Shown: piece by piece, positions 1 to 64,000 of the stretch
Position numbering within the stretch: the first letter of the stretch is position 1
Layout: each line of letters opens with the position of its first letter
From: a virus
IMG/VR virus record: IMGVR_UViG_3300032242_000818
Location: 1 to 64,000 of that record
Length of the DNA: 64,000 nt
Reading direction: 5' to 3' (one strand)
Program-made: the position numbers and the translations under genes
The notes under the pieces: generated by a model
Told to the model about the DNA's origin: nothing
The model's input: only the letters and a program-made list of their open reading frames with translations
Databases searched by the model: none

Positions 1-287
1 GTTTAGGCTGCTAATGCGAACTGTGCGTCGTTTGCGTTTACGTTGTTTTAGTTTTTACATCTACTCTGATGAGTTGTCCACTTCTGTACTTGTTGCCCTG
101 TCGAAACCTAGTCACCCCCATCAGAAACATACTATGGTGAAATTGACTTACATCGTAGAGGTCACGGCTTACCAATCCTGATCCCAACCTTTCGGTTTTG
201 TAGAGATTTAAGTATGCTTCTGGTGGAGGTGGGGAGAATCGAACTCCCGTCCAGAACACTTTTCTAGTTGCTTCATACAACCGTATC
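1..287 (-). ncRNA. ssrA: tmRNA, circularly permuted (two-piece); coding piece runs off the left window edge
   Basis: Minus strand order: acceptor piece ...GGACGGGAGTTCGATTCTCCCCACCTCCACCA (CCA end at 221), ~100-nt intervening segment, then GGGGGTGACTAGGTTTCGAC (5' end at 119). GGGGGTG/CACCTCC pair with G3:U. Tag ORF 35..3 = ANDAQFALAA*. Confidence 0.93.
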
Positions 288-290
288 ACT

Positions 291-319
291 ATTATACATT
301 ATTTATTCTTACTTGTCAA
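291..319 (-). promoter_or_regulatory. sigma70 promoter of tmRNA gene
   Basis: Perfect TTGACA(319-314)-17 bp-TATAAT(296-291). Confidence 0.85.
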
Positions 320-1026
320 ATATCGATTGAACCAACATTTGCAAATTCTTTTAGAAATTCATAAGTCTTATCTGTTGTAATACCAGTTGTAACCAAAGTA
401 AATCTAGGATTACGACCAGCATTTGCTGTACAGTGAGGTACGTGTTTCCAATCAAAGGTATGAACATCACCTTCCTTCCAATGGGTATAGACATGGTTGC
501 CATATTGGTAGAAATGTCCAGGCTCCCAGTCAGAAAGCATAATAACAATGCGCATAATTCTGCTATGGTCAGAAGGATAAATTCTACCCAACTTATCAAT
601 GTGCATATTAAAGACTTCACCTACTACTTGCATATGCGTTTTATCGTGGCCATTTTCAAGACCAATCATATTACATATCTTTTGTAACTTAGGTGTTAAT
701 GAAGCACCCATATGACAGATACTCATAGCAGGATTACCGCCACCTTGTTCAATATCATATTCCTCAGCTTCAATCCAATTATTTGGAGGAGTTTCAGTTC
801 CACCATCACCACGACTGGTTTTTGCACCAAAGATACGAGTGCGCCATGAAGCAGAATTAGAATTTTGTTTGATCCATTCTCTTTCTTCAGAGAAATCGCT
901 ATTGAATCTTCCGAGACCTTTGACACAATCCCAACGTGGATCAAAACGATTTACATCGAAATGATATTGGGATTGGTTTTTTGAAATTTCCTCGAAAGAA
1001 CTTTTTTTAAGTTCTACGAATTCCAT
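316..1026 (-). CDS. 2OG-Fe(II)/aspartyl beta-hydroxylase-like cupin oxygenase
   Basis: HID ... WKEGDVHTFDWKHVPHCTAN...R facial-triad pattern. Confidence 0.6.
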   Translation of the reverse strand: MEFVELKKSSFEEISKNQSQYHFDVNRFDPRWDCVKGLGRFNSDFSEEREWIKQNSNSASWRTRIFGAKTSRGDGGTETPPNNWIEAEEYDIEQGGGNPAMSICHMGASLTPKLQKICNMIGLENGHDKTHMQVVGEVFNMHIDKLGRIYPSDHSRIMRIVIMLSDWEPGHFYQYGNHVYTHWKEGDVHTFDWKHVPHCTANAGRNPRFTLVTTGITTDKTYEFLKEFANVGSIDI

Positions 1027-1027
1027 T

Positions 1028-1993
1028 TCAGTTTTGATCCATCTTTGCTTTAAGAACTAATGCCTTTGGAAGATAACGCTGACGTAGATCTTCAATAACT
1101 TTCTTCGAAGAAACTGGATCTAGATCTGATGGAACACTAATATAATTATCAGCAAAATATCTTTTGACATTATCGCTCTTTAGTGCTTTAGTGAATTCAC
1201 GGACATACCAATCAACAACTTCTTTCGGAGTATCTTTTGGTAATGTAATATTCCACATAGCCATTACTTCAACGCTTGGTAGAAGTTCTTTCATGGCAGG
1301 AATACCTGGAAATGCTGGTTCACGTTTGTTACCAGTCAAAGCAATCAATTTAACCTTACCTGCTTTAATCTGTGGAGCTGCAACAGATAATGGCATCATA
1401 CCAAATTCAGTATGTCCACCAGCAACGTCCATCAACGCTTGCATTGGACCTTTATACATAATCTGTTGTACTTTTACTCGATCACCATTTGCAGCATCCA
1501 TCAAAAGACCAAAGATCAAATACTGAACATTACTACCGATAGCAATATTTACATTGGTATCAGGTTTATTCAAATATTTTACTAGTTCTTTAGCAGTATT
1601 AATTTTACTTGATGGTCTAGCAACAATAACCTGTGGGCTTGTTCCGCAACTCATAATAGGATTAAGATCTGCGTATGTATAACGAATTGCACCAGCATCA
1701 AATGCTTCATTAGTAACATAAGTGCTTAGATTACCAGTAACATTCAAACTATAACCATCAGGTGGTAGTTTAGTAGAATGATTGGTAGAGATAACGCCAT
1801 CAGATCCAGGCATATTCTGAACAACAAAATTTACTTTTGGATTATTGCGCTCTACTTCAGCAGCAACTCCTCTGAAACAAATTTCATTACCAGATCCTGG
1901 ACCATAGCCAACAATGGCAGTGATAGATTTTGTGGGTTCCCATGCGAACGCAAGGGCTGGGATGAGTAGCATCGCTACTAGGATTTTTTTCAT
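1028..1993 (-). CDS. Bug/TctC tripartite tricarboxylate transporter substrate-binding protein
   Basis: Signal peptide; P.K.I..IVGY.PG.G, VVQNMPG..G, PPDGYSL, YKG...AL.DV.GG, GKVKLIA.TG..R, W..I..PK.TP.EVV motifs. Confidence 0.9.
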   Translation of the reverse strand: MKKILVAMLLIPALAFAWEPTKSITAIVGYGPGSGNEICFRGVAAEVERNNPKVNFVVQNMPGSDGVISTNHSTKLPPDGYSLNVTGNLSTYVTNEAFDAGAIRYTYADLNPIMSCGTSPQVIVARPSSKINTAKELVKYLNKPDTNVNIAIGSNVQYLIFGLLMDAANGDRVKVQQIMYKGPMQALMDVAGGHTEFGMMPLSVAAPQIKAGKVKLIALTGNKREPAFPGIPAMKELLPSVEVMAMWNITLPKDTPKEVVDWYVREFTKALKSDNVKRYFADNYISVPSDLDPVSSKKVIEDLRQRYLPKALVLKAKMDQN

Positions 1994-2062
1994 TTTAAAT
2001 TACCTTTTAATTTGTGATTAAAAAGTATATTGGCACTAATTGTCCGTCAATACTGTGTTTTT

Positions 2063-2070
2063 TATTTATA
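2063..2070 (-). promoter_or_regulatory. T4-type late promoter TATAAATA upstream of Bug gene
   Basis: Exact TATAAATA 70 nt before the start codon. Confidence 0.6.
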
Positions 2071-2614
2071 ACAAAAATTCAGAAACTTTTGCTGGTAGGA
2101 CTGGATTTTTCATCCTTTCGGGATGCCAGACTATACCATATATCTCTCGAGTTTTATGTTTAAATGCTTCTGTATATCCATCTAGATCCATAGCAACCTT
2201 TTCTATTTCTGGACCAAGTTTATCTATAGACTGACCATGATAACTATTTACGGTATGTATATTACCTTCCATAATAATTTCATGATCAACTTGGATATGA
2301 CCTTCTATATAGCCATTTGTACCACCAGTTAAATCATTTACAGCAAATGCCCCATGACAAAAACCAAATATTGGTTTATTTAATTTATAAGCATGGTGAA
2401 ATAATAAATCCTCGGTAGTATGACGCTCGATACTATCTGGACCACCAGTCAATACTAAACAATCAAATTCAATCGATTGATCTATTATACCTAAGTTTGG
2501 TACTGGAATCAAATTATGTTTTTTAAAAAGACTATACCAACTACGCTCTAAAGCATCGAAAGTAAAATGTGATGGGGGGATGCGAATATCCCTCTGTGAA
2601 ATTAATATTCGCAT
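2066..2614 (-). CDS. class I glutamine amidotransferase (peptidase C26-like)
   Basis: LVLTGGPD, PIFGFCHG nucleophile elbow, VNSYHGQ, WHPE catalytic His-Glu. Confidence 0.85.
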   Translation of the reverse strand: MRILISQRDIRIPPSHFTFDALERSWYSLFKKHNLIPVPNLGIIDQSIEFDCLVLTGGPDSIERHTTEDLLFHHAYKLNKPIFGFCHGAFAVNDLTGGTNGYIEGHIQVDHEIIMEGNIHTVNSYHGQSIDKLGPEIEKVAMDLDGYTEAFKHKTREIYGIVWHPERMKNPVLPAKVSEFLL

Positions 2615-3340
2615 TTATGCCTCACCACCACCAGAACCAATTTGAGAAAGATATTCATCATGTTCTTTTAATACTTGTAAAAATCCCTCTTGAGTTCTAT
2701 GCAATGATGTAACAATTGCTAATCTATTATTATAATGCATGCCCATGTCAGGATTTGATGGCTCAACAAAATGTAAAAGGTATCCAGGGTGAATTAACAT
2801 TAACCCCTCTTCAACTTTAATCTTTTTAAATGCTGTAAATTGATTCATCCAATTTACACCACCACGTGGATCCATCATTACTAGGTTTCCTGGATTATTC
2901 TCATCAGTAGTAACGTATAACATTCCAACACCAATAGTATTGCCATGTTTATGGGGTGTAATTCTATAAATTCCATCACCCTCAGACATCCTAAAATATC
3001 CTTTTGATGCAGAAAATGGTGGCAGAGGCATTTCAGCTAATGGTCGATAATATCTTTCCATCAACTCTAATTTTTTTTCTTTAACTGCTACCATAGTTTT
3101 TGGCAGATCAGGCATTGACCAAAGATCCGTATGATTATATCTCCCAGGCGCACCTGGTTTTAAAAGATATTTAATATCATCTCTGAGTTCATCAATAAAA
3201 TCTTTAGAGAATGGATATGCTGTTATAATTGGTGTTGGCCATAACATATGGCATGTATCTTCTTTTCCAGGTTTAATGATAGTGATACTTCCATCAGCTT
3301 TCATTTTTTTAATATCTTGTAGATCTGTATAATCTTGCAT
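2615..3340 (-). CDS. putative 2OG-Fe(II) oxygenase (TIGR02466-like)
   Basis: WPTPI start, HKH, G.LV..DPRG, G...IHPGYLLHFVEP, R.AI. Confidence 0.7.
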   Translation of the reverse strand: MQDYTDLQDIKKMKADGSITIIKPGKEDTCHMLWPTPIITAYPFSKDFIDELRDDIKYLLKPGAPGRYNHTDLWSMPDLPKTMVAVKEKKLELMERYYRPLAEMPLPPFSASKGYFRMSEGDGIYRITPHKHGNTIGVGMLYVTTDENNPGNLVMMDPRGGVNWMNQFTAFKKIKVEEGLMLIHPGYLLHFVEPSNPDMGMHYNNRLAIVTSLHRTQEGFLQVLKEHDEYLSQIGSGGGEA

Positions 3341-3347
3341 TTCCAGG

Positions 3348-4391
3348 TCAATCCTTTACATAAACATTTGTATAATCATTTAACAAAAATAACCAACTAT
3401 GGGGTTTTGGAGATAGAACTGATGTAAATTTTTTCTTATTATTAGAATAATATAAATCACCAGTATATTCAGATATTTTTTCTCTTAATTGCCATCTATC
3501 GTCTGAGAAGTCACCAGTCTTTGTTGCTTTGTCAGTATTATATATTGACCATAATTGAAAATCTTCAGTATTAAAAAAAGCATGAACTTTTTTAATTATA
3601 TCAGGATTTAACCCAATTAAGTTGTTTGTAAGCACATTATACCAAGTATAATTAAAAATAATATACCATCTTAAATCTTGAAGTGTAATAATTGGTTTTG
3701 GGCTATTTAATATTGAAGGTGTTAAGAATTCTAAACATTCATCAGTAAGCAATTTTTTGTAATCTACCAATGCATTTTTTTCAAGAAATTTATTGTGTTT
3801 ATCATGAATACCAATGAAATTCGAATCTTTAAATTCTAATAACATATCTCTATTTTTATTATACGATAGTCCTGGAGTAAATAATTGATTAGACATCGCA
3901 CCTGTTACGTAAAGACAATCTTGTTCATAATTAAAATTATTAGATGCAGTTGTATTAATTTTTATAGAATATCTCATTCGATTCTTAATGAACCTATCAA
4001 AGAAATCTCCCGATTCTATAATAGAATTATATGTTCCATATACTCGTATTTGATCTGGATCATTTGCATAATGATATAATGACAACAAAATAAAAGTACT
4101 ATCAATACCCCCACTCCAAGCAACATTTATTTCTTTATCAGTAGAAAGTAATTCAAGACATCTTTTTTCTACGATATCGTAGAAATTTAAATTAAAACTA
4201 GGATTTGTTGGTATTGGCGAGTATATGTAATCTATATCTAAAAAGTGTGGTATAGACTGAGTTCGATCAACTAAGAAAACATCTTTACAAAAATTATATT
4301 TTAATAATCTATTATATAGATCAATATTATTTAATTTGTATTGTTGATTAGTTCTATTAAATGTATGTGGGTTGTAACTTAATATCTTCAT
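3348..4391 (-). CDS. PP-loop adenine nucleotide alpha-hydrolase (asparagine synthetase C-domain-like)
   Basis: VAWSGGIDS PP-loop; VTG..SNQLF resembling the AsnB G.G.DELF motif. Confidence 0.65.
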   Translation of the reverse strand: MKILSYNPHTFNRTNQQYKLNNIDLYNRLLKYNFCKDVFLVDRTQSIPHFLDIDYIYSPIPTNPSFNLNFYDIVEKRCLELLSTDKEINVAWSGGIDSTFILLSLYHYANDPDQIRVYGTYNSIIESGDFFDRFIKNRMRYSIKINTTASNNFNYEQDCLYVTGAMSNQLFTPGLSYNKNRDMLLEFKDSNFIGIHDKHNKFLEKNALVDYKKLLTDECLEFLTPSILNSPKPIITLQDLRWYIIFNYTWYNVLTNNLIGLNPDIIKKVHAFFNTEDFQLWSIYNTDKATKTGDFSDDRWQLREKISEYTGDLYYSNNKKKFTSVLSPKPHSWLFLLNDYTNVYVKD

Positions 4392-4671
4392 ATATTCTCA
4401 AATCAATTTTCCAATTATCATTATCTTTATAAAGTATGGGTATAATATTTGTATTAATAAAATCAAAATCTAATCCATTTAATAAATGTATATTTTTTAT
4501 CTCAAACTCTGGTATTTGTATACACTCCATATCAAATTCAAAAATACCTGATGTTAATGAATTATAATAGTAAACAGAAGAAATTAAAAAAAAGTTTTGG
4601 CTACTATATGGTTGATCTGTTAACTTAACTGACCATACATTACAATTTAAAAAAGGAGTTTCCATATTCAT
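4357..4671 (-). CDS. hypothetical protein
   Basis: ORF fills the gap in the minus-strand gene run. Confidence 0.5.
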   Translation of the reverse strand: MNMETPFLNCNVWSVKLTDQPYSSQNFFLISSVYYYNSLTSGIFEFDMECIQIPEFEIKNIHLLNGLDFDFINTNIIPILYKDNDNWKIDLRIYEDIKLQPTYI

Positions 4672-4684
4672 ACTTATAATGTAT

Positions 4685-4706
4685 GAAACCAGCCGAAGCT
4701 GGTTTC
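4685..4706 (-). terminator. stem-loop terminator with UUCG loop after the ferritin-like pair
   Basis: GAAACCAGC-TTCG-GCTGGTTTC. Confidence 0.65.
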
Positions 4707-4726
4707 TACGTAATTATATAATTATT

Positions 4727-5455
4727 TTAAATTGCTACGGACAACTCGCGAGTAGGTTGACCATATGCTTGTTTCATAACAACTTGACCTTCTTCAGAAA
4801 CCTGAGCGATGGACAAACAAGTATTTTCATAAAGATCCCAAACGAAATTCTGAGCCATATCCAATGCTTTTTGTTGGGCTTCTGGAGTAGTGCAAAGTTT
4901 TTCTAATTTCAAACGACCGATTTCGCTATGGAATCTTTCATCACGAGCAATCTTTGCATAACGTGAAGAAACATATTCGTCTTCAATAGATTCAGCCATT
5001 GCTTGCCAAACTACAGAGGCGCGACCTTCAGCCAAGTATTGATATAGAGCCAATACTAATTCATCACCTTGAGCATTGTATTTGTCAAGGATAAAAACAC
5101 CTTGGCTTGGCATTTTCTTACCATGAGTAGCACCGATTTCTGCTAGGTTTGCTTCAACACCAGAGATATGCTCAATAACTTCTTTAACCATACGGAAGTG
5201 GTTTGCTTCATCGTATGCTTGCTTAGCCAATAATTGAGTTTCTTCGATTGGAGTATCGATTGGTTGGTTAGCAACTGCTTGAGCCAATTCAACCATGTTC
5301 CAGCGTTCATTGAACAAACGAATTTTGAAATAACCTAGCAACTCATCATTGCTTGGCTTAGTTGCAAAATACTGACGAGTAGTTTTATCAGCTACTGTAT
5401 ATAGAGTGTCAAAAGTATTGCGTAATTCTTTAACAAATTCTACAGAGTTTTTCAT
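4727..5455 (-). CDS. ferritin-like di-iron protein (paralog B)
   Basis: NER..., DEANH, AEG, DERFH carboxylate/His motifs; start moved to MKNSVEF (AAGGAA RBS). Confidence 0.75.
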   Translation of the reverse strand: MKNSVEFVKELRNTFDTLYTVADKTTRQYFATKPSNDELLGYFKIRLFNERWNMVELAQAVANQPIDTPIEETQLLAKQAYDEANHFRMVKEVIEHISGVEANLAEIGATHGKKMPSQGVFILDKYNAQGDELVLALYQYLAEGRASVVWQAMAESIEDEYVSSRYAKIARDERFHSEIGRLKLEKLCTTPEAQQKALDMAQNFVWDLYENTCLSIAQVSEEGQVVMKQAYGQPTRELSVAI

Positions 5456-5468
5456 TATTGTTCCTTGA

Positions 5469-6167
5469 TTATAGTGGACCGTAAGCATCTTCCATAATCG
5501 CTTTGCTTTCAGCATTCATACCTGATTTAGCACAAGTGATTAAGAATAAGTCTTTACGCATAGCATTGGCAACTTCAACGATTTGTTGCTGAGCAACTGC
5601 ATCTTCGCAAAGTTTAACTAATTGATGACGACCAATAGAAGCATGGAACTTTTCATCTTTAGCGATCTTAGCATAAGTGCTAGCAATGAACTGATCATCG
5701 ATACACTCTGACATCATTTTCCAGTTACGAGCAGCACGACCTTCGGCTACTAATTGATATAATGCCAACATTACTGGATTCTTGTCTGCACCATATTTCT
5801 TGATAAGAGCAGCACCTTTAGTGCTTAGTTGGTCAGCGTGTTCTGCAACAGCAGCACCAACATCACATGGCTCACCAGAAAGGTGTTCAATAACATTCTT
5901 AACCATACGGAAGTGTTTTGCTTCATCTTGGGCTTGTTTAGCCAAAAGATTAAGTTCGCTAGTATCAGCGTCGGCTGGGGCAGCAGCGATTTGGGCAGAA
6001 ATTTCTACCATGTTCATACGCTCGTTAACCATGCGACCTTTAAAGTGATCGATTAGTTCAGCCTTAGATGGCTTAGAGTCAAAGTATGATTTTACTTGGA
6101 GTTCAGAAGCACGAAATAACGCTTCATTTTGAAACTCTAGTTGTTCAACGAATTGAGCAGCTTGCAT
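5469..6167 (-). CDS. ferritin-like di-iron protein (paralog A)
   Basis: NER..., DEAKH, AEG, DEKFH motifs; GAGGA RBS. Confidence 0.75.
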   Translation of the reverse strand: MQAAQFVEQLEFQNEALFRASELQVKSYFDSKPSKAELIDHFKGRMVNERMNMVEISAQIAAAPADADTSELNLLAKQAQDEAKHFRMVKNVIEHLSGEPCDVGAAVAEHADQLSTKGAALIKKYGADKNPVMLALYQLVAEGRAARNWKMMSECIDDQFIASTYAKIAKDEKFHASIGRHQLVKLCEDAVAQQQIVEVANAMRKDLFLITCAKSGMNAESKAIMEDAYGPL

Positions 6168-6199
6168 TTGTTTTAGTCCTCAGGGGTTAATTTACTCTA

Positions 6200-6207
6200 T
6201 ATTTAGT
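6200..6207 (-). promoter_or_regulatory. late-promoter variant ACTAAATA
   Basis: 33 nt upstream of the ferritin-like A start; CTAAATA recurs upstream of other genes (e.g. 25801, 30331, 47434). Confidence 0.45.
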
Positions 6208-6216
6208 AATTTTAAA

Positions 6217-6870
6217 TTACAGATTTTTCAAGTTTTTATAGTCTAATCGTAACTTTCTAAATCCGCCGATCCAGTTATCCCTCTTTTCAATAAACAACCT
6301 TGGATCATCGTTATCTACAGCCATAATAATTACTAGTCTCCCAACTGGGATTCCTGTTCTTTCCTCAAATGCCACAGCATATGCTGCAGTTTGCATAAAA
6401 TAATTATGAATATCGTCTCTATCTTTAGGTTTGCTAGAAGTCTTAAAATCTATAACAGAGAGTTTTCCCTGAAAATCTGCGATACAATCAACTGTTCCAG
6501 CAACTTGTAGAAAATCAGAATACAAAGGATTTTCTAGAGCATGAATATTATTTATATCATCTAACCAAAACTTTATAGAATTGAACATTTCGAGGTCAAA
6601 CATATCGGCTTCGAATATGTTTCCTCGTAAATAATCTTCGCAGTATTGGTGTATACGAGTGCCTCTTGCGCTTGCTTTTCCTGAGATTCGATTTGCTTCT
6701 TCTTCGCCAACCCTACATCTCCATTCTGCGATGCCTTTTGCTGAGTGCAATCCTGTAACGGTAGTAACGGAGGGATACGATTTACCTGTAGGTGTTTTGT
6801 ATACCCTCGAACCATTTGCGGCAGTTTCACGTTCAAGTTTAGGGAAATCATGATATATAAAATTTTTCAT
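6217..6870 (-). CDS. PD-(D/E)xK RecB/Cas4-like exonuclease
   Basis: YPSVTTV, RGT.IH, AGTVDC, IDFKTS, Q.AAYA; standard T4-like neighbour of phoH. Confidence 0.88.
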   Translation of the reverse strand: MKNFIYHDFPKLERETAANGSRVYKTPTGKSYPSVTTVTGLHSAKGIAEWRCRVGEEEANRISGKASARGTRIHQYCEDYLRGNIFEADMFDLEMFNSIKFWLDDINNIHALENPLYSDFLQVAGTVDCIADFQGKLSVIDFKTSSKPKDRDDIHNYFMQTAAYAVAFEERTGIPVGRLVIIMAVDNDDPRLFIEKRDNWIGGFRKLRLDYKNLKNL

Positions 6871-7490
6871 TAGGCAAGTAAAGCGATACACTCATTGTAA
6901 TGTTTAATACGATCATCAAGACCAATGTAACCACCATTAATAATTTTGGTCATTTGTTTGATATCAGCGATATCTGCATAATGATTTAGATTGTGTGAAT
7001 TCCAAAACCAGATAGCAGACATTAAAGCAAAATCTCGATCTGATGTAACCCAGTCAGGATTTTCTACTACGTTTTCCCAGTCCTCAAACATTGCCTTAGC
7101 AAAAGCAGTATAGTTTGCTTTACCAGTCAATTGAATTGGACCACGTCCACGATATTTGTAACCATCACCAGTCTCTGGACCACCATTACCCATACGGTTA
7201 GCATAGATCTTATTGGCAATCATTTCTGGATGACGTGCGTATGGAGTTGCTGCTTCAATAGTAGGAAAATACTTCTTAAAGATTCCATTCAATCCTTGAG
7301 CAGAATAATTTAAGTTTTCTTCAAATACTGTCCAACCACCAGACTCATGCCCACATTGAGCCAAGAAAGCAGCAACACGTTGTGGCGTATTAATATCATA
7401 AGTTGGAAATACTTCATTCATTGCGTCAGCCCATCCATCAGGATCCTGCGCACGTGGAAACAAGTGTTTAAATTGGTCGCCTGTTATCAT
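6870..7490 (-). CDS. glycoside hydrolase family 19 endolysin
   Basis: AAFLAQCGHESGG, EENLNYS, YRGRGPIQLTGK.NY, TKIINGG. Confidence 0.92.
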   Translation of the reverse strand: MITGDQFKHLFPRAQDPDGWADAMNEVFPTYDINTPQRVAAFLAQCGHESGGWTVFEENLNYSAQGLNGIFKKYFPTIEAATPYARHPEMIANKIYANRMGNGGPETGDGYKYRGRGPIQLTGKANYTAFAKAMFEDWENVVENPDWVTSDRDFALMSAIWFWNSHNLNHYADIADIKQMTKIINGGYIGLDDRIKHYNECIALLA

Positions 7491-8239
7491 TTCTTGTAGA
7501 CTCCGTAAGTAATTAATTGATCGGTTTTTATGAAATTTTCTACATTTTCCAATGCTTGTTTAAAATTCATACATTTCATATAAGCAGAACCATCATCAAT
7601 TAATGTTACGTAGAGAAACATATCATCTTCTGCTAACTCAGTTTTTAATGCATTAAAAAACTCATTAGTATTTATGCCATAATGTTCAGATATTCCTGGA
7701 AATACAGTTAATGTATCAGAAGATAACGAAACAGGTGGTGTGAATGAAATTTTGCAGGTTTCTAGATTTAAATATTCTTGCATAATCTTAGAACATATCT
7801 TTATTGGGGATTCACAATCAATAATGTTCATTTGACGAATCTGTGGTAATATACTTGTTAGCATGTCAGAAATATAAGGGCTACCGCAAGTAAAGATATA
7901 GATTTGATTAAACCCCAGTTTCTTTTGCTGTTGATCAAAATATGTAACCATATTCTTAACCGCATCATATGGGGTATCGCCTGAAACAACATTCCAAATA
8001 TTACCAAAACAATTTAAAATACCTTCAGATAAATCAGTATCTACATTCTTAATTTTTAATTTTTCAATCAGATAAGAATAACCATATGGTGCAGCCTTTA
8101 GTTCAAATGGTGAATTGTCAAAATTTACTGTGACAAGACCTATTGCTTCTTCTGCTCTAATTGATTCTATTGCTTTTATAAATGATATTGTGGCGTCTTG
8201 TTTTCTAGTAGGAACACCAACCCTAGTTATCTCATACAT
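7487..8239 (-). CDS. hypothetical protein
   Basis: 250-aa ORF abutting its neighbours. Confidence 0.65.
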   Translation of the reverse strand: MYEITRVGVPTRKQDATISFIKAIESIRAEEAIGLVTVNFDNSPFELKAAPYGYSYLIEKLKIKNVDTDLSEGILNCFGNIWNVVSGDTPYDAVKNMVTYFDQQQKKLGFNQIYIFTCGSPYISDMLTSILPQIRQMNIIDCESPIKICSKIMQEYLNLETCKISFTPPVSLSSDTLTVFPGISEHYGINTNEFFNALKTELAEDDMFLYVTLIDDGSAYMKCMNFKQALENVENFIKTDQLITYGVYKK

Positions 8240-9009
8240 TATTTTTTCTTATCTTCGTAATCTTCGTATTTTAATTTTGCCAAAATATAATCTTTAACTA
8301 AAGAAGAACGAACAATATCATCTACGGTAAATTCAATACGAGTAAATGCTTTCATATGTTGAGCAATATCAAAGAATTTTAAAATACCAGTAACGTCGTT
8401 CTTTCGTTTGTTTAAATCTGTCTGACGATAATCGCCACACCAAATAATTTTAGACATATGACCAACACGAGTCATAACAGTATCAATCTCATCATAAGTT
8501 AAGTTCTGCATCTCATCAACAAGAATAATTGCATTATCAAAAGACATACCACGAATAAATGAGGTAGAGATAAACTGAATATAACCCTGTTCTTCTAAAC
8601 GATCCCAAGCATCTTTACGATCAAATAATTGATGACAAATTTGGCGATATGGCTGTTCATAGATTTCCATTTTCTCACCAACATCACCTGGAAGATGACC
8701 AATTTCGCGAGATTGGACCGCAGATCGAACTACGATAATTTTATTAAATGGATTTGATTTATCAAGGACTTCTTCAATTGCTTTATAAAGTGCAATGAAT
8801 GTTTTACCAGTACCTGCTACACCATGAAGTGCTATGAAATAATCACCCTGTTTGTAAGCGTCATAAAATGATTTTTGGTTATCAGTTAATGGTTGAAAAG
8901 TTTTTAAATTATCTAATCTTAATTTTAACTGATTATTAGCAATTGGTTTTGACTCACGTTCTTCATTATTAATTTCTATTACTTTTTTTGCTGCGGACGT
9001 ACGAGCCAT
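8239..9009 (-). CDS. phoH: PhoH-family ATPase
   Basis: G.AGTGKT, IGHLPG, F.RG.SF, DEMQN, CGD.RQ.DL, IVRS.LV. Confidence 0.95.
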   Translation of the reverse strand: MARTSAAKKVIEINNEERESKPIANNQLKLRLDNLKTFQPLTDNQKSFYDAYKQGDYFIALHGVAGTGKTFIALYKAIEEVLDKSNPFNKIIVVRSAVQSREIGHLPGDVGEKMEIYEQPYRQICHQLFDRKDAWDRLEEQGYIQFISTSFIRGMSFDNAIILVDEMQNLTYDEIDTVMTRVGHMSKIIWCGDYRQTDLNKRKNDVTGILKFFDIAQHMKAFTRIEFTVDDIVRSSLVKDYILAKLKYEDYEDKKK

Positions 9010-9018
9010 TAGTCTTCC

Positions 9019-9270
9019 TTATTGTAATTGTGATGCTGTTTTATTTAATTCGCTACCTGGAGCACGCTCATGTATCTTTTGTAATACCTCCTTGAATCCT
9101 GAATCAAATTTTCTAGTTGTGCTTAATTTAGTGGGGTCTCCAAACGCCACTGCTTGAATCACTGTTTCTAGTTGGGGATTCTCGGCTCTGAATGAGTCGA
9201 GTTCAGATATCTTCATAATTTTTTCAAACTGTTCACCAGTTTCTTTATTACGAAATACATAAGTTGGCAT
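9019..9270 (-). CDS. conserved T4-like small protein (FmdB-like N-terminus)
   Basis: MPTY.F.N.ETGE start; GFKEVL..I; usual position upstream of phoH. Confidence 0.65.
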   Translation of the reverse strand: MPTYVFRNKETGEQFEKIMKISELDSFRAENPQLETVIQAVAFGDPTKLSTTRKFDSGFKEVLQKIHERAPGSELNKTASQLQ

Positions 9271-9278
9271 AATATTCT

Positions 9279-9875
9279 CTACATTACATTAAATGCGATA
9301 GCAATACGTTCTTCTGAACATTTACTGGAAGGTACTTGATGTTCTAACCAACTTGGCCACATTAAGATCATACCTTTAGTTGGGTTTATAACATATTCTG
9401 GTAATAATTTATACATCTCCCTTGGATTACCAAATTTAACAGGGTATTGTATATACTTATAATGATCACGTGGGTCATTAAATATAATCGGTGGTGATTT
9501 TTCAGGTATTTTTAAATAAAATACTCCAGATAATATACTGGCAGGATGAGCGTGAAGAGAATGCTCTCCACCAATAGTTATTTTATTGAACAAATAATAA
9601 ACATCAAGTTTAAATGATGTAGGATCAATAGAAATATCTTCGAAATATTTCTTTGATGCAGTTTTAATATAATTTGATAAAGGTTCTAGACGTTCATCAA
9701 ATTTTTGTAAAACTCCTGCAGAGTCCACATTATATGTAGAAATATAATTTGGTTGGTCTCGATAAGGTCTACCATGATTATTAATATAATCTTCAGCAAC
9801 AGGTAGAATCTTATCACAAAGATCTAGTTCAACACTAACATACACTGGTGTTGGGAACATATTAATGTATTCCAT
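9279..9875 (-). CDS. putative 2OG-Fe(II) oxygenase (TIGR02466-like)
   Basis: FPTP, HAHP.S.LSGVFY, F.DPR, WPSWLEH.V, RIAIAFN. Confidence 0.85.
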   Translation of the reverse strand: MEYINMFPTPVYVSVELDLCDKILPVAEDYINNHGRPYRDQPNYISTYNVDSAGVLQKFDERLEPLSNYIKTASKKYFEDISIDPTSFKLDVYYLFNKITIGGEHSLHAHPASILSGVFYLKIPEKSPPIIFNDPRDHYKYIQYPVKFGNPREMYKLLPEYVINPTKGMILMWPSWLEHQVPSSKCSEERIAIAFNVM

Positions 9876-10416
9876 TTAACCTCTTTTTATACTTTCGACT
9901 TGCTTGATATTGCTCAAAGACTGGAGAAAGATTGCCATAATATTCACGACTCAAATCAGTAATGAAATTATATTCAGGTGGTAAACGAACTACCTTAATA
10001 TCGTTAATACCATTAAGAGCATTCTGTAAATTAACTTGATCCCAATTTTCAGGAAACAGTTTGTTAAGATGAATCCAGCTATCTAACAACTCATGCGCCT
10101 TTGGAGTATTATTCCAATACATTGTTGCTGATATAAGTTCTTCATCTTTAAACCAATGAGCAGCGAAATCACAATCAATAGTGTCAAATATTTTTGGATA
10201 TTGTTTCATTTCAGCATCAGCATCAACCCAAACAATTGGCTGAGTAAGTTTCTCTTTAATAAAGATTGCTTTTTGATGTGTATTAATTTCCCAGCTACCA
10301 CTATCTGGTCTTTCTTCAATCGTAAATGAAATATCTGGCAGAAACTTAGTCAAAGATTTTTCTAAGTTTTCTGCCTCAAATTTATATAATGCGGTATAAT
10401 AAGATACAATTAACAT
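9862..10416 (-). CDS. glycosyltransferase (GT-A, DxD)
   Basis: K..FI, VWVDADA, DQ..L, LPPEY. Confidence 0.7.
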   Translation of the reverse strand: MLIVSYYTALYKFEAENLEKSLTKFLPDISFTIEERPDSGSWEINTHQKAIFIKEKLTQPIVWVDADAEMKQYPKIFDTIDCDFAAHWFKDEELISATMYWNNTPKAHELLDSWIHLNKLFPENWDQVNLQNALNGINDIKVVRLPPEYNFITDLSREYYGNLSPVFEQYQASRKYKKRLNGIH

Positions 10417-11021
10417 GAAATCATTTTAAACTTAATTTTACCGTTTTGATTTTTGTATACTGGTTTATGATTTTTCTCTTTCAAAGCAGAAACATACCAT
10501 TCAGGAATTGGTCGATTGGTCCAAACAGCAAATGGTTGTTTATCACCAATATAATAATTATGATACGCTTGAATAGAATCGCCGTAAACTTTATATTGAT
10601 CTGGCATACATTGTGGCATCGGATCTGCGATTGCTACAGGGATATTACTTGGAGAAAAAGACAGATATGGAATAAGTTTTTCTGCAACATGGTGTTTACC
10701 ATAGCGATGAGTATACTCTCGCATCAGATCTCGCCATAAATTATACAACCACCAGTAATTATCTTGTGACTGACGACACCAGAGACCAGATGGATGTTTC
10801 ATGTGTGATGCAAGATATAAATTATCTTCACGTTCATCATCTAATTTCCATCGCATTGCTTTGCGACCAGAAATAGACTTACCTTCATACTCATATCCAT
10901 CAAGAACACGATGAGCAGTAGAAAGAAGTTGTGCGTATTCTAAAATCATCTTAACGACATGTTTGTCAAGATGTTGTTTCGCACATTCTTTAGTGTCTTC
11001 GTGAAGATAAAATATATTCAC
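10410..11021 (-). CDS. pyrimidine dimer DNA glycosylase (DenV-like family)
   Basis: MNIFYL, HLDKHVVKM.LEYAQLLSTAH, HPS..W, EY..RYGK.H, PQCMPD.Y. Confidence 0.8.
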   Translation of the reverse strand: MNIFYLHEDTKECAKQHLDKHVVKMILEYAQLLSTAHRVLDGYEYEGKSISGRKAMRWKLDDEREDNLYLASHMKHPSGLWCRQSQDNYWWLYNLWRDLMREYTHRYGKHHVAEKLIPYLSFSPSNIPVAIADPMPQCMPDQYKVYGDSIQAYHNYYIGDKQPFAVWTNRPIPEWYVSALKEKNHKPVYKNQNGKIKFKMISC

Positions 11022-11326
11022 TGAGTAAGCATCCTTATTAAACCAAATGTATCTATGGAAGTAAGCAAGATGTAGTTAGCAAGCATGCCAAATGATTTCC
11101 TAGTCCAACTAGCCCAAGCATACATAGCACAACCACTAATCCAGACAGGGTATAGTAGAATAAGAGGAGGATTAGGGACTGTGACTGCCATTGTGATACT
11201 ACAGCCAATACTAACAGCCCAAGCGCAGAGCTCAACAAAAAAGCGAAGTCGATTAGAAGAGTAGTCATCACGTATCCATTGTAAAGTTGGTCCAAAAATA
11301 TCAAGCATATGTACCCATATCATCAA
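11018..11326 (-). CDS. small membrane protein
   Basis: Three hydrophobic segments. Confidence 0.65.
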   Translation of the reverse strand: MMIWVHMLDIFGPTLQWIRDDYSSNRLRFFVELCAWAVSIGCSITMAVTVPNPPLILLYPVWISGCAMYAWASWTRKSFGMLANYILLTSIDTFGLIRMLTQ

Positions 11327-11825
11327 AACTAAATTTTAGTGCATTTAATCCACGAATACCACGAATCGCACCATGAATTTGTTGAATTGTATCAGAAGAT
11401 TTACTGTGATGGATGGCATGTCCATCTTTAGCAGCAAATGGTGTGATACAACCAATAGAATCATCAACTAAAATTGCTCGATCATGAGCAAAATTGGCTT
11501 TTTCCTGTTTGGCTCGCACAAAATTTGGTTTGTAAGGGATATTATTCTTGTTTAGCCAATAGATTTTTTGCATTTTTGCTTCATGACCTTGTCGCTCATC
11601 ATAAGTACCCATTGAAGTAAGAATTTCAATGTTGATATTTTCAAGTGTGCTGACATAATTCAGCAATTCTTGTGCATCAGGCATAAATTCAAGATCTTCG
11701 AAGATTTTATGAATGAAAACAGCATCGCGAAACTTCTTTCGATCGGCTTTTTCAGGGTCAAGTTTGCGATATGCTTTATCAAAATTGCAAAGCACGCCAT
11801 CCATGTCTAAGTATAGTGTAATCAT
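11301..11825 (-). CDS. HAD-family 5'(3')-deoxyribonucleotidase
   Basis: YLDMDGVL, ILTS, K..W, ILVDD; start moved to MITLYL. Confidence 0.85.
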   Translation of the reverse strand: MITLYLDMDGVLCNFDKAYRKLDPEKADRKKFRDAVFIHKIFEDLEFMPDAQELLNYVSTLENINIEILTSMGTYDERQGHEAKMQKIYWLNKNNIPYKPNFVRAKQEKANFAHDRAILVDDSIGCITPFAAKDGHAIHHSKSSDTIQQIHGAIRGIRGLNALKFSFDDMGTYA

Positions 11826-11831
11826 GTTAAT

Positions 11832-11860
11832 ATTATACCTCAAATTCACATCAAAGTCAA
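11832..11860 (-). promoter_or_regulatory. sigma70-like early promoter
   Basis: TTGACT-17-TATAAT; predicted +1 equals the A of the ATG at 11825. Confidence 0.7.
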
Positions 11861-11874
11861 GTGTTTTTTGACTT

Positions 11875-12225
11875 TTAGACAAATTTAGTCAAATCAGGTG
11901 GGGTCCAACCCTCTGGTTTCAAGATTTTTCCATCTTCACGACGAATTGCCTTCTGAGTTTTGGGGTCAAGTTTGCGCATATTCGATCTAAGCACCTCATT
12001 CCATGCTCCATCAGCGTCATACCCCTTCATGGCACAAAATCCAAGTGTTACCCAGATCAAATCCATGCAAGCATCGAGCATTTCAACTTCATCTTTAGCC
12101 CAATGTGCATCAATAAACTCTTTAAATTCTTCTTCCATCAAAGATTTATACAATGCAGCATTTTGTGGTGATGCTTTTTGGTCGCATGCGTTCTGAAAAA
12201 CTTTAACGTCTAAGTACATACTCAT
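11875..12225 (-). CDS. MazG-like/PRA-PH nucleoside triphosphate pyrophosphohydrolase
   Basis: EEFKE, LDA..DL.WV, EV.RSNM.K, REDGKILKPEGW.PPDL. Confidence 0.85.
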   Translation of the reverse strand: MSMYLDVKVFQNACDQKASPQNAALYKSLMEEEFKEFIDAHWAKDEVEMLDACMDLIWVTLGFCAMKGYDADGAWNEVLRSNMRKLDPKTQKAIRREDGKILKPEGWTPPDLTKFV

Positions 12226-12482
12226 TATTTGTTCCTTTGCGTGTCGAAATAAAAGTCTGAGTGCTCGGTAATGTCATCCTGCGGTGTATCCCATTCGTCA
12301 GTATTCCATTCTGGTTCAGTTTCAAAGTCATTAACAAAATCTAAATTACCATCAAATACAAAACCTGCTCCTTTTAGGAACAATTCTAATTCAGATAAAA
12401 CATCTGGTAAATAATCTGCAGTAAACTCACGAGTGGTTCTTGAACCACCAAACTCATCTTCAGCTATTAGGGTGTATTTCAT
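12225..12482 (-). CDS. hypothetical protein
   Basis: EF.A..L.DVL....FLKGAGF pattern; GGAG RBS. Confidence 0.6.
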   Translation of the reverse strand: MKYTLIAEDEFGGSRTTREFTADYLPDVLSELELFLKGAGFVFDGNLDFVNDFETEPEWNTDEWDTPQDDITEHSDFYFDTQRNK

Positions 12483-12651
12483 CGTCATCTCCTTTTTTAG
12501 ATATGATAATCGAACCATTTGTTTTTACAGTCCAAGTTAATGTGTCTCCAACTTGCCAACCACATTTGGCAAGAATTTCATCAGTAAACGGAAGAACTAA
12601 ATCTCCCGTTTCTGGATCTTCCTCAACAGTTAGTATATATCGATCTCTCAT
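12460..12651 (-). CDS. AbrB/MazE-like small protein
   Basis: GDLVLPF.DE.L...GW..GD.L.W. Confidence 0.55.
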   Translation of the reverse strand: MRDRYILTVEEDPETGDLVLPFTDEILAKCGWQVGDTLTWTVKTNGSIIISKKGDDDEIHPNS

Positions 12652-13562
12652 TAGACCTCCACATATTTTAATTCAAAACGATCTGCGCGATCTTCATAGT
12701 CGATGTAACCACGAGGATTACAAACAACACGACAAGACTTAATCATATAATCAAAGTCTTCATGAGTATGACCATGAGTCCACAATTTGATTCCTGGACG
12801 ATCCATGATAAAGTTATCCAACTGAGAATTGTATGCACCATTCATCAGCTGATCGTGTTTGTAGCGAGGATGCTCAGAACCTTTGCTTGGAGCATGATGA
12901 GTGCAAACAACAACAGTCTTCCATGGAGGAATATCATTATATGCATCTTCAATTACCTTTAACATGGCTTTATGGTCAACCACTGCATCTTGAGGAGACA
13001 AGTATGCTTCACGAGTCTTAAAGACTGCATGATACAATCCAGCACCATTCTCATCTTTCTTGTGGTCACCATTCTCGTCAAGAGTTGGTTCCTGTGTTCT
13101 GAAATTAACTTCACGATTACTGTTTTTACAAATCTGAAAGTCATTCATACGACGCTGAACATGATTCATAGTCATATCATTTTCACCATTCATGTCGGTC
13201 CAAAGAGTACCACCGATAAACACGTGGTCATTATGTTCCCAAACCTCTTTATCAAGGAAGTGAATATTGTCACCACATTGTTTCATGGCATCTTTTAGAA
13301 TACCTGAAGAAGTAGCAAAGTCACCATGATAATGCTCGTGATTACCCATAACGTAAACCACATGAGGGAAGTTCCTACTACAAGCAGTAAAAAAATCAAG
13401 ATAGCGATCAGTTTTAGCAGAAGATAAAATACTATCGGTGACACGAAGATCAACAGCAGTACAAATATCACCAGATAAAACAAGGACTTCAGCATTCTGT
13501 GTATTTTCTAATTCAAGTTGACCAAATTCAAGATGGACATCAGAGCAAATTGCGATTTTCAT
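12651..13562 (-). CDS. metallophosphoesterase
   Basis: SDVHLE, GDI, GNHE, THHAP, HGHTH, NPRGY. Confidence 0.92.
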   Translation of the reverse strand: MKIAICSDVHLEFGQLELENTQNAEVLVLSGDICTAVDLRVTDSILSSAKTDRYLDFFTACSRNFPHVVYVMGNHEHYHGDFATSSGILKDAMKQCGDNIHFLDKEVWEHNDHVFIGGTLWTDMNGENDMTMNHVQRRMNDFQICKNSNREVNFRTQEPTLDENGDHKKDENGAGLYHAVFKTREAYLSPQDAVVDHKAMLKVIEDAYNDIPPWKTVVVCTHHAPSKGSEHPRYKHDQLMNGAYNSQLDNFIMDRPGIKLWTHGHTHEDFDYMIKSCRVVCNPRGYIDYEDRADRFELKYVEV

Positions 13563-14148
13563 TTTTATCTTCTTTCAAATTGTACCAACCAGTAATAATT
13601 GTTTTTACTTCAGTTGGGGAAACTATACCTCTATGCGTAAATGTCCAGTCAGCTGGCCAAATAAGCGTCAATCCTTTATCAGCACGAATTTTAATACCTT
13701 GATAATAAAACTCAGTACCACCTTCATCTTTCACATCATTAAGATAAGTCATAAAAACTAGATGTCGTGAAACATCGGGTAATTTAGAACTACTTCTTTC
13801 TTTGTGCCAAACTTTGAATCCTCCGCCTGCAGGATATCGCTGAATATAATATGGACTTATAATTTCAAAATCCTGTGCACATTCAACAGATGGATATTTT
13901 TCAATATATTTCTTTTTACACTCATCTAATATTTTATCATACCCAAATAATAAATTAGAAGGATGCATCTCTAAATCATTTGATTCTTTTACTTCTTTAT
14001 TAATTAATCCTGAAGTGCCAAATCTACCCTTTGTAGTTTTATCTACATTAGAGTTATACAAATCCATAAATTTATCACAGAAAGTAGTATCATCTGCATA
14101 CCACCCCATGATAAAATTATTCATAGAATTTACTTCATGTTCTTTCAC
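13540..14148 (-). CDS. 2OG-Fe(II) oxygenase
   Basis: IQRY..GGGF..WH.E, YLNDV..GGTEF, WPA.WT..HRG. Confidence 0.85.
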   Translation of the reverse strand: MKEHEVNSMNNFIMGWYADDTTFCDKFMDLYNSNVDKTTKGRFGTSGLINKEVKESNDLEMHPSNLLFGYDKILDECKKKYIEKYPSVECAQDFEIISPYYIQRYPAGGGFKVWHKERSSSKLPDVSRHLVFMTYLNDVKDEGGTEFYYQGIKIRADKGLTLIWPADWTFTHRGIVSPTEVKTIITGWYNLKEDKNENRNLL

Positions 14149-14363
14149 TGAAGGGTTCTTTCGCTATCAGTAGGTCTTTTCAAAATTGCTGCGTTCATAA
14201 TCTTATTAAAATCATCATGACTCTCAAAATCTTGATTCATCCTTACTAAGCGAGCAAGGATAACAGATGATAGATGTAGTGGATCGAATTCATATTCTAC
14301 TATCAACTTACTTAAGATATCATCTATTTCTAATACAAGTTTATTCAGGTTGAGTTCGTTCAT
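14145..14363 (-). CDS. hypothetical protein
   Basis: Overlapping gene run. Confidence 0.55.
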   Translation of the reverse strand: MNELNLNKLVLEIDDILSKLIVEYEFDPLHLSSVILARLVRMNQDFESHDDFNKIMNAAILKRPTDSERTLQ

Positions 14364-14493
14364 TTTGTTCTTTCCAATATCTGTACATTCTTACACAATT
14401 TGCAAATTGAAGAGGATGATGTTCAAAGTTAGGTAGTTCACCAAAATGTTCCAACATTTCGTTATACAGATTCAACGCTTCTTCATCACTCAT
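14341..14493 (-). CDS. small hypothetical protein (50 aa, not in ORF track)
   Basis: MSDEEALNLYNEMLEHFGELPNFEHHPLQFANCVRMY... fills the gap. Confidence 0.5.
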   Translation of the reverse strand: MSDEEALNLYNEMLEHFGELPNFEHHPLQFANCVRMYRYWKEQNERTQPE

Positions 14494-14494
14494 T

Positions 14495-14523
14495 ATTATA
14501 CCTTAGATCTTAATTAAAGTCAA
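14495..14523 (-). promoter_or_regulatory. sigma70-like early promoter
   Basis: TTGACT-17-TATAAT. Confidence 0.65.
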
Positions 14524-14801
14524 GCGAATTCACGATTGACATCTGTGCGCCATTCCTGCATATATTCTTGCAACTCACCTGCTTCATCTTGAGAGCAATC
14601 ATATCGTAGTCGAATCATGTGATTAATATAATCAAAGTCTTTCTTTAAGAGTTCATTTACTCTTTCATATTTCCAAGATTGCTGATCAGCATCTTCCATT
14701 GAATACCAGCAAGCAAGGTACTGATCTTCCTTGGTTTCTCCTGACATTGCAGAATCCCAAAAGACATACCAATTACCATTGCTCCACCTACTGTAACTCA
14801 T
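14520..14801 (-). CDS. hypothetical protein
   Basis: Early-region ORF. Confidence 0.6.
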   Translation of the reverse strand: MSYSRWSNGNWYVFWDSAMSGETKEDQYLACWYSMEDADQQSWKYERVNELLKKDFDYINHMIRLRYDCSQDEAGELQEYMQEWRTDVNREFA

Positions 14802-14803
14802 CT

Positions 14804-15133
14804 TTAATCCTCTTGTTCTGCGCTTTCCTTTCGGATTTCCAAAAAGTACGCTTCCAATCCTTTAAGTGCTTCCACCATTGAGGGGCTGGTTTTAAGTTCC
14901 CCTGCTTTACGTTCGCCATAAAGTTCTCCACCAAAATAATCTAAAATAGAATTAATGCGTTTAATCATCTGGTGATTATTATCTATATCATCAGGATGCA
15001 TCCAATAAGGATTCTCCGAGTCCATAGTTACATAAAGTTTATCTAACTCATTGGCAAGATAGTCTCGTTGTTCGGTTAGTGTCAATCGTGTAATACGATC
15101 TGCTGTTTCAAAATCAAGTGTTATATTATTCAT
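14804..15133 (-). CDS. hypothetical protein
   Basis: Early-region ORF. Confidence 0.6.
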   Translation of the reverse strand: MNNITLDFETADRITRLTLTEQRDYLANELDKLYVTMDSENPYWMHPDDIDNNHQMIKRINSILDYFGGELYGERKAGELKTSPSMVEALKGLEAYFLEIRKESAEQED

Positions 15134-15461
15134 AGTTCAACTCCATAAAGTTAGTTTTTTCATCAAGAATTTCAATTGTAATACCATTATCAGCAGCCCT
15201 CTTAATCATACTATCAAGAACTCCACCACCATACATATTCGTTCCGTAGGTATCCTCATGGCATTGATATAATGAGCCACTGGATCCCTCAAACGAATAT
15301 ACAGATTCTATTTTACTTACTTGGGTTACGCCACTGTTTAGTTGCCAAGAATCCGAACCTGCGTATCCTCCATACCAACAAGCAAAAATTTTATAGATCG
15401 TTGGTACATCATTACCATCAATCTTAACCATAACCCATTTATCTGGTCTATAATAACTCAT
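15126..15461 (-). CDS. conserved phage hypothetical protein
   Basis: Y.PD.WV, W.GGY.GSDSW.LNSG, F.G.SGS.Y.C motif. Confidence 0.7.
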   Translation of the reverse strand: MSYYRPDKWVMVKIDGNDVPTIYKIFACWYGGYAGSDSWQLNSGVTQVSKIESVYSFEGSSGSLYQCHEDTYGTNMYGGGVLDSMIKRAADNGITIEILDEKTNFMELNYE

Positions 15462-15536
15462 ATCAATACCTCAAATGTATAAACAAAAACACAAACATTA
15501 GTAGAATTACGATAACATCAGACCAAGTACGACCAT

Positions 15537-15737
15537 TCATGCTACGCTCCATACGGCTCTACCGCCAGTTACATAAATTTCCTCAAAGGGCAAACGAATA
15601 TACTGTTGTCCTTCTACTCCTGCGGACTGCACATACCCTTGAACACCCCAAGTCTTAATCTCAGTGACCACAACCATGCATCCACCAAATACTTCCTTAC
15701 TGGGTTCAACCTGTACAATAGATCCTACTTCAATCAT
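15537..15737 (-). CDS. SH3/KOW-like small protein
   Basis: GSIVQV.P...FGGC..VVTE.K.WGVQGYV. Confidence 0.6.
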   Translation of the reverse strand: MIEVGSIVQVEPSKEVFGGCMVVVTEIKTWGVQGYVQSAGVEGQQYIRLPFEEIYVTGGRAVWSVA

Positions 15738-15984
15738 AATTCTTTAACCTTTTCATACCTTTACTGGGAACGTGGACTATCTGTTTCATCTCACCACCAA
15801 CATTAATAGGCAAGTCCAAATGAACCAGCACCAGATCGGTCTCAATATAATCCTCTCTAATTACTTGTCCTACTACTGGGATACTGCCTACTTTTCCAGA
15901 TACTCGATCGCCATATACCCATTTAGGTTTTGGCTTATCAGCATCTCGTTTTTCAAAATAATCTTTAACCGATGCCATATACAC
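15730..15984 (-). CDS. hypothetical protein
   Basis: Early-region ORF. Confidence 0.55.
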   Translation of the reverse strand: MYMASVKDYFEKRDADKPKPKWVYGDRVSGKVGSIPVVGQVIREDYIETDLVLVHLDLPINVGGEMKQIVHVPSKGMKRLKNYD

Positions 15985-16065
15985 CCCATTTCCTAATACA
16001 GAGAGTGATGATTAATCCTACAGTAAGTTCTACCGTAAATAGACCAAGTATCACCCATAAAGCAA

Positions 16066-16512
16066 TCATTTATTCGCCTTTGCAATTGCTTTACATAAAT
16101 TAATTAATTCTTCAGTGGTCCCAGCATTCTTAGCCATATTAACACAAGTAGCAACAATTTGAATATTATCCAAAGTATATCCTTTAGACGAATCAATCCT
16201 ATCAACTGATGCTTTAAATCTATCATTGTGTTTCATCGTTAGTGGTAATTTACTGATAGCGCATTTCCAATTAACTTCAGCAATTTTCTGGCGCAAATCT
16301 TCTTGTTTTAACATACATACTATGTTCCTACTTTTAGCACTAGTATTTACTCGCGTCATCCAATTTTTAAAAAACTTATCAGTATCAACTTCTAAAGCAT
16401 CACGACGTTTAGCTGTGGCTTTCCGCTCAGTAATTTTACCCTTGGCAGACTTACGATATTTTTCTTGCCATTCACGTTTTTTTATTAGTTTTTCTTCTTT
16501 AGTCATAGCCAT
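16066..16512 (-). CDS. HNH-like endonuclease
   Basis: SVDRIDSSKGY..DNIQ.V...VN.AK. Confidence 0.75.
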   Translation of the reverse strand: MAMTKEEKLIKKREWQEKYRKSAKGKITERKATAKRRDALEVDTDKFFKNWMTRVNTSAKSRNIVCMLKQEDLRQKIAEVNWKCAISKLPLTMKHNDRFKASVDRIDSSKGYTLDNIQIVATCVNMAKNAGTTEELINLCKAIAKANK

Positions 16513-16686
16513 AATATAGATCTTTCTACAAAGGTTTTAGCCAAAAATTTTCCACGGGAATTTTTTTTCTGCGTGTGAATATCGTTGTGTGTAGGGTAGC
16601 GAGAGATAAAATCGGTCGGTCGTACATAGCGTCCTCTGGGAGAGACTCCTCCCAAACCCAATATAGATTTCATTTTACCCCTACCC

Positions 16687-16902
16687 CTATACCACACTCA
16701 GCTGAATCTGAAACGTGTGCTTGGTCATCTTATGGTCGTATAGATGCACATCACGACCGATGCCGCAGTTCTTGCCCATACAATCTAGAGCAAATTTTAA
16801 TGCCACATTCTGAAGGGAATTATCTCCTACTGCTTGCTTATTAATGGCAGTGGTGTTGGTATAGAAAGAAACACCATTAATAATAGCACGAATCTTAGCC
16901 AT
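16687..16902 (-). CDS. hypothetical protein
   Basis: AAGGA RBS, early region. Confidence 0.55.
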   Translation of the reverse strand: MAKIRAIINGVSFYTNTTAINKQAVGDNSLQNVALKFALDCMGKNCGIGRDVHLYDHKMTKHTFQIQLSVV

Positions 16903-17066
16903 TACTGTTGTCCTTTCATAGCAGATACGCCACTAAGCATAAGCAACAAACCAAGAACAGCCACGGATGTGACCAAGACCAATTGATTATCGCTAGCACT
17001 ATCCAGACCGCCAGCAGCACCAAGAGTAATGAGTAGACCAGTGATAGCACGTATAGAACCCTTCAT
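16902..17066 (-). CDS. small two-TM membrane protein (54 aa, not in track)
   Basis: MKGSIRAITGLLITLGAAGGLD...VLGLLLMLSG; AGGGGG RBS. Confidence 0.55.
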   Translation of the reverse strand: MKGSIRAITGLLITLGAAGGLDSASDNQLVLVTSVAVLGLLLMLSGVSAMKGQQ

Positions 17067-17079
17067 AGAGATGACCCCC

Positions 17080-17319
17080 TTATACAGTAGCCATGCGTTG
17101 TTCCATCATCTCAGAGAGGATGAACTTAGCGATGTTGATGTTTTTGCGAGCCTGATCAGTTGCTTGATCGTGACCAAATGACATCAATTCCTGGGCATCA
17201 GACAACACCCCCATAGCAACCATTTCCAAGCCAGACAGCTCTGCAGTGATTGACCCCATATATTCCTTACGGATCGCATCAGTAGTCATACCGTAGCACT
17301 TCTTTTCAAATTCAGTCAT
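17080..17319 (-). CDS. hypothetical early protein
   Basis: AAGGA RBS directly after a promoter. Confidence 0.65.
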   Translation of the reverse strand: MTEFEKKCYGMTTDAIRKEYMGSITAELSGLEMVAMGVLSDAQELMSFGHDQATDQARKNINIAKFILSEMMEQRMATV

Positions 17320-17348
17320 TTCGTATCCTTTTCTAATTAACAGAGTTA

Positions 17349-17412
17349 ATTATACAGGCGAATGGGGTAAAAGTAAAGGGATATTTGATTAACCCTACGG
17401 ATCTGAGGGGAT
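17349..17412 (-). promoter_or_regulatory. early promoter with upstream CCCT-N9-AGGG palindrome
   Basis: TTTACT(17377-72)-17-TATAAT(17354-49); palindrome 17393-17409. Confidence 0.7.
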
Positions 17413-17465
17413 TAATCAATTCGTAAACTAAAGACTACATCACTTAATCAACCCTCTCATGGGTT

Positions 17466-17494
17466 ATTATACTGATGTTCCTGTTGCAAGTCAA
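17466..17494 (-). promoter_or_regulatory. sigma70-like early promoter
   Basis: TTGACT-17-TATAAT. Confidence 0.65.
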
Positions 17495-17507
17495 GTATAT
17501 TTGATCG

Positions 17508-17804
17508 CTATTCTTGCAAAGTCCAAAGATCGCCATCGGATATAAACTGATCCAAACCTAGTGGTGATTCTACTTGTGGCGGTATAGGTATATCAGGAAG
17601 AATTCTTGCCACAGCTGCTTGTTTAAACTCAGGATCATCATTCATTTTATTTCGCACACCACGAGATATCTTGGCTTTATATGTGGGTGTGAAGGTACGA
17701 ACATTACCACAGGCACGACAGCAATATTTTCCTTGCTTGGCAAATGGCTTAGTGCACGTGGGGCATATCTTGGTGGGATATTTTCTAACTCGTTTAGTTG
17801 GCAT
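17508..17804 (-). CDS. Cys-rich zinc-finger protein
   Basis: CPTC...KYCCRAC followed by a NUMOD3-like K.KIS helix. Confidence 0.6.
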   Translation of the reverse strand: MPTKRVRKYPTKICPTCTKPFAKQGKYCCRACGNVRTFTPTYKAKISRGVRNKMNDDPEFKQAAVARILPDIPIPPQVESPLGLDQFISDGDLWTLQE

Positions 17805-17844
17805 GCGATTGTGGAAAGATGAGGGTATCAAGACCAACGATTAT

Positions 17845-18453
17845 TTAGCCGATCCGCGATGATACCGTTTCAGCAACAACATTCAAAACGATTCTCTCTG
17901 CATTCTTACTAGGATTACACGACGCATGCCAAAGGTTACTAGGAAATAGAACGATATCTCCTTGTTTTGGAGTTATACGATTTACTATGGTATTGTTCTC
18001 AAAGAAAACGGTATTACCATCAGAGTCGTTTACGTAGTATATCATTGAGGTATCACCATTGTTCTCTGTGTCTTGGTGAGGAATGTTGTAGTTGTTTATG
18101 GTAAAATTTTCGTTCCGTAGTAGACGATTGAACTTACATCTCAACAGCGATTTGATTGGTCTATCATAAGCAGTTAGGATTAAAGGTTTAATGAAAAAGA
18201 ATAGATTAGTCTGCGGTACGTCTATAGAGAATTCTTGGCTGTAAATTGGTAGTTCTTCCTGTCCGTTATCTATGATATTAGGATCAGTGATGATGGGATC
18301 TTTTACGGTATAATCCATACGTATCCAGCGATCTTTGAAGAATTGTAGGTCTTGTTTGATTGTCTCCTGATATGCCTTTGATACTGAACCTTGGATTAGT
18401 TTGATTCTTGTATCGCTTTCTGTTGGATTATACTTCATTGTTTTCCATTTCAT
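17845..18453 (-). CDS. 2OG-Fe(II) oxygenase
   Basis: PHQD, IYYVNDSDG.T.F, F....WHAS, R.V.N. Confidence 0.8.
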   Translation of the reverse strand: MKWKTMKYNPTESDTRIKLIQGSVSKAYQETIKQDLQFFKDRWIRMDYTVKDPIITDPNIIDNGQEELPIYSQEFSIDVPQTNLFFFIKPLILTAYDRPIKSLLRCKFNRLLRNENFTINNYNIPHQDTENNGDTSMIYYVNDSDGNTVFFENNTIVNRITPKQGDIVLFPSNLWHASCNPSKNAERIVLNVVAETVSSRIG

Positions 18454-18613
18454 ATTGTATTATCCAGTTGAGTGCATCACTTATATCGTAGAACCATTCG
18501 CTACTAGATTTATTCTTAGTATCACACCAGCGATACTTGATTCTTTCTCCTATGTCCCAATGATCAATATTCCACTTGGCAGATACGGGATCCTTGCTAT
18601 GTTCTAGTATCAT
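18428..18613 (-). CDS. hypothetical protein
   Basis: Gene run. Confidence 0.5.
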   Translation of the reverse strand: MILEHSKDPVSAKWNIDHWDIGERIKYRWCDTKNKSSSEWFYDISDALNWIIQYEMENNEV

Positions 18614-18619
18614 ATGGCT

Positions 18620-18793
18620 TTACTCATTTGTTGTTACTTTTACCTCATATTCTTCCAGCGTTGCTCCCAGTAAACGGATTAACTGTACTGTAGCGTATTC
18701 GGTCATTGTTAGAGTTGATACCATATCCGTACCGATCTTTAGTACGATTTGGTTGTCTTCGGTCTTACCCACTGAATAATAACATTCACTCAT
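18620..18793 (-). CDS. hypothetical protein
   Basis: Likely start MSECYYSVG. Confidence 0.5.
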   Translation of the reverse strand: MSECYYSVGKTEDNQIVLKIGTDMVSTLTMTEYATVQLIRLLGATLEEYEVKVTTNE

Positions 18794-18797
18794 ATAT

Positions 18798-19022
18798 TCA
18801 CCAAGAACTTTCGTCCACGATGCGTTGCTTGAACTTACCTTGGAGACCATTGACTTCAGTAACTACCTCGGCATCGATTAGTGAACCAATTCCCGAGGAG
18901 GTATCACAATAGATCGTAGCGTAACCTGAACCGATTTTCATATCATCTGGTGGGTTCAGTTGATCAACTAGACGCAGAATGGTTTCTAGATCATCGCGAT
19001 GGATAGTGATTTGTTGTTTCAT
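18798..19022 (-). CDS. hypothetical protein
   Basis: SSGIGS motif, gene run. Confidence 0.55.
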   Translation of the reverse strand: MKQQITIHRDDLETILRLVDQLNPPDDMKIGSGYATIYCDTSSGIGSLIDAEVVTEVNGLQGKFKQRIVDESSW

Positions 19023-19150
19023 TGTACTGCTTCCGTATGCTTATGCTTGAGGGATTTCTTTAGGATCTTAAGATACAGTTTCTTTTCTTGTTTCTTGTTG
19101 GATCGGATAATCGCCTTATACATCTTGCGGATTAGTTTCTTTACCTTCAT
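19019..19150 (-). CDS. small Lys-rich protein (43 aa, not in track)
   Basis: MKVKKLIRKMYKAII...; ATGA overlaps at both ends, GGAGG RBS. Confidence 0.55.
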   Translation of the reverse strand: MKVKKLIRKMYKAIIRSNKKQEKKLYLKILKKSLKHKHTEAVQ

Positions 19151-19308
19151 TTGGTGCTACCTCCGTAGAGTTGCGCTTCTAGTTGACCGATACGAATATT
19201 TGCCATCGCCAGTTGGTGGTTGGCTAGACCGAGTTGGATTTCCATGGCTTTCATTGCTTCAATCAGTTCTAGAAATGCTTTGGTTTCTTGTTGTTGGAGA
19301 GTGTCCAT
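19147..19308 (-). CDS. small coiled-coil protein
   Basis: Start moved to MDTLQQQ. Confidence 0.5.
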   Translation of the reverse strand: MDTLQQQETKAFLELIEAMKAMEIQLGLANHQLAMANIRIGQLEAQLYGGSTK

Positions 19309-19309
19309 A

Positions 19310-19507
19310 TTATTTCCTATAAATGTCAAACGAATGAGCGTCACGCTTACGAGTGGAGCAACGCATGCTATCATAACGAGGACCACGAAATATATATCGA
19401 ATTCCTGTAATGTTCTTACGGAAATGGGCTTGCACTTCCTTCAGTCGATCGATCGGGATACCTTTGTATAGGGGTAAACCTACGGATTGATACTGTTCTA
19501 AATTCAT
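19310..19507 (-). CDS. hypothetical protein
   Basis: YKGIP, RYIFRGPR. Confidence 0.55.
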   Translation of the reverse strand: MNLEQYQSVGLPLYKGIPIDRLKEVQAHFRKNITGIRYIFRGPRYDSMRCSTRKRDAHSFDIYRK

Positions 19508-19719
19508 AGCAATTTCCTTGTGTAAATATTCATCTCATGACCCATTGATTCAATCTCTTCATCAAGATCGCAATCATCTACCTCATCCTCAGGGATATCA
19601 TAGTACTCACGGATGATGGCAAACTTTTCTTTCTCGGCTGCTTCATACGTAGTATAAACTCCCAGCACTTCAGTGCCATCTTCGTTTGTACCAACCAACA
19701 CATAAACAAAATCTGTCAT
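19504..19719 (-). CDS. acidic hypothetical protein
   Basis: Start moved to MTDFVYVL; LGVY.T.E.A motif. Confidence 0.55.
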   Translation of the reverse strand: MTDFVYVLVGTNEDGTEVLGVYTTYEAAEKEKFAIIREYYDIPEDEVDDCDLDEEIESMGHEMNIYTRKLL

Positions 19720-19720
19720 A

Positions 19721-19972
19721 TCAATATTCCTTCTTATCACCAAATCGTTCATTGTATTCGTAGCCCATGAAGTACGCACGCAGTTGAATCCCATGCATAT
19801 CGCTGGCTTCAACACGATCGCATTCATATGTTCCCTCAGGATACCAATGTGGATCTTGCGGACGACCATAATAAGAGTCAGCTGAACCACGATCAAAGGG
19901 CGAACCATGTGAGCGATCAAACAGTTCACCTTTGTACTCTATTGTTTTCCCGTCTGTAATAATTGCATTCAT
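19721..19972 (-). CDS. conserved phage hypothetical protein
   Basis: HGSPFDRGSADSYYGR..DPH, AY..GY..NE..GD.K. Confidence 0.7.
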   Translation of the reverse strand: MNAIITDGKTIEYKGELFDRSHGSPFDRGSADSYYGRPQDPHWYPEGTYECDRVEASDMHGIQLRAYFMGYEYNERFGDKKEY

Positions 19973-19989
19973 AATATATCCTTTCAAGA

Positions 19990-20886
19990 TTAAGCAGTCA
20001 ACATGTAAGTAGCGAGGTCTTTCCAATCTTTGTTGGAAGCACGAACCTTGGCAACAGCGATCAAAGTGCGCAAAGAGATTTCTTTCACGTCGTCTTTGAT
20101 AGCACGAATCAAGGCGAGAGCATCGGCTTTCACAGAAGAATCGTACTCAGGCAAGAACTCATCCAACTTGGAGATATGTTCCATGCGGTCAATCTTTTGG
20201 TTGGTAGTCATAGACAAGTCAATCATCATCGAGCGACTACGGATCGCTTGGTCGATTTTGTCTTGGTTCATGTTAGAAATAAAGATAACACGACCTTCGA
20301 AGTTGAATGACTTAGGCAGATCGTCATCACGCATATCTGCGTTCCAAGAGATGATACGCTTACCGTATGAATCAAGAGCACCTTTGAGGATGTTGAGGGC
20401 AACTGGATCTTTGAGGACGGCATCGCAGTCATCGAACACGATGATAGACTTATTGTTTTCGAACAGGGTACGATACAAACCTTTGGCAGTGCTATAACCT
20501 TTGACGAAAGTAAAGCATTTGCGAGTATTGATAACAGCACCGACTTGGAAGTCAGCGAGGTCAGAGATATCTTTGTAGCCATTGGCTTCCAAAGTCTTAG
20601 TAACAGTGTAAGTCTTACCGAGACCACCTTCACCAGTGATCACAGCGGATGGCTGAACACCAGAGGCAACCATGTTAACCAATTTCTCAACGAAACCGAA
20701 ACGAGTATTGATATCGAACTTCTCAGACTTTTCTTCGAAAGCCTTCTGGGCTTCAACGATAGTACCAGACATCTCAGCAAGGCGAGATTTAACAGCAGAT
20801 TCGTACTTAGATTTAACAACGACTTTACCGTCAACAGTACCGACGAATTTACCAGAAGCAGAGTCAAAGGAGATAAGAGTTTTCAT
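19990..20886 (-). CDS. AAA-type P-loop ATPase, early protein
   Basis: GEGGLGKT Walker A, IVFDDCD Walker B, LKGALDS, IFISN, AIRSR. Confidence 0.85.
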   Translation of the reverse strand: MKTLISFDSASGKFVGTVDGKVVVKSKYESAVKSRLAEMSGTIVEAQKAFEEKSEKFDINTRFGFVEKLVNMVASGVQPSAVITGEGGLGKTYTVTKTLEANGYKDISDLADFQVGAVINTRKCFTFVKGYSTAKGLYRTLFENNKSIIVFDDCDAVLKDPVALNILKGALDSYGKRIISWNADMRDDDLPKSFNFEGRVIFISNMNQDKIDQAIRSRSMMIDLSMTTNQKIDRMEHISKLDEFLPEYDSSVKADALALIRAIKDDVKEISLRTLIAVAKVRASNKDWKDLATYMLTA

Positions 20887-20915
20887 AGTTTCACTTTCAA
20901 TCAATTTATACATAT

Positions 20916-20980
20916 AGTTTACTGCAAATCTGAATTAAAGTAAAGGCATTTTTTGCATTCCCCTCAACTTTTGAGGGCTT
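20916..20980 (-). promoter_or_regulatory. early promoter with CCCT-N9-AGGG palindrome
   Basis: TTTACT(20944-39)-17-TAAACT; palindrome 20961-20977. Confidence 0.65.
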
Positions 20981-21016
20981 TACCGAGTTCAGATCCTTTT
21001 CAACTTTCATACGAAT

Positions 21017-21121
21017 ATTATACAGCTACGGTAGGTTAAAGTAAAGCGATATTTGACTGTGAAAAAAGCCTTCTAAATCAATGACTTACGAGTGTGAAAA
21101 ACCCTACAATACGTAGGGTTA
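21017..21121 (-). promoter_or_regulatory. early promoter + IHF consensus site + palindrome
   Basis: TTTACT-17-TATAAT (21045-21017); AATCAA-TGAC-TTA at 21076-21088; CCCT-N9-AGGG at 21102-21118. Confidence 0.65.
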
Positions 21122-21154
21122 TCAGTTTAGGGGTATAGGGGTGTTTACTTTGGT

Positions 21155-21364
21155 TTACGAATTCTGTTTCTGTATTCTCTCGAATTCTTCGTCCTCGGCT
21201 CTGGCATCATCAAGAACCTTTGGATCAGGTTTATCGTTTTTCCAAATCATTGCCTCATTTTCGCTGTCAAAGAATGGACTAACTACTTGGTTGTTTTCGT
21301 TCTTCCAAAAGTAGGTATACGTTTGCATCCCAGAATCACGGTATTTGATTAGAATTAAATTCAT
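21155..21364 (-). CDS. hypothetical protein
   Basis: SP.FDSE.EA..W. Confidence 0.55.
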   Translation of the reverse strand: MNLILIKYRDSGMQTYTYFWKNENNQVVSPFFDSENEAMIWKNDKPDPKVLDDARAEDEEFERIQKQNS

Positions 21365-21924
21365 AATTTATTTAATTTATCCAGTGTTACAGAATCTGGC
21401 TGCTCAAAATGAAAATTCCAAGAAAGGATTGTTTTTCTTGTTTTTCCAACTATTGGTGCTTTGTGAACGATTTCAGATGGGAATATTAAAATATCACCTT
21501 CTTTAACATCAGCAAAAAATTTTTCTTTATGAAGAAATGGTGCAACCATTTCTGTTTTCGGTGTTCCTTCTGGTAGTTCAGTATAATATACACCAACCAT
21601 CTGTTGTCCATGGATATGCCAGTCATGATAATTACTCTCATGATATTGCTGAAACCAAAGATCTGTAATGGTTGGTTTTTCATAACCAATTGCATTTCCC
21701 ATTATAATCATGTAGTTTTGTAATATTGGTTTGACAAAATTAATCCATGGTCGATCAAACTCAGTGCTACTGTGCCAATCAACTTTTTTGATAGTAGGGT
21801 TTGTTCCATCAAATGGCTCAGCATCTATCATTGATAATAGTTTTTCTTTTACCATTTCATGTTCTACCATACTTGCGGTAGCATATGCGCAAGTAATTGG
21901 ATATAATTTAACATCTATGTTCAT
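21361..21924 (-). CDS. putative 2OG-Fe(II) oxygenase
   Basis: WFQQY....H.WH.H, VYY.ELP, EGDI..FPS...H. Confidence 0.8.
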   Translation of the reverse strand: MNIDVKLYPITCAYATASMVEHEMVKEKLLSMIDAEPFDGTNPTIKKVDWHSSTEFDRPWINFVKPILQNYMIIMGNAIGYEKPTITDLWFQQYHESNYHDWHIHGQQMVGVYYTELPEGTPKTEMVAPFLHKEKFFADVKEGDILIFPSEIVHKAPIVGKTRKTILSWNFHFEQPDSVTLDKLNKL

Positions 21925-22592
21925 AATTCAATAAAGTGTTTATTAGTTTCTGGAAACATATTATATACTTCTTCTGTTATAATGTCAAACGCAATACTTA
22001 CACGTGGTTCTTCAGATTCATTAGCATCTGTCCAATGTTCAACCCATGATGGAAACAAATACATTTCTCCAGGTATATTAGTTATTTGAACTGATTGATT
22101 TTTGTTTAAATGATTTCTATAATAGGTAGATGTCCCATTTGCTCTAACACAAATATTACCAGAAACATAAGCATATTCAAATGGCGCTTTTATATGCCCA
22201 TCGCAGTGATGATGTGGTGTTATGTGTCTATTACCTTTTCTTATTACATTCGCCCAGCAGGTAATATAAACTTTTGTTGACTGAATATTGAGTGATTTAC
22301 AATATTCCAAATAACATTTACTAATATGTTTTTTTAAATCATTTAATACTGGATACTCATTTATAAATGAAAATAATGTGTATTCATATAATCTATTTGT
22401 TAACCAATCCGATGAGTCAGTCAATGGAAATGGTTTTGTTGTTTCCAAAATCTCTTTTTCTTTTTCGAGAACCAGATTATTTAATTTATCGATACCCTTA
22501 AAACCACCCTCAACAAAAAATGATTTATATACTGGTATAATAAATGCTGGTAAAAATGGAGATTTACTCTCAAATTGAAAGTAGTCAAGCAT
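21921..22592 (-). CDS. putative 2OG-Fe(II) oxygenase
   Basis: WANV, HHH, SGN, FPSW.EH.T, RVSIAFD. Confidence 0.8.
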   Translation of the reverse strand: MLDYFQFESKSPFLPAFIIPVYKSFFVEGGFKGIDKLNNLVLEKEKEILETTKPFPLTDSSDWLTNRLYEYTLFSFINEYPVLNDLKKHISKCYLEYCKSLNIQSTKVYITCWANVIRKGNRHITPHHHCDGHIKAPFEYAYVSGNICVRANGTSTYYRNHLNKNQSVQITNIPGEMYLFPSWVEHWTDANESEEPRVSIAFDIITEEVYNMFPETNKHFIEL

Positions 22593-22792
22593 TATCTGCC
22601 TCTTCCTGCCGATCTTTTCATAGGTTTATTGGCTATGTTATTTACTGCTTGTTTAACAAGTTTACCAGCTTCTTTTTTGCTTAGTCCCTTTGCTACCATA
22701 CCTTTTTTTGTTTTCTTCTTTGCTTTCTTAAGAAATTTCTCTGCGTGGTATTTTTGCGCAAATTCTGATTCTTGTTTAATTTCTTCAGTCAT
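22592..22792 (-). CDS. small basic protein
   Basis: Lys-rich, ends RSAGRGR; AAGGA RBS. Confidence 0.6.
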   Translation of the reverse strand: MTEEIKQESEFAQKYHAEKFLKKAKKKTKKGMVAKGLSKKEAGKLVKQAVNNIANKPMKRSAGRGR

Positions 22793-22803
22793 TTTATTTT
22801 CCT

Positions 22804-23466
22804 TTATTTTAAAGATACAAAAAAGTATTGATTTAATCTTTTTGGCATCTTCTCAGTCATCTTTGCGCCATGCAAAGAACCACCACGCCACGACACCATC
22901 CTATTATACACGTTTTTAACTTCGCAAGTCAACTCAAAATTATCATGATATTCTTTATGTATATTTTCATATTCTTGCAGGGTTATTTTACCTGCTTGAT
23001 AGTTTTCTTTTGGAAGAGTATAATCATTAATTGTTCTATCAATCAACTCTTGCCTACTCCAGTTTCTATCTTTCTTTAAAGTTCCAATTTGCACTCCAGT
23101 TTCTGGATCAGGATCTGGTGTCATAAAAATTTGACCACATACAATCAACTTGTATTCTTCAACAAGCATCCTACATGCATCAGGATTTTTGCCATCGATG
23201 TGCATCCAACCATAGTTAAAAATATCTATTGGATTATATGTATGTTCCATAAAGAAAGTAGTCATCCAAACATCATTTGGATTTATACCATGGATTTGAT
23301 AGATAGTATCGCAAAATCCATTATAGATTTGTGGAGATATCTCTTGGAGACTTACGCTTCGATTGCCAACACCACAACCAAAAATTGGAAATTCTCCATT
23401 TAGAATTTTAGTTATGTCTTCTGGATTATTATAAAAATTATCCAGTACTTTTAAGTCAGTTATCAT
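22804..23466 (-). CDS. 2OG-Fe(II) oxygenase-like
   Basis: VLDNFY.NP, MHID, NVYNRMV......LH, RLNQ.FF. Confidence 0.7.
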   Translation of the reverse strand: MITDLKVLDNFYNNPEDITKILNGEFPIFGCGVGNRSVSLQEISPQIYNGFCDTIYQIHGINPNDVWMTTFFMEHTYNPIDIFNYGWMHIDGKNPDACRMLVEEYKLIVCGQIFMTPDPDPETGVQIGTLKKDRNWSRQELIDRTINDYTLPKENYQAGKITLQEYENIHKEYHDNFELTCEVKNVYNRMVSWRGGSLHGAKMTEKMPKRLNQYFFVSLK

Positions 23467-24047
23467 ACGAAATTATAATTAATTATACATCTAACATCAT
23501 TAGTTGGTTTACCGCTTGAATGATATATGCTTCCATCAAAAACTGCTATCCTACCTTTTTTATATGGAATAACTTGATCAATATCAATCAACTTATTTTT
23601 TACATCATCTGGAGATGTATCGTTAGTTGTTTGTTTATATAAGATAGTATCACCATCACTATCATTCACATAATAAATTGCAACCAAAAATGGAAATGGT
23701 CTAACACCATCTATATGAGGCACAGACATTGGGTTTTTTAATGCAAGAGATAATTGTATCCTAGATGTAAGTAATGATGTAATTTTAGAATTTATTTTCT
23801 CTGCAGCAGCGTGCAATGGTTTTGTATATAAATCTAAATCTTCCACAGAAAATTTGTCATCTATTCTATATAAAGATTTTGTAAAACTAGAAACTTTTTT
23901 TTGTACTTCTTTTGTAACCTCTGGATGTGAGTGATAAAATACTGTTCGACCAAAAGTCCATTGTGTTTCTGGACTGAAAATAGTTTGCTCAATTTTGTTT
24001 TGAGTTTCTATATCTACCACATCATCTATAATAATAACATTATGCAT
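23463..24047 (-). CDS. 2OG-Fe(II) oxygenase
   Basis: PHID, YYVNDSDGDT, KGR..VFDG..YHSS..P, R.IINYN. Confidence 0.8.
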   Translation of the reverse strand: MHNVIIIDDVVDIETQNKIEQTIFSPETQWTFGRTVFYHSHPEVTKEVQKKVSSFTKSLYRIDDKFSVEDLDLYTKPLHAAAEKINSKITSLLTSRIQLSLALKNPMSVPHIDGVRPFPFLVAIYYVNDSDGDTILYKQTTNDTSPDDVKNKLIDIDQVIPYKKGRIAVFDGSIYHSSGKPTNDVRCIINYNFV

Positions 24048-24600
24048 AATTTGTCTCGAACGCTATTGAAATTCTTTCAGTATTACTTTGGTTTGATTTA
24101 ACGTAATGTGTAAGCCATGAGGGAAATATAATTAATGATCCAGGTATTGGAGGTAAAGATAATTCACTAGTATTAAACTCAGTTCTCTTGGTAATGTATT
24201 CTTTGTTAATAACATAATCAAGTGTATTTATTGGTGTAATAAATGTTATACTACCTGAATCTTCTGCACCCTTAACATAGTAAACAGCAGAGAATACTGA
24301 TTTGATATGAGCATGAGGTTGAATTATAGCAGCATTATTATTTAAATTTGCCCATGCTCTTACTACAATTTGTGTTTCTTTTAATCCAATCTCTTTAGAT
24401 ATTTTATTGGATAAATCAGTAACTGTTTTGACAATTGGCTGTAGTTCATTTAAATCTAGATAGTTACTCTGTTTTTCTTTACCACTATTACTAATCTGTT
24501 GTTTACAATATACTTCTAATGAATAGTTGTCAAAGTTTAAATTATTTTCAATAGCAACAAACGAACAGAATATTGGGTGTATATTCATATTGGTATCCAA
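24040..24600 (-). CDS. putative 2OG-Fe(II) oxygenase (TIGR02466-like)
   Basis: WAN.N, HAH, SAVYY, FPSWL.H.V, RISIAF. Confidence 0.82.
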   Translation of the reverse strand: MDTNMNIHPIFCSFVAIENNLNFDNYSLEVYCKQQISNSGKEKQSNYLDLNELQPIVKTVTDLSNKISKEIGLKETQIVVRAWANLNNNAAIIQPHAHIKSVFSAVYYVKGAEDSGSITFITPINTLDYVINKEYITKRTEFNTSELSLPPIPGSLIIFPSWLTHYVKSNQSNTERISIAFETNYA

Positions 24601-25199
24601 TGATTAAGATTTTTATAATTACCAGATTCAATTAATTTAATAGCTGGAACAATATCAAAAGCAATAGTAATTCTTGGACGAGTTTCATCATGCCATTCTG
24701 AAGACCTATGAAGATCTTCACCACTTTTGCTTAAAACAATTAGATTATCTTCACTCTTAACTTCTAATTGTAAATTATTTACTCTATATGTAGTGCTTGA
24801 ATTTGGTTCAACATCCAAACAATAAAACCCATGCCATGAGTCAAAGTCTTTTGTCCCATGGGTATGCCAATCAATAAATTGTCCTTTGTTGTAGAAATTC
24901 AACCAACATTGAATGTAATAATCTTGATATGGTTCAGTACCATATTTACTTTGATTGCATGAGTGGAAAGTTTCTTTAATTACATTGTAGAGTTTATGTA
25001 ATCCAGGAATTGGGTATAAAAGAAGATTATACTTGTTGTATAAAAACTCTCTCACGGTTTTTTGCCCATCAAAATCAGAATTGTCTTCTTGGAAATTATC
25101 TTTGATAAACTTATACATAAAATGAGATGTGGATCTCAACTCTTTCAAGTCAAGATCCACTTTTCTAGTATAGATAAAATCCGAATGTAAACTAATCAT
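24585..25199 (-). CDS. putative 2OG-Fe(II) oxygenase
   Basis: WLN, DWH.H, HGFY, HRS..W, RITIAFD. Confidence 0.75.
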   Translation of the reverse strand: MISLHSDFIYTRKVDLDLKELRSTSHFMYKFIKDNFQEDNSDFDGQKTVREFLYNKYNLLLYPIPGLHKLYNVIKETFHSCNQSKYGTEPYQDYYIQCWLNFYNKGQFIDWHTHGTKDFDSWHGFYCLDVEPNSSTTYRVNNLQLEVKSEDNLIVLSKSGEDLHRSSEWHDETRPRITIAFDIVPAIKLIESGNYKNLNHWIPI

Positions 25200-25795
25200 A
25201 ACAACAAATTACCTGCAATTGATATTCTATAATTATCGCTTGTATAAAAAGGATTAACGCAATGATTTAATTCAGAAGGAAACATAATCATTTTACCGTC
25301 ATAAGATTTATCTGTATATATTGTATGTGATTGAATACCACCAAGAACAGTATTATAATAAAACTGAAATGTCGATGCTAATGGAGCACCAGAATTTTTA
25401 ACAGAATCTCTATTCATTTCATCATTTAAATCAAATGGTATAGTTTTCCATATCACAAAACTTATATCATCTGAATGGTGATGTAATGGATTAAATTCGT
25501 ATTTACTTTGAAAATTTACCCAGAGTGATGGCATTTTAAATTTGTGTTCTTTATCACAAATAAAAAATTTATTGTTGAATACTACAAATTCTCTTGCAAT
25601 TTCTTGAACAAAATCAAAAACAACTTTTTGACATTCAATCAATTCATACTGATGTTTCAAATTACCAGCAAGAAATTTATTATAACTCTTTCCAGTAATA
25701 TTATTAATTTCTGCATCAATTGTTTGTAAAACTATTTCAGGAACATCAACAATTAAGTATCCAGGATTATCAAATTTTATGTATTCTATATTCAT
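25196..25795 (-). CDS. putative 2OG-Fe(II) oxygenase
   Basis: WVNFQ.K.EFNP.H.H, FPS.L.H.V.PFY, RISIAGN; start moved to MNIEY because the track extension lies in tRNA-Gly. Confidence 0.82.
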   Translation of the reverse strand: MNIEYIKFDNPGYLIVDVPEIVLQTIDAEINNITGKSYNKFLAGNLKHQYELIECQKVVFDFVQEIAREFVVFNNKFFICDKEHKFKMPSLWVNFQSKYEFNPLHHHSDDISFVIWKTIPFDLNDEMNRDSVKNSGAPLASTFQFYYNTVLGGIQSHTIYTDKSYDGKMIMFPSELNHCVNPFYTSDNYRISIAGNLLL

Positions 25796-25811
25796 TATAG
25801 TATTTAGTCGC

Positions 25812-25886
25812 TGGAGCAGGATATCGGATTCGAACCGATGACATTTTCGTTGGCAACGAAACATTCTACCACTGAATTAATCCTGC
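25812..25886 (-). tRNA. tRNA-Gly(GCC)
   Basis: Cloverleaf, anticodon loop TTGCCAA, CCA end. Confidence 0.92.
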
Positions 25887-25889
25887 GTA

Positions 25890-26531
25890 TTATTTTTTAC
25901 TCAAGCCCAATGCTGGTCTTTTATCATATTTCCATTCTGTATATTTACCTTCAGCATCAACATAATGAAGAAAAATTTGAAGAACTTCTTTGTCTTCTTG
26001 TAATTCTTCTCGCCAGTGCATTACTTGGTTACCATCATAAACTACCATATCTCCAGATTCCAACTCACATGGCGTTCCATCCATAAAAATAGCCCATGGA
26101 GTGTTACTATTATACACACATAAACTAGCAGACCATTCAGCACTATGTCGATCAAAATGTTTTGGCAGAGTAGAACCTTTTGAGTATATCCGTGCATAAC
26201 TAAAGCCTTCAAATAATTTAGTTTGAACTACGGATTCTACAATTGGTTTAAGATTAACAAGAATTGCTTCATTAACTGGAGCAGCATATGCAGCAAAAGA
26301 AACTGGTGAATCATAGTCACCAAAAACAGTTTTATCTTCTGTTGATTTACCAGCAAGCATATATGTAACATCCCTCTGCATATAAAATGCAGTTCTTGCT
26401 AATTCGCAAGCATCTTTACTCAACACATTTTTAATTACTTTAAATTTACCAAAAAATGGTTTAGATTTTCTATCCTCATCAGAGTCGATCATTATTAAAT
26501 CAGGATTATCTGGATCTAGTTGGGTAAACAT
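25890..26531 (-). CDS. 2OG-Fe(II) oxygenase
   Basis: SYARIY..G..L.KH.DR, GD.V.Y.G....HWRE, Q.FLHYVD. Confidence 0.82.
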   Translation of the reverse strand: MFTQLDPDNPDLIMIDSDEDRKSKPFFGKFKVIKNVLSKDACELARTAFYMQRDVTYMLAGKSTEDKTVFGDYDSPVSFAAYAAPVNEAILVNLKPIVESVVQTKLFEGFSYARIYSKGSTLPKHFDRHSAEWSASLCVYNSNTPWAIFMDGTPCELESGDMVVYDGNQVMHWREELQEDKEVLQIFLHYVDAEGKYTEWKYDKRPALGLSKK

Positions 26532-26559
26532 TTAAATTCCTTTATGATTATAACTGTAT

Positions 26560-27033
26560 TTATGCTGCCATATATGATTTATATCTATCAGCAGCATATG
26601 ATGCAGCGAATGCTTTTGGCTTTACCATTGGTACTACATTACACATACCTTTGATATAACCAACTGCTTCATTTATAACGCATGAAGATCCATGCATTTC
26701 ATTTGGGTTAATATCCAGATGAACTTCCACTTCACGATCTTCCAATACATCATGTAATTTTAAATACAATTCCGCAATCTTATAAACTTCATTCATTAGA
26801 CGCATACGTGGCTTGTCTCGTTTCTGATCCCAGTCACGTTCACGAACTACTTCACCAAAAATTTTACAGCCATTGTTTCCATTGATATGAACAACAACAA
26901 CCATAATGTAATCTGCGTACCAATCTTTTCCTATTAGAAATCGTTCAGAGTCACCACCGATATAAACTTTGGTTTCTGGTGTCTGTGCCATGATGAATTC
27001 TCTAACTTCATCAATGTTGATCGCTTTACGCAT
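26560..27033 (-). CDS. RNase H-like YkuK-family protein
   Basis: VYIG.DS, RLMNEV, EVHLDIN, KP.AFAASYAAD. Confidence 0.8.
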   Translation of the reverse strand: MRKAINIDEVREFIMAQTPETKVYIGGDSERFLIGKDWYADYIMVVVVHINGNNGCKIFGEVVRERDWDQKRDKPRMRLMNEVYKIAELYLKLHDVLEDREVEVHLDINPNEMHGSSCVINEAVGYIKGMCNVVPMVKPKAFAASYAADRYKSYMAA

Positions 27034-27067
27034 GATTACCTCTTTTCTTATTACCTCATTAAAAACT

Positions 27068-27141
27068 TGGAGCGGAGTGAGAGAATCGAACTCTCAACAA
27101 CAGATTGGAAATCTGTAGTTTTACCATTAAACTAATCCCGC
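27068..27141 (-). tRNA. tRNA-Gly(TCC)
   Basis: Loop TTTCCAA, CCA end. Confidence 0.9.
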
Positions 27142-27144
27142 AAT

Positions 27145-27218
27145 TGGCATCCCGATAGGGACTCGAACCCCAACCAACAGTTTTGGAGACTGCTATGCTG
27201 CCATTACACCATCGAGAT
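27145..27218 (-). tRNA. tRNA-Trp(CCA)
   Basis: Loop CTCCAAA, CCA end. Confidence 0.9.
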
Positions 27219-27222
27219 ACAT

Positions 27223-27298
27223 TGGTGCCCTTGGACGGATTCGAACCGCCCACCTACTGATTACTAATCAGTTGCTCTACCAAATGAGCTACAAGGGC
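27223..27298 (-). tRNA. tRNA-Thr(AGT), A34 anticodon
   Basis: Stem ACTGA/TCAGT, loop TTAGTAA, GCC acceptor start, CCA end. Confidence 0.88.
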
Positions 27299-27302
27299 AA
27301 AC

Positions 27303-27377
27303 TGGTGGTGATGAGTGGAATCGAGCCACTAACCTACTCCGTATGAAGGAGTTGCACTACCGTTGTGCTACATCACC
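27303..27377 (-). tRNA. tRNA-Met(CAT), probably elongator
   Basis: Loop TTCATAC, paired 1-72, CCA end. Confidence 0.82.
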
Positions 27378-27559
27378 ATTGTTGAACGTACTGTTATGTG
27401 TTTAGTTGGCAGCTTTAAATTCCTGCCACCAGATCCTCAAGCATTTCAATCTATGATGGGTGGTCATAAATTCTCTCCAGATAATGGACGCTGTCTTGAC
27501 TGGCGATTATCTTCCCTAACAGTTGGGATGCCCTTTCTTTTGCTCACACATTCAACAAT
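27378..27559 (-). ncRNA. unidentified structured RNA within the tRNA array (element 1)
   Basis: Ends pair (ATTGTTGAATGT/ACGTTCAACAAT, G:U on minus strand); several internal hairpins. Confidence 0.55.
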
Positions 27560-27641
27560 GGTGCCCCAAGAGAGACTCGAACTCTCACACCGAAGTACTG
27601 GCTTCTAAGACCAGCGTGTCTACCAATTCCACCATCGGGGC
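27559..27641 (-). tRNA. tRNA-Leu(TAG)
   Basis: Loop CTTAGAA, long variable arm. Confidence 0.9.
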
Positions 27642-27648
27642 ATTCATT

Positions 27649-27726
27649 TGGTTGCAGAGGTTGGATTCGAACCAACGATTTCATGGCTTATGAGACCAGA
27701 CGGATAGACCACTTCCATACTCTGCG
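27649..27726 (-). tRNA. tRNA-fMet-like (CAT)
   Basis: C1:A72 mismatch, loop CTCATAA; anticodon stem lacks the full 3 G:C pairs. Confidence 0.78.
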
Positions 27727-27745
27727 ATAACTTACTACTTATAAT

Positions 27746-27820
27746 TGGCTCCAGAGGCAGGGATCGAACCTACGACCAATTGATTAACAGTCAACTGCAC
27801 TACCGCTGTGCTACTCTGGA
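27746..27820 (-). tRNA. tRNA-Asn(GTT)
   Basis: Loop CTGTTAA. Confidence 0.92.
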
Positions 27821-27827
27821 ATAAAAC

Positions 27828-27902
27828 TGGCGACTCGTAGGAGAATCGAACTCCTGTGTCCTGCTAGACAGGCAGGCATAATAACCATTATATTAACGAG
27901 CC
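27828..27902 (-). tRNA. tRNA-Asp(GTC)
   Basis: Loop CTGTCTA. Confidence 0.88.
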
Positions 27903-27908
27903 AAAAAA

Positions 27909-28001
27909 TGGTGGAGCAACTTGGAGTCGAACCAAGATTGTTTACCCAGAGGGACGAGATTTACAGTCTCGGGATGCACACGCCATAGCATCAATTGCTC
28001 C
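27909..28001 (-). tRNA. tRNA-Tyr(GTA)
   Basis: Loop CTGTAAA, long variable arm. Confidence 0.88.
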
Positions 28002-28002
28002 A

Positions 28003-28129
28003 TGATATTAGTTTAGATGACGCACTATTTGCTATGCTCAACGGAATTAGCTGCAGCATTACCGTTTCTATACATAGTTAGGGAGGGTTGACGTTTACCC
28101 AATCGCTTACGTCATCTAAACTAATACCA
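28003..28129 (-). ncRNA. unidentified structured RNA (element 2)
   Basis: 17-bp perfect terminal inverted repeat 28006-22/28110-26. Confidence 0.6.
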
Positions 28130-28130
28130 C

Positions 28131-28343
28131 ATTTAATTACACTGGGATGGTAGACAACAATCTGTTCAACAGTTTACCACGTCATCGTCTGACGATTGGT
28201 TGTTACCACATTACCTTCCAGTTTTGTCCAGCGTCCTCCTGATATTATCTCAAGGTTTCTTGTGTCTATGATCGGTTGGATCGGCACCCAACATTGCGAA
28301 TCATAGAACACCTACTGGCACTGGCAACCCAATGCAATTAAAT
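28131..28343 (-). ncRNA. unidentified structured RNA (element 3)
   Basis: 16-bp closing helix with two G:U pairs on the minus strand; multibranch interior. Confidence 0.6.
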
Positions 28344-28344
28344 C

Positions 28345-28420
28345 TGGTACTCGGTGGGGGAATCGAACCCCTCCTTCCTGCCGTGAAAGGGCAGTGTCCT
28401 AGCCGATAGACGAACCGAGC
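28345..28420 (-). tRNA. tRNA-Glu(TTC)
   Basis: Loop CTTTCAC. Confidence 0.92.
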
Positions 28421-28539
28421 ATGGTGGTGATTTAGTTTTTTGTCATCTGAACTTCACCAAACTTGACATTATGCCTCATGCACCGTATTTACCGTTGACT
28501 TAGAGAGGACTTTTGATTAATTTCTCAACCTAAGACATT

Positions 28540-28602
28540 ATTATACCTCAACTTGCTATAAAAGTCAAGCGATATTTTTAATCCCTTATTGCAAGAAAGG
28601 TT
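28540..28602 (-). promoter_or_regulatory. internal promoter in the tRNA array with palindrome variant
   Basis: TTGACT(28568-63)-17-TATAAT; CCTT-N9-AAGG 28584-28600. Confidence 0.65.
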
Positions 28603-28604
28603 AT

Positions 28605-28678
28605 TGGAGTAAGTGACAGGAATCGAACCTGCTTCCATGGATTTGCAATCCAGTACCTGTCCAACTGGTTCCACTTAC
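28605..28678 (-). tRNA. tRNA-Cys(GCA)
   Basis: Loop TTGCAAA, U73. Confidence 0.85.
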
Positions 28679-28683
28679 ATTAA

Positions 28684-28758
28684 TGGTGGGCTCAAGTGGA
28701 TTCGAACCACTACCTTATCAATTATGAGTTGACGGCACTACCTTTATGCTATGAGCCC
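28684..28758 (-). tRNA. tRNA-Ile2(CAT, lysidine type) probable
   Basis: Loop CTCATAA, GGGCTCA acceptor; Ile2 versus Met is inferred. Confidence 0.75.
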
Positions 28759-28764
28759 AACAAC

Positions 28765-28839
28765 TGGCGCGACATGCAGGAATCGAACCCACATTCGTAG
28801 GGTAGAAGCCTACTGTATTATCCATTATACTAATGCCGC
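28765..28839 (-). tRNA. tRNA-Arg(TCT)
   Basis: Loop CTTCTAC. Confidence 0.88.
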
Positions 28840-28845
28840 AAAAAT

Positions 28846-28931
28846 TGGTACGAGTGGAGGGACTTGAACCCTCAATCCATTACTGGCGACAGATTTTAAG
28901 TCTGTAGTGTATACCATTCCACCACACTCGC
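28846..28931 (-). tRNA. tRNA-Leu(TAA)
   Basis: Loop CTTAAAA, long variable arm. Confidence 0.9.
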
Positions 28932-28940
28932 AACTAACAC

Positions 28941-29029
28941 TGGCGGAAGATGTGAGAGTTGAACTCACTCACCGATTTAACTCGATGACAGATTAGCAAT
29001 CTGCTGCATTACCGTCCTGCCCATCTTCC
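28941..29029 (-). tRNA. tRNA-Ser(GCT)
   Basis: Loop TTGCTAA, long variable arm. Confidence 0.9.
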
Positions 29030-29035
29030 TAACTT

Positions 29036-29111
29036 TGGTACCCAATAGAGGAATTGAACCTCTACCTCTGCGTTCGTAGCACAGTGTGATCATCCATTTC
29101 ACCAATCGGGC
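29036..29111 (-). tRNA. tRNA-Arg(ACG)
   Basis: Loop CTACGAA. Confidence 0.88.
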
Positions 29112-29116
29112 ATATT

Positions 29117-29208
29117 TGGCGGAAAGCAGAGGAGTCGAACCCCATCCCATTTCTGAGAACCCAGTTTTCAAGGCTGGTCGGCGCACCAACGCACCTGCAT
29201 TACTTTCC
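29117..29208 (-). tRNA. tRNA-Ser(TGA)
   Basis: Loop CTTGAAA, long variable arm. Confidence 0.9.
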
Positions 29209-29213
29209 ATATT

Positions 29214-29288
29214 TGGTACCTCGTGACAGATTCGAACTGCCGACCTTCTCCGTGTAAAGGAGACACTCTACCACTGAGTTAACGAGGC
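29214..29288 (-). tRNA. tRNA-Val(TAC)
   Basis: Loop TTTACAC. Confidence 0.9.
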
Positions 29289-29294
29289 ATATTT

Positions 29295-29369
29295 TGGTGG
29301 ACCGTAAGAGAATCGAACTCTTACCTCTGACGTGCAAAGCCAGCGTGCTCCCATTATCACTAACAGCCC
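29295..29369 (-). tRNA. tRNA-Ala(TGC)
   Basis: Loop TTTGCAC, G3:U70. Confidence 0.9.
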
Positions 29370-29376
29370 AAAACAT

Positions 29377-29453
<77 letters not shown>

Positions 29454-29461
29454 ATAAAAAC

Positions 29462-29535
29462 TGGTGCCCCATGACAGAATCGAACTGCCGTAACCTGATT
29501 ACAAAACAGGTGTAATACCATTATACTAATAGGGC
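29462..29535 (-). tRNA. tRNA-Thr(TGT)
   Basis: Loop TTTGTAA. Confidence 0.9.
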
Positions 29536-29536
29536 A

Positions 29537-29610
29537 TGGTCCTCTCGACAAGAATTGAACTTGTAATGGACGCTTATCAAGCGTCTGTTATACCATTTAA
29601 CTACAAGAGG
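29537..29610 (-). tRNA. tRNA-Ile(GAT)
   Basis: Loop TTGATAA. Confidence 0.88.
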
Positions 29611-29615
29611 ATATT

Positions 29616-29691
29616 TGGTGCTGCCTAGTAGAATCGAACTACTTTCCGAGGTTCTTCAGACCCCTGCTATGACCACATCAGCTAAAGCAGC
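29616..29691 (-). tRNA. tRNA-Phe(GAA)
   Basis: Loop CTGAAGA. Confidence 0.88.
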
Positions 29692-29693
29692 AT

Positions 29694-29768
29694 TGGGGTG
29701 TCGTATGAGAATTGAACTCATGATGACGGAATCACAATCCGTAGTTTTACCACTAAACTAACAACACC
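29694..29768 (-). tRNA. tRNA-His(GTG)
   Basis: Loop TTGTGAT, G-1:C73. Confidence 0.9.
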
Positions 29769-29773
29769 ATAAT

Positions 29774-29847
29774 TGGTAGGGGCACAGAGAATTGAACTCT
29801 GGTTAATAGGTTAAAAGCCTACTACTTTACCACTAAGTTATACCCCC
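29774..29847 (-). tRNA. tRNA-Lys(TTT)
   Basis: Loop CTTTTAA. Confidence 0.9.
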
Positions 29848-29855
29848 AAAACTTA

Positions 29856-29950
29856 CCAAACAAAAACACATTGAGTAGGAGTCGAACCTACATTTAATGC
29901 CTTATGAACACCATCCTGGCCAATTAGATGATCAATGTGTTTTTGTTTGG
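29856..29950 (-). ncRNA. tRNA-like RNA with extended acceptor helix and no CCA
   Basis: 19-bp perfect terminal repeat enclosing a D arm, a shortened anticodon arm and a canonical T arm GTAGG-TTCGACT-CCTAC. Confidence 0.7.
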
Positions 29951-30021
29951 CACCCGAAATAAGAATCGAACTTATACTAACAGAGTCAAAGTCTGCTGTG
30001 CTACCACTACACCATTCGGGA
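29948..30021 (-). tRNA. tRNA-Gln(TTG)
   Basis: Loop CTTTGAC, unpaired 1-72. Confidence 0.9.
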
Positions 30022-30033
30022 ACATTTGGTACG

Positions 30034-30050
30034 CAAATTTTTAAAGAACA
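30034..30050 (-). promoter_or_regulatory. rrn-type boxA antitermination element
   Basis: TGTTCTTTAAAAATTTG versus rrn consensus TGCTCTTTAACA, just upstream of the first tRNA. Confidence 0.7.
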
Positions 30051-30065
30051 TTGGGCACGATGGCC

Positions 30066-30105
30066 AAAAACAAAAAACCCTCTAACTTTTCAGGTAGAGG
30101 GTTTT
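30066..30105 (-). terminator. intrinsic terminator (attenuator) upstream of the tRNA array
   Basis: AAAACCCTCTA-loop-TAGAGGGTTTT-TTGTTTTT. Confidence 0.85.
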
Positions 30106-30151
30106 GGGAAATAAACTAGTATTTGTTTACTTTACTTTCCAAAACCCCCTC
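30096..30151 (-). promoter_or_regulatory. antiterminator helix, mutually exclusive with the terminator
   Basis: AGGGGGTTTTGG (end of leader ORF) pairs with CCAAAACCCTCT (5' arm of terminator); AAAGTAAAC/GTTTATTT extends it. Confidence 0.75.
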
Positions 30152-30254
30152 GATCAAACGCATATGATACATTAATCTCTGGGCGTGAGCATGTCCAGCC
30201 ACTTAATAGTGGTAGATGTTTATTCATCTGTCTGGATATGTTTAACGATTTCAT
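30132..30254 (-). CDS. 40-aa attenuator leader peptide containing all 20 amino acids (not in ORF track)
   Basis: MKSLNISRQMNKHLPLLSGWTCSRPEINVSYAFDRGGFGK*; ATG at the predicted +1; last codons form the antiterminator 5' arm. Confidence 0.75.
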   Translation of the reverse strand: MKSLNISRQMNKHLPLLSGWTCSRPEINVSYAFDRGGFGK

Positions 30255-30261
30255 AGGATTG

Positions 30262-30326
30262 ATTATACTACAGTTTTCTTTGAAAGTAAAGCGAAATTTT
30301 AATAACCTTACAATTCGTAGGGTTAT
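30262..30326 (-). promoter_or_regulatory. tRNA operon promoter with palindrome
   Basis: TTTACT(30290-85)-17-TATAAT(30267-62); palindrome ATAACCTTAC-AATTC-GTAGGGTTAT 30302-30326. Confidence 0.72.
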
Positions 30327-30361
30327 GTTTTATTTAGGAGTGTTTCTCACCTCTAGCACTT

Positions 30362-30390
30362 ATTATACGATACTATTTGATAAAAGTCAA
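30362..30390 (-). promoter_or_regulatory. upstream tandem sigma70-like promoter
   Basis: TTGACT-17-TATAAT. Confidence 0.65.
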
Positions 30391-30417
30391 GTATTATTTT
30401 GACTTTATTTTTGCATT

Positions 30418-31365
30418 TTATGAGATTATACCGTTGTCGTATTTTACCATTCCAGTAAATAATTTGTATCCAATACCAAAACGCATATCTTTTTTCTTCT
30501 CTAGAGTAAAGTTACCAACACCATCAATAATTTTAATTTCCATATCATCAATTTCATTACATTTACTTTTTAGGTAAACAATATCAATATTATTAGCAAC
30601 ATTAGAAATATTGAAATGCGGTACTGTTATTTTTGATGGTATTGAATATTCGCCCCTGTTAATTGGCATATGCTTAAAAATTCTTTTATCATTAATGGTT
30701 GGATCTGTTATAGTTATTTTAAATTCTATATTATTATCACAATCTTTAGATTGCAATTCAATTGGGCAAAACATCCATGTCCAATTTGGCTGAAAAATTT
30801 GTAAGTTTTGATTATCTAAATCAATAGTAGCTGGTATATTAGTAACAACGCATATATTATGTATATCTCGTTGATGTTCATTAATTGCTTTTCTTGGTTT
30901 TGTTACTTGATAGACAAAATTAGTAAAGTTATGTTTTTCTGATGGTACAAATATCCTTAGAGGAATTTGACCACATTTATCAACTGGTTTATAATTTAAA
31001 ATATGCGGTCCATCACCATTTGGTTCAGTTCTATGTTTTGACAACTCTAACAGAGAACACATATCACTGAATTTCAACTCTTTCGTTGTAGGATCCCAAA
31101 ATTTAATGTTATTATCATAGATATCAGTTGTTTCACAAACAGAATTATATGGTGTCCAAAAAGTTTGGTCGGCATAACTTGGATGTTTTTTGAATTCTTC
31201 TAATGATAATGTTATACTAAAAATTGTTTCATTATTCCTAAGATTTATAAATCTATATCGAAAAGTTTCTGGAGTTACAAAAATATCATTTAAGAACATA
31301 GTTTCTTCTTGGTAGTATTTTAACCAGTTATTCCAAGAACATCTACTAGCATATACATGCATCAT
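30418..31365 (-). CDS. hypothetical protein
   Basis: 315-aa AT-rich ORF. Confidence 0.65.
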   Translation of the reverse strand: MMHVYASRCSWNNWLKYYQEETMFLNDIFVTPETFRYRFINLRNNETIFSITLSLEEFKKHPSYADQTFWTPYNSVCETTDIYDNNIKFWDPTTKELKFSDMCSLLELSKHRTEPNGDGPHILNYKPVDKCGQIPLRIFVPSEKHNFTNFVYQVTKPRKAINEHQRDIHNICVVTNIPATIDLDNQNLQIFQPNWTWMFCPIELQSKDCDNNIEFKITITDPTINDKRIFKHMPINRGEYSIPSKITVPHFNISNVANNIDIVYLKSKCNEIDDMEIKIIDGVGNFTLEKKKDMRFGIGYKLFTGMVKYDNGIIS

Positions 31366-31832
31366 ACTTTTTCCACTTTAATTTTACATTTTTCAAGAAA
31401 CTCCAAACCGATAGTATCGCGATATGACTCATGATAGTAAACTTTACTTATGCCTGCTCCATGAATCAACTTAGCGCAATGTATACAAGGAGCATGAGTA
31501 CAGAATAAACTTGAGCCATTGCCTGATTCGCCATCACGAGCCAGTTTGAGTATAGCATTTGCTTCAGCATGAATAACCTCATTTTTTGTTACCAATTTAT
31601 ATGTTATCCACTCATCGTGAAGTTTGTCTGTTTGCTCACGCCAATCACCATCATCACAATAGATTTTAGTTTCACATTCATTTGTCCAACCAGCTGGCAT
31701 GCCATTGTAACCAATTGAGATAATACGATTATCTTTAACGATAACCGCACCTACCTTCAACCTAACTGCACTGGACAAATCTGCGAATCTAGTCGCAGTA
31801 TCCATAAATGCTCTAATCCATTTTGGTTTCAT
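31362..31832 (-). CDS. dCMP deaminase
   Basis: VGAVIV, GYNG, HAEANAI, THAPCIHCAK. Confidence 0.93.
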   Translation of the reverse strand: MKPKWIRAFMDTATRFADLSSAVRLKVGAVIVKDNRIISIGYNGMPAGWTNECETKIYCDDGDWREQTDKLHDEWITYKLVTKNEVIHAEANAILKLARDGESGNGSSLFCTHAPCIHCAKLIHGAGISKVYYHESYRDTIGLEFLEKCKIKVEKV

Positions 31833-32484
31833 AATATTTCCAATGTTCAGGTGGATGTATACCCCATGGGTTTTTTGTTTTACCGTTTTTATATATTAAC
31901 AAGATATCACCAGCGATGCATTTTCTTTCAATATCTGAGTTAAAAGTCCAATGATTTAATTTAGAAGGGAACATGCAAAGAGTTCCTTCTTTAATATTTA
32001 ATTGATAAGTCTTGCTATTAAATTTATTTTCTGTTTTACAGTTTGGCTCAACACCATCAATAGTATTAAATGCTCCATAAAATGGTTCGTTTAAATTTGT
32101 TCTAGTGTCAGTAAAACAAATCTTATCAAGCCCACCATCAGGTAAATCAACATAATATGTAAACGATAAATGGTGGTCAGCGTGTGAATGCATTGGAACA
32201 GCAACTTCTGCATTTACGTATGAAAGCCAAGATTTACCAATAACAATGTAAAAATTATTAAGGTTAATCTCCATTGTTTTTAAATATTCACTGGAAGAAG
32301 CCACCACAAAATTATAGAAATTATCTAATTTTGAATTGTGGTGAACGTCATTATGCCCAGTATGCTCTCCAATTTTTTTTATTTCTAGATGTTTGTATTC
32401 TTCTAGAAATATTCTTTTTAGTTCTTCTTTATTTGGATATTCAAAAGTTGCTAAAAGAGTTGGGAATATTTCTACTACGTTCAT
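31813..32484 (-). CDS. putative 2OG-Fe(II) oxygenase
   Basis: FPT, SW, HSH, SFTYY, EG.L..FPS.L.H. Confidence 0.78.
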   Translation of the reverse strand: MNVVEIFPTLLATFEYPNKEELKRIFLEEYKHLEIKKIGEHTGHNDVHHNSKLDNFYNFVVASSSEYLKTMEINLNNFYIVIGKSWLSYVNAEVAVPMHSHADHHLSFTYYVDLPDGGLDKICFTDTRTNLNEPFYGAFNTIDGVEPNCKTENKFNSKTYQLNIKEGTLCMFPSKLNHWTFNSDIERKCIAGDILLIYKNGKTKNPWGIHPPEHWKYYETKMD

Positions 32485-33050
32485 ACGTAATTTACATTTA
32501 TAACTACACGAGTATCGTGATATAGTGGGTTACTTGCAGTATGATAGTGGAATCCATCTAGGATAACTGCACGATTCTCAATTGGTTTTATTCTTTCTTG
32601 AATTGTAAAAGATTTCAGATTTTTACCAGTATAATGTTCATTAAATACATATGTGTCACCATCTGTGTCATTCATGTAAAGGATTAAAGTTTTATGTGGG
32701 AAATGGTAATCAATGTGCGGTAAATTATAATTTCCATCAATAAATCCATGTTTAAAACATTTCATACCAAGACGAATTCTTTTAAATTTAGTTTCTGGAC
32801 CATTTAATCCTATTATACGTTTCATAACTGGAACCATAAAACCCAATGCTTCAGAGTCACCGTATTCTATTTCTGAATTGAATATATCCCTATTGAACCC
32901 CCATGTATCTTGCGCCATTGAATCGATAATACCATGTTCATTGTGACCAAGGGATAGATTTTCGCCATAATACCAATGTGGTCTTGGACCTAGTACGTAT
33001 TCTTTTACTATCTTATAATCTTCATCAGACAAAAAATTATCAATTATCAT
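32481..33050 (-). CDS. 2OG-Fe(II) oxygenase
   Basis: IIDNFL, PHID, YMNDTDGDT, NRAVI.DG..YHTAS.P, R.VIN.N. Confidence 0.82.
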   Translation of the reverse strand: MIIDNFLSDEDYKIVKEYVLGPRPHWYYGENLSLGHNEHGIIDSMAQDTWGFNRDIFNSEIEYGDSEALGFMVPVMKRIIGLNGPETKFKRIRLGMKCFKHGFIDGNYNLPHIDYHFPHKTLILYMNDTDGDTYVFNEHYTGKNLKSFTIQERIKPIENRAVILDGFHYHTASNPLYHDTRVVINVNYV

Positions 33051-33811
33051 TTTTCAAATCCAAATGGACATTTAGGTTTAGGATTATTTTCATTATACTC
33101 TTTAATCCAACGTGTATATCTTTCTGGACGAATCATATCATATTCGTCTGGTATACCAATTTTAGAAAATTCTTCTTGAGAGACTAGATGATGTTTTAGT
33201 ATTACAGTTTTATCGGTTACTGGAACCATGTGCACTAATGGTGTACCAGATTCAATCATAAATTTATCAACATTTTTATTTACAAACATATTTACATTAG
33301 TCTGTGACTGGTAATCATATGATACACTGCCAGGCAGAACAGTAAAATTGTTTGTATGTTTATGCAAATTCCATGCTGGTGAATTCCACAAAAACTGAAT
33401 TCCAGTTTTTTCGCGCAACCTCCATGGACCTTCTAATTTTACATGGATATAATTTTCAAAAATATTACCAAATTGTTCTCTTGAGTGTATTTGATACTGA
33501 AATGGTAAACCTACCATCGCAACTGCAGTTTTATTTTCTAATGATGATTTTGGCTCTGCTAAAAAATCTGTCCACATTGGTATAATAAATCCTTGTTTGT
33601 AAAGATTTATTAACCCAATACATTTTCTTATTGTTGCAGATTGATATTTTATTTTTGTGCTATTATCTATTTGATCATAGAAATTAGGCATTACTTTGGC
33701 TTCTTCTGGAAAATACTTTATAGCTGGTCTAATTTTATACAAATCATATACACTTCTATGGATTGTAAAACAGTCGACTATAATTTCTTTTCTTTTAAAC
33801 CAAAATATCAT
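33047..33811 (-). CDS. hypothetical protein, paralog of 35249-36007 (C-terminal KCPFGF)
   Basis: FWFK..EI.VDCFT, K.C.G, GFIIP.W.D, G.PL.H..P. Confidence 0.7.
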   Translation of the reverse strand: MIFWFKRKEIIVDCFTIHRSVYDLYKIRPAIKYFPEEAKVMPNFYDQIDNSTKIKYQSATIRKCIGLINLYKQGFIIPMWTDFLAEPKSSLENKTAVAMVGLPFQYQIHSREQFGNIFENYIHVKLEGPWRLREKTGIQFLWNSPAWNLHKHTNNFTVLPGSVSYDYQSQTNVNMFVNKNVDKFMIESGTPLVHMVPVTDKTVILKHHLVSQEEFSKIGIPDEYDMIRPERYTRWIKEYNENNPKPKCPFGFEK

Positions 33812-34557
33812 TTCTTTTCGAATCCCATATCTTTCATCATGTTCTCAAGCATATCTCCAGCATTATCATCAGTAAGAATTGCTGGGTCTTCATTTAGACC
33901 ACGCCACGCTTCAATTTTAAATTTAGGTTTCTTGCCATCAACAGTCCATTTCTTGCCATTCCAATGAGCAAACTTATAGAATGGCCAATTACCTTCTTTA
34001 GTTTCATAAAAACCTACGTAGTGTGGGTTATTATCAATAGGATACCATTCAGTAACTGTTGCTTCGTATTCCTCACGCTCACGATCGGCTTCTTCTTCTT
34101 CTAACCAATCTTCATGACGACCAATTAGATCAGTAAAATCAAGCAGTTCATCAGGCAAATTTTCTAGACTATCACGATCGCTGATATCATATTCATAGAA
34201 GTCATCATAACCATCAGCAAAGCGACCACAGAAACCCATTCCAGATTCCCAGTACATTGCTTCTACTGTGTATCCATTTTCTTCCATGAATTCATAGAGA
34301 GCCAATGGTGGTGACCAAGCAGAATCAAACGAAACCCAAATAGTATTATCGTCTTGTCGTTCCCAGTCATGAATCATAGCATCCCACTTGGTGCCCCAAT
34401 TATTAACTGACCATTCATAATCCCACTCTCCACTTGGATTAGGATAGATGGTGTTGAATATTTGAATGTTATCACTTTTAAGATTTGCTTCTATCGCATC
34501 AATCTTAGATTTATCTGGATGGGTAATTGTTAATGTATTGTCACACCAATTTGGCAT
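33808..34557 (-). CDS. DUF1281/YubB ferredoxin-like domain protein
   Basis: MPNWC.N, W...NWGTKWD, FDSAWSPP, Y.E.GM.FCG. Confidence 0.75.
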   Translation of the reverse strand: MPNWCDNTLTITHPDKSKIDAIEANLKSDNIQIFNTIYPNPSGEWDYEWSVNNWGTKWDAMIHDWERQDDNTIWVSFDSAWSPPLALYEFMEENGYTVEAMYWESGMGFCGRFADGYDDFYEYDISDRDSLENLPDELLDFTDLIGRHEDWLEEEEADREREEYEATVTEWYPIDNNPHYVGFYETKEGNWPFYKFAHWNGKKWTVDGKKPKFKIEAWRGLNEDPAILTDDNAGDMLENMMKDMGFEKK

Positions 34558-34573
34558 AATATAAACTCCATAA

Positions 34574-34792
34574 TTAAAGGTTTTTGATTTTGGCTATCAC
34601 TTGCTCTGCTGCTTTCATCCCTTCTTTCTCCATCATATCATCAAACAATTCTTCTCGTGCTAGTTGAATGTTGTTTAATACTATCATGGCTTCTCGTTCG
34701 TCCATAGAGTTGAGCATCATTTTGAACTCATCCTCTTCTAAACTTAGAAGGAATAAAATAAAGTTTCTATCTTCGTCTTCAAGATGTCGCAC
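34574..34792 (-). CDS. hypothetical protein
   Basis: Gene run. Confidence 0.55.
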   Translation of the reverse strand: MRHLEDEDRNFILFLLSLEEDEFKMMLNSMDEREAMIVLNNIQLAREELFDDMMEKEGMKAAEQVIAKIKNL

Positions 34793-35210
34793 TTTCTTTG
34801 GCTTTCTTTTCTAATGGTGGTACGAACCCAGCATCAGTTACCAATTTTCGTGTGATCTTTGGATACTTCTTATGTAGTGTCTGGTCTTTGACTGCAATCA
34901 AGACTTCTGCTTCAGTAGGATGACAACCCTCAAGCATAGAGATAAACAAACTCTCACGTTTTAATGCTGTCAAATCTGCTCGGCAGAAAACATACAACCT
35001 ACGCATTTCACTGAACAGATTAGTTGGGGTCATACCCAATGGTTCAGCTGCAGGTTTAAATGGTGGTTCACCTTCAGGAAGAATCATTTTCTTTGAAGGT
35101 TCAAACGCATATTCAAAAATTAATTTCAGAACAGCATCATCTTTAAAAATTTCAATTGCTTTTGGATCCGAATTTATCTCTTCAAGCATTTGGGTTACAT
35201 ACTTACGCAT
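34779..35210 (-). CDS. conserved T4-like hypothetical protein
   Basis: LPEG.PPF, KRE.LFI..LEG.HP.EA. Confidence 0.75.
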   Translation of the reverse strand: MRKYVTQMLEEINSDPKAIEIFKDDAVLKLIFEYAFEPSKKMILPEGEPPFKPAAEPLGMTPTNLFSEMRRLYVFCRADLTALKRESLFISMLEGCHPTEAEVLIAVKDQTLHKKYPKITRKLVTDAGFVPPLEKKAKESATS

Positions 35211-35248
35211 ATTAAAATTCCTCTAGTTCATTCAGATAGTTCATATTA

Positions 35249-36007
35249 TCAATTTCTTCCAAAACCAAATGGACATTTCTTATCCACTAATTTTGTCATA
35301 CTTTTGTTATTCTTATAATCTACAGCATTTCGTTGATTATGAAGCATTCTTTCCATCTCATGGTCGCTTATGATATGATTCTTTACATTTATTTTTTTAT
35401 CAGAAATGGGGATTAGATGTATTAGTGGATCACCAGCCTTTAATTTAACAATACTTCCCTTTTTTATAAATGTATTTATACTTGTGGATCCTTGAGTTTT
35501 AAAATCAATAACACCAGATAGTAGATGCATATCATTTAAATATGAAGTATTATTCCACATGCAAGCGTTCCAACTAAATTTTACTCCACTTTTCTCACGA
35601 AATACCCATGGAGATACAATTTTTAATTGTGAACAATCTGGGTATATTTCATATCCTGTTTGTTTTCTATCATGATGCTCAACATTAATTTTTACAAGCG
35701 GAGCATGATATCCAGCAACACAAAAATTGTTTTCATCAATCATCTCTATTTGATAGTCTAACCAATTTGGAATAATGAATCCTACTGAAAATAAATCTCT
35801 AAAACCATTACAGTGTTTTAAATTTAATTCCTGTATAGTCATTCTAGAGTTTGGGTGTTTGTTTACTTTTATTTGATTGTTATGCGCTAAAGATTTCCAC
35901 CAAGAAGGTATAAATTCCTTTGCTCTCTCAATTTTAAAATTATTATAAACAAGTTCATCATTGGTGAAACAATCTACAACAATTTCTTTTGTTTTAAACC
36001 AAAACAT
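35249..36007 (-). CDS. hypothetical protein, paralog of 33047-33811
   Basis: Same motifs; ends KKCPFGFGRN. Confidence 0.7.
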   Translation of the reverse strand: MFWFKTKEIVVDCFTNDELVYNNFKIERAKEFIPSWWKSLAHNNQIKVNKHPNSRMTIQELNLKHCNGFRDLFSVGFIIPNWLDYQIEMIDENNFCVAGYHAPLVKINVEHHDRKQTGYEIYPDCSQLKIVSPWVFREKSGVKFSWNACMWNNTSYLNDMHLLSGVIDFKTQGSTSINTFIKKGSIVKLKAGDPLIHLIPISDKKINVKNHIISDHEMERMLHNQRNAVDYKNNKSMTKLVDKKCPFGFGRN

Positions 36008-36009
36008 TA

Positions 36010-36903
36010 TTAAAAGTCCTCTAGTTCATCTAACAATAAACGACATTTGTGTTCAATCAGATAGTTCATAATCGCCATCTTATCTCCAGTCGGTCTATTA
36101 TTTATGTAAGCATCTACGATGGTTTTAGAAACATCCTCTGGGATAAAATCAAAGTCAACCAGAGTTGCATTACGTTGCCAGTTGCGACGTTCTTCATCAT
36201 TTTTACATGCGATGAAACCATTTTCAAAGAATTCTTGGAGACGCTTTGCGCTCATAGGTTTCTGGCGTTCGCCCTTCATAAAGACATCATCTTTACTTAG
36301 AATATTTGGTACTCCATCACCAGCATCACCTTTGACGATATGTTCAATCTTATGCTCAATGATTTCTTTCTTAGTTGCAGTAATATACTTCTTCTGCATA
36401 GGCGACCACTGCTTTACAGTAGGATATAATTGAAGTTGTTTAAAGTCTTTATCAGAGGAAAGGATAAGAATTTTCTGTGGTTCTTCAACTAGACCTTCTT
36501 GAATCAATTCATTATCTTGAGCATATTTTGTAAGAACAGCAATAATATCATCGGCTTCAGCACGATCGATATGCATAACTTTATATGGGAAATACTTAGC
36601 AATGTCTGTGCGCATCTCTGATAAAGTATCAAAGATCAAACCCCAATCAAGATCTGATTTATCTCGATTTGCTTTACGCATACCTTTGTAAAATTCAAAG
36701 TATTCTTTGCGCCAGTACTTACGTCCATCGCAACAGATAACTACATCACCATATTCTTTGCCATACTTTTTCTTATATGACTTGATTGTAGATAAAGTTA
36801 CATGACGAATTAAGTTTTTAACTTCAGATTCTGTTCCTTTCAACTCGCGTTGAAATGTCAAAATGGCTGCGAGGGCTACCTGTGAATAATCAATTAGAAT
36901 CAT
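36010..36903 (-). CDS. rnh: T4-type RNase H / 5'-3' exonuclease
   Basis: MILID, YWRK..F..YK..RK, EADDII, SSDKDF.QL, GD.GDGVPN. Confidence 0.93.
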   Translation of the reverse strand: MILIDYSQVALAAILTFQRELKGTESEVKNLIRHVTLSTIKSYKKKYGKEYGDVVICCDGRKYWRKEYFEFYKGMRKANRDKSDLDWGLIFDTLSEMRTDIAKYFPYKVMHIDRAEADDIIAVLTKYAQDNELIQEGLVEEPQKILILSSDKDFKQLQLYPTVKQWSPMQKKYITATKKEIIEHKIEHIVKGDAGDGVPNILSKDDVFMKGERQKPMSAKRLQEFFENGFIACKNDEERRNWQRNATLVDFDFIPEDVSKTIVDAYINNRPTGDKMAIMNYLIEHKCRLLLDELEDF

Positions 36904-37540
36904 TATTTTGTCTCGGATCAGTTGTTGATAAAAATATGGCATTACAATATCTGCCGTGACCAGATAATTTTTGGTCAAGTTTGGATTTAATCTCCTTTGC
37001 TTGATGCATAGTAGAAGATAGTATTACTACAGCCCTATTGTGTTTCGGTTCGATTGTTGCTTCTTTATTTGAATTGCAAGAGTAAACTACTAGTTCACCA
37101 CCTTCAAATTGTTTTGGCTCAGTGAAAAAATAATTTAAAATAGTAAAGAAAAATGCATCTTTGTGTGGTTTATAGTATTGAGAATTTTCATAATAAGAAA
37201 CTAAATGACATCTTGAATTACAATCAAATAAACTCTTGAACATTGTATTATATTCTAGTAATTTACTTTTAAATGTTTCATTTCCTGTTTGTTTCATACC
37301 ATGTGATATCAATGCAGAATGTTTCCAGTTCTTGAAAACTTCTTCTAGGAATATACCGTTCTTAGATGTAAGAATCTCTCCATCTCTATCCTCAGCTGCT
37401 TTTAATTTGGTTTCATCTACCATGACCGATGGCTTTGTCAACCATTTTAACTCAAGCATGATTTCTTTAAGTTGATCTTGCGTATAGAAATTATCAATAA
37501 CAACTGCATCAATACCATCTGAAATATAATTAAATTCCAT
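36890..37540 (-). CDS. 2OG-Fe(II) oxygenase (prolyl hydroxylase-like)
   Basis: IDNFY, SYYE...YY.PH.D, EPK.F.GGEL, NR.V......H. Confidence 0.82.
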   Translation of the reverse strand: MEFNYISDGIDAVVIDNFYTQDQLKEIMLELKWLTKPSVMVDETKLKAAEDRDGEILTSKNGIFLEEVFKNWKHSALISHGMKQTGNETFKSKLLEYNTMFKSLFDCNSRCHLVSYYENSQYYKPHKDAFFFTILNYFFTEPKQFEGGELVVYSCNSNKEATIEPKHNRAVVILSSTMHQAKEIKSKLDQKLSGHGRYCNAIFLSTTDPRQNNDSN

Positions 37541-38676
37541 TAAAATGCGCCGAGGATAATAGTTTCTTCGTTGATACGACCATTTGGTTGAGCTGGTTTT
37601 GTCTTGAGTGTTTTCAAAGCATTACTAAGAGCACGCTTTCCCATAGACAATCCCTTAAAAAATTCTTCTGGTTTGCGTAGTGTGAATGCTTTAGATTCTT
37701 TGATATCAAACCCAATAATAGTTGTTCCCTTAACAGAAACAGTACCATTCTCGGCACGATAAACACCTACACGACGATACTTAGTATTATAGAACCATAC
37801 TTCGCTAGAACCAATTATACCTGTTGGGTTTATAGATTTCAAATTTAGTTCAGCAAACTCTTTGAGATACTTTATCTTTGCAACCATCTTGGTTGGAGAA
37901 ACTTCTTTGCGCTTACGTGGAGCACGATTTGTTTTTGCAGTCTGAACCATTTGATTACAGTCAGCAATAATATTATTAACAAATTCAGAAAATCGTTTGA
38001 GTTCTCTTTTAGTTAGATGTGAATAACCTTCTACCAATTGCTCATCAACTTCTGCAATGGCGTCCTCAATTTCTTTGGCAGTACCAACAAACAACTCTCC
38101 AATGCGTTTAGCAATCGGTCCAGCCACTTGATTCGCCAGCAAATAATTCTTTGTCGAAAAATCGGACTTGCAACCATTGAGCACAAAGTCGTCAATTGCT
38201 CCTTCAATTTCACCAGCCAAGTCATGAGCCTTATCTTCCATTCTTTGTTGAATTGATATAACATTAGATGGCATGGCTTCTTTTGCTGCAGCTGCATCTT
38301 TCTTGTCTTGTTTGTCTTGAGACCTTTGACGCAGTTTTATCTGAGCAAGTAATTTCTCAGTACCTTCATTATAATGTCTCATTTCATTTTCTTGAAGTTC
38401 AGAACCGATATCCATTAGTCGAGCAAGAATACCTGCAGTGCGGAAATGGTATTCATCAACCTTTAGAAGTTCGACTGCTACTTTCTTGTCGATCTTTGCA
38501 TAATGGCTGATGAACCATTTCTTCTTATCTTTATCATCAGTGTTAGAATTATAGTAATTCAACACATGGAGTAAATCACGCATGTAGTTTTCTTGTGTGA
38601 GTACTTGCTCATCACCTTTCATAAATGCCTCAGCCTTTGCTGTTGCTGCTCTACGTTTTGCGGTATTCACTGCCAT
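37540..38676 (-). CDS. conserved T4-like hypothetical protein
   Basis: LNYYN, SIQ.RM, YNTKYR, VKGTT..GFD, TLRKPE, NGRIN...I.L. Confidence 0.8.
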   Translation of the reverse strand: MAVNTAKRRAATAKAEAFMKGDEQVLTQENYMRDLLHVLNYYNSNTDDKDKKKWFISHYAKIDKKVAVELLKVDEYHFRTAGILARLMDIGSELQENEMRHYNEGTEKLLAQIKLRQRSQDKQDKKDAAAAKEAMPSNVISIQQRMEDKAHDLAGEIEGAIDDFVLNGCKSDFSTKNYLLANQVAGPIAKRIGELFVGTAKEIEDAIAEVDEQLVEGYSHLTKRELKRFSEFVNNIIADCNQMVQTAKTNRAPRKRKEVSPTKMVAKIKYLKEFAELNLKSINPTGIIGSSEVWFYNTKYRRVGVYRAENGTVSVKGTTIIGFDIKESKAFTLRKPEEFFKGLSMGKRALSNALKTLKTKPAQPNGRINEETIILGAF

Positions 38677-38685
38677 GATATATCC

Positions 38686-38874
38686 TTACTTAGATTTAAA
38701 AGAGAGACCAGTTGAACCACCCACTACGCCACCAAGAATTAAAGCAGCACACCAAGTGTCAAATGAGATCGGAATGTTAAGAACAGGGAACAATGTATTC
38801 AATGACCAAATAGTTGCGACTGGCGCAAGAATAAGCAAGAGAACAACAAAACCAATTGCAAATAGATATTTCAT
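38686..38874 (-). CDS. small membrane protein
   Basis: IWSLNTLFP.L.IP..F.TW.A. Confidence 0.65.
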   Translation of the reverse strand: MKYLFAIGFVVLLLILAPVATIWSLNTLFPVLNIPISFDTWCAALILGGVVGGSTGLSFKSK

Positions 38875-39167
38875 AGTGAGAACTCCACTTTAGTTACTGA
38901 TTCCCAGCGGAAAGATCTCCACTCGGACTTTTCGGTATCAAAGACCCGAACTGCGGATCCATTAGACGTGGTAGGCGAACCTGTGGTTTTTGGGATTTTA
39001 TCTGTTGGGATATTACTTTCGACAAGGGTGCAACGCATTGCTCTTTCGCTGCCATCTTGTTTGGTGAAAGTAACGCACAAATCTTTGATGTTTGCATCGT
39101 GGAGTACTCCGAGAGTCCAGGTTTTAAATTCTTCAAATTCTTTGTCATTCTTGAATACTGTTTGCAT
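38871..39167 (-). CDS. SH3/WYL-like beta-barrel protein of T4-like phages
   Basis: VTFTK.DG.ER.M.CTL, VFD.EK.EWRSFR. Confidence 0.8.
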   Translation of the reverse strand: MQTVFKNDKEFEEFKTWTLGVLHDANIKDLCVTFTKQDGSERAMRCTLVESNIPTDKIPKTTGSPTTSNGSAVRVFDTEKSEWRSFRWESVTKVEFSL

Positions 39168-39390
39168 TATCTAATCTCACTTTCAATTCATTAATTATAG
39201 GTCCAAAAAATTCAATAAACTCTTTTGTTGAATAGAAACTTGTATAACCTGTGTCAGTTATATTCTTTCCATTTTCATCATCGAGTTTTTGTTTGATGGT
39301 AAATTCAACGAGATCATACGCATGAGTCTTAACCTTAATTTGTCTGGTCAATCCAGCAGTATGAATTTCCCATTCATAATCCATTGACAT
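39145..39390 (-). CDS. hypothetical protein
   Basis: Gene run. Confidence 0.55.
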   Translation of the reverse strand: MSMDYEWEIHTAGLTRQIKVKTHAYDLVEFTIKQKLDDENGKNITDTGYTSFYSTKEFIEFFGPIINELKVRLDNANSIQE

Positions 39391-39502
39391 AATCTACCTT
39401 TCTATGTTTTGGTTGACGTGTATACTTGACCTTGGAATCCACTGTACGCATGCGGTACTTTGGTGTTCGCAAATCTTTTGCTACTAGATTTCTTGGTCTC
39501 AT
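39374..39502 (-). CDS. 42-aa basic protein, ArfA-like (not in ORF track)
   Basis: MRPRNLVAKDLRTPKYRMRTVDSKVKYTRQPKHRKVDYVNGL; ATG at the predicted +1 of promoter 39509-39537. Confidence 0.6.
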   Translation of the reverse strand: MRPRNLVAKDLRTPKYRMRTVDSKVKYTRQPKHRKVDYVNGL

Positions 39503-39508
39503 AGGTCT

Positions 39509-39537
39509 ATTATACACTTTATCCTCTTACAAAGCAA
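39509..39537 (-). promoter_or_regulatory. sigma70-like promoter
   Basis: TTGCTT-17-TATAAT. Confidence 0.6.
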
Positions 39538-39748
39538 ATTTCTTTAACAGTTCTTTTGCATCAGTTGTATCACGAACTTCGTTATCAAGTTCAGCCATGA
39601 TAACCAATCGTTGTAACAACTCAGCTTCCTTCTGCAAATGTTCATCCAGAGAATTATACCATTCAAAGTAGTCTTCCTCTGAATCAAGATTCCACATAAT
39701 ATTCAACATCCTTTTTTGACGCTTACTAACACCTTGGATTTGAATCAT
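39527..39748 (-). CDS. hypothetical protein
   Basis: Gene run. Confidence 0.6.
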   Translation of the reverse strand: MIQIQGVSKRQKRMLNIMWNLDSEEDYFEWYNSLDEHLQKEAELLQRLVIMAELDNEVRDTTDAKELLKKFAL

Positions 39749-40047
39749 GCTGCTTCCTTAAAAATACTTGTCCACATTTTAAGTTTATTCAACTTCTCGG
39801 CTTTTGCAGTCAACACAGATGACTCACTAACCATACCTGAATCAATTAGTAGGTCAATCATACACATTAAATCACCAATTTCTTCTTCTAGGTGTTCACG
39901 ATTAGAGAGACCCTTGTGGGTATCTTCCATTCCAAACCTAAAAACTTTACTTATGGCTTGGGTAACTTCAGCACATTCTTCTTGAGTGATCAAGAGGATC
40001 TCCCGATTCACTTCATTAATTTCTTTCATTTTCATAAATTTATTCAC
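39745..40047 (-). CDS. MazG-like pyrophosphatase domain protein
   Basis: EECAEV.QAISK..RFG, LEEEIGDL. Confidence 0.75.
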   Translation of the reverse strand: MNKFMKMKEINEVNREILLITQEECAEVTQAISKVFRFGMEDTHKGLSNREHLEEEIGDLMCMIDLLIDSGMVSESSVLTAKAEKLNKLKMWTSIFKEAA

Positions 40048-40192
40048 TTGTTACCTCATTCCAACGCTGTTCAACAATTTCATTCACAAACTCAATAGGA
40101 CAATTCAAAGAGTTTGCAATTTCTTCACAAGACCACTTAGTAGTGTCAAGAAGGTAATTAATATTTTCCCACAAATCTTTCATAGCAGCCAT
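40040..40192 (-). CDS. small HTH-like protein (50 aa, not in track)
   Basis: MAAMKDLW...SCEEIANSLNCPIEFV; GAGG RBS. Confidence 0.5.
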   Translation of the reverse strand: MAAMKDLWENINYLLDTTKWSCEEIANSLNCPIEFVNEIVEQRWNEVTSE

Positions 40193-40199
40193 AAAAACC

Positions 40200-40400
40200 T
40201 CACTCAACAAATTGTTTAAAAATCACATTATTATAAACTTCACCGATATAAGAACCGAACGTAGTTTCATAAACAAAAACATTAGAATCAGCAGCACCGA
40301 CCGCAAATTCATATTCAGAAGCCATCATATCAGCATCAGCCCGATTATCAGTCACAGCGATAGTAGCTTCACCATCAAAAACTAAAAAAACTTTTTTCAT
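40200..40400 (-). CDS. hypothetical early protein
   Basis: AGGTG RBS before MKKVFLV. Confidence 0.55.
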   Translation of the reverse strand: MKKVFLVFDGEATIAVTDNRADADMMASEYEFAVGAADSNVFVYETTFGSYIGEVYNNVIFKQFVE

Positions 40401-40431
40401 TTTTATCACCTTTTTCATCATTTATACAACT

Positions 40432-40498
40432 ATTATACCCCATCATGCAATGAAAGTAAAGCGAAATGTTGTGATCCCCTCAGAAAGTGAGGGGATTC
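40432..40498 (-). promoter_or_regulatory. early promoter with palindrome
   Basis: TTTACT-17-TATAAT; ATCCCCTCA-GAAAG-TGAGGGGAT 40474-40496. Confidence 0.72.
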
Positions 40499-40520
40499 GT
40501 AAGTTGTTAATACTAAAGGG

Positions 40521-40739
40521 TTATTTAGAGGGGAATAATCGGTCTATGAAGTGAGACTCAAACATTCGGTCTATTTTGCGCCCAAGAGCAGGATGCAAAG
40601 TTAAAAGCATTTGGAAAATGATAACTATTGCAACAGCAGAAATTATCCAAAGAGCCGAAAGGATTGGTACTGTTACAAATGCAAGAACCCATGCTAGAAT
40701 CTGGCAAAGTTTTAATAAGATTTTGTATAAAGAAGTCAT
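40521..40739 (-). CDS. small membrane protein
   Basis: Long hydrophobic segment. Confidence 0.5.
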   Translation of the reverse strand: MTSLYKILLKLCQILAWVLAFVTVPILSALWIISAVAIVIIFQMLLTLHPALGRKIDRMFESHFIDRLFPSK

Positions 40740-40861
40740 TTTGCTTCTTCTTTCTTGCGTTCAATTGGTGTTGGAAAATATGGTTCAATGACATAGTGGT
40801 TTGCGCCATACCATCCAATAGCAGAAAAGAATCCAACAACTACCCATCCAGCGATTATCAT
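40736..40861 (-). CDS. small membrane protein (41 aa, not in track)
   Basis: MIIAGWVVVGFFSAIGWYGANHYVIEPYFP; GGAG RBS. Confidence 0.55.
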   Translation of the reverse strand: MIIAGWVVVGFFSAIGWYGANHYVIEPYFPTPIERKKEEAK

Positions 40862-41512
40862 TTATTTCTCCGTAAGTTCATTTACAAAATTCAAAAGTAA
40901 TTGATGGTGCCTCCCATCAGTGTAGTATTTATTTATGTATTGCCATGGTTTCTGAAACCAATATTCAGGTGCTTCAGGATGACAACCAATCAAACCAATT
41001 CTCTCTTGGATGATTGCCATTGGATCACCATTAGCATATTTAGCGATTGTTTTAAATTTTGTTTCATCACCAATCAAAGCACAACCATCATAGAAATACA
41101 TATGTTCTTTTTGGTTCTTCCATGTGACTGGAGCTACAGTTCCGTAGCTCCTTTTTATGTCAGCGTTTGGACGTTTAATATATTGCTCTGTATCTACATA
41201 ATCCAAAATATCAAAGTAGCGACTTCCAGCCCAATAAGCACCCATACATATACCAAGATAGTGACCACCACCTGATATGAACTCGGAGATTTTATTCGCT
41301 CTTCTTCTAGTGAAGAAATTAGAATACGTGTCGCTATCGCCAATCCCACCAGGAAAAGCAATAACATCAAGATTATTGAAAAATTCAGGATCATCTAATT
41401 CATCTTCAGAAAATATTCTTATTTGATAATCAGAAGATAGAGCATGCACCATTGCATATGCACAATCCTTAGAACATTCAGGATGGCGCATAAACAATGC
41501 GAGTTTTTTCAT
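40862..41512 (-). CDS. BPL-N / class I GATase-like protein
   Basis: FPGG.G, GG.YLGICMGAY, G.HPE. Confidence 0.8.
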   Translation of the reverse strand: MKKLALFMRHPECSKDCAYAMVHALSSDYQIRIFSEDELDDPEFFNNLDVIAFPGGIGDSDTYSNFFTRRRANKISEFISGGGHYLGICMGAYWAGSRYFDILDYVDTEQYIKRPNADIKRSYGTVAPVTWKNQKEHMYFYDGCALIGDETKFKTIAKYANGDPMAIIQERIGLIGCHPEAPEYWFQKPWQYINKYYTDGRHHQLLLNFVNELTEK

Positions 41513-41513
41513 A

Positions 41514-41825
41514 TCATACGCTGAAAGAACTGCCGCAGCCGCAAGTAGATTTTGCATTAGGATTACTAATGACAAATTGTGAACCTTTTAGTTTATCTCT
41601 AATAAAATCAATAGTAGCATTATCAAAGTAGGTCATGCTAAGAGCATCAACTACGAGGTTATCAATGACAAAATCATCTTCTTCCTTTTCTTCTTCAATA
41701 GTAAATCCGTAATTGAAACCAGAACATCCCCCACCAGATATAAATGCTCTTACGTATTTTCCATTTGGTTCATCCATAAGGATTTCATCAAGTTGTTTTT
41801 TTGCAGATTCTGTTATTGTAATCAT
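41514..41825 (-). CDS. erpA: A-type Fe-S carrier, ErpA-like
   Basis: GGGCSGF.YGFT, GSQFVI.NPNA..TCGCGSSF. Confidence 0.85.
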   Translation of the reverse strand: MITITESAKKQLDEILMDEPNGKYVRAFISGGGCSGFNYGFTIEEEKEEDDFVIDNLVVDALSMTYFDNATIDFIRDKLKGSQFVISNPNAKSTCGCGSSFSV

Positions 41826-42205
41826 GAGCATGCACACTTTAATTGGTAGTCGTGTATCGCTGCCTTAATCGCATCTTCCGCAAGTATAGAGCAGTGAATC
41901 TTAACTGGCGGGAGGGCAAGTTCGTTAGCAATCTCGCTATTTTTAATGTTTCCTGCTTGGTCAAGTGTTTTCCCTTTGACCCATTCAGTAACAAGTGAAC
42001 TCGATGCAATAGCCGAGCCACAACCATACGTTTTGAATTTAGCATCTGTGATAATTCCTTCTTCTACTTTAATTTGAAGTTTCATCACATCACCGCACGC
42101 TGGTGCGCCAACCATTCCAGTACCAACTGATGGATCATCTTTATCTAGAGATCCCACATTGCGTGGATTCTCATAGTGGTCAATAACTTTATCTGAGTAT
42201 GCCAT
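41822..42205 (-). CDS. iscU: Fe-S scaffold IscU
   Basis: MAYS.KVIDHYENPRNVG, GAPACGDVM, KTYGCGSAIASSS, LPPVKIHCS. Confidence 0.97.
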   Translation of the reverse strand: MAYSDKVIDHYENPRNVGSLDKDDPSVGTGMVGAPACGDVMKLQIKVEEGIITDAKFKTYGCGSAIASSSLVTEWVKGKTLDQAGNIKNSEIANELALPPVKIHCSILAEDAIKAAIHDYQLKCACS

Positions 42206-42262
42206 TTATTTCTTTGGATGTTTGCCACCGCAAACTGGGCAGCCTTCTTCTGTACTAAACAT
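42206..42262 (-). CDS. 18-aa CxxC-H micropeptide (not in track)
   Basis: MFSTEEGCPVCGGKHPKK* exactly fills the gap between the nuclease stop and the iscU start. Confidence 0.45.
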   Translation of the reverse strand: MFSTEEGCPVCGGKHPKK

Positions 42263-42263
42263 A

Positions 42264-43097
42264 TTAATCATCCGATGCAGTTGCGCCACATTTAGCGCGT
42301 TTTGCTTTAGTAAGAGCACCAAAGTCTACTGGCCATTCAGCTCCAGGTGCTAATTCTTTTGCGCCAGCTGGGAATGAATATGCAACAGCAGCTTCTGTTT
42401 GAAGCTGAGCAATTGGTTTACGAAATTTAGTTAGATCGTTACCCAAATTAGGATATGGTGCTACGTGAGGGAATTCCCATGCAGCTACTTCTTTGGTTTG
42501 ATTATTGATAACAATTTTGTAAAAACTATGTGGAACAATAACGCCACTGCCGATTTTCTTGTCTTGAGCATTATAAATGCCTCCAGCAATAATTGTAAAA
42601 CTCTGGTTATGCTGAACAGCCCATCCACGCACTGAAGTTTCTAATAACTTCCAGATACCACGATTTAAACTTCCAGCCTGTGGGCTCATATTAGTCATAA
42701 GGAATGATTCAAATTCAACTTGAGTATCCCAAGATAAATCGCCATCAGGACTCATATGACCTTTGTCATATCCAGTACCAGCATAGTCAGCGGGAACTGC
42801 ACCACCTACAACTGATTGGTCTGCAGCAAAAGCGTTGGTGCGAGCAACACATCCTAATGCATTTTGTGGTAACAAAGTATAACTTACATAACGTGGCAGT
42901 TTTGCTGGAGCATCATACCCAACAAGATATGCTTGACGGCAGATTGGTTGAACAGCTGGATTTGCAACTGGCCATCCATAAGGACTATGAGTAGCGCAGT
43001 TGGCTACTGGTTCTGGTGGACGTTGAGTCCATGCTAACGCATTAAGACTTAGGGCACAAAGTGCTATTAGTAAGAGTTTTTTCACTTGTTTTTCCAA
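42264..43097 (-). CDS. exported DNA/RNA non-specific endonuclease
   Basis: Signal peptide; YDKGH, F..TNMSPQ...LNRG.WK.LE, VP..FYK. Confidence 0.9.
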   Translation of the reverse strand: MEKQVKKLLLIALCALSLNALAWTQRPPEPVANCATHSPYGWPVANPAVQPICRQAYLVGYDAPAKLPRYVSYTLLPQNALGCVARTNAFAADQSVVGGAVPADYAGTGYDKGHMSPDGDLSWDTQVEFESFLMTNMSPQAGSLNRGIWKLLETSVRGWAVQHNQSFTIIAGGIYNAQDKKIGSGVIVPHSFYKIVINNQTKEVAAWEFPHVAPYPNLGNDLTKFRKPIAQLQTEAAVAYSFPAGAKELAPGAEWPVDFGALTKAKRAKCGATASDD

Positions 43098-43172
43098 TCA
43101 ATTTGTAAGGTAAAAAATAATATTCTAACATAAGATATGCTACCATATCAAAGAAAAAATACGGATCCACCT

Positions 43173-43703
43173 CTATTTAGCCAAAGGATTATCTAGTGCT
43201 CTTTGAATCTTACGATCAACATCACGTTCTAGATTCTTAGCAACTTGCTCGGATTCTTTACGAATTTGTCTAACTTCGTTCTGAACTTCTTTAACTGACT
43301 GATCAGTTTCTCTTGATGTTTGTTTAGATGCACGTTCAACATTCTCAACAACACCTTCTAAACGACGGATATCATTCTTCAAGTCGCCTTTAATATCACG
43401 TGTATAATCGCTAGTCTTTTGGCTGTTCTCTTCAATAACTGCAAGTTTTTTATAAACTTCTGTCAAATCTGGAGAAACATACTTAGAGATTTTAGATTTC
43501 ATATCTTGGTAGTCTTTATATACTTCAAATGCACCATAGAGACCACCTAGTGTTGAAGAAACAATAGTAAAAGCAATCATTAGTTTGGCTGGAGTGAACT
43601 CATATCCACCGATACTAATAACTGTATCTTTACTAGCGTATTTCTTTACACCTGCTTCTAATTCATCGATCTTTGCATCGACACTTTTGATTTCTTCTGA
43701 CAT
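43173..43703 (-). CDS. single-TM coiled-coil protein
   Basis: TM followed by heptads, ends ALDNPL. Confidence 0.7.
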   Translation of the reverse strand: MSEEIKSVDAKIDELEAGVKKYASKDTVISIGGYEFTPAKLMIAFTIVSSTLGGLYGAFEVYKDYQDMKSKISKYVSPDLTEVYKKLAVIEENSQKTSDYTRDIKGDLKNDIRRLEGVVENVERASKQTSRETDQSVKEVQNEVRQIRKESEQVAKNLERDVDRKIQRALDNPLAK

Positions 43704-43704
43704 C

Positions 43705-43866
43705 TTAACTTCCTTTTATTAATTGTTTTATTTCTTGTGGAATTAAATCATTCCAATGTTTTGAACATGTAGCCATGTAACGAATGTTATCACCTGTTTT
43801 AGATAATACTTGTGAATCGTGTTTACAGTTCGGAACTTTACAAATTGGAGCAACAATTACTGCCAT
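43705..43866 (-). CDS. small Cys/His zinc-finger-like protein (53 aa, not in track)
   Basis: CKVPNC...TCSKHW; GGAG RBS. Confidence 0.5.
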   Translation of the reverse strand: MAVIVAPICKVPNCKHDSQVLSKTGDNIRYMATCSKHWNDLIPQEIKQLIKGS

Positions 43867-43868
43867 TT

Positions 43869-44645
43869 TCATCTCCCCACATAAACTTGTTTTTGGGATT
43901 CTTTTTGCTGTTGTAATTCAGTTTTTGGTATCCATCCAGTACCATACTGTGGATACTTTCTAATTCTATCTTCTACCACATATGATAATACTAATCCAAC
44001 ACCGCAACAAACTATCAATCCACCTATACCAATTAACATATTAACATGTAGTTGATGTAATTTTTGTTTTCTTCTTTTTTCATCAATCTCATGTTGTTTC
44101 ATTTGTTTTAGGATAAGACCTTTTTGCTGCTTTCCCATAATCTCCATCATCTCTTCAACTTCAGTGTATAGTGCACCAAGTTCAGGTGGACTTTGATATA
44201 CCATAATTTCACGCAACTCAGTGCCCATTTGCTCTAGTTGCTTTCTCATTAAAACTCTTTGTAATGCTCGTTTGCCTAAACTAGCATCACCTGTATAAAC
44301 TTCGTTTTTACTACGCTTTTCTTCTTCTTCAAAGATAGTCATGCACTTATGATAATTATCGTAGTATGTACCAAGATGTTCACCGATCTCAGTATAAATT
44401 CCAGCTGTTTCACCATCACGTTTGTTCAACTCAATAACACGATTCTTTTCTTTTATGAACGCATTATGTTGTTCAACAGTTGGTGGTTTCTCTGGTGGAT
44501 GTAACTTAGCAAATTGCTGATCTAAATCTTTAAGTACATCTTTGACATCTCCAGCTGCGCCTTTGATGTCTTTGTATAGTTTACACCCAGCCTTTACTGC
44601 TGATACTGCACCATTAGCAAGAGCAAATAGTGTTAATGGATCCAT
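43869..44645 (-). CDS. coiled-coil protein with C-terminal TM
   Basis: MDPLT.FA.A..AV start, hydrophobic C-terminal helix. Confidence 0.7.
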   Translation of the reverse strand: MDPLTLFALANGAVSAVKAGCKLYKDIKGAAGDVKDVLKDLDQQFAKLHPPEKPPTVEQHNAFIKEKNRVIELNKRDGETAGIYTEIGEHLGTYYDNYHKCMTIFEEEEKRSKNEVYTGDASLGKRALQRVLMRKQLEQMGTELREIMVYQSPPELGALYTEVEEMMEIMGKQQKGLILKQMKQHEIDEKRRKQKLHQLHVNMLIGIGGLIVCCGVGLVLSYVVEDRIRKYPQYGTGWIPKTELQQQKESQKQVYVGR

Positions 44646-46333
44646 TATCTACCTTCATATTGTTTCTCCACCATTTCATTGTGAAGTCTATCAGTACCAC
44701 CAAACATTCTTGCTGTGTAACGATTATCAATATTCTTTTGATTGTTATATACTGATACAACAGGATAAAACTGTTGCTGAACTATCATTTGTCTACTGTA
44801 AGCATCAAATCCAGGTGTGAAACCCATTGCTTGAATAACTACATTTTGAACTGCTTTCTGTGCTTCCAAGTCTGATGCTTTACCCATTTCACCAGCAAGA
44901 TTCTTACCTTTTTCTACGGCATCTGCTTTTGCTGCAGCTTCTCTTCTTGCTTGAATTTCTTGTCGAGCTGTTGGTGCTGCTGGTTTATCAGATGATGCTT
45001 GAGCAGTATTAGTATTCGGTGGCGGAGAACTGCCTCCAGTGCCTTTCGGAGCATCATCTTTTCTATCCTCTTGTTTATTACCACCCCTTGGTTCATTTTG
45101 CGACATTTGTTGTGGTGCAGGTGGAGGTGGTGCTAATTGAACAGGTGCTGCTGGCGCAGCAGCAGAGTTAGCAGTTGGTGGGGGTGCGGCAATTGCTTTA
45201 TCAACTGTTGTGCTACCTGTTGCTGAAACACCAGTAGAAACTGTGCCATCAGTATTAACTGTTGTAGTTGCTATATTAGTTGCAACCTTAACTGTAGTTG
45301 GATCATTTGCTTTAGTTGCAGCAGTATTAGACAATGATTGATTTACTACTGTTGAATCAATGCCTGTCACCAAATACTTTATAGCATAAGCAGTGGCGTA
45401 TCCTTTACAGTCTTTACTGAATAAAGAATCTTTGATACATTGATCATCTAAGTACGCTTGCGCATATCCTGGACATGTAGTACTGTATAGGGGATTAACA
45501 GAACACTGATAATTTAAGTAAGCAGTGGCATATCCAGGACAAGTTGGATCAGTCAATGGGTTGATTGTGCACTGTTGAATCTGATAAGCAGCAGCATAAC
45601 CTGGACAGCTTGTATTATAGAGCGGATTTGCTACACATTGCTGAGCCTGATAAGCAGCAGCATAACCTGGACATGATGGGCTTGATAATGGGTCAGATGA
45701 ACATCGATCAAATGTATAATTTAGCGATAAGGATGGATCCTTAACTTGTGGTCCATAATATCCTGCCCAGAAACGAGAATCTTTACCATTAAATGTTAAA
45801 GAGAAATTAGCAATACTTGATACTGCCATTCCATTGTTAGCGAATGTTTCTGTTCCAGAAATATTAGTCCAATCAGTCGTTGTTCCTAGAACCCAACTTT
45901 TTGAATACAGAGAAGTTCCATTGGTACCAGCAAAGTTTACGGCAGCTGTAAGATTACCAGATGTTTGCCCTTGATTCAAATAACTCCATGAGTAGTTATA
46001 ACCAAGAATTGTCATGCCACTGTTTCTTAATGCTTCATTAAATGCATAAGTGTAAGCAGCAGCTGACTGAGTATAACCAAAATATATGGTATTAGTAGTA
46101 GAGTTGTATCCAGGAGTTGAACCACCAGAAAGTCCACCACCAGTTCCAGTATATGGAGTTGTTCCTGTTATATTGCTATACGGAGCACCAACAAGATTTG
46201 GTGACTGCATTGGACCAGTTGGCATTGCTACTGCTGCGCCTGCTGTTGAAGCATTAACAGTCTGTGCTTTGACTGAGCAGGTGCCAAGACCTGCTGCCAA
46301 AATTACGACAGCAAGGACAGAAACCAAATTCAT
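44645..46333 (-). CDS. secreted protein with Cys-rich CPGY repeats
   Basis: Signal peptide, beta-rich domain, five 22-aa repeats, Pro/Ala linker. Confidence 0.75.
   Translation of the reverse strand: MNLVSVLAVVILAAGLGTCSVKAQTVNASTAGAAVAMPTGPMQSPNLVGAPYSNITGTTPYTGTGGGLSGGSTPGYNSTTNTIYFGYTQSAAAYTYAFNEALRNSGMTILGYNYSWSYLNQGQTSGNLTAAVNFAGTNGTSLYSKSWVLGTTTDWTNISGTETFANNGMAVSSIANFSLTFNGKDSRFWAGYYGPQVKDPSLSLNYTFDRCSSDPLSSPSCPGYAAAYQAQQCVANPLYNTSCPGYAAAYQIQQCTINPLTDPTCPGYATAYLNYQCSVNPLYSTTCPGYAQAYLDDQCIKDSLFSKDCKGYATAYAIKYLVTGIDSTVVNQSLSNTAATKANDPTTVKVATNIATTTVNTDGTVSTGVSATGSTTVDKAIAAPPPTANSAAAPAAPVQLAPPPPAPQQMSQNEPRGGNKQEDRKDDAPKGTGGSSPPPNTNTAQASSDKPAAPTARQEIQARREAAAKADAVEKGKNLAGEMGKASDLEAQKAVQNVVIQAMGFTPGFDAYSRQMIVQQQFYPVVSVYNNQKNIDNRYTARMFGGTDRLHNEMVEKQYEGR
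45386..45703 (-). repeat. five tandem 66-bp/22-aa C..(D/N)PL....CPGYA.AY repeats
   Basis: Seen in the translation. Confidence 0.85.
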
Positions 46334-46336
46334 TGG

Positions 46337-46810
46337 TTATTCCTTGCTCTTAACTTTCTGTGGTTGGCGATCTGGTGCTGCAGCCCAAATCTCTTTGGCA
46401 GACTCACCAATTTTACCATCAACTGGACAAGGAGTTCCTGCATTCATCATTGCTGAGAATACACGTTCGTCTTGACACATAATAGCAACTGCGGCAACTT
46501 TCATACCCATATCGTAAATACCACGAGCAAGTTTTAATCGTTCGCAGTTTTTATCAACCATGGTTGAACCAAAGCTGATACCTAAGATTTGAGTTTGTGC
46601 TGCGCCAGATACACCTACTGCACAAACATCAGAGTTAATAACAGTAACTGCTGGTGCAACAGCAGTTGGGGGTGGGGACTTAACTGTAGTTGTGCTAGTA
46701 GAGTTAGAGTCTGTCGTGCTTCTTGAAGTCGAGTCGGTTACGATGGGATCTGCCATCGCAAGTGATGTAGTCATGACAAAAAGCACCGCTGTAGCGATTC
46801 TTTTGTACAT
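46337..46810 (-). CDS. secreted Cys-containing protein
   Basis: Signal peptide; SPPP.A.AP, D.C, D.NCERLK, GMKVAAV..MCQD, AGTPCP. Confidence 0.75.
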   Translation of the reverse strand: MYKRIATAVLFVMTTSLAMADPIVTDSTSRSTTDSNSTSTTTVKSPPPTAVAPAVTVINSDVCAVGVSGAAQTQILGISFGSTMVDKNCERLKLARGIYDMGMKVAAVAIMCQDERVFSAMMNAGTPCPVDGKIGESAKEIWAAAPDRQPQKVKSKE

Positions 46811-46825
46811 TTGAATTACCTTTTG

Positions 46826-47383
46826 TTATAGTGTTATAGGAATCCATAACCACAATGCTTGAGACATTAATAATGCAGCAGTAACGCCAACACCAATACT
46901 TGCCCAATACATACGCATATTTACTGCTAAAATTGATGCTGTTAGAAGAACAATTGCGATTTGAAATAACGAACCAGCGTAAGTATAGAAAGGGCTGCGT
47001 GCTTTTGCTTCCGCTCTGCCTGCTTCTAATCCTCGTGCTTTTGCCATCAATTCTTTTTTACCTTCACCAGTAGCTGGATCAGATTCATAACGAGCAATTT
47101 TTGCCTGTAGTTTTTCGGCTTTTACTTTATCGTTACGATACATAGCATCATCTAGAGACTGCTCAGCCAATGTTTGTTTGATTGCTTTTGCTTGGTAAAA
47201 TGCCCAAGTATTATTTGCTTCAATAGTATTATTCAAAATTTTACTAGAGTTTGAACCACCCATTAGTGTGTTGATGGCAAGTAATGCTGCCAAAACGCAG
47301 ATTACTAAACCAGCTTTGTCTTTAATCTGTGCTTCTCTCTCAGAACGAGAAAGAGGTTTTGTTTCTACTTTTACTTCTGCCAT
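46826..47383 (-). CDS. DUF4337-like membrane protein
   Basis: LAALLAI, WAFYQAK.IKQ, QIAIVL..ASI. Confidence 0.75.
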   Translation of the reverse strand: MAEVKVETKPLSRSEREAQIKDKAGLVICVLAALLAINTLMGGSNSSKILNNTIEANNTWAFYQAKAIKQTLAEQSLDDAMYRNDKVKAEKLQAKIARYESDPATGEGKKELMAKARGLEAGRAEAKARSPFYTYAGSLFQIAIVLLTASILAVNMRMYWASIGVGVTAALLMSQALWLWIPITL

Positions 47384-47432
47384 TTTTTGCTACCTTTTTG
47401 CCTAAAAAAATATGTATATTCTATATACGTAT

Positions 47433-48584
47433 CTATTTAGGTTTTTTGTCTTGCAGATCGTCTACTTCTTTTTCGATGGTTTTGACGCCAATGCTTGAAA
47501 ATACTTCTTTTGCTTTGTTCAGAAATGATTGAGTTTTTTCTGGTAGAGTTTCATCACGTTTTTCTAAGCGATTATATAGATTTGGTTCCCAATCCTTGCC
47601 TTCATCAACAGTGATGTTTAATTCCTCGTCAGTAACTTCGGCTGGGGCATACCCAGTAACAGTGTGTTCTATTGGATTTTCTTCTGGTTTAATATTAACA
47701 CGAACTTCTTCCCAAACTGGAACTTCATCTGTTAATTCAACTTTAATTGGTTCAATTATTTCTGTTTGGTTAATTTCATCAGGTACAGGTGGTAACTCAC
47801 CCTCATCAATAAAAACTTCTTTTGGTTCAGTTTCTTCTCGTTCGCGTTTTTGTTGCCAGTTTGCAGCAACTAACAATAAAACTGCCAGTGGATCAAATAC
47901 TAGCACAATCATAATGATAACCCAACGAACTGCTTTTTCTAATACATCAGTTTCTGGGTTATCACCATATAATAATGCTGCAATATATTTTATTGGACCG
48001 ACTTCGGCTTCGACTTTGCGGACTTCGCTGGCGATTGGCGCACGCTCTTCGTTGTACTTGGCGATCTTGGCTTGCGCTTGACCGATTTCGTTGAGGATTC
48101 TGTTACGGTCTTTTTGTTGGCTTCGTCTAATGACAATGGAACGATCGGCTCCACTGGCTTCGGTTGTTCTACTGAGGGTTTGATCAACTTGTGCATCCAG
48201 TTGAGTAAGTTCTTTACGATTTGCATTTATGTTCTCCTTTTCGGTTTTAATCTTCTCATCAATTAATGCCAATTTGGCAGAAACATCACCAGTTGGTATT
48301 GCTTGATCCAAGTGTGCCTTTGATAGATAACCAAAGATACCCATTGAAGTTAACATCATCAAAATAATTAAAGACACAGTAAAATATGATTTCATCAATA
48401 CTGGGACTTCTTTCCAATTGCGATATAACCATGAGGCAACTACTAATTTTGATGCTTCAAGTAGTGATCCCATGATGAAAATAGGAATAGCTGCTGCTGC
48501 GAAAATTGCAACTAATCCCATAATAGAATAATAAGCAGCACAAGCCGACAACGCTAATGCTGTTCCGAATAGTAGATATGTCAT
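47433..48584 (-). CDS. multi-TM coiled-coil protein
   Basis: AAYYSI.GL, LE.SKLV, TSMGIFG.LSKAH, EVGPIKYIA, VFDPLAV. Confidence 0.8.
   Translation of the reverse strand: MTYLLFGTALALSACAAYYSIMGLVAIFAAAAIPIFIMGSLLEASKLVVASWLYRNWKEVPVLMKSYFTVSLIILMMLTSMGIFGYLSKAHLDQAIPTGDVSAKLALIDEKIKTEKENINANRKELTQLDAQVDQTLSRTTEASGADRSIVIRRSQQKDRNRILNEIGQAQAKIAKYNEERAPIASEVRKVEAEVGPIKYIAALLYGDNPETDVLEKAVRWVIIMIVLVFDPLAVLLLVAANWQQKREREETEPKEVFIDEGELPPVPDEINQTEIIEPIKVELTDEVPVWEEVRVNIKPEENPIEHTVTGYAPAEVTDEELNITVDEGKDWEPNLYNRLEKRDETLPEKTQSFLNKAKEVFSSIGVKTIEKEVDDLQDKKPK
47990..48226 (-). CDS. candidate nested out-of-frame gene (78 aa, basic tail)
   Basis: AAGGAG 7 nt before the ATG; coincides with a GC-rich patch in the host gene. 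Confidence 0.45.
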   Translation of the reverse strand: MQIVKNLLNWMHKLIKPSVEQPKPVEPIVPLSLDEANKKTVTESSTKSVKRKPRSPSTTKSVRQSPAKSAKSKPKSVQ

Positions 48585-49006
48585 AACTTGTTTTTAATAT
48601 GAGAACCATGGACTCGGACAGAAATTTGTCCATTATAATAGTCGTCAGATTCTAATACTTTTCTCCCGAATTGCTCTCGTGCTTCAACATACGAGCACTC
48701 AGCTTTTGATTTACAAAAAAATAAAATCTCTCGAGTAAAATTATCTTTACCCAGAGACTCTATATCTTTATTTAGTTCTAAACTTGAACCATAATATTCT
48801 AGCCAATCAGAGTCTATTTTAGACTTAATCTTCTTTCGTTTCTTAGTTCCGTTCTTTAACTTAACCATTTTATAAGAAGTTTTACTAAACTTGGATAACT
48901 TCTTACCGATATACATGCGACTGTTGGCTTTGTTCGTAATTAAATAAACAAAGCCAACGCAATCTTCAGGCAATTCTTCAACGATTTTATTATTAAATGT
49001 CCACAT
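48581..49006 (-). CDS. GIY-YIG family endonuclease
   Basis: GFVYLITN....RMYIGKK, YYGSS, F.REIL, YYN. Confidence 0.82.
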   Translation of the reverse strand: MWTFNNKIVEELPEDCVGFVYLITNKANSRMYIGKKLSKFSKTSYKMVKLKNGTKKRKKIKSKIDSDWLEYYGSSLELNKDIESLGKDNFTREILFFCKSKAECSYVEAREQFGRKVLESDDYYNGQISVRVHGSHIKNKL

Positions 49007-49016
49007 AGTGGACTAT

Positions 49017-49166
49017 TTATTCTTCTTCGTTAAGTTCCTCTTCTTCATAAATGTCAGCTGAACATAATGGACAGTAAACAATGTCTTCATACTTGAAGTC
49101 ATCACCTTTTACTGTAATCTTACCCTCAGCATCACAAGATAGACATTGAAACTGTTTTACTATCAT
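49017..49166 (-). CDS. small zinc-ribbon protein (49 aa, not in track)
   Basis: CLSC...YCPLC, acidic tail; ATGA overlap with the nrdB stop. Confidence 0.65.
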   Translation of the reverse strand: MIVKQFQCLSCDAEGKITVKGDDFKYEDIVYCPLCSADIYEEEELNEEE

Positions 49167-50155
49167 GCTGCTTTGCCCCATACTTCATTCCAAGAACCAG
49201 ATAATGCACCTTTAGCATAATCAGTTACACGATTCTCAAAGAAGTTTCCATGAACTGGTGCGTTGATCATTTCCTCAACCCATGGTAGTGGATTTCTTTT
49301 TACTTTGAAAATACCTTTCATGCCTAAAGAAATTAGGCGACGATCAGCAATGTAACGAATATATTTCTTAACATCTTCTGCTGATAAGTCGCGCATGTCG
49401 CCATTCTGATAACAGAGATCAATAAACTTATCTTCCAACTCTACCATCTTTTCAGCAATTGTATAGATTTTAGATTTTAAATCATCGTTCCAGATTTCAT
49501 TATTCTCTTTGATAAACTCTTTGAACAAACGAATCATATTCTCAGAGTGCATTGTTTCATCAACGATAGACCAAGTAACAATCTGCCCCATACCTTTCAT
49601 AATACCATGGCGAGGGAAATTAAGCAACATAATAAAAGAACTGAAGAGCTGCATACCTTCAGTAAATGCGCTAAACACAGCGATGTGAGTAGCAGTAGAC
49701 TCAAGAGTCCCATTGCGACTAGAAAGGTCAGTAACATAGTCATGCTTATCCCTCATTTCTTGATATTCGAGAAACTCATTATAAGTAGACTCAGGCATGC
49801 CGAGAGTTTCTATCAGATGTGAGTAAGCAGCAATATGTAGGGCTTCACGAGCAGCAAAACCCATAAGCATCATACGAATCTCAGGCTGAGGGAAATAAGG
49901 AAGATAGTTGTTAACATACCCACCAGCAACATCAATATCACCTTGTGTAAAGAATCTGAAAATGTTCGTAAGAAATTGTTTTTCTTCATTTGTTAATTTT
50001 TTCTTCCAATCTTTTACGTCTTCAGCCATTGGTACTTCAGAATGAAGCCAATGCGCTTGTTCGTGTTTCAACCATGCATCATATGCCCATGGATAGTTGA
50101 ATGGTTTAAAATAAGTGCGTTGATCGGTTAAATTGTTTTTTGTTTTAGTTATCAT
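49163..50155 (-). CDS. nrdB: ribonucleotide reductase class Ia beta subunit
   Basis: FFTQGD, EALH..AY, EGMQLFSSF, DET.H, NFFE....Y. Confidence 0.96.
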   Translation of the reverse strand: MITKTKNNLTDQRTYFKPFNYPWAYDAWLKHEQAHWLHSEVPMAEDVKDWKKKLTNEEKQFLTNIFRFFTQGDIDVAGGYVNNYLPYFPQPEIRMMLMGFAAREALHIAAYSHLIETLGMPESTYNEFLEYQEMRDKHDYVTDLSSRNGTLESTATHIAVFSAFTEGMQLFSSFIMLLNFPRHGIMKGMGQIVTWSIVDETMHSENMIRLFKEFIKENNEIWNDDLKSKIYTIAEKMVELEDKFIDLCYQNGDMRDLSAEDVKKYIRYIADRRLISLGMKGIFKVKRNPLPWVEEMINAPVHGNFFENRVTDYAKGALSGSWNEVWGKAA

Positions 50156-50748
50156 AGTGGTTTCTCTTGTGGTTCTAAAAGAATTTCTTCTTCATCTGAA
50201 TCTTCTTTTATTTTAAATTTAAATGCAATACTAATTCGTTGGTCTCTACAATATACTGATGGTTCAATTGCGCAGTGTTTTACTCTTGAATTAAATAATA
50301 CAGCTGAATTTGTTTTTGGAAAAAATGTATTAGTTACTTTAGTTTCATCCTCATTTACAATATTTAAATTTCCACCATAATGTGGTTTCCAATTTCTATG
50401 TAAATAATAAACTACAGATCCCCATTCCCCATTAATTATAGTATCTTCAATATCTTTATGAATCCATGCTGTTTGTCCATGAGATTGACCATTACCATAT
50501 AAACGTCGGGTAACAATTTTATTATTTAAAAATAATTCAGTTTTAATTTTAAAAACTTGATGTATAAATCCAGCACCCCCTAGATCTTTATACCAAAATA
50601 ATCTTTCTGTTTTTAAACCTTCTTCATCAGAAGCAGCATGACCTTTCATTTCCCATTTGAATTTATCAAATTCTTCCCAAACTAATTCATATTCATCTAA
50701 TGTTAGGAATTCTTCCCAGTAATAGATTTGGTCAATCGTTTTAATCAT
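50152..50748 (-). CDS. 2OG-Fe(II) oxygenase inserted between nrdA and nrdB
   Basis: Y.NGQ, H.D, W...YGG, N..VLF.S...H, RISIAFK. Confidence 0.82.
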   Translation of the reverse strand: MIKTIDQIYYWEEFLTLDEYELVWEEFDKFKWEMKGHAASDEEGLKTERLFWYKDLGGAGFIHQVFKIKTELFLNNKIVTRRLYGNGQSHGQTAWIHKDIEDTIINGEWGSVVYYLHRNWKPHYGGNLNIVNEDETKVTNTFFPKTNSAVLFNSRVKHCAIEPSVYCRDQRISIAFKFKIKEDSDEEEILLEPQEKPL

Positions 50749-52584
50749 TTATCCCTCACACGCTAAACACGTATCAGCATCTCCTGTTAGTGCTTGTAGA
50801 TTAATTTCTTTAATGACCTCACGTTCAATACGCTTAGAAACTTTGTCAGCCTTAGCAATTTTATCAGAACGGCAGTAGTACATAGTCTTTAAACCTTGCT
50901 TCCATGCTTGAAAGTGAACAGCATGAATATACTTAATATGACTATCTGGTCTAAAGAAAACATTTAATGACTGCGCTTGGTCTACATATACTTGCCTGTC
51001 TGCGGCATGCTGGACGACCCAACGCTGGTCAATTTCCATAGAAGTCTTGAACACATCTTTTGTCCACTCTTCCATCCAATCGAGGTGTTGAACTGAACCA
51101 TCGTTCGCAATAATTGAACTCCAAATTTGTTGATATTCATCTTCGCCTTTCGGTGTTAATGGAGCACCTGAAGGTGAAAGATGCTTCATAATAACCTTGT
51201 CAAGATAACGATTCTTATTTAAGTGAGAACCCGATAGAGTGTCTTGGCGATAAGCATTGGCACGATAAGGTTCAATACTAGGACTAGTGTTGCCCATAAG
51301 AATGGAAGAAGAAGCATTGGGAGCAATAGCCATAAGATGACTAAACCTATTCCCAGTACCCACTGCATCAGGTGCTTCACCTCTTTCCAATCCAAGTTTT
51401 TTATTCGCTTCATCTAACTGTCCTCTGATGTGAGCAAAGATTTGTTTGTTACGTCCAACTGCTTGTGGAGATTCCCACGGTAACGAATTTCGTTGTAGAT
51501 AAGCATGCCAACCGAGAGCACCGATACCAATGCTTCGCTCGCGCATTGCAGAATACTTGGCTCGTTTGATTGTAGAAGGAGCCTTATCAATAAAATATTG
51601 CAGAACATTGTCAAGCATCTCTGCAACATCAGCAAGGAATAAAGACTCTTTCTTCCACTCATCATAGTACTCCAAGTTCAATGAAGATAAACAACAAACA
51701 GCAGTACGTTTCTCATTTGTTGGTAAAATAATTTCTGAACATAGATTAGATTGATGAACCTTCAAACCTTTATCTTTTAACCACTGAGGTAGTTTACGAT
51801 TTGATTCATCAATAAAGTGAATGTATGGTTCGCCAGTCATCATGCGCATTTCAAGAATACGTTGCCATAATTCTTTTGCTGAAACTGTTTCACGAACTTC
51901 ATTACTTGCTGGATCAATTAAATTCCATGAGTCATCAAAGTTTGGATCAATCATTGATTGTTCAATAATTTCCATAAATGCATCAGGAATATTAATACCA
52001 TGATGCATATTCAGACAACGCATGTTCTGGTCACCTGTTGGTTTTCTCATCTCCAAAAAATTAATGATATCGGGGTGAGAAATATCAAGATAAGCAGCGT
52101 AACTACCACGACGAGTGCGCCCTTGACGGTACGCCAAAGAAGAAGCGTCATACATTTTAAGGTGCGGCATAACGCCAGTAGACTTATCATCAGCAGACCT
52201 AATACCAAAACCAATGCCCACTCCACCCCCAAGCATAGATAACCAATTAGTTTCTGAGAGATTATCCACCAAACCTTCTGCAGTATCTTCAATGTAATTA
52301 AGGAAACATGATATAGGCATACCACGCTTACTGCGACCAAAAGAAAGAATGGGAGTAGAATAAGACAGCCAATGTTTACTGCTGTATTCGTATAATCGTT
52401 GCGCATGTTCAGGGTTACTCCCAAATGTACTTGAAACAAAAGCAAACCTTTCTTGTGGGCTTACTTCATCATCCTTCATATAACTTTCTTTTAATCTTAA
52501 CTTACCTAATTCGTCAAACAAACCATCACGAGAATAATCTACCGTTATGCCATGCACAATGTCATTCATATTTACTTGCCCCAT
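50749..52584 (-). CDS. nrdA: ribonucleotide reductase class Ia alpha subunit
   Basis: ISCFL, RRGSYA, SNLCSEI, CCLSS, IAPNASSS, LKT.YY, CLACEG. Confidence 0.96.
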   Translation of the reverse strand: MGQVNMNDIVHGITVDYSRDGLFDELGKLRLKESYMKDDEVSPQERFAFVSSTFGSNPEHAQRLYEYSSKHWLSYSTPILSFGRSKRGMPISCFLNYIEDTAEGLVDNLSETNWLSMLGGGVGIGFGIRSADDKSTGVMPHLKMYDASSLAYRQGRTRRGSYAAYLDISHPDIINFLEMRKPTGDQNMRCLNMHHGINIPDAFMEIIEQSMIDPNFDDSWNLIDPASNEVRETVSAKELWQRILEMRMMTGEPYIHFIDESNRKLPQWLKDKGLKVHQSNLCSEIILPTNEKRTAVCCLSSLNLEYYDEWKKESLFLADVAEMLDNVLQYFIDKAPSTIKRAKYSAMRERSIGIGALGWHAYLQRNSLPWESPQAVGRNKQIFAHIRGQLDEANKKLGLERGEAPDAVGTGNRFSHLMAIAPNASSSILMGNTSPSIEPYRANAYRQDTLSGSHLNKNRYLDKVIMKHLSPSGAPLTPKGEDEYQQIWSSIIANDGSVQHLDWMEEWTKDVFKTSMEIDQRWVVQHAADRQVYVDQAQSLNVFFRPDSHIKYIHAVHFQAWKQGLKTMYYCRSDKIAKADKVSKRIEREVIKEINLQALTGDADTCLACEG

Positions 52585-52590
52585 TTATTA

Positions 52591-53256
52591 TTATTTTGTT
52601 AATTCTTTTGCTAAAGGAAATACTTCAGCAATAACCTTTGCGCACTCACGTGCGACTTCTTGGTGTTCTTTTTGTGTACCATTTGCAGAACGGAGTTCAA
52701 TAAAATGAATCCAGCTACGCAATGTACCATTCATATATAAGCGAGAAACAGTAAGTCCTTCTGGTAGAACTGCTCTTGCTTGCTCTTTAGCAATGCCATT
52801 TTGTATTGCCCAATTATATGCTTCTTGGGCTTCATTGATAACACGCTTTTGTCTTTCTTCCCACCATGCTGCCAATGCTAGATTTGTATTCTCAACACTA
52901 TTTTGACGATTCTTCGTATCTTGAAGTCGGGCTTCTCTAAGAACGAAAGATAAGTCTTTTGTTGGATCAGCATATCGCTGGCTAAATTCCTGGAATGAAA
53001 AAGAACGATGACGTAATATTTGTCTTGCTATATCGCGAGTAGTTTCAATTTCTAAGCAAGCACTAACCATCTCTAGAGGTGACCAGTGTTGATGCTTAAT
53101 TAAATATTTAATTAACTTCTCTGATGTATCTGTGTTGAACTGGTTGCTTGGATTGCTCACACGTGCACAGAACGCAACTAACTCCTGTACATCTACTAAA
53201 CCCTCTTGAAACATTTTATCATCAGGTTTACTATAACTAATCATTCTAACATTCAT
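52591..53256 (-). CDS. thyX: flavin-dependent thymidylate synthase
   Basis: HWSPLE, RHRSFSFQEFSQRY, EQARAVLP. Confidence 0.96.
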   Translation of the reverse strand: MNVRMISYSKPDDKMFQEGLVDVQELVAFCARVSNPSNQFNTDTSEKLIKYLIKHQHWSPLEMVSACLEIETTRDIARQILRHRSFSFQEFSQRYADPTKDLSFVLREARLQDTKNRQNSVENTNLALAAWWEERQKRVINEAQEAYNWAIQNGIAKEQARAVLPEGLTVSRLYMNGTLRSWIHFIELRSANGTQKEHQEVARECAKVIAEVFPLAKELTK

Positions 53257-54284
53257 ATTTTTTTCCAAGTACTATATTTCAATTTTGCTTCAATTCCTTT
53301 GAAGGTATTTGTATTTATCGTATTGACAATCTCATCTACCGTCATATTACCATATAAAATCATATCATTAATATCTTTCTGTTGTATATGATCAGGAAAC
53401 ATACAAACGCTGTAACCAGCATTAATATTTTTTTCAAGAAACTTAGTTATCTCTCGGCTTCTTGGTTCATTATCCATTACAATTGTTGCGTTAGCCAACA
53501 ACTGCCTAATAGTAGGAGTATCGAAACTTGCTCCAGAAACTGCGATAGCATTAGGTAAGAATAACGAGTCAATCGGTCCTTCCACAACAAGTATTCGCTT
53601 ATTAAAATCAACTCTATCGAGCCCATAAATTTTCTCCTGTGTTTCGTCAACCTTAATTGTATAATACTTAGGTTCTTCTGTGCCATATGCTCTGCCCTGA
53701 AAAGCAAAACATTTACCTGCTGGTGTAAAGAATGGTATTATCATTCTTGGGTGTTCATCTTTAATTGGCTCTTGGAATTTAGCAGTAACTGAATTAGTAA
53801 ATGCTTTAAACTTTGGAGCAAAATACAAAAGATGCCATTTATCTCTTGGTATCTTTCTATTAATAAGATACTCAACAGCAGGATGTGTTAGTGGTAGTTT
53901 ATCTAAACGAGACAAACTAGAAAGGATATCATCCTCTAATAATTCTACAGTGGGAGTTTCTAAGATGACGCTTGTTTTCTTAACGTCTTTGTGATCAGTG
54001 TATTTTGAAGCACCTGCTTTATAGCGTTCCAAAACATATTCATCATAAAGCATTGGATCAACATACTTGATAAGATTACCAATGTTGCTACCATAACCAC
54101 AATTGTGGCATTTGACCAATAGATCTTGTTCACGTGGATAAATGTAACCACGTGCTTTCAATTTATTCTTCGAAGAATCTCCACAAACTGGACACGAGAA
54201 GTTCCAAGTATTGTCTTTCTTTTCTTTGAAGTTCCTTAGACGAGTGCCAAGGATTTTTGCGTATTTGTTGTCAATATAGAGCAT
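53253..54284 (-). CDS. DNA primase (T4 gp61-like)
   Basis: CPVCGDS, KCHNCG, QGRA, VEGPIDS.F, DNEPR, KDINDM. Confidence 0.95.
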   Translation of the reverse strand: MLYIDNKYAKILGTRLRNFKEKKDNTWNFSCPVCGDSSKNKLKARGYIYPREQDLLVKCHNCGYGSNIGNLIKYVDPMLYDEYVLERYKAGASKYTDHKDVKKTSVILETPTVELLEDDILSSLSRLDKLPLTHPAVEYLINRKIPRDKWHLLYFAPKFKAFTNSVTAKFQEPIKDEHPRMIIPFFTPAGKCFAFQGRAYGTEEPKYYTIKVDETQEKIYGLDRVDFNKRILVVEGPIDSLFLPNAIAVSGASFDTPTIRQLLANATIVMDNEPRSREITKFLEKNINAGYSVCMFPDHIQQKDINDMILYGNMTVDEIVNTINTNTFKGIEAKLKYSTWKKI

Positions 54285-54292
54285 ATAGAGTA

Positions 54293-54321
54293 ATTATACC
54301 CCATATACTCTTGCAAAGCAA
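54293..54321 (-). promoter_or_regulatory. sigma70-like promoter of the replication operon
   Basis: TTGCTT-17-TATAAT, predicted +1 about 2 nt before the primase ATG. Confidence 0.6.
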
Positions 54322-54324
54322 ACT

Positions 54325-54648
54325 TTATTTAAAAAACTTATCTAATAAATTTATATGAGAGATTAGATATCCAACTGCAATTGCGCCACCAACAATCATC
54401 CATTTCCAGCGTTCAAGTAAATCTACACGATCTTTAATTGCATCAATTTTCTTTGACATTGCAACATGCTGTTCTTCATCGCTTCTAGCAAGGTCATCAA
54501 TCTTACGATCAATATGATCAGTAATCTCACGAGTAGTTGTTGTCACACGAGAGTGCAACTCTTTGATATCCTGCTTTACAGCAGCAACATCTTCTTTGAT
54601 GCCTTCTACTTGTGCTTCCATTTTGGCGATTCTCTCTGGCAATTCCAT
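54325..54648 (-). CDS. coiled-coil protein with C-terminal TM (XhlA/holin-like)
   Basis: ERIA..E heptads then LERWKWMIVGGA; adjacent to the spanins. Confidence 0.6.
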   Translation of the reverse strand: MELPERIAKMEAQVEGIKEDVAAVKQDIKELHSRVTTTTREITDHIDRKIDDLARSDEEQHVAMSKKIDAIKDRVDLLERWKWMIVGGAIAVGYLISHINLLDKFFK

Positions 54649-54652
54649 ACGA

Positions 54653-55243
54653 TTACTTGTTGTATATTGATTGTTGAGTTCTAATCCACTCTTGTAGAGA
54701 CTTTAATTGTTCTGCTACTTTATAGTAGGTTGTGTAGTTTTCTGTGACTGTTGTGGCAACGCCAGAGAGTTTAACTTCGGAGGTTCCTGCATCAACGCTT
54801 CTGGTGGAGTCGGGAACTTCATTGCGACTGGCACTGTCGTGGAGCACGACGAAACCATTAGGCACAGGACACTTAGCGTCAGCATCTTGGCTAATATACT
54901 TTGGAATTTCTTTGATGATTGCATCACCCTTCTCCTTAACAACTTCAACTTTAGTTATGTACTTCGTTACTACTTTCGTAGACGCTTCAGCAGATGCAGC
55001 ATCTTTTTTTGCCATTTCTAATTTGACTTCGGCAACTTTGGCTTCCCATTTCTCTTGATTGGAAATCCCGCCTTCCATATAAAAACCAAATATAATTAAA
55101 ACAACTCCAATTATATTTATTGGTATATTATATGTTCCAATAAAAGGGATTTGTCCAAAAGCAATTGCACCAACTGTTAATAGAATACCAACAATGGCAA
55201 TAATATGAAAAATAAAATCAGGAACAAAATTTAATAGAAACAT
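54653..55243 (-). CDS. i-spanin (Rz-like)
   Basis: N-terminal TMs, coiled coil, VVTKY, C.VP.GFV.LHD. Confidence 0.7.
   Translation of the reverse strand: MFLLNFVPDFIFHIIAIVGILLTVGAIAFGQIPFIGTYNIPINIIGVVLIIFGFYMEGGISNQEKWEAKVAEVKLEMAKKDAASAEASTKVVTKYITKVEVVKEKGDAIIKEIPKYISQDADAKCPVPNGFVVLHDSASRNEVPDSTRSVDAGTSEVKLSGVATTVTENYTTYYKVAEQLKSLQEWIRTQQSIYNK
54715..54924 (-). CDS. embedded o-spanin lipoprotein (Rz1-like)
   Basis: Alternate frame inside the i-spanin; AAGGAG RBS; lipobox VSSC followed by Pro-rich FPTPPEALMQEPPKL. Confidence 0.75.
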   Translation of the reverse strand: MQSSKKFQSILAKMLTLSVLCLMVSSCSTTVPVAMKFPTPPEALMQEPPKLNSLALPQQSQKTTQPTIK

Positions 55244-55782
55244 TATGTAATCTCTTTAACTGCCAGTGGTTTACGTCTTGCCATTCCAAAGATAGGTTTG
55301 TTCTTGCTCTTTGGATAAATCTTTGGCTCCTGTGTTGCAACTGGACCAGATGTATTATTAGTTGGAGCACCACCTACTGCACCAACACCCATTCCATCTT
55401 CTCGTAAGAAACGACCAACTAGAATTTCTTCTTCAACTAAATGGATATTTGTTTCCATTAGTTTTTTAAATCTTTCTTCTAACTGAGAAGTAGTTTTCGA
55501 ACCACTCTGATAATTTTCTCTGATTAACCAAATAGCAGCAGCCATACTCTTTAGTCTATTCTCACCACCAAATCTATTAATAAGTTTCTTAAGATTAAAT
55601 ACTAAACGATGTAGATAACTAAATGCGTTACGTTCCGCATCTGTGCTAAATTGGTTAGACTTTCTTAATACGTTGCCGTGCTGGTCTATAATACCAAGTT
55701 TAAATGCCTCGGTATCAGTAAAGTTAGTAACTAACATTCTAAGAACTTTAAATGCTATTACGTTGTCTATAACACGGCTCAT
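55243..55782 (-). CDS. conserved T4-like hypothetical protein
   Basis: AFKLGIID..G, RLVFNLKK. Confidence 0.75.
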   Translation of the reverse strand: MSRVIDNVIAFKVLRMLVTNFTDTEAFKLGIIDQHGNVLRKSNQFSTDAERNAFSYLHRLVFNLKKLINRFGGENRLKSMAAAIWLIRENYQSGSKTTSQLEERFKKLMETNIHLVEEEILVGRFLREDGMGVGAVGGAPTNNTSGPVATQEPKIYPKSKNKPIFGMARRKPLAVKEIT

Positions 55783-56159
55783 TAAATTTTCCTTAGTGTG
55801 GAGATAACTCTCTCATCTAAAACTGTTTCTGATAATATAATTCCATAATCTGTTATAACTTCTGGCATCCGATCAAGATATACTAAAAATGTTATAAGGA
55901 TATCCCAACATTCTTCATCTACTTTATAAAAAAGCATCTTGGTAGTTGCATCACCAAACAGATTATAAAGAACGATTATATGATTGAGTATTAGTCTTTC
56001 TTTTAAATCGCCATTGTTTTTATACCTAGAGATTAATTTCTTAAGATATAAAAACTTTTTTAAATCATCTTCGAATTCTGATAAACTATAACACTGCGTA
56101 TTATCGTAGTGATGCATTGCATAGATTAGAAAATTCGCTTCATTTAACTTTTCATTCAT
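55782..56159 (-). CDS. conserved T4-like hypothetical protein
   Basis: YDN.QC....EF.DDL, ERLILNHII.L.N.FG. Confidence 0.78.
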   Translation of the reverse strand: MNEKLNEANFLIYAMHHYDNTQCYSLSEFEDDLKKFLYLKKLISRYKNNGDLKERLILNHIIVLYNLFGDATTKMLFYKVDEECWDILITFLVYLDRMPEVITDYGIILSETVLDERVISTLRKI

Positions 56160-56180
56160 ACCACATCATATCTCTCAAAC

Positions 56181-56204
56181 GAATGGGGGAACAATTCCCC
56201 CATC
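56181..56204 (-). terminator. hairpin after structural gene
   Basis: ATGGGGGAA-TTG-TTCCCCCAT, weak U tract. Confidence 0.5.
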
Positions 56205-56219
56205 ATACATAACTACTTA

Positions 56220-57029
56220 TTAAGCGTAAACTAGAGTTGCAGCTGTAGAAGTTACAGTTGTGTAGCCAGTTGCGCTAACTTGACAACGGAACTGATAGTT
56301 GTTGTAAGTTGCTTTAACAGCAGAAGTTAGAGTCAATGTAGCAGTTGTGTTACCTGAGTAGACACCACCTGATGCGTTAGCCCAAGTAGATCCGCTATTT
56401 GTAGAAACTTGCCAGTTGTAAGATAGAGACGCTGTTGGAGACGCAGTTGCGGCAACAGTGAATGTACCAGTGTAAGTAGCTGCAGCACCAGATACGTTAG
56501 CAGGGTTAGTACCGATAGTGATAGTACCATCTGGTAGGATTGAGTCATCGGCTTGGTCGCCAGTAATAGAATTATTAGCAACTAGAACTTCAGATTTGTT
56601 ACGTACGTTACCTTGAGCATCAGTATAGCTGTGGTAGCGAACCCAACCAGCATGAGCAATACCTTTTGCTTTGGCTTCAGTTTGTGCTTCTTCAGTAGAG
56701 TCAACACCGTAAATCTTGCTTGAGTTACCCATGATAGAAATACTATCAGTAGATCCGTGAGCAACGTATACTGGTTTCTCAGATAAAGTATATGATTGAG
56801 CAGAACAAGTAGTAACTGCTCCGTTACCATTGTTAGTACCCATAATTACTTTAGCAACAGTATTGCTAGTAATAGATACGATTTGATATTCTACGCTATT
56901 TGCTTTGATAGTATTACCGATTGCAGCTTCTGTAGTGAACAGAGTGCTAGAACCAGTAACTACGCCTGCAGCATCGATGCTAACTGTACCAGTAGCAGAC
57001 TTGCTGTCTTTGTTTCCCCATAGTGCCAT
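56220..57029 (-). CDS. virion structural protein with C-terminal Ig-like domain (Hoc/fibre-like)
   Basis: MALWG start, H.GWV, R.K.EVLVA; LSYNWQ, TLTL, YQFRC.VS Ig motifs; late promoter. Confidence 0.72.
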   Translation of the reverse strand: MALWGNKDSKSATGTVSIDAAGVVTGSSTLFTTEAAIGNTIKANSVEYQIVSITSNTVAKVIMGTNNGNGAVTTCSAQSYTLSEKPVYVAHGSTDSISIMGNSSKIYGVDSTEEAQTEAKAKGIAHAGWVRYHSYTDAQGNVRNKSEVLVANNSITGDQADDSILPDGTITIGTNPANVSGAAATYTGTFTVAATASPTASLSYNWQVSTNSGSTWANASGGVYSGNTTATLTLTSAVKATYNNYQFRCQVSATGYTTVTSTAATLVYA

Positions 57030-57056
57030 TTTGATTCTCCTTGAATTTGGACTTGT

Positions 57057-60000
57057 TTATTTATAAGTTGCGCCAGCTGACTTCAGCTTGGACATAGTTG
57101 CACGTGGTTTATATACGCCAGCACCTGCACCAGCCTTACGACCTGCTTTTTCTGGTTTCTTCATGTCTTTCTTAGTCTCAAATGCGCCTTCTGGATCCTC
57201 ATAATCAGCTCCATAAGATTTACCTTTGATCATACGTGAAGGAACATCTGCCATTTTAATTTCATCAATTTGAAGTTCTTCATTCATTGATTTACACTGG
57301 CTTTTAACCTTAGCATCGCCATGATAAGCATGAACTACTTTATGACCATTCTTAGTTTGTTTAACAGAATAGTTGCCATCATTATGTTTTTGTTTTAATG
57401 CAGAAGCAACAGCCTTTGCCTTATCAGCATCTGCATAAGTAGACTCATCTAATTCTTCAGTTTCTTCTTTGAGTTTACCTTCACGCTTTTCTGCTTTTAA
57501 TTCTGCAGCAAGAAGCCATGCTGGTTTCTTTTTAGAAGCCTCACTTAATGATTGTAAAAAGTCTTTATATGATTTCATAGTTCCCTCTTTAATTTTTGGT
57601 TTTGCCCAACCCTCTTCAGTGTCAGAAGCAACACCATTGGGATGTAATTTAATTACTGCAGTTTTAGTTGTAATCTTTTGTGGTTTTCCAACTGGAGTAG
57701 TTTCTTCTTTAACAGCTGGTTTTGGATCATTCATTTCTGGACGATAGTATTTCATAAACTTTTTAAAGTCTGACTTAATATGGTCATGATCTTCTTCACG
57801 TCCAGCAAGTTTTTCACCATGCCCTGAATCTAGATAATGTTTAACTGTCTTATCATCACCATCAGTTAAATTCTTAACATGCTTATGCATTTCTTCATAC
57901 TTCTCATCAGCAGTACCGCATGCGCCATGATAACCTTTACCTGGATTGCCAGTCATGGATTCATTACGTAAAGCACGACCAATTGCTTTGTTCTTTTCTT
58001 GAGCAGTTTTATGGTCTGTGTCAGGGACTGGATTATTTAATTTAAATTTTGCACCACGAATTGTATCCAACATATTCTTCATAGTCTTATTACGACGTGC
58101 TTGATCAGATTTCTCGTCAAGAACTTCTTCATTAGTTGGGTGACCATTGATTGGTTTGCTTGCAGCCTTTGCTGCTTTGTTCTCTGGTGTACCTTTGATA
58201 TATTTACGAGCAATAGTTGGTGCTACTGGAGTTGGATCAGGTACATGGTACTCATCATCTTCTCTTTCTCTTTTACCAAATCCGCCACCACCATAAGCAT
58301 GACCATGGCTTCTACCAGAGTAACTTCTATAACCTTCTTTAACTTCAGCCTCAGAGTATAAGTAATCAGCTGCAGTTTGAATATAATCAGTGGCAAGAGT
58401 AATCTTAGATTGTACCCATTCTGGCAAATCAGTATCTGGCTTTAAACAATCTTCAATCATTTCAGCACAACGAACTAATGTCTTCAATTGATTCATTGCC
58501 ATATCACCTTCGTAGCCATATTCTCTTTTGTCTTTTGTTTCGTCTAACTCAACTTCTTCTGACCATTCTCTTCTTTTTCTCATAAACTCAGAGCGACCAC
58601 GCCCAACAGTACCACCGATTCTATCTGTTTTCTTTGCTGCAGTTTGCGCATTGTCGAAATGGCGTTCTTCGCTATCCATGTCACCCTTTGCATTAGCATT
58701 GGCTGCTTTCTTCATATGCTTAAATACTTCGTCACCATGAACTTTTTTGACTACCTTTTCAGTTGACTTAGTATCGTTACCGTTAACATGAGCATTTGCA
58801 AATTTATTATAAAGAGTTCTGACTGTTAAATCACCTTCTTCTAACTCAATTTCTTCTTTAACTGGTTTCTGTTTATTAACTTGATCCATTGCACGTTGAG
58901 CCAATGAACGAGCAGAATCCATTCCAGTACGATTTGGATTAGATGGTTTTTTAAACGATGAAGTATATGGACCATCGAAAGGAACATCAGTTTTAGAAGA
59001 ACCACCACCTATTTCGTCACCCTTACGACGATAAGCAGATGCTGGTTTTTCGTAGTATCCTTCTTTAACTGGCTGATTCATATTCATTTGTTTATCATTC
59101 TCTCCACTAAAGAATTTAAATCCTTTGATCTTTTTGCCCATAGTAGTATCCTTTGCCGTTGATGCTGATGGAGCAGATGTTGATGTTTCAATTTGATCAG
59201 TACCATTTGTTTGAATAGTACCTTCTTTTATTTGACCATGTTTCTTTAAATCATTGTCAAATTGTTTATTAGTTGCTTTGTTAATGCCTTTGAAACGCTT
59301 ATCGCCTTTTGCATAGTTACCAGAAGCATCAGCTGTTTTGGCAGATGCATGGGCTGCAGTTTTATATTTACCTAGTAGATCAGTTGATAGTTCATCAATC
59401 TGAACTTCTTCTTTTGCCATTACTTTTTTCTTAATTGAACCAGCAATTCTTCCTGCTGCTTCTTTACCATACTTTGGTGTAAGTTTCTTTACTAATGGTT
59501 TAAAACCAGTTGTTGCATTATTGTGTTTACCGATATCTTCTTCAGAAACAACTTCTTCTTTCATACCATTTGCTTTGGCAGCCATGTAAGCACCAATAGC
59601 CATACGACGACGTTCTGCTTTAGACTTGTTATTGAAGCGTGGATGAGTTGACTTAATAAAGTCATTAATGTAAGCACCTGCGCCCATATCTGGACGTAGA
59701 ACTTCTTGAACTTGTACCATTGCTTCTTTTTCTTTTTTATCTAAACCAAGTTCAGTGTCTTTCTTTGGACCATTTGCTTTAGTCATTTGATCTTTGAAAC
59801 GCTTTAATTGCGCTGCGCGATCATCTTGTTGTTCTTTAGTTTCTTCTTTAAGACTCATACCTTTACGCACGTCATTATACATTGCGTCCTTATGTTTGGT
59901 TGACATTGTTGATGGAGCACCTTTGTGGAATTCTGCTTTGTTACCAGAAGCAGCATGTTCGCGCATTTTACTTCCAGAAATACCAGAAGTACCTTCAGAA

Positions 60001-60482
60001 TCTGGATCGCGTTCACCAGAAGAGTGCATGGTGATAGATTTAAAATTATAGTGTCCATGAGCCCCATGCTGACCATTATACTTATGAAGTAAATCATGCA
60101 TGGCTTGGTGACGATCAGAACCAGCAACTACGTGTAGGTGGTTAACGCCAGCAGCATGGGCTTGTGCCGCATGATGAAGGATAGTAGGATGTTCTTTGCT
60201 TGCTGCAGTTATGTTAGTTCCAGAAAATGCGTTTCTGGCGTGAGTAACTTTCTGTTCAGGACTTAATGGATTCTTTTTAGGATCATGACTATGAGAAAGA
60301 ATAACTGCATGGTCAGCTCCATGTTCTTTAGCAACAGAACGAACTTTATTTACTACTTGTTCATGTCCAACAGTTGGAGGATTCATGCGACCAAATGCAA
60401 TTACTTTAGATTTAAGAGAAACAGATTTATCTGTCTTTTCTTTCCCACCCAATTCTTCTTGTAGTTTTTTATATATTAACAT
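57057..60482 (-). CDS. cytidylyltransferase-like domain + long low-complexity internal head polyprotein
   Basis: FGRMNPPT.GH, KNPL, V.GSDR, SGSKMR; many (V/I/L/M)KE(E) motifs. Confidence 0.75.
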   Translation of the reverse strand: MLIYKKLQEELGGKEKTDKSVSLKSKVIAFGRMNPPTVGHEQVVNKVRSVAKEHGADHAVILSHSHDPKKNPLSPEQKVTHARNAFSGTNITAASKEHPTILHHAAQAHAAGVNHLHVVAGSDRHQAMHDLLHKYNGQHGAHGHYNFKSITMHSSGERDPDSEGTSGISGSKMREHAASGNKAEFHKGAPSTMSTKHKDAMYNDVRKGMSLKEETKEQQDDRAAQLKRFKDQMTKANGPKKDTELGLDKKEKEAMVQVQEVLRPDMGAGAYINDFIKSTHPRFNNKSKAERRRMAIGAYMAAKANGMKEEVVSEEDIGKHNNATTGFKPLVKKLTPKYGKEAAGRIAGSIKKKVMAKEEVQIDELSTDLLGKYKTAAHASAKTADASGNYAKGDKRFKGINKATNKQFDNDLKKHGQIKEGTIQTNGTDQIETSTSAPSASTAKDTTMGKKIKGFKFFSGENDKQMNMNQPVKEGYYEKPASAYRRKGDEIGGGSSKTDVPFDGPYTSSFKKPSNPNRTGMDSARSLAQRAMDQVNKQKPVKEEIELEEGDLTVRTLYNKFANAHVNGNDTKSTEKVVKKVHGDEVFKHMKKAANANAKGDMDSEERHFDNAQTAAKKTDRIGGTVGRGRSEFMRKRREWSEEVELDETKDKREYGYEGDMAMNQLKTLVRCAEMIEDCLKPDTDLPEWVQSKITLATDYIQTAADYLYSEAEVKEGYRSYSGRSHGHAYGGGGFGKREREDDEYHVPDPTPVAPTIARKYIKGTPENKAAKAASKPINGHPTNEEVLDEKSDQARRNKTMKNMLDTIRGAKFKLNNPVPDTDHKTAQEKNKAIGRALRNESMTGNPGKGYHGACGTADEKYEEMHKHVKNLTDGDDKTVKHYLDSGHGEKLAGREEDHDHIKSDFKKFMKYYRPEMNDPKPAVKEETTPVGKPQKITTKTAVIKLHPNGVASDTEEGWAKPKIKEGTMKSYKDFLQSLSEASKKKPAWLLAAELKAEKREGKLKEETEELDESTYADADKAKAVASALKQKHNDGNYSVKQTKNGHKVVHAYHGDAKVKSQCKSMNEELQIDEIKMADVPSRMIKGKSYGADYEDPEGAFETKKDMKKPEKAGRKAGAGAGVYKPRATMSKLKSAGATYK
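57058..57065 (-). promoter_or_regulatory. T4 late promoter TATAAATA
   Basis: Exact match 29 nt upstream of the structural gene. Confidence 0.75.
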
Positions 60483-60483
60483 A

Positions 60484-60903
60484 TTAGCAATTCCATTTTC
60501 TTAGAGCAAGTGCTTTACGAGTTGGTTCACCATTAGGTTTCTTCATTGGACCGTCAACACCACTCATACGTGCACAGAAAGACTTACGACGATTTGCTGC
60601 TTTGCTACCAGCCTTTAACTTTGAAGGTGGAGTTGTTACTGGTGCTTTTAGATGACCGCCCTGAGCATTATAATGATCGCGTCCTTTTTGAGTCAGACCA
60701 CCAGTAGATGATTTGTAACCCTTGGCATCAACTGCAGCTTCGTTGGTTTGAGAAGCCTTTAATGCAGCAGCAGTTGGAGCACCTTTGCTTCCTGGTTTGC
60801 GCATGTGTTCACCAGAACCATTCTTGATTCTTTCTTGTTTAGCGTGAATGTTATCCCACAATCCACGTTTACCTTCTTCGAGGTATTCTTTAAATGAGAT
60901 CAT
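60484..60903 (-). CDS. basic internal head protein
   Basis: MISFKEYLEE capsid-targeting-like start; RRKSFCARM, ALRKWNC. Confidence 0.72.
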   Translation of the reverse strand: MISFKEYLEEGKRGLWDNIHAKQERIKNGSGEHMRKPGSKGAPTAAALKASQTNEAAVDAKGYKSSTGGLTQKGRDHYNAQGGHLKAPVTTPPSKLKAGSKAANRRKSFCARMSGVDGPMKKPNGEPTRKALALRKWNC

Positions 60904-62114
60904 TTTTTATAAACCTTTAACAAGTTTGCTTTACTAAACTCTTTACGATTAACTAATTTAGTTGGTTGTTCTTTACCATTGTGTTCATGATTAACAACAA
61001 ATCCTTCTGGATCTGTTTTGTTATCGCCAATGTGATGCTCAAGACCACCAGTATGAGTATTTAAATGTTTCACTAAAACATTCTTGGCAGCAGCCAAATG
61101 ACTGTGCATGTTCAATAGATTATCGTAATGTGACTTATTCTTTTCGATATGCGCTACTTGCGCAGCACCTTCGCTAGTATGTTTTGCTTTTGCTGCATCA
61201 GACTTAACACTAGCTGCTTTCTTTTCATAGTGAGCAGTAACATGTCCTTGCAAACCTTTTGCAGTTGGAACTGAATCTGTTTTAACTGTATGATTAATAT
61301 AAGAAGCCAAGTGTCCAGTATCACCACTATGCGCTGGGTGAACCGCATCATACATTTTATGACCATGAGTATCATGAATATCTTTTGCAGCATTCATATG
61401 CTTATGGAATTCGTCTTGGGCTTCTTTTGGATAATTTACTTTAGAAGTGTCATGATTAGCAGTCTTAAGGTGAACATCTTTATGTTCACCAAAGTTATGA
61501 GTATCTGGATGCGGAGTAACATGCATTGATTCTAAAGACTTAGGATCTGCACCTTCACCATGCTCATATTTTTGGTGAACAGCTACACCAATCTTTGAGC
61601 CAGATGCTTTCTTTGCTTCATCGCCATGAGCAGTATAAGAGATTGTATTTGGAGTAAACTTAGCAGAACCTGATTTCTTATCAGTCTTGACATCACCTTC
61701 TGAGTGCATAATGTCGCCTTGGTAAACGCCAGTCTTTGGAGTTACTTTTGGTAGATGTTTTAATGCTGCTTTTAATTTAACTGCTAATCCAGGAGCATGA
61801 CCATGGTTCTTATCAATGTCAGCTTCTGTGTGATTAATCTTTGGATCTTTATTGAAAGCACCTTTTGTGCCAACAAAGAACTTACCATTCTTAGGATGAT
61901 GACCGAAAACAACTGAAGGAGAACCATCATACTTCATTGTTAGTTTACTATTGTTTGCGCCAGCAACAGTATGATTATGGGCTTGCATTAGTGCGCCATG
62001 AGCATGCTCGAAACCTTCATGTCCATGCATCAATGGACGATCTTCAGCATGAGTAATATGCTTTAGTTTTTCGCCTTCAGCTTCTTCTTTTAAAAATGTT
62101 TGAAACGATTTCAT
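60900..62114 (-). CDS. His-rich conserved T4-like protein (ligase/nucleotidyltransferase-like KxDG)
   Basis: MKSFQTFLKEE start; H..H.ED, KYDGSP, FFVGTK, QGD.M, EGFV, KLV.R.EFS.AN. Confidence 0.7.
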   Translation of the reverse strand: MKSFQTFLKEEAEGEKLKHITHAEDRPLMHGHEGFEHAHGALMQAHNHTVAGANNSKLTMKYDGSPSVVFGHHPKNGKFFVGTKGAFNKDPKINHTEADIDKNHGHAPGLAVKLKAALKHLPKVTPKTGVYQGDIMHSEGDVKTDKKSGSAKFTPNTISYTAHGDEAKKASGSKIGVAVHQKYEHGEGADPKSLESMHVTPHPDTHNFGEHKDVHLKTANHDTSKVNYPKEAQDEFHKHMNAAKDIHDTHGHKMYDAVHPAHSGDTGHLASYINHTVKTDSVPTAKGLQGHVTAHYEKKAASVKSDAAKAKHTSEGAAQVAHIEKNKSHYDNLLNMHSHLAAAKNVLVKHLNTHTGGLEHHIGDNKTDPEGFVVNHEHNGKEQPTKLVNRKEFSKANLLKVYKK

Positions 62115-62116
62115 AC

Positions 62117-62563
62117 TTACCCTATTTTCTTTGCAGAAGCACGTAAGAACCAACCATGCTTCTGATGCGTATCTATTCTATCAGCAATAAAATTGCAAAT
62201 ACCTTGTTGTTTATTCGCATTTGCAATAGTGAACACTTTATTTAGGCTGGCAAGGACTTCGTCGTTTGCCTGTATCAAACTCGCTAGAATATCAGAAAGA
62301 AGGATAACTCTAGTTGTTTCTTCTTCTAATGTTTTATATGTGTAAAGTTCATCAATACTAACTGGAGCATACTCATCTAACTTACGTAGTAGTTCAGCAG
62401 TTGGATCTACAGAGTTATAAACATCAGTATATATTTCTTCAAAGAATGTATGATACTGAGTAAATTCAATACCTTCTACGTTCCAATGAAACTGGTGTGT
62501 CTTATAATACATTACTGTTGCATTAGCCAGTAATACTTTAATTGCTGTTTTTAACTCATCCAT
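62117..62563 (-). CDS. dps: Dps ferritin-like DNA protection protein
   Basis: H.FHWNVEG..F..YH.FF.E.Y, D..AE..R, H.KH.W.LR. Confidence 0.92.
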   Translation of the reverse strand: MDELKTAIKVLLANATVMYYKTHQFHWNVEGIEFTQYHTFFEEIYTDVYNSVDPTAELLRKLDEYAPVSIDELYTYKTLEEETTRVILLSDILASLIQANDEVLASLNKVFTIANANKQQGICNFIADRIDTHQKHGWFLRASAKKIG

Positions 62564-62565
62564 TA

Positions 62566-63450
62566 TTATATTCCAGGTGTAACTGTAGTGTTTGACATAG
62601 GGTCAGAAGTCTTAGAAGTAAAGTCCTGTGGACATTCTCCAGTATGTTGCATATTACAAACAGGGCAATAGTTCTTAACAGTAGATTTAAAAGACTTCAA
62701 TTTTTTCTTTTCTACTTTCTTCTCTACTAATTTTACATTTTGAAGCCACTTGCTAACTAACTTGCCAGTAGATTCTTTTAATAAAAGGTGATTAGATCCA
62801 CGCTTAACAATTTCATATTGTTCGCCATCGGACTCTACTTGCTCACCAACATTAAAGATTTCACCACGGAAATACTGTTCGCGTAGTTCGTCTTTAACTA
62901 ATTTAATTTCTTCTTTGATTGGTTCAAGTCCTGAACCAATTCTGATATCATTCATCAATCTACGAGAATCAATGTCGCGAATCGATGATGGTAAATTATT
63001 TTTAAAATCTTCGTATAATCCCTTTACAGCATAACTACGAGTAGCGTCTTCGCTGTCAGGATCTTTTGCAAAAGCTGAAATAACAGTGGCTTCTTTCAAA
63101 GATCTCTTTAATGGGACAACTTTATCCGCACTTGTTACAACTATAACATTACGGTATGTTTCTTTTAATTTAGAAACTACTTCACTTAGGTTATCTGAGT
63201 AAGTAGAGAAAGTAATGTTCGGAAACAACAGATTCAAATACTGTAACTTCTTTTCTACTATTAGAGGATTCTTTTTAGCGTCGCTGATATCGGACGCATA
63301 GATGGCGTAACTAGCATTCTTCTGCTCAGCTACAGATTTGACAGCCTTGATTAAGAGTTCATGTCCGATCGTCGGAGGGTTGAACTTTGAACAGGCTAGA
63401 ACTATCGTTTTACTCGGTAGTTCTCTAATTAATTGTCTATAATCTTTCAT
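62566..63450 (-). CDS. second cytidylyltransferase-like protein
   Basis: FNPPTIGH, KNPL, LRE.Y..G.IF.VG; C-terminal CPVC...H...C. Confidence 0.72.
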   Translation of the reverse strand: MKDYRQLIRELPSKTIVLACSKFNPPTIGHELLIKAVKSVAEQKNASYAIYASDISDAKKNPLIVEKKLQYLNLLFPNITFSTYSDNLSEVVSKLKETYRNVIVVTSADKVVPLKRSLKEATVISAFAKDPDSEDATRSYAVKGLYEDFKNNLPSSIRDIDSRRLMNDIRIGSGLEPIKEEIKLVKDELREQYFRGEIFNVGEQVESDGEQYEIVKRGSNHLLLKESTGKLVSKWLQNVKLVEKKVEKKKLKSFKSTVKNYCPVCNMQHTGECPQDFTSKTSDPMSNTTVTPGI

Positions 63451-63481
63451 TTAATCCATCAATTTAATAGTGTTATATGGT

Positions 63482-63489
63482 TATTTATA
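63482..63489 (-). promoter_or_regulatory. T4 late promoter TATAAATA
   Basis: Exact match 32 nt upstream of 63450. Confidence 0.75.
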
Positions 63490-63496
63490 AGAGGTA

Positions 63497-64000
63497 TTAT
63501 TTCATTGAGAACTTAATACCAGTATTATCCGAGTCTTTGGCGTTCGCTCCATAGGCAAACTTAAAGGTAGCATTAGAGAATAATTTCTTTTCGAAGCCCA
63601 TAGACTCTCCAGGGAATGTTAGATATACCTGTTCTGTCTTCATTTCTCTACTAATATTATTTAAGATCTCCTGATAAATCGGAGTCTTGTTCATATAATC
63701 AACAAGGGCATAGCCCATTGGAGCCAATACTAGAGAATAGTATTTCTTATAAGTTGGGGTGCTAAAAACAACTTTTAAAGAATCATCGGAAGCATTCTTA
63801 CCCAGCGTATCATACACATCTTTAAATTCTGCATTAAAAGATTTCATTCTATTCTCTGCTTTTTTAGAAGCGTCGGCAATCTTTTGAATTTTAGCTGAGA
63901 CATGTTCAATAGTAAAATCTGCTTTTGCTCCAATAGCACTCTTTAGTTTAGTATATGCTGGTAGGTTTAGAGTTTTATATGCAGCAAGAATTTTAGTAGA
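63497..64000 (-). CDS. hypothetical protein, 5'-truncated by the window edge
   Basis: Frame stays open from 64000 to the stop at 63497. Confidence 0.65.
   Translation of the reverse strand, partial: STKILAAYKTLNLPAYTKLKSAIGAKADFTIEHVSAKIQKIADASKKAENRMKSFNAEFKDVYDTLGKNASDDSLKVVFSTPTYKKYYSLVLAPMGYALVDYMNKTPIYQEILNNISREMKTEQVYLTFPGESMGFEKKLFSNATFKFAYGANAKDSDNTGIKFSMK

Follow-up and report, generated by a model that had tools for sequence, protein, structure and literature searches.

The closest described counterparts of the unit analysed here are the attenuators of amino-acid operons (trpL, hisL, leuL and pheL, and the multivalent ilvGMEDA and thr attenuators), in which a short leader ORF is translated ahead of an intrinsic terminator, an alternative partner exists for the 5' arm of that terminator, and the choice of helix follows from where the ribosome stands. 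The leuL leader contains rare codons, as does the leader described below. T-box riboswitches also make the choice between antiterminator and terminator follow the state of the tRNA pool, but they bind one specific uncharged tRNA directly, without any ribosome or ORF, and their targets are aminoacyl-tRNA synthetase or amino-acid genes. To our knowledge, the control of phage tRNA gene expression has hardly been studied. Mycobacterial leaderless polycysteine short ORFs (Canestrari et al., bioRxiv 10.1101/834739) are likewise located at the 5' end of operons and sense an amino acid by ribosome stalling; however, they control translation through an unmasked ribosome-binding site, respond to cysteine only and act on protein-coding genes. 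The purpose of phage tRNA genes has itself been debated for about 50 years, and the roles put forward include codon compensation, the replacement of host tRNAs as their pool decays, and evasion of defences that cleave tRNA (PMC10264068, PMC11555353, PMC11464382). In the literature that we searched, neither an all-amino-acid leader nor the control of phage tRNA genes by a leader-peptide attenuator is described, in agreement with the original prediction made on this DNA, which knew of no equivalent.

The window (the whole stretch of 64,000 nucleotides that was analysed, positions 1 to 64,000 of IMG/VR record IMGVR_UViG_3300032242_000818) belongs to an uncultured T4-like phage with a genome of 164.7 kb and 27 tRNA genes. 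At the head of its tRNA operon, on the minus strand, lies a unit that we interpret, with a probability of roughly 0.6, as a ribosome-mediated transcription attenuator. The computations show a conserved frame with strong comparative signs of translation, a selected completeness of the amino-acid set, conserved competing helices and a fold that depends on ribosome position; what the original prediction stated on the sequence holds throughout, and its attenuator interpretation is supported, although nothing has been shown experimentally. Of the features of ribosome-mediated attenuators, the terminator and a mutually exclusive antiterminator were recovered, but neither an enrichment for a sensed residue nor a conserved 1:2 helix. 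The unit also departs from the amino-acid-operon attenuators in other respects. Its regulated genes are tRNAs instead of biosynthetic enzymes, its mRNA is predicted to be leaderless, and its leader does not repeat one or a few regulatory codons in a row and is enriched in no amino acid, all 20 being present, most of them once or twice. The layout comprises three strands without a demonstrated 1:2 pause/anti-antiterminator helix, so that untranslated RNA would be expected to read through rather than to terminate.

Units homologous to 30061-30295 are present in 55 of the 80 loci that were fetched by means of the neighbouring dCMP deaminase gene, and more than 50 related phage loci from metagenomes have such a unit 5' of their tRNA array. 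Where the downstream sequence extends for at least 2.5 kb, 33 loci have both the leader and tRNAs, 10 have neither, two have tRNAs only and none has the leader only. The unit keeps its place directly 5' of arrays that open with tRNA-Arg, tRNA-His or tRNA-Glu in place of tRNA-Gln. A tblastn search of the leader peptide against 50,697 phage records gave chance matches only and no cultured phage with the unit, so that no existing transcriptome bears on it. A neighbouring ORF of 315 amino acids has no related loci in IMG/VR and appears to be an insertion specific to the lineage of the window phage.

The leader promoter (TTTACT-17-TATAAT, 30290-30262, minus strand) was correctly placed in front of the ORF by the original prediction. 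With the end of its -10 hexamer 7 nt from the ATG, transcription is expected to start at or beside the A of the AUG; the start site is unmapped, and the leader mRNA of the window phage should, on this spacing, be leaderless. In 32 of 42 unique units the hexamer likewise has its end 6-7 nt from the ATG; some of the remaining units instead have a Shine-Dalgarno-like GGAAG or AAGGA in a short leader. A tandem sigma-70-type promoter is located further upstream (30390-30362, minus strand; 11 of 12 consensus matches), and transcripts initiated there would carry the leader ORF after an untranslated leader of about 100 nt without a Shine-Dalgarno sequence. About 26 of the 42 unique family members have such a second promoter 81-107 nt 5' of the ATG. 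Between the two promoters is a stem-loop (30302-30326), and this succession of hairpin and promoter also occurs in relatives. It is reminiscent of the PeSL cassettes of T4-type phages, in which a stem-loop is followed by an early promoter; as in PeSLs, such modules are repeated around the unit. PeSLs are described as recombination and regulatory cassettes flanking variable genes, with neither a leader ORF nor an antiterminator (PMC2839356, PMC4122927).

The leader ORF (30254-30132, minus strand) consists of 40 codons and a TAA stop and encodes all 20 amino acids. As originally predicted and now confirmed by count, these occur together within the 26 codons of residues 9-34, and 32 of the 40 codons are distinct. 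Among 101,525 stop-free 26-codon windows in the six frames of the 164.7-kb genome, the leader is the sole case with all 20 amino acids, the next-best stretch requiring 28 codons. Random 40-codon ORFs of the same base composition contain the full set in 0.5% of cases, and simulation, proposed with the original prediction, gives a frequency of 2e-5 for finding it within 26 codons; the amino-acid diversity of the leader exceeds chance. With A34 read as inosine, the leader codons also cover all 25 anticodon classes of the array, and otherwise 24, the exception being Thr(AGT), as previously noted. When the leader is recoded synonymously according to the codon usage of the genome, P is 0.0015 for reaching all 25 classes and 0.022 for reaching 24 or more. 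Across the family, 74.5% of leader codons end in A or G compared with 41.9% in phage genes, a comparison that was made on the six four-codon boxes served solely by U34 tRNAs in the array.

The completeness of the amino-acid set extends to the relatives. All 20 types are present in 47 of 66 unique peptides (32-47 residues) and 19 types in the other 19, with one additional outlier at 18, whereas random peptides of matching lengths have all 20 with a probability of 0.8% (proteome composition) or 5.5% (uniform composition). The mean number of types is 19.71, against 18.39 +/- 0.10 after shuffling within alignment columns, and none of 2000 shuffles reaches the observed value. His occurs exactly once in 63 of the 66 peptides but is spread over nine alignment columns, Tyr once in 65 over six columns, and Cys once in 57 over 12 columns; in these alignments the three residues shift position yet are retained. 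Among 11 representatives with less than 60% mutual identity, eight have 20 types and three have 19, against a column-shuffle null of P(20)=0.14 per sequence. A second subfamily, with a different motif and an unrelated peptide sequence, shows the same composition: of its 12 unique peptides (31-42 residues), seven have 20 types and five have 19, and a peptide of only 32 residues has all 20 (P about 4e-4). By these computations, amino-acid completeness is under selection. We also considered whether the amino-acid set of a leader mirrors the tRNA set of its own array, and within this family this is unsupported: leaders lacking Val precede arrays with tRNA-Val. Most of the fetched arrays are incomplete within the fetched flanks.

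The leader frame is open in all 42 unique coding sequences, whereas the other two frames average about three stops each; every copy begins with ATG, all indels are in frame, and the Leu-Pro codons vary only synonymously. The original prediction would have been refuted by homologues without an open frame or without the residue diversity. Neither was encountered, and the relatives instead keep the frame, 19-20 residue types in the 66 peptides and the competition between helices while the peptide diverges down to about 35% identity. This conservation is a strong comparative sign of translation; that the ORF is actually translated is inferred, not observed. The same data bear on the possibility that the ORF is incidental and that the unit works as a structured non-coding RNA or in RNA processing, for instance as a stable small RNA or an RNase III site located 5'-terminally in the tRNA precursor. 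Such a role would be consistent with the long imperfect helix (about 19-25 bp), with a fold more stable than that of shuffled sequence (z = -3.2) and with the NCA-CGC-NCA motif at codons 23-25, whose third positions are invariant and whose first positions vary. However, it does not explain a single open frame, in-frame indels, an invariant ATG whose spacing to the -10 hexamer is fixed unless a Shine-Dalgarno-type leader precedes it, or the amino-acid statistics. It also finds no support in Rfam, since covariance models run over 25000-31500 with E up to 1 returned tRNA matches only and no T-box or known leader. We regard it as very improbable.

At the 3' end of the ORF, the attenuator reading requires two competing helices, all on the minus strand. 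The last codons, encoding Arg-Gly-Gly-Phe-Gly (30150-30139), form the 5' strand of an antiterminator extension and are predicted to pair with 30107-30096. A hairpin, P1 (30141-30105), includes the stop codon (30134-30132), abuts the terminator and forms in both conformations. The shared strand (30107-30096) can thus pair with 30150-30139 or, from 30105 down, with 30084-30074 in the intrinsic terminator (30105-30066; stem 30105-30095 with 30084-30074, hairpin 30105-30074, T-run 30077-30066). The original prediction already included the pairing between the last codons and the terminator's 5' arm, and it holds. The terminator, an 11-bp G+C-rich stem with its T-run, is unique in the window and conserved in 34 of 34 aligned relatives, with 94.5% of alignment cells paired; its efficiency is inferred. 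The antiterminator helix of 19 bp, which has 30104-30096 in common with the terminator, has 90.8% of alignment cells paired, against 37-67% with slid partners.

Substitutions in the relatives give further detail on these helices. P1 has one covarying pair, GC in 15 sequences and AU in 14. The third positions of the paired Gly, Gly and Phe codons are invariant or nearly so, while that of the Gly codon at the single mismatch is free (A, T or C). A run of four T in the leader and a run of four A in the shared strand are both shortened to three in at least seven relatives, and an A-to-G change in the shared strand leaves its pairing with U intact in both helices. In the antiterminator extension, most pairs do not covary but are invariant, and part of their conservation could come from the Gly-Gly-Phe-Gly-Lys peptide. 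RNA ending before the 3' arm of the terminator folds into the long antiterminator in 12 of 12 representatives of subfamily 1 and in eight of 10 members of subfamily 2; to judge from these predicted folds, the same switch design appears to exist in subfamily 2 with a different sequence. Over the full unit, RNAalifold gave the terminator as the consensus structure and recovered nothing else, including no conserved pause/anti-antiterminator (1:2) helix, though local hairpins exist within the ORF. A conserved trp-like 1:2 anti-antiterminator involving the CACGC motif was also considered and rejected, the pairing with the G-run not being kept in relatives.

Modelling of ribosome positions indicates that, in silico, which helix forms depends on where the ribosome stands. 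Minimum-free-energy folds have an intact terminator in 15 of 42 free RNAs, in all 42 when a ribosome occupies the stop codon or has its A site in the last eight codons, and in 13-17 of 42 when it is stalled at least 10 codons upstream (23 of 42 at exactly 10 codons with the +12 front-edge setting). The original claim that completed translation masks the antiterminator is therefore reproduced in these models. The claim that stalling at any depleted tRNA frees the antiterminator survives only for upstream stalls, as the last eight codons force termination: in the footprint model this zone contains the single Asp codon in 38 of 42 units, and often Glu, Tyr or Phe as well, so that only 14-19 amino acids would be sensed under this simple treatment. 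Since the folding models respond only to ribosome cover of the last eight or so codons, and since Asp and some other residues sit where stalls cannot be sensed, the element might be no more than a translation-dependent terminator that insulates the tRNA operon from upstream early transcription and registers whether translation is on or off, the 20 amino acids having no sensing role. Such an insulator would leave unexplained why selection throughout the family favours a complete amino-acid set, why the leaders lean towards codons seldom used in phage genes and why all anticodon classes of the array are covered, and we consider it improbable.

For the ribosome-mediated attenuator that we favour, we propose the following scheme. 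Transcription from 30290-30262 would yield a leaderless mRNA with the AUG of the 40-codon ORF as its first codon. The segment 30150-30139, together with P1 and the stop codon inside it, would pair with the terminator's 5' arm, forming an antiterminator that, being transcribed first, would be the default. A ribosome on the last eight or so codons or on the stop codon would mask the antiterminator strand and allow the terminator to form, ending transcription at 30077-30066; a ribosome delayed further upstream, or absent, would leave the antiterminator intact and permit read-through into the boxB/boxA leader and the tRNA genes. Slow decoding would in this way raise tRNA transcription and exert negative feedback on the tRNA pool. 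Because all 20 amino acids are sampled, largely with codons rare in phage genes, the leader would report overall decoding capacity and not the supply of one amino acid. The phage thus probably makes more tRNA when its ribosomes decode slowly, for which there is no experimental evidence, and the physiological signal is inferred; the slowdown might come from decay of the host tRNA pool, from starvation or from a host anticodon nuclease. In a more general and tentative form, to which we give slightly less than an even chance, phages with large tRNA arrays would run a homeostat of decoding capacity, in which a leaderless, rare-codon test peptide containing every amino acid turns a slowdown of the lead ribosome into read-through and more phage tRNA. 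A leader peptide selected for the full amino-acid set would be a new sensing logic for ribosome-mediated attenuation, based on global decoding capacity as opposed to one amino acid, and the first such switch on tRNA genes. The element, of about 230 nt, is defined to the nucleotide and so directly testable, and its composition rule offers a simple handle to search for related sensors in other phage genomes.

How far the tRNA genes depend on this switch differs along the array and among relatives. In the window phage, no credible promoter separates the terminator from tRNA genes 1-16 (Gln to Cys; 30021-28605, minus strand), which would be reached only by read-through. Within the array, the minus strand has just one other strong promoter (28568-28540); it precedes the remaining 11 tRNA genes (promoter and genes together 28568-25812), which can be expressed independently of the switch. 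Among the relatives, 17-18 of 37 unique spacers contain one or two strong promoters between the terminator and boxA, as do all subfamily-2 members that were inspected. There the array does not depend on read-through; in this half or so of the relatives, the predicted promoters mean that the switch cannot be the only control, and units of this kind could act as a gene of their own.

This last point raises the question of whether the leader is simply a small-protein gene, whose peptide of 31-47 residues would act in trans from its own promoter and before an ordinary terminator, possibly on host translation or on a tRNA-targeting defence, with the linkage to the array due only to shared cassette ancestry. 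Besides the separate tRNA promoters 3' of the terminator, the conservation of Leu-Pro, Trp and Arg, with purely synonymous variation at Leu-Pro, suggests that the peptide itself has some role, and metagenome gene callers annotate the ORF as a hypothetical protein. Its database relatives are all unnamed or labelled hypothetical, and profile searches of the peptide against Pfam and PHROGs gave nothing below E=0.09. A stand-alone gene gives no reason for 19-20 residue types to be kept while the single His, Tyr and Cys move, or for two subfamilies with almost no common sequence to have the same composition. Nor does it explain why, in both subfamilies, the 3' end of the coding sequence mimics the 3' arm of the terminator with constrained synonymous sites, and it leaves 16 tRNA genes of the window phage without a promoter. 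We consider this alternative unlikely, though it deserves more weight than the insulator or the non-coding RNA.

Between the attenuator and tRNA-Gln, two further elements are found on the minus strand. Directly 3' of the terminator is a small boxB-like hairpin (30065-30054), both sides of whose stem have changed in relatives, from GGC/GCC to AGC/GCT, as judged by eye only. It is followed by a motif (30050-30038) that we take to resemble the boxA of E. coli rrn operons; this is its only exact copy in the window, and it ends 16 nt before tRNA-Gln. As in rrn-type boxA leaders, the motif comes after a small hairpin, between promoters and untranslated RNA genes, with tandem promoters upstream. The rrn-type system differs in that it modifies the polymerase after initiation and has no leader ORF. 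In the window phage, the boxA-like motif lies 3' of the switch and would constitute a separate second layer, for which there are no Nus-factor binding data. In the relatives, 21 of 39 unique spacers have a match to a regular expression for the motif a short distance 5' of the first tRNA, and most of the remaining spacers show variants recognizable by eye.

Comparative evidence, with the qualifications set out here and with no experimental evidence, supports the reading of the unit as a ribosome-mediated attenuator of the tRNA array. The architecture put forward in the original prediction was confirmed in the window phage: the leader promoter (TTTACT-17-TATAAT, 30290-30262 (-)); a 40-codon ORF (30254-30132 (-)) that starts 7 nt past the -10 hexamer, uses 32 distinct codons and presents all 20 amino acids within residues 9-34; a terminator (stem 30105-30095 with 30084-30074, T-run 30077-30066); and a segment, 30150-30139, complementary to 30107-30096, the latter overlapping the terminator 5' arm. 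The diversity of the leader is not a product of chance, since all 20 residues occur within 26 codons in only 2e-5 of random 40-codon ORFs of the same composition, and since this is the sole such 26-codon stretch among 101,525 stop-free windows in the six frames of the whole genome. A second strong promoter (30390-30362 (-)), found in about 26 of 42 relatives, lies ~100 nt upstream of the leader promoter. Its transcripts carry the ORF internally and without a Shine-Dalgarno sequence; our inference is that, being translated poorly, they escape termination and supply a basal level of expression, and that the leaderless transcripts are the regulated share. A stem-loop (30302-30326, no strand assigned) stands between the two promoters. 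Hairpin-plus-early-promoter modules recur around the unit and, in relatives, between the terminator and a downstream boxA-like motif, sometimes as tandem repeats; they resemble the PeSL cassettes of T4-type phages, as described in PMC2839356 and PMC4122927.

With the neighbouring dCMP deaminase gene as anchor, 80 related metagenomic phage loci were retrieved, and nhmmer (query 30061-30295) detected the unit in 55, always upstream of a tRNA array whose first tRNA is usually Gln and, in rearranged arrays, Arg, His or Glu. Where at least 2.5 kb of downstream sequence was available, 33 loci had leader and tRNAs, 10 had neither, two had tRNAs only and none had the leader only. The open frame, the residue diversity and the competing helices are all kept among relatives. 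Variant units occur in two of these loci: that of L009 (1739-1932) has a degraded T-run and precedes a fragmented array of 5 tRNAs, and that of L034 (9301-9470) has a 32-codon leader and, ahead of tRNA-His, a boxA joined straight to the T-run. Searching 5.8 billion proteins with a profile yielded 44 additional leader members, every one unnamed or "hypothetical"; the unit matched no Pfam, PHROG or Rfam family, and tblastn of the peptide against 50,697 phage records did not find it in cultured phages. A second locus set, retrieved via the deaminase of the divergent locus L076, defined subfamily 2 (L085-L161, e.g. L090:5114-5224 and L161:4559-4657), whose peptides share almost nothing with the window-type leaders of subfamily 1 beyond one Trp.

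Judged from the alignment, the leader family is under selection to keep its amino-acid set complete. Among 66 unique peptides of 32-47 aa, 47 contain 20 types and 19 contain 19 types; beyond these, the compact outlier of L034, 32 residues long, has 18 types. Length-matched random peptides reach 20 types in 0.8% of cases with phage proteome composition and in 5.5% with uniform composition, and real 41-residue protein windows of the window genome do so in 0.4%. Shuffling within alignment columns, which preserves the composition of each column, gave a mean of 18.39 +/- 0.10 types versus 19.71 observed, and none of 2000 shuffles matched the observed value. Among 11 representatives of <60% mutual identity, chosen to limit relatedness, 20 types are present in eight and 19 in three, against column-shuffle expectations per sequence of P(20)=0.14 and P(19 or more)=0.48, under a null that already allows the odd composition of the family. 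The rare residues behave as if one copy were required, whatever its position: His occurs exactly once in 63/66 peptides, spread over 9 alignment columns, Tyr once in 65/66 (6 columns) and Cys once in 57/66 (12 columns), and His and Tyr have swapped positions in one pair of close relatives. The 12 unique peptides of subfamily 2 (31-42 aa) contain 20 types in seven cases and 19 in five; one peptide of only 32 residues holds all 20 amino acids (P about 4e-4, proteome composition).

Several features indicate that the leader frame is a coding one. It is open in 42/42 unique coding sequences, the other two frames having ~3 stops each; length differences are all in frame, the start is ATG in all 42 units, and the near-invariant Leu-Pro pair varies at synonymous sites only. 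In 32 of the 42 units the -10 hexamer stops 6-7 nt short of the ATG, a leaderless-mRNA geometry, and several other members combine a more distant upstream promoter with a Shine-Dalgarno-like GGAAG or AAGGA ahead of the start codon. Subfamily 2 likewise starts either with TATAAT-6 nt-ATG or with a Shine-Dalgarno-type leader. These would be two routes to translation of the leader frame, which itself has not been observed. We found no explanation for the conserved peptide positions (Leu-Pro, Trp, Arg). Codons 23-25 (30180-30188 (-)) read NCA-CGC-NCA, with third positions invariant in 42 unique homologues and first positions varying (Ser/Thr/Ala, Arg, Pro/Thr/Ser), a constraint at nucleotide or codon level for which no pairing partner was identified. 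A programmed pause induced by the nascent peptide could possibly account for these positions, which is pure speculation.

The leader had been said to offer a codon for every tRNA of the array except Thr(AGT). That count stands at 24 of 25 anticodon classes as first made and becomes 25/25 with A34 taken as inosine; recoding the leader synonymously at the codon usage of the genome reaches these values with P=0.022 and P=0.0015, respectively. In the six four-codon boxes for which the array has U34 tRNAs only, 74.5% of leader codons family-wide end in A or G versus 41.9% in phage genes, and leaders seldom use the T-ending codons of four-codon boxes, which make up 28-61% in phage genes. ATA, GAG, CAG, CGC, TCC and TCG are strongly over-used. 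Overall, leader codon usage (42 relatives) is close to the reverse of that of phage genes. Such a bias fits tuning for sensitivity, to which the rare Leu codons of leuL offer a parallel, and could be partly due to the needs of RNA structure. Leaders without Val were found alongside arrays with tRNA-Val, so leader and array do not match strictly.

Hairpin P1 (30105-30141 (-)) and its extension, which reaches into the last codons, together form a 19-bp helix; across 34 aligned relatives, 90.8% of its cells are paired, versus 37-67% for slid controls, and the terminator is paired in 94.5%. P1 shows covariation, with one pair occurring as GC 15 times and as AU 14 times, and the extension pairs are mostly invariant. 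Three observations point to RNA-level constraint on the extension, as far as alignment can tell: the paired third positions of two Gly codons and a Phe codon are (near-)invariant while the following Gly codon, at the only conserved mismatch, is free in its third position (A, T or C); the four-T run of the leader and the four-A run of its partner strand are both shortened to three in at least seven sequences; and an A-to-G change in the shared strand retains pairing with U in both helices. The 3' end of the ORF mimics the terminator 3' arm in subfamily 2 as well, and RNA cut before that arm folds into the long antiterminator in 12/12 subfamily-1 representatives and 8/10 subfamily-2 members. Minimum-free-energy folding leaves the terminator intact in no more than 15/42 free RNAs, versus 42/42 with the last codons masked by a ribosome on the stop codon or with its A site in the last 8 codons, and 13-17/42 for stalls at least 10 codons upstream (23/42 at exactly 10 codons with the +12 front-edge setting). 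In this folding model, termination thus appears to need a ribosome at the ORF end, whose absence or delay favours read-through. The proposal that stalling at any depleted tRNA would be sensed goes too far, because in the model stalls in the last 8 codons force termination. As the single Asp codon falls in that zone in 38/42 units, frequently along with Glu, Tyr or Phe, a strict footprint model senses 14-19 amino acids, not 20.

In the window phage, no credible promoter separates the terminator from the first 16 tRNA genes, and the next strong promoter on the same strand is at 28568-28540; read-through is thus the only route by which these genes can be transcribed, an argument for a conditional terminator. 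It remains possible that the unit is a stand-alone gene that merely precedes the array, and the relatives lend this some weight: 17-18 of 37 unique spacers, and likewise every subfamily-2 member inspected, have one or two strong promoters between terminator and boxA. In such relatives an attenuator could only add to a constitutive level. Where present, the extra promoters are inserted upstream of the boxA-like motif. In the window phage, a small hairpin (30065-30054 (-)) directly past the T-run is followed, before tRNA-Gln, by this motif (30050-30038 (-)), which is unique in the window and which we take to resemble rrn boxA. A regular expression detects it before the first tRNA in 21/39 unique spacers, and inspection by eye shows variants in most of the rest, which suggests Nus-type antitermination of the untranslated tRNA array; there are no Nus-factor binding data.

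As an attenuator, the unit is reminiscent of the trp/his/leu/ilv leaders in its leader ORF, terminator, mutually exclusive antiterminator and, in silico, dependence on ribosome position. Unlike these, it is not enriched for particular regulatory codons, has no demonstrated 1:2 helix, and its proposed targets are tRNA genes, not genes for enzymes. tRNA is the signal for T-boxes too, which bind it directly with no ribosome involved. The predicted leaderless start is shared with the mycobacterial polycysteine attenuators (Canestrari et al., bioRxiv 10.1101/834739), which act at the level of translation. A full-text literature search returned no such element on phage tRNA genes and no all-amino-acid leader.

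The record, of which the window is the first 64 kb, is 164.7 kb long (36% G+C) with direct terminal repeats. The dCMP deaminase of the window phage best matches that of the T4-like Caulobacter phage Cr30 (46% identity) and its tRNA-Gln is similar to that of T4-like Acinetobacter phages; on these two likenesses only, the phage may be considered T4-like. A 315-aa ORF (30418-31365 (-)) between the deaminase gene and the leader had no IMG/VR relative by pattern search. It is absent from most relatives, in which ~360 nt separate the deaminase gene from tRNA-Gln, and probably represents an insertion specific to this lineage. The array comprises 27 tRNA genes on the minus strand (25812-30021), representing all 20 amino acids. 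Within it, 29121-29208 (-) gives a weak, below-threshold Rfam tRNA-Sec match (34.9 bits) where ARAGORN calls nothing, and may be a long-arm tRNA, e.g. Ser-UGA, overlooked by the tRNA finder. ARAGORN assigns 29866-29939 (-), with a low Rfam tRNA score (40.9 bits), to tRNA-Tyr with anticodon ATA, an odd call that recurs at the equivalent place in the related locus L018.
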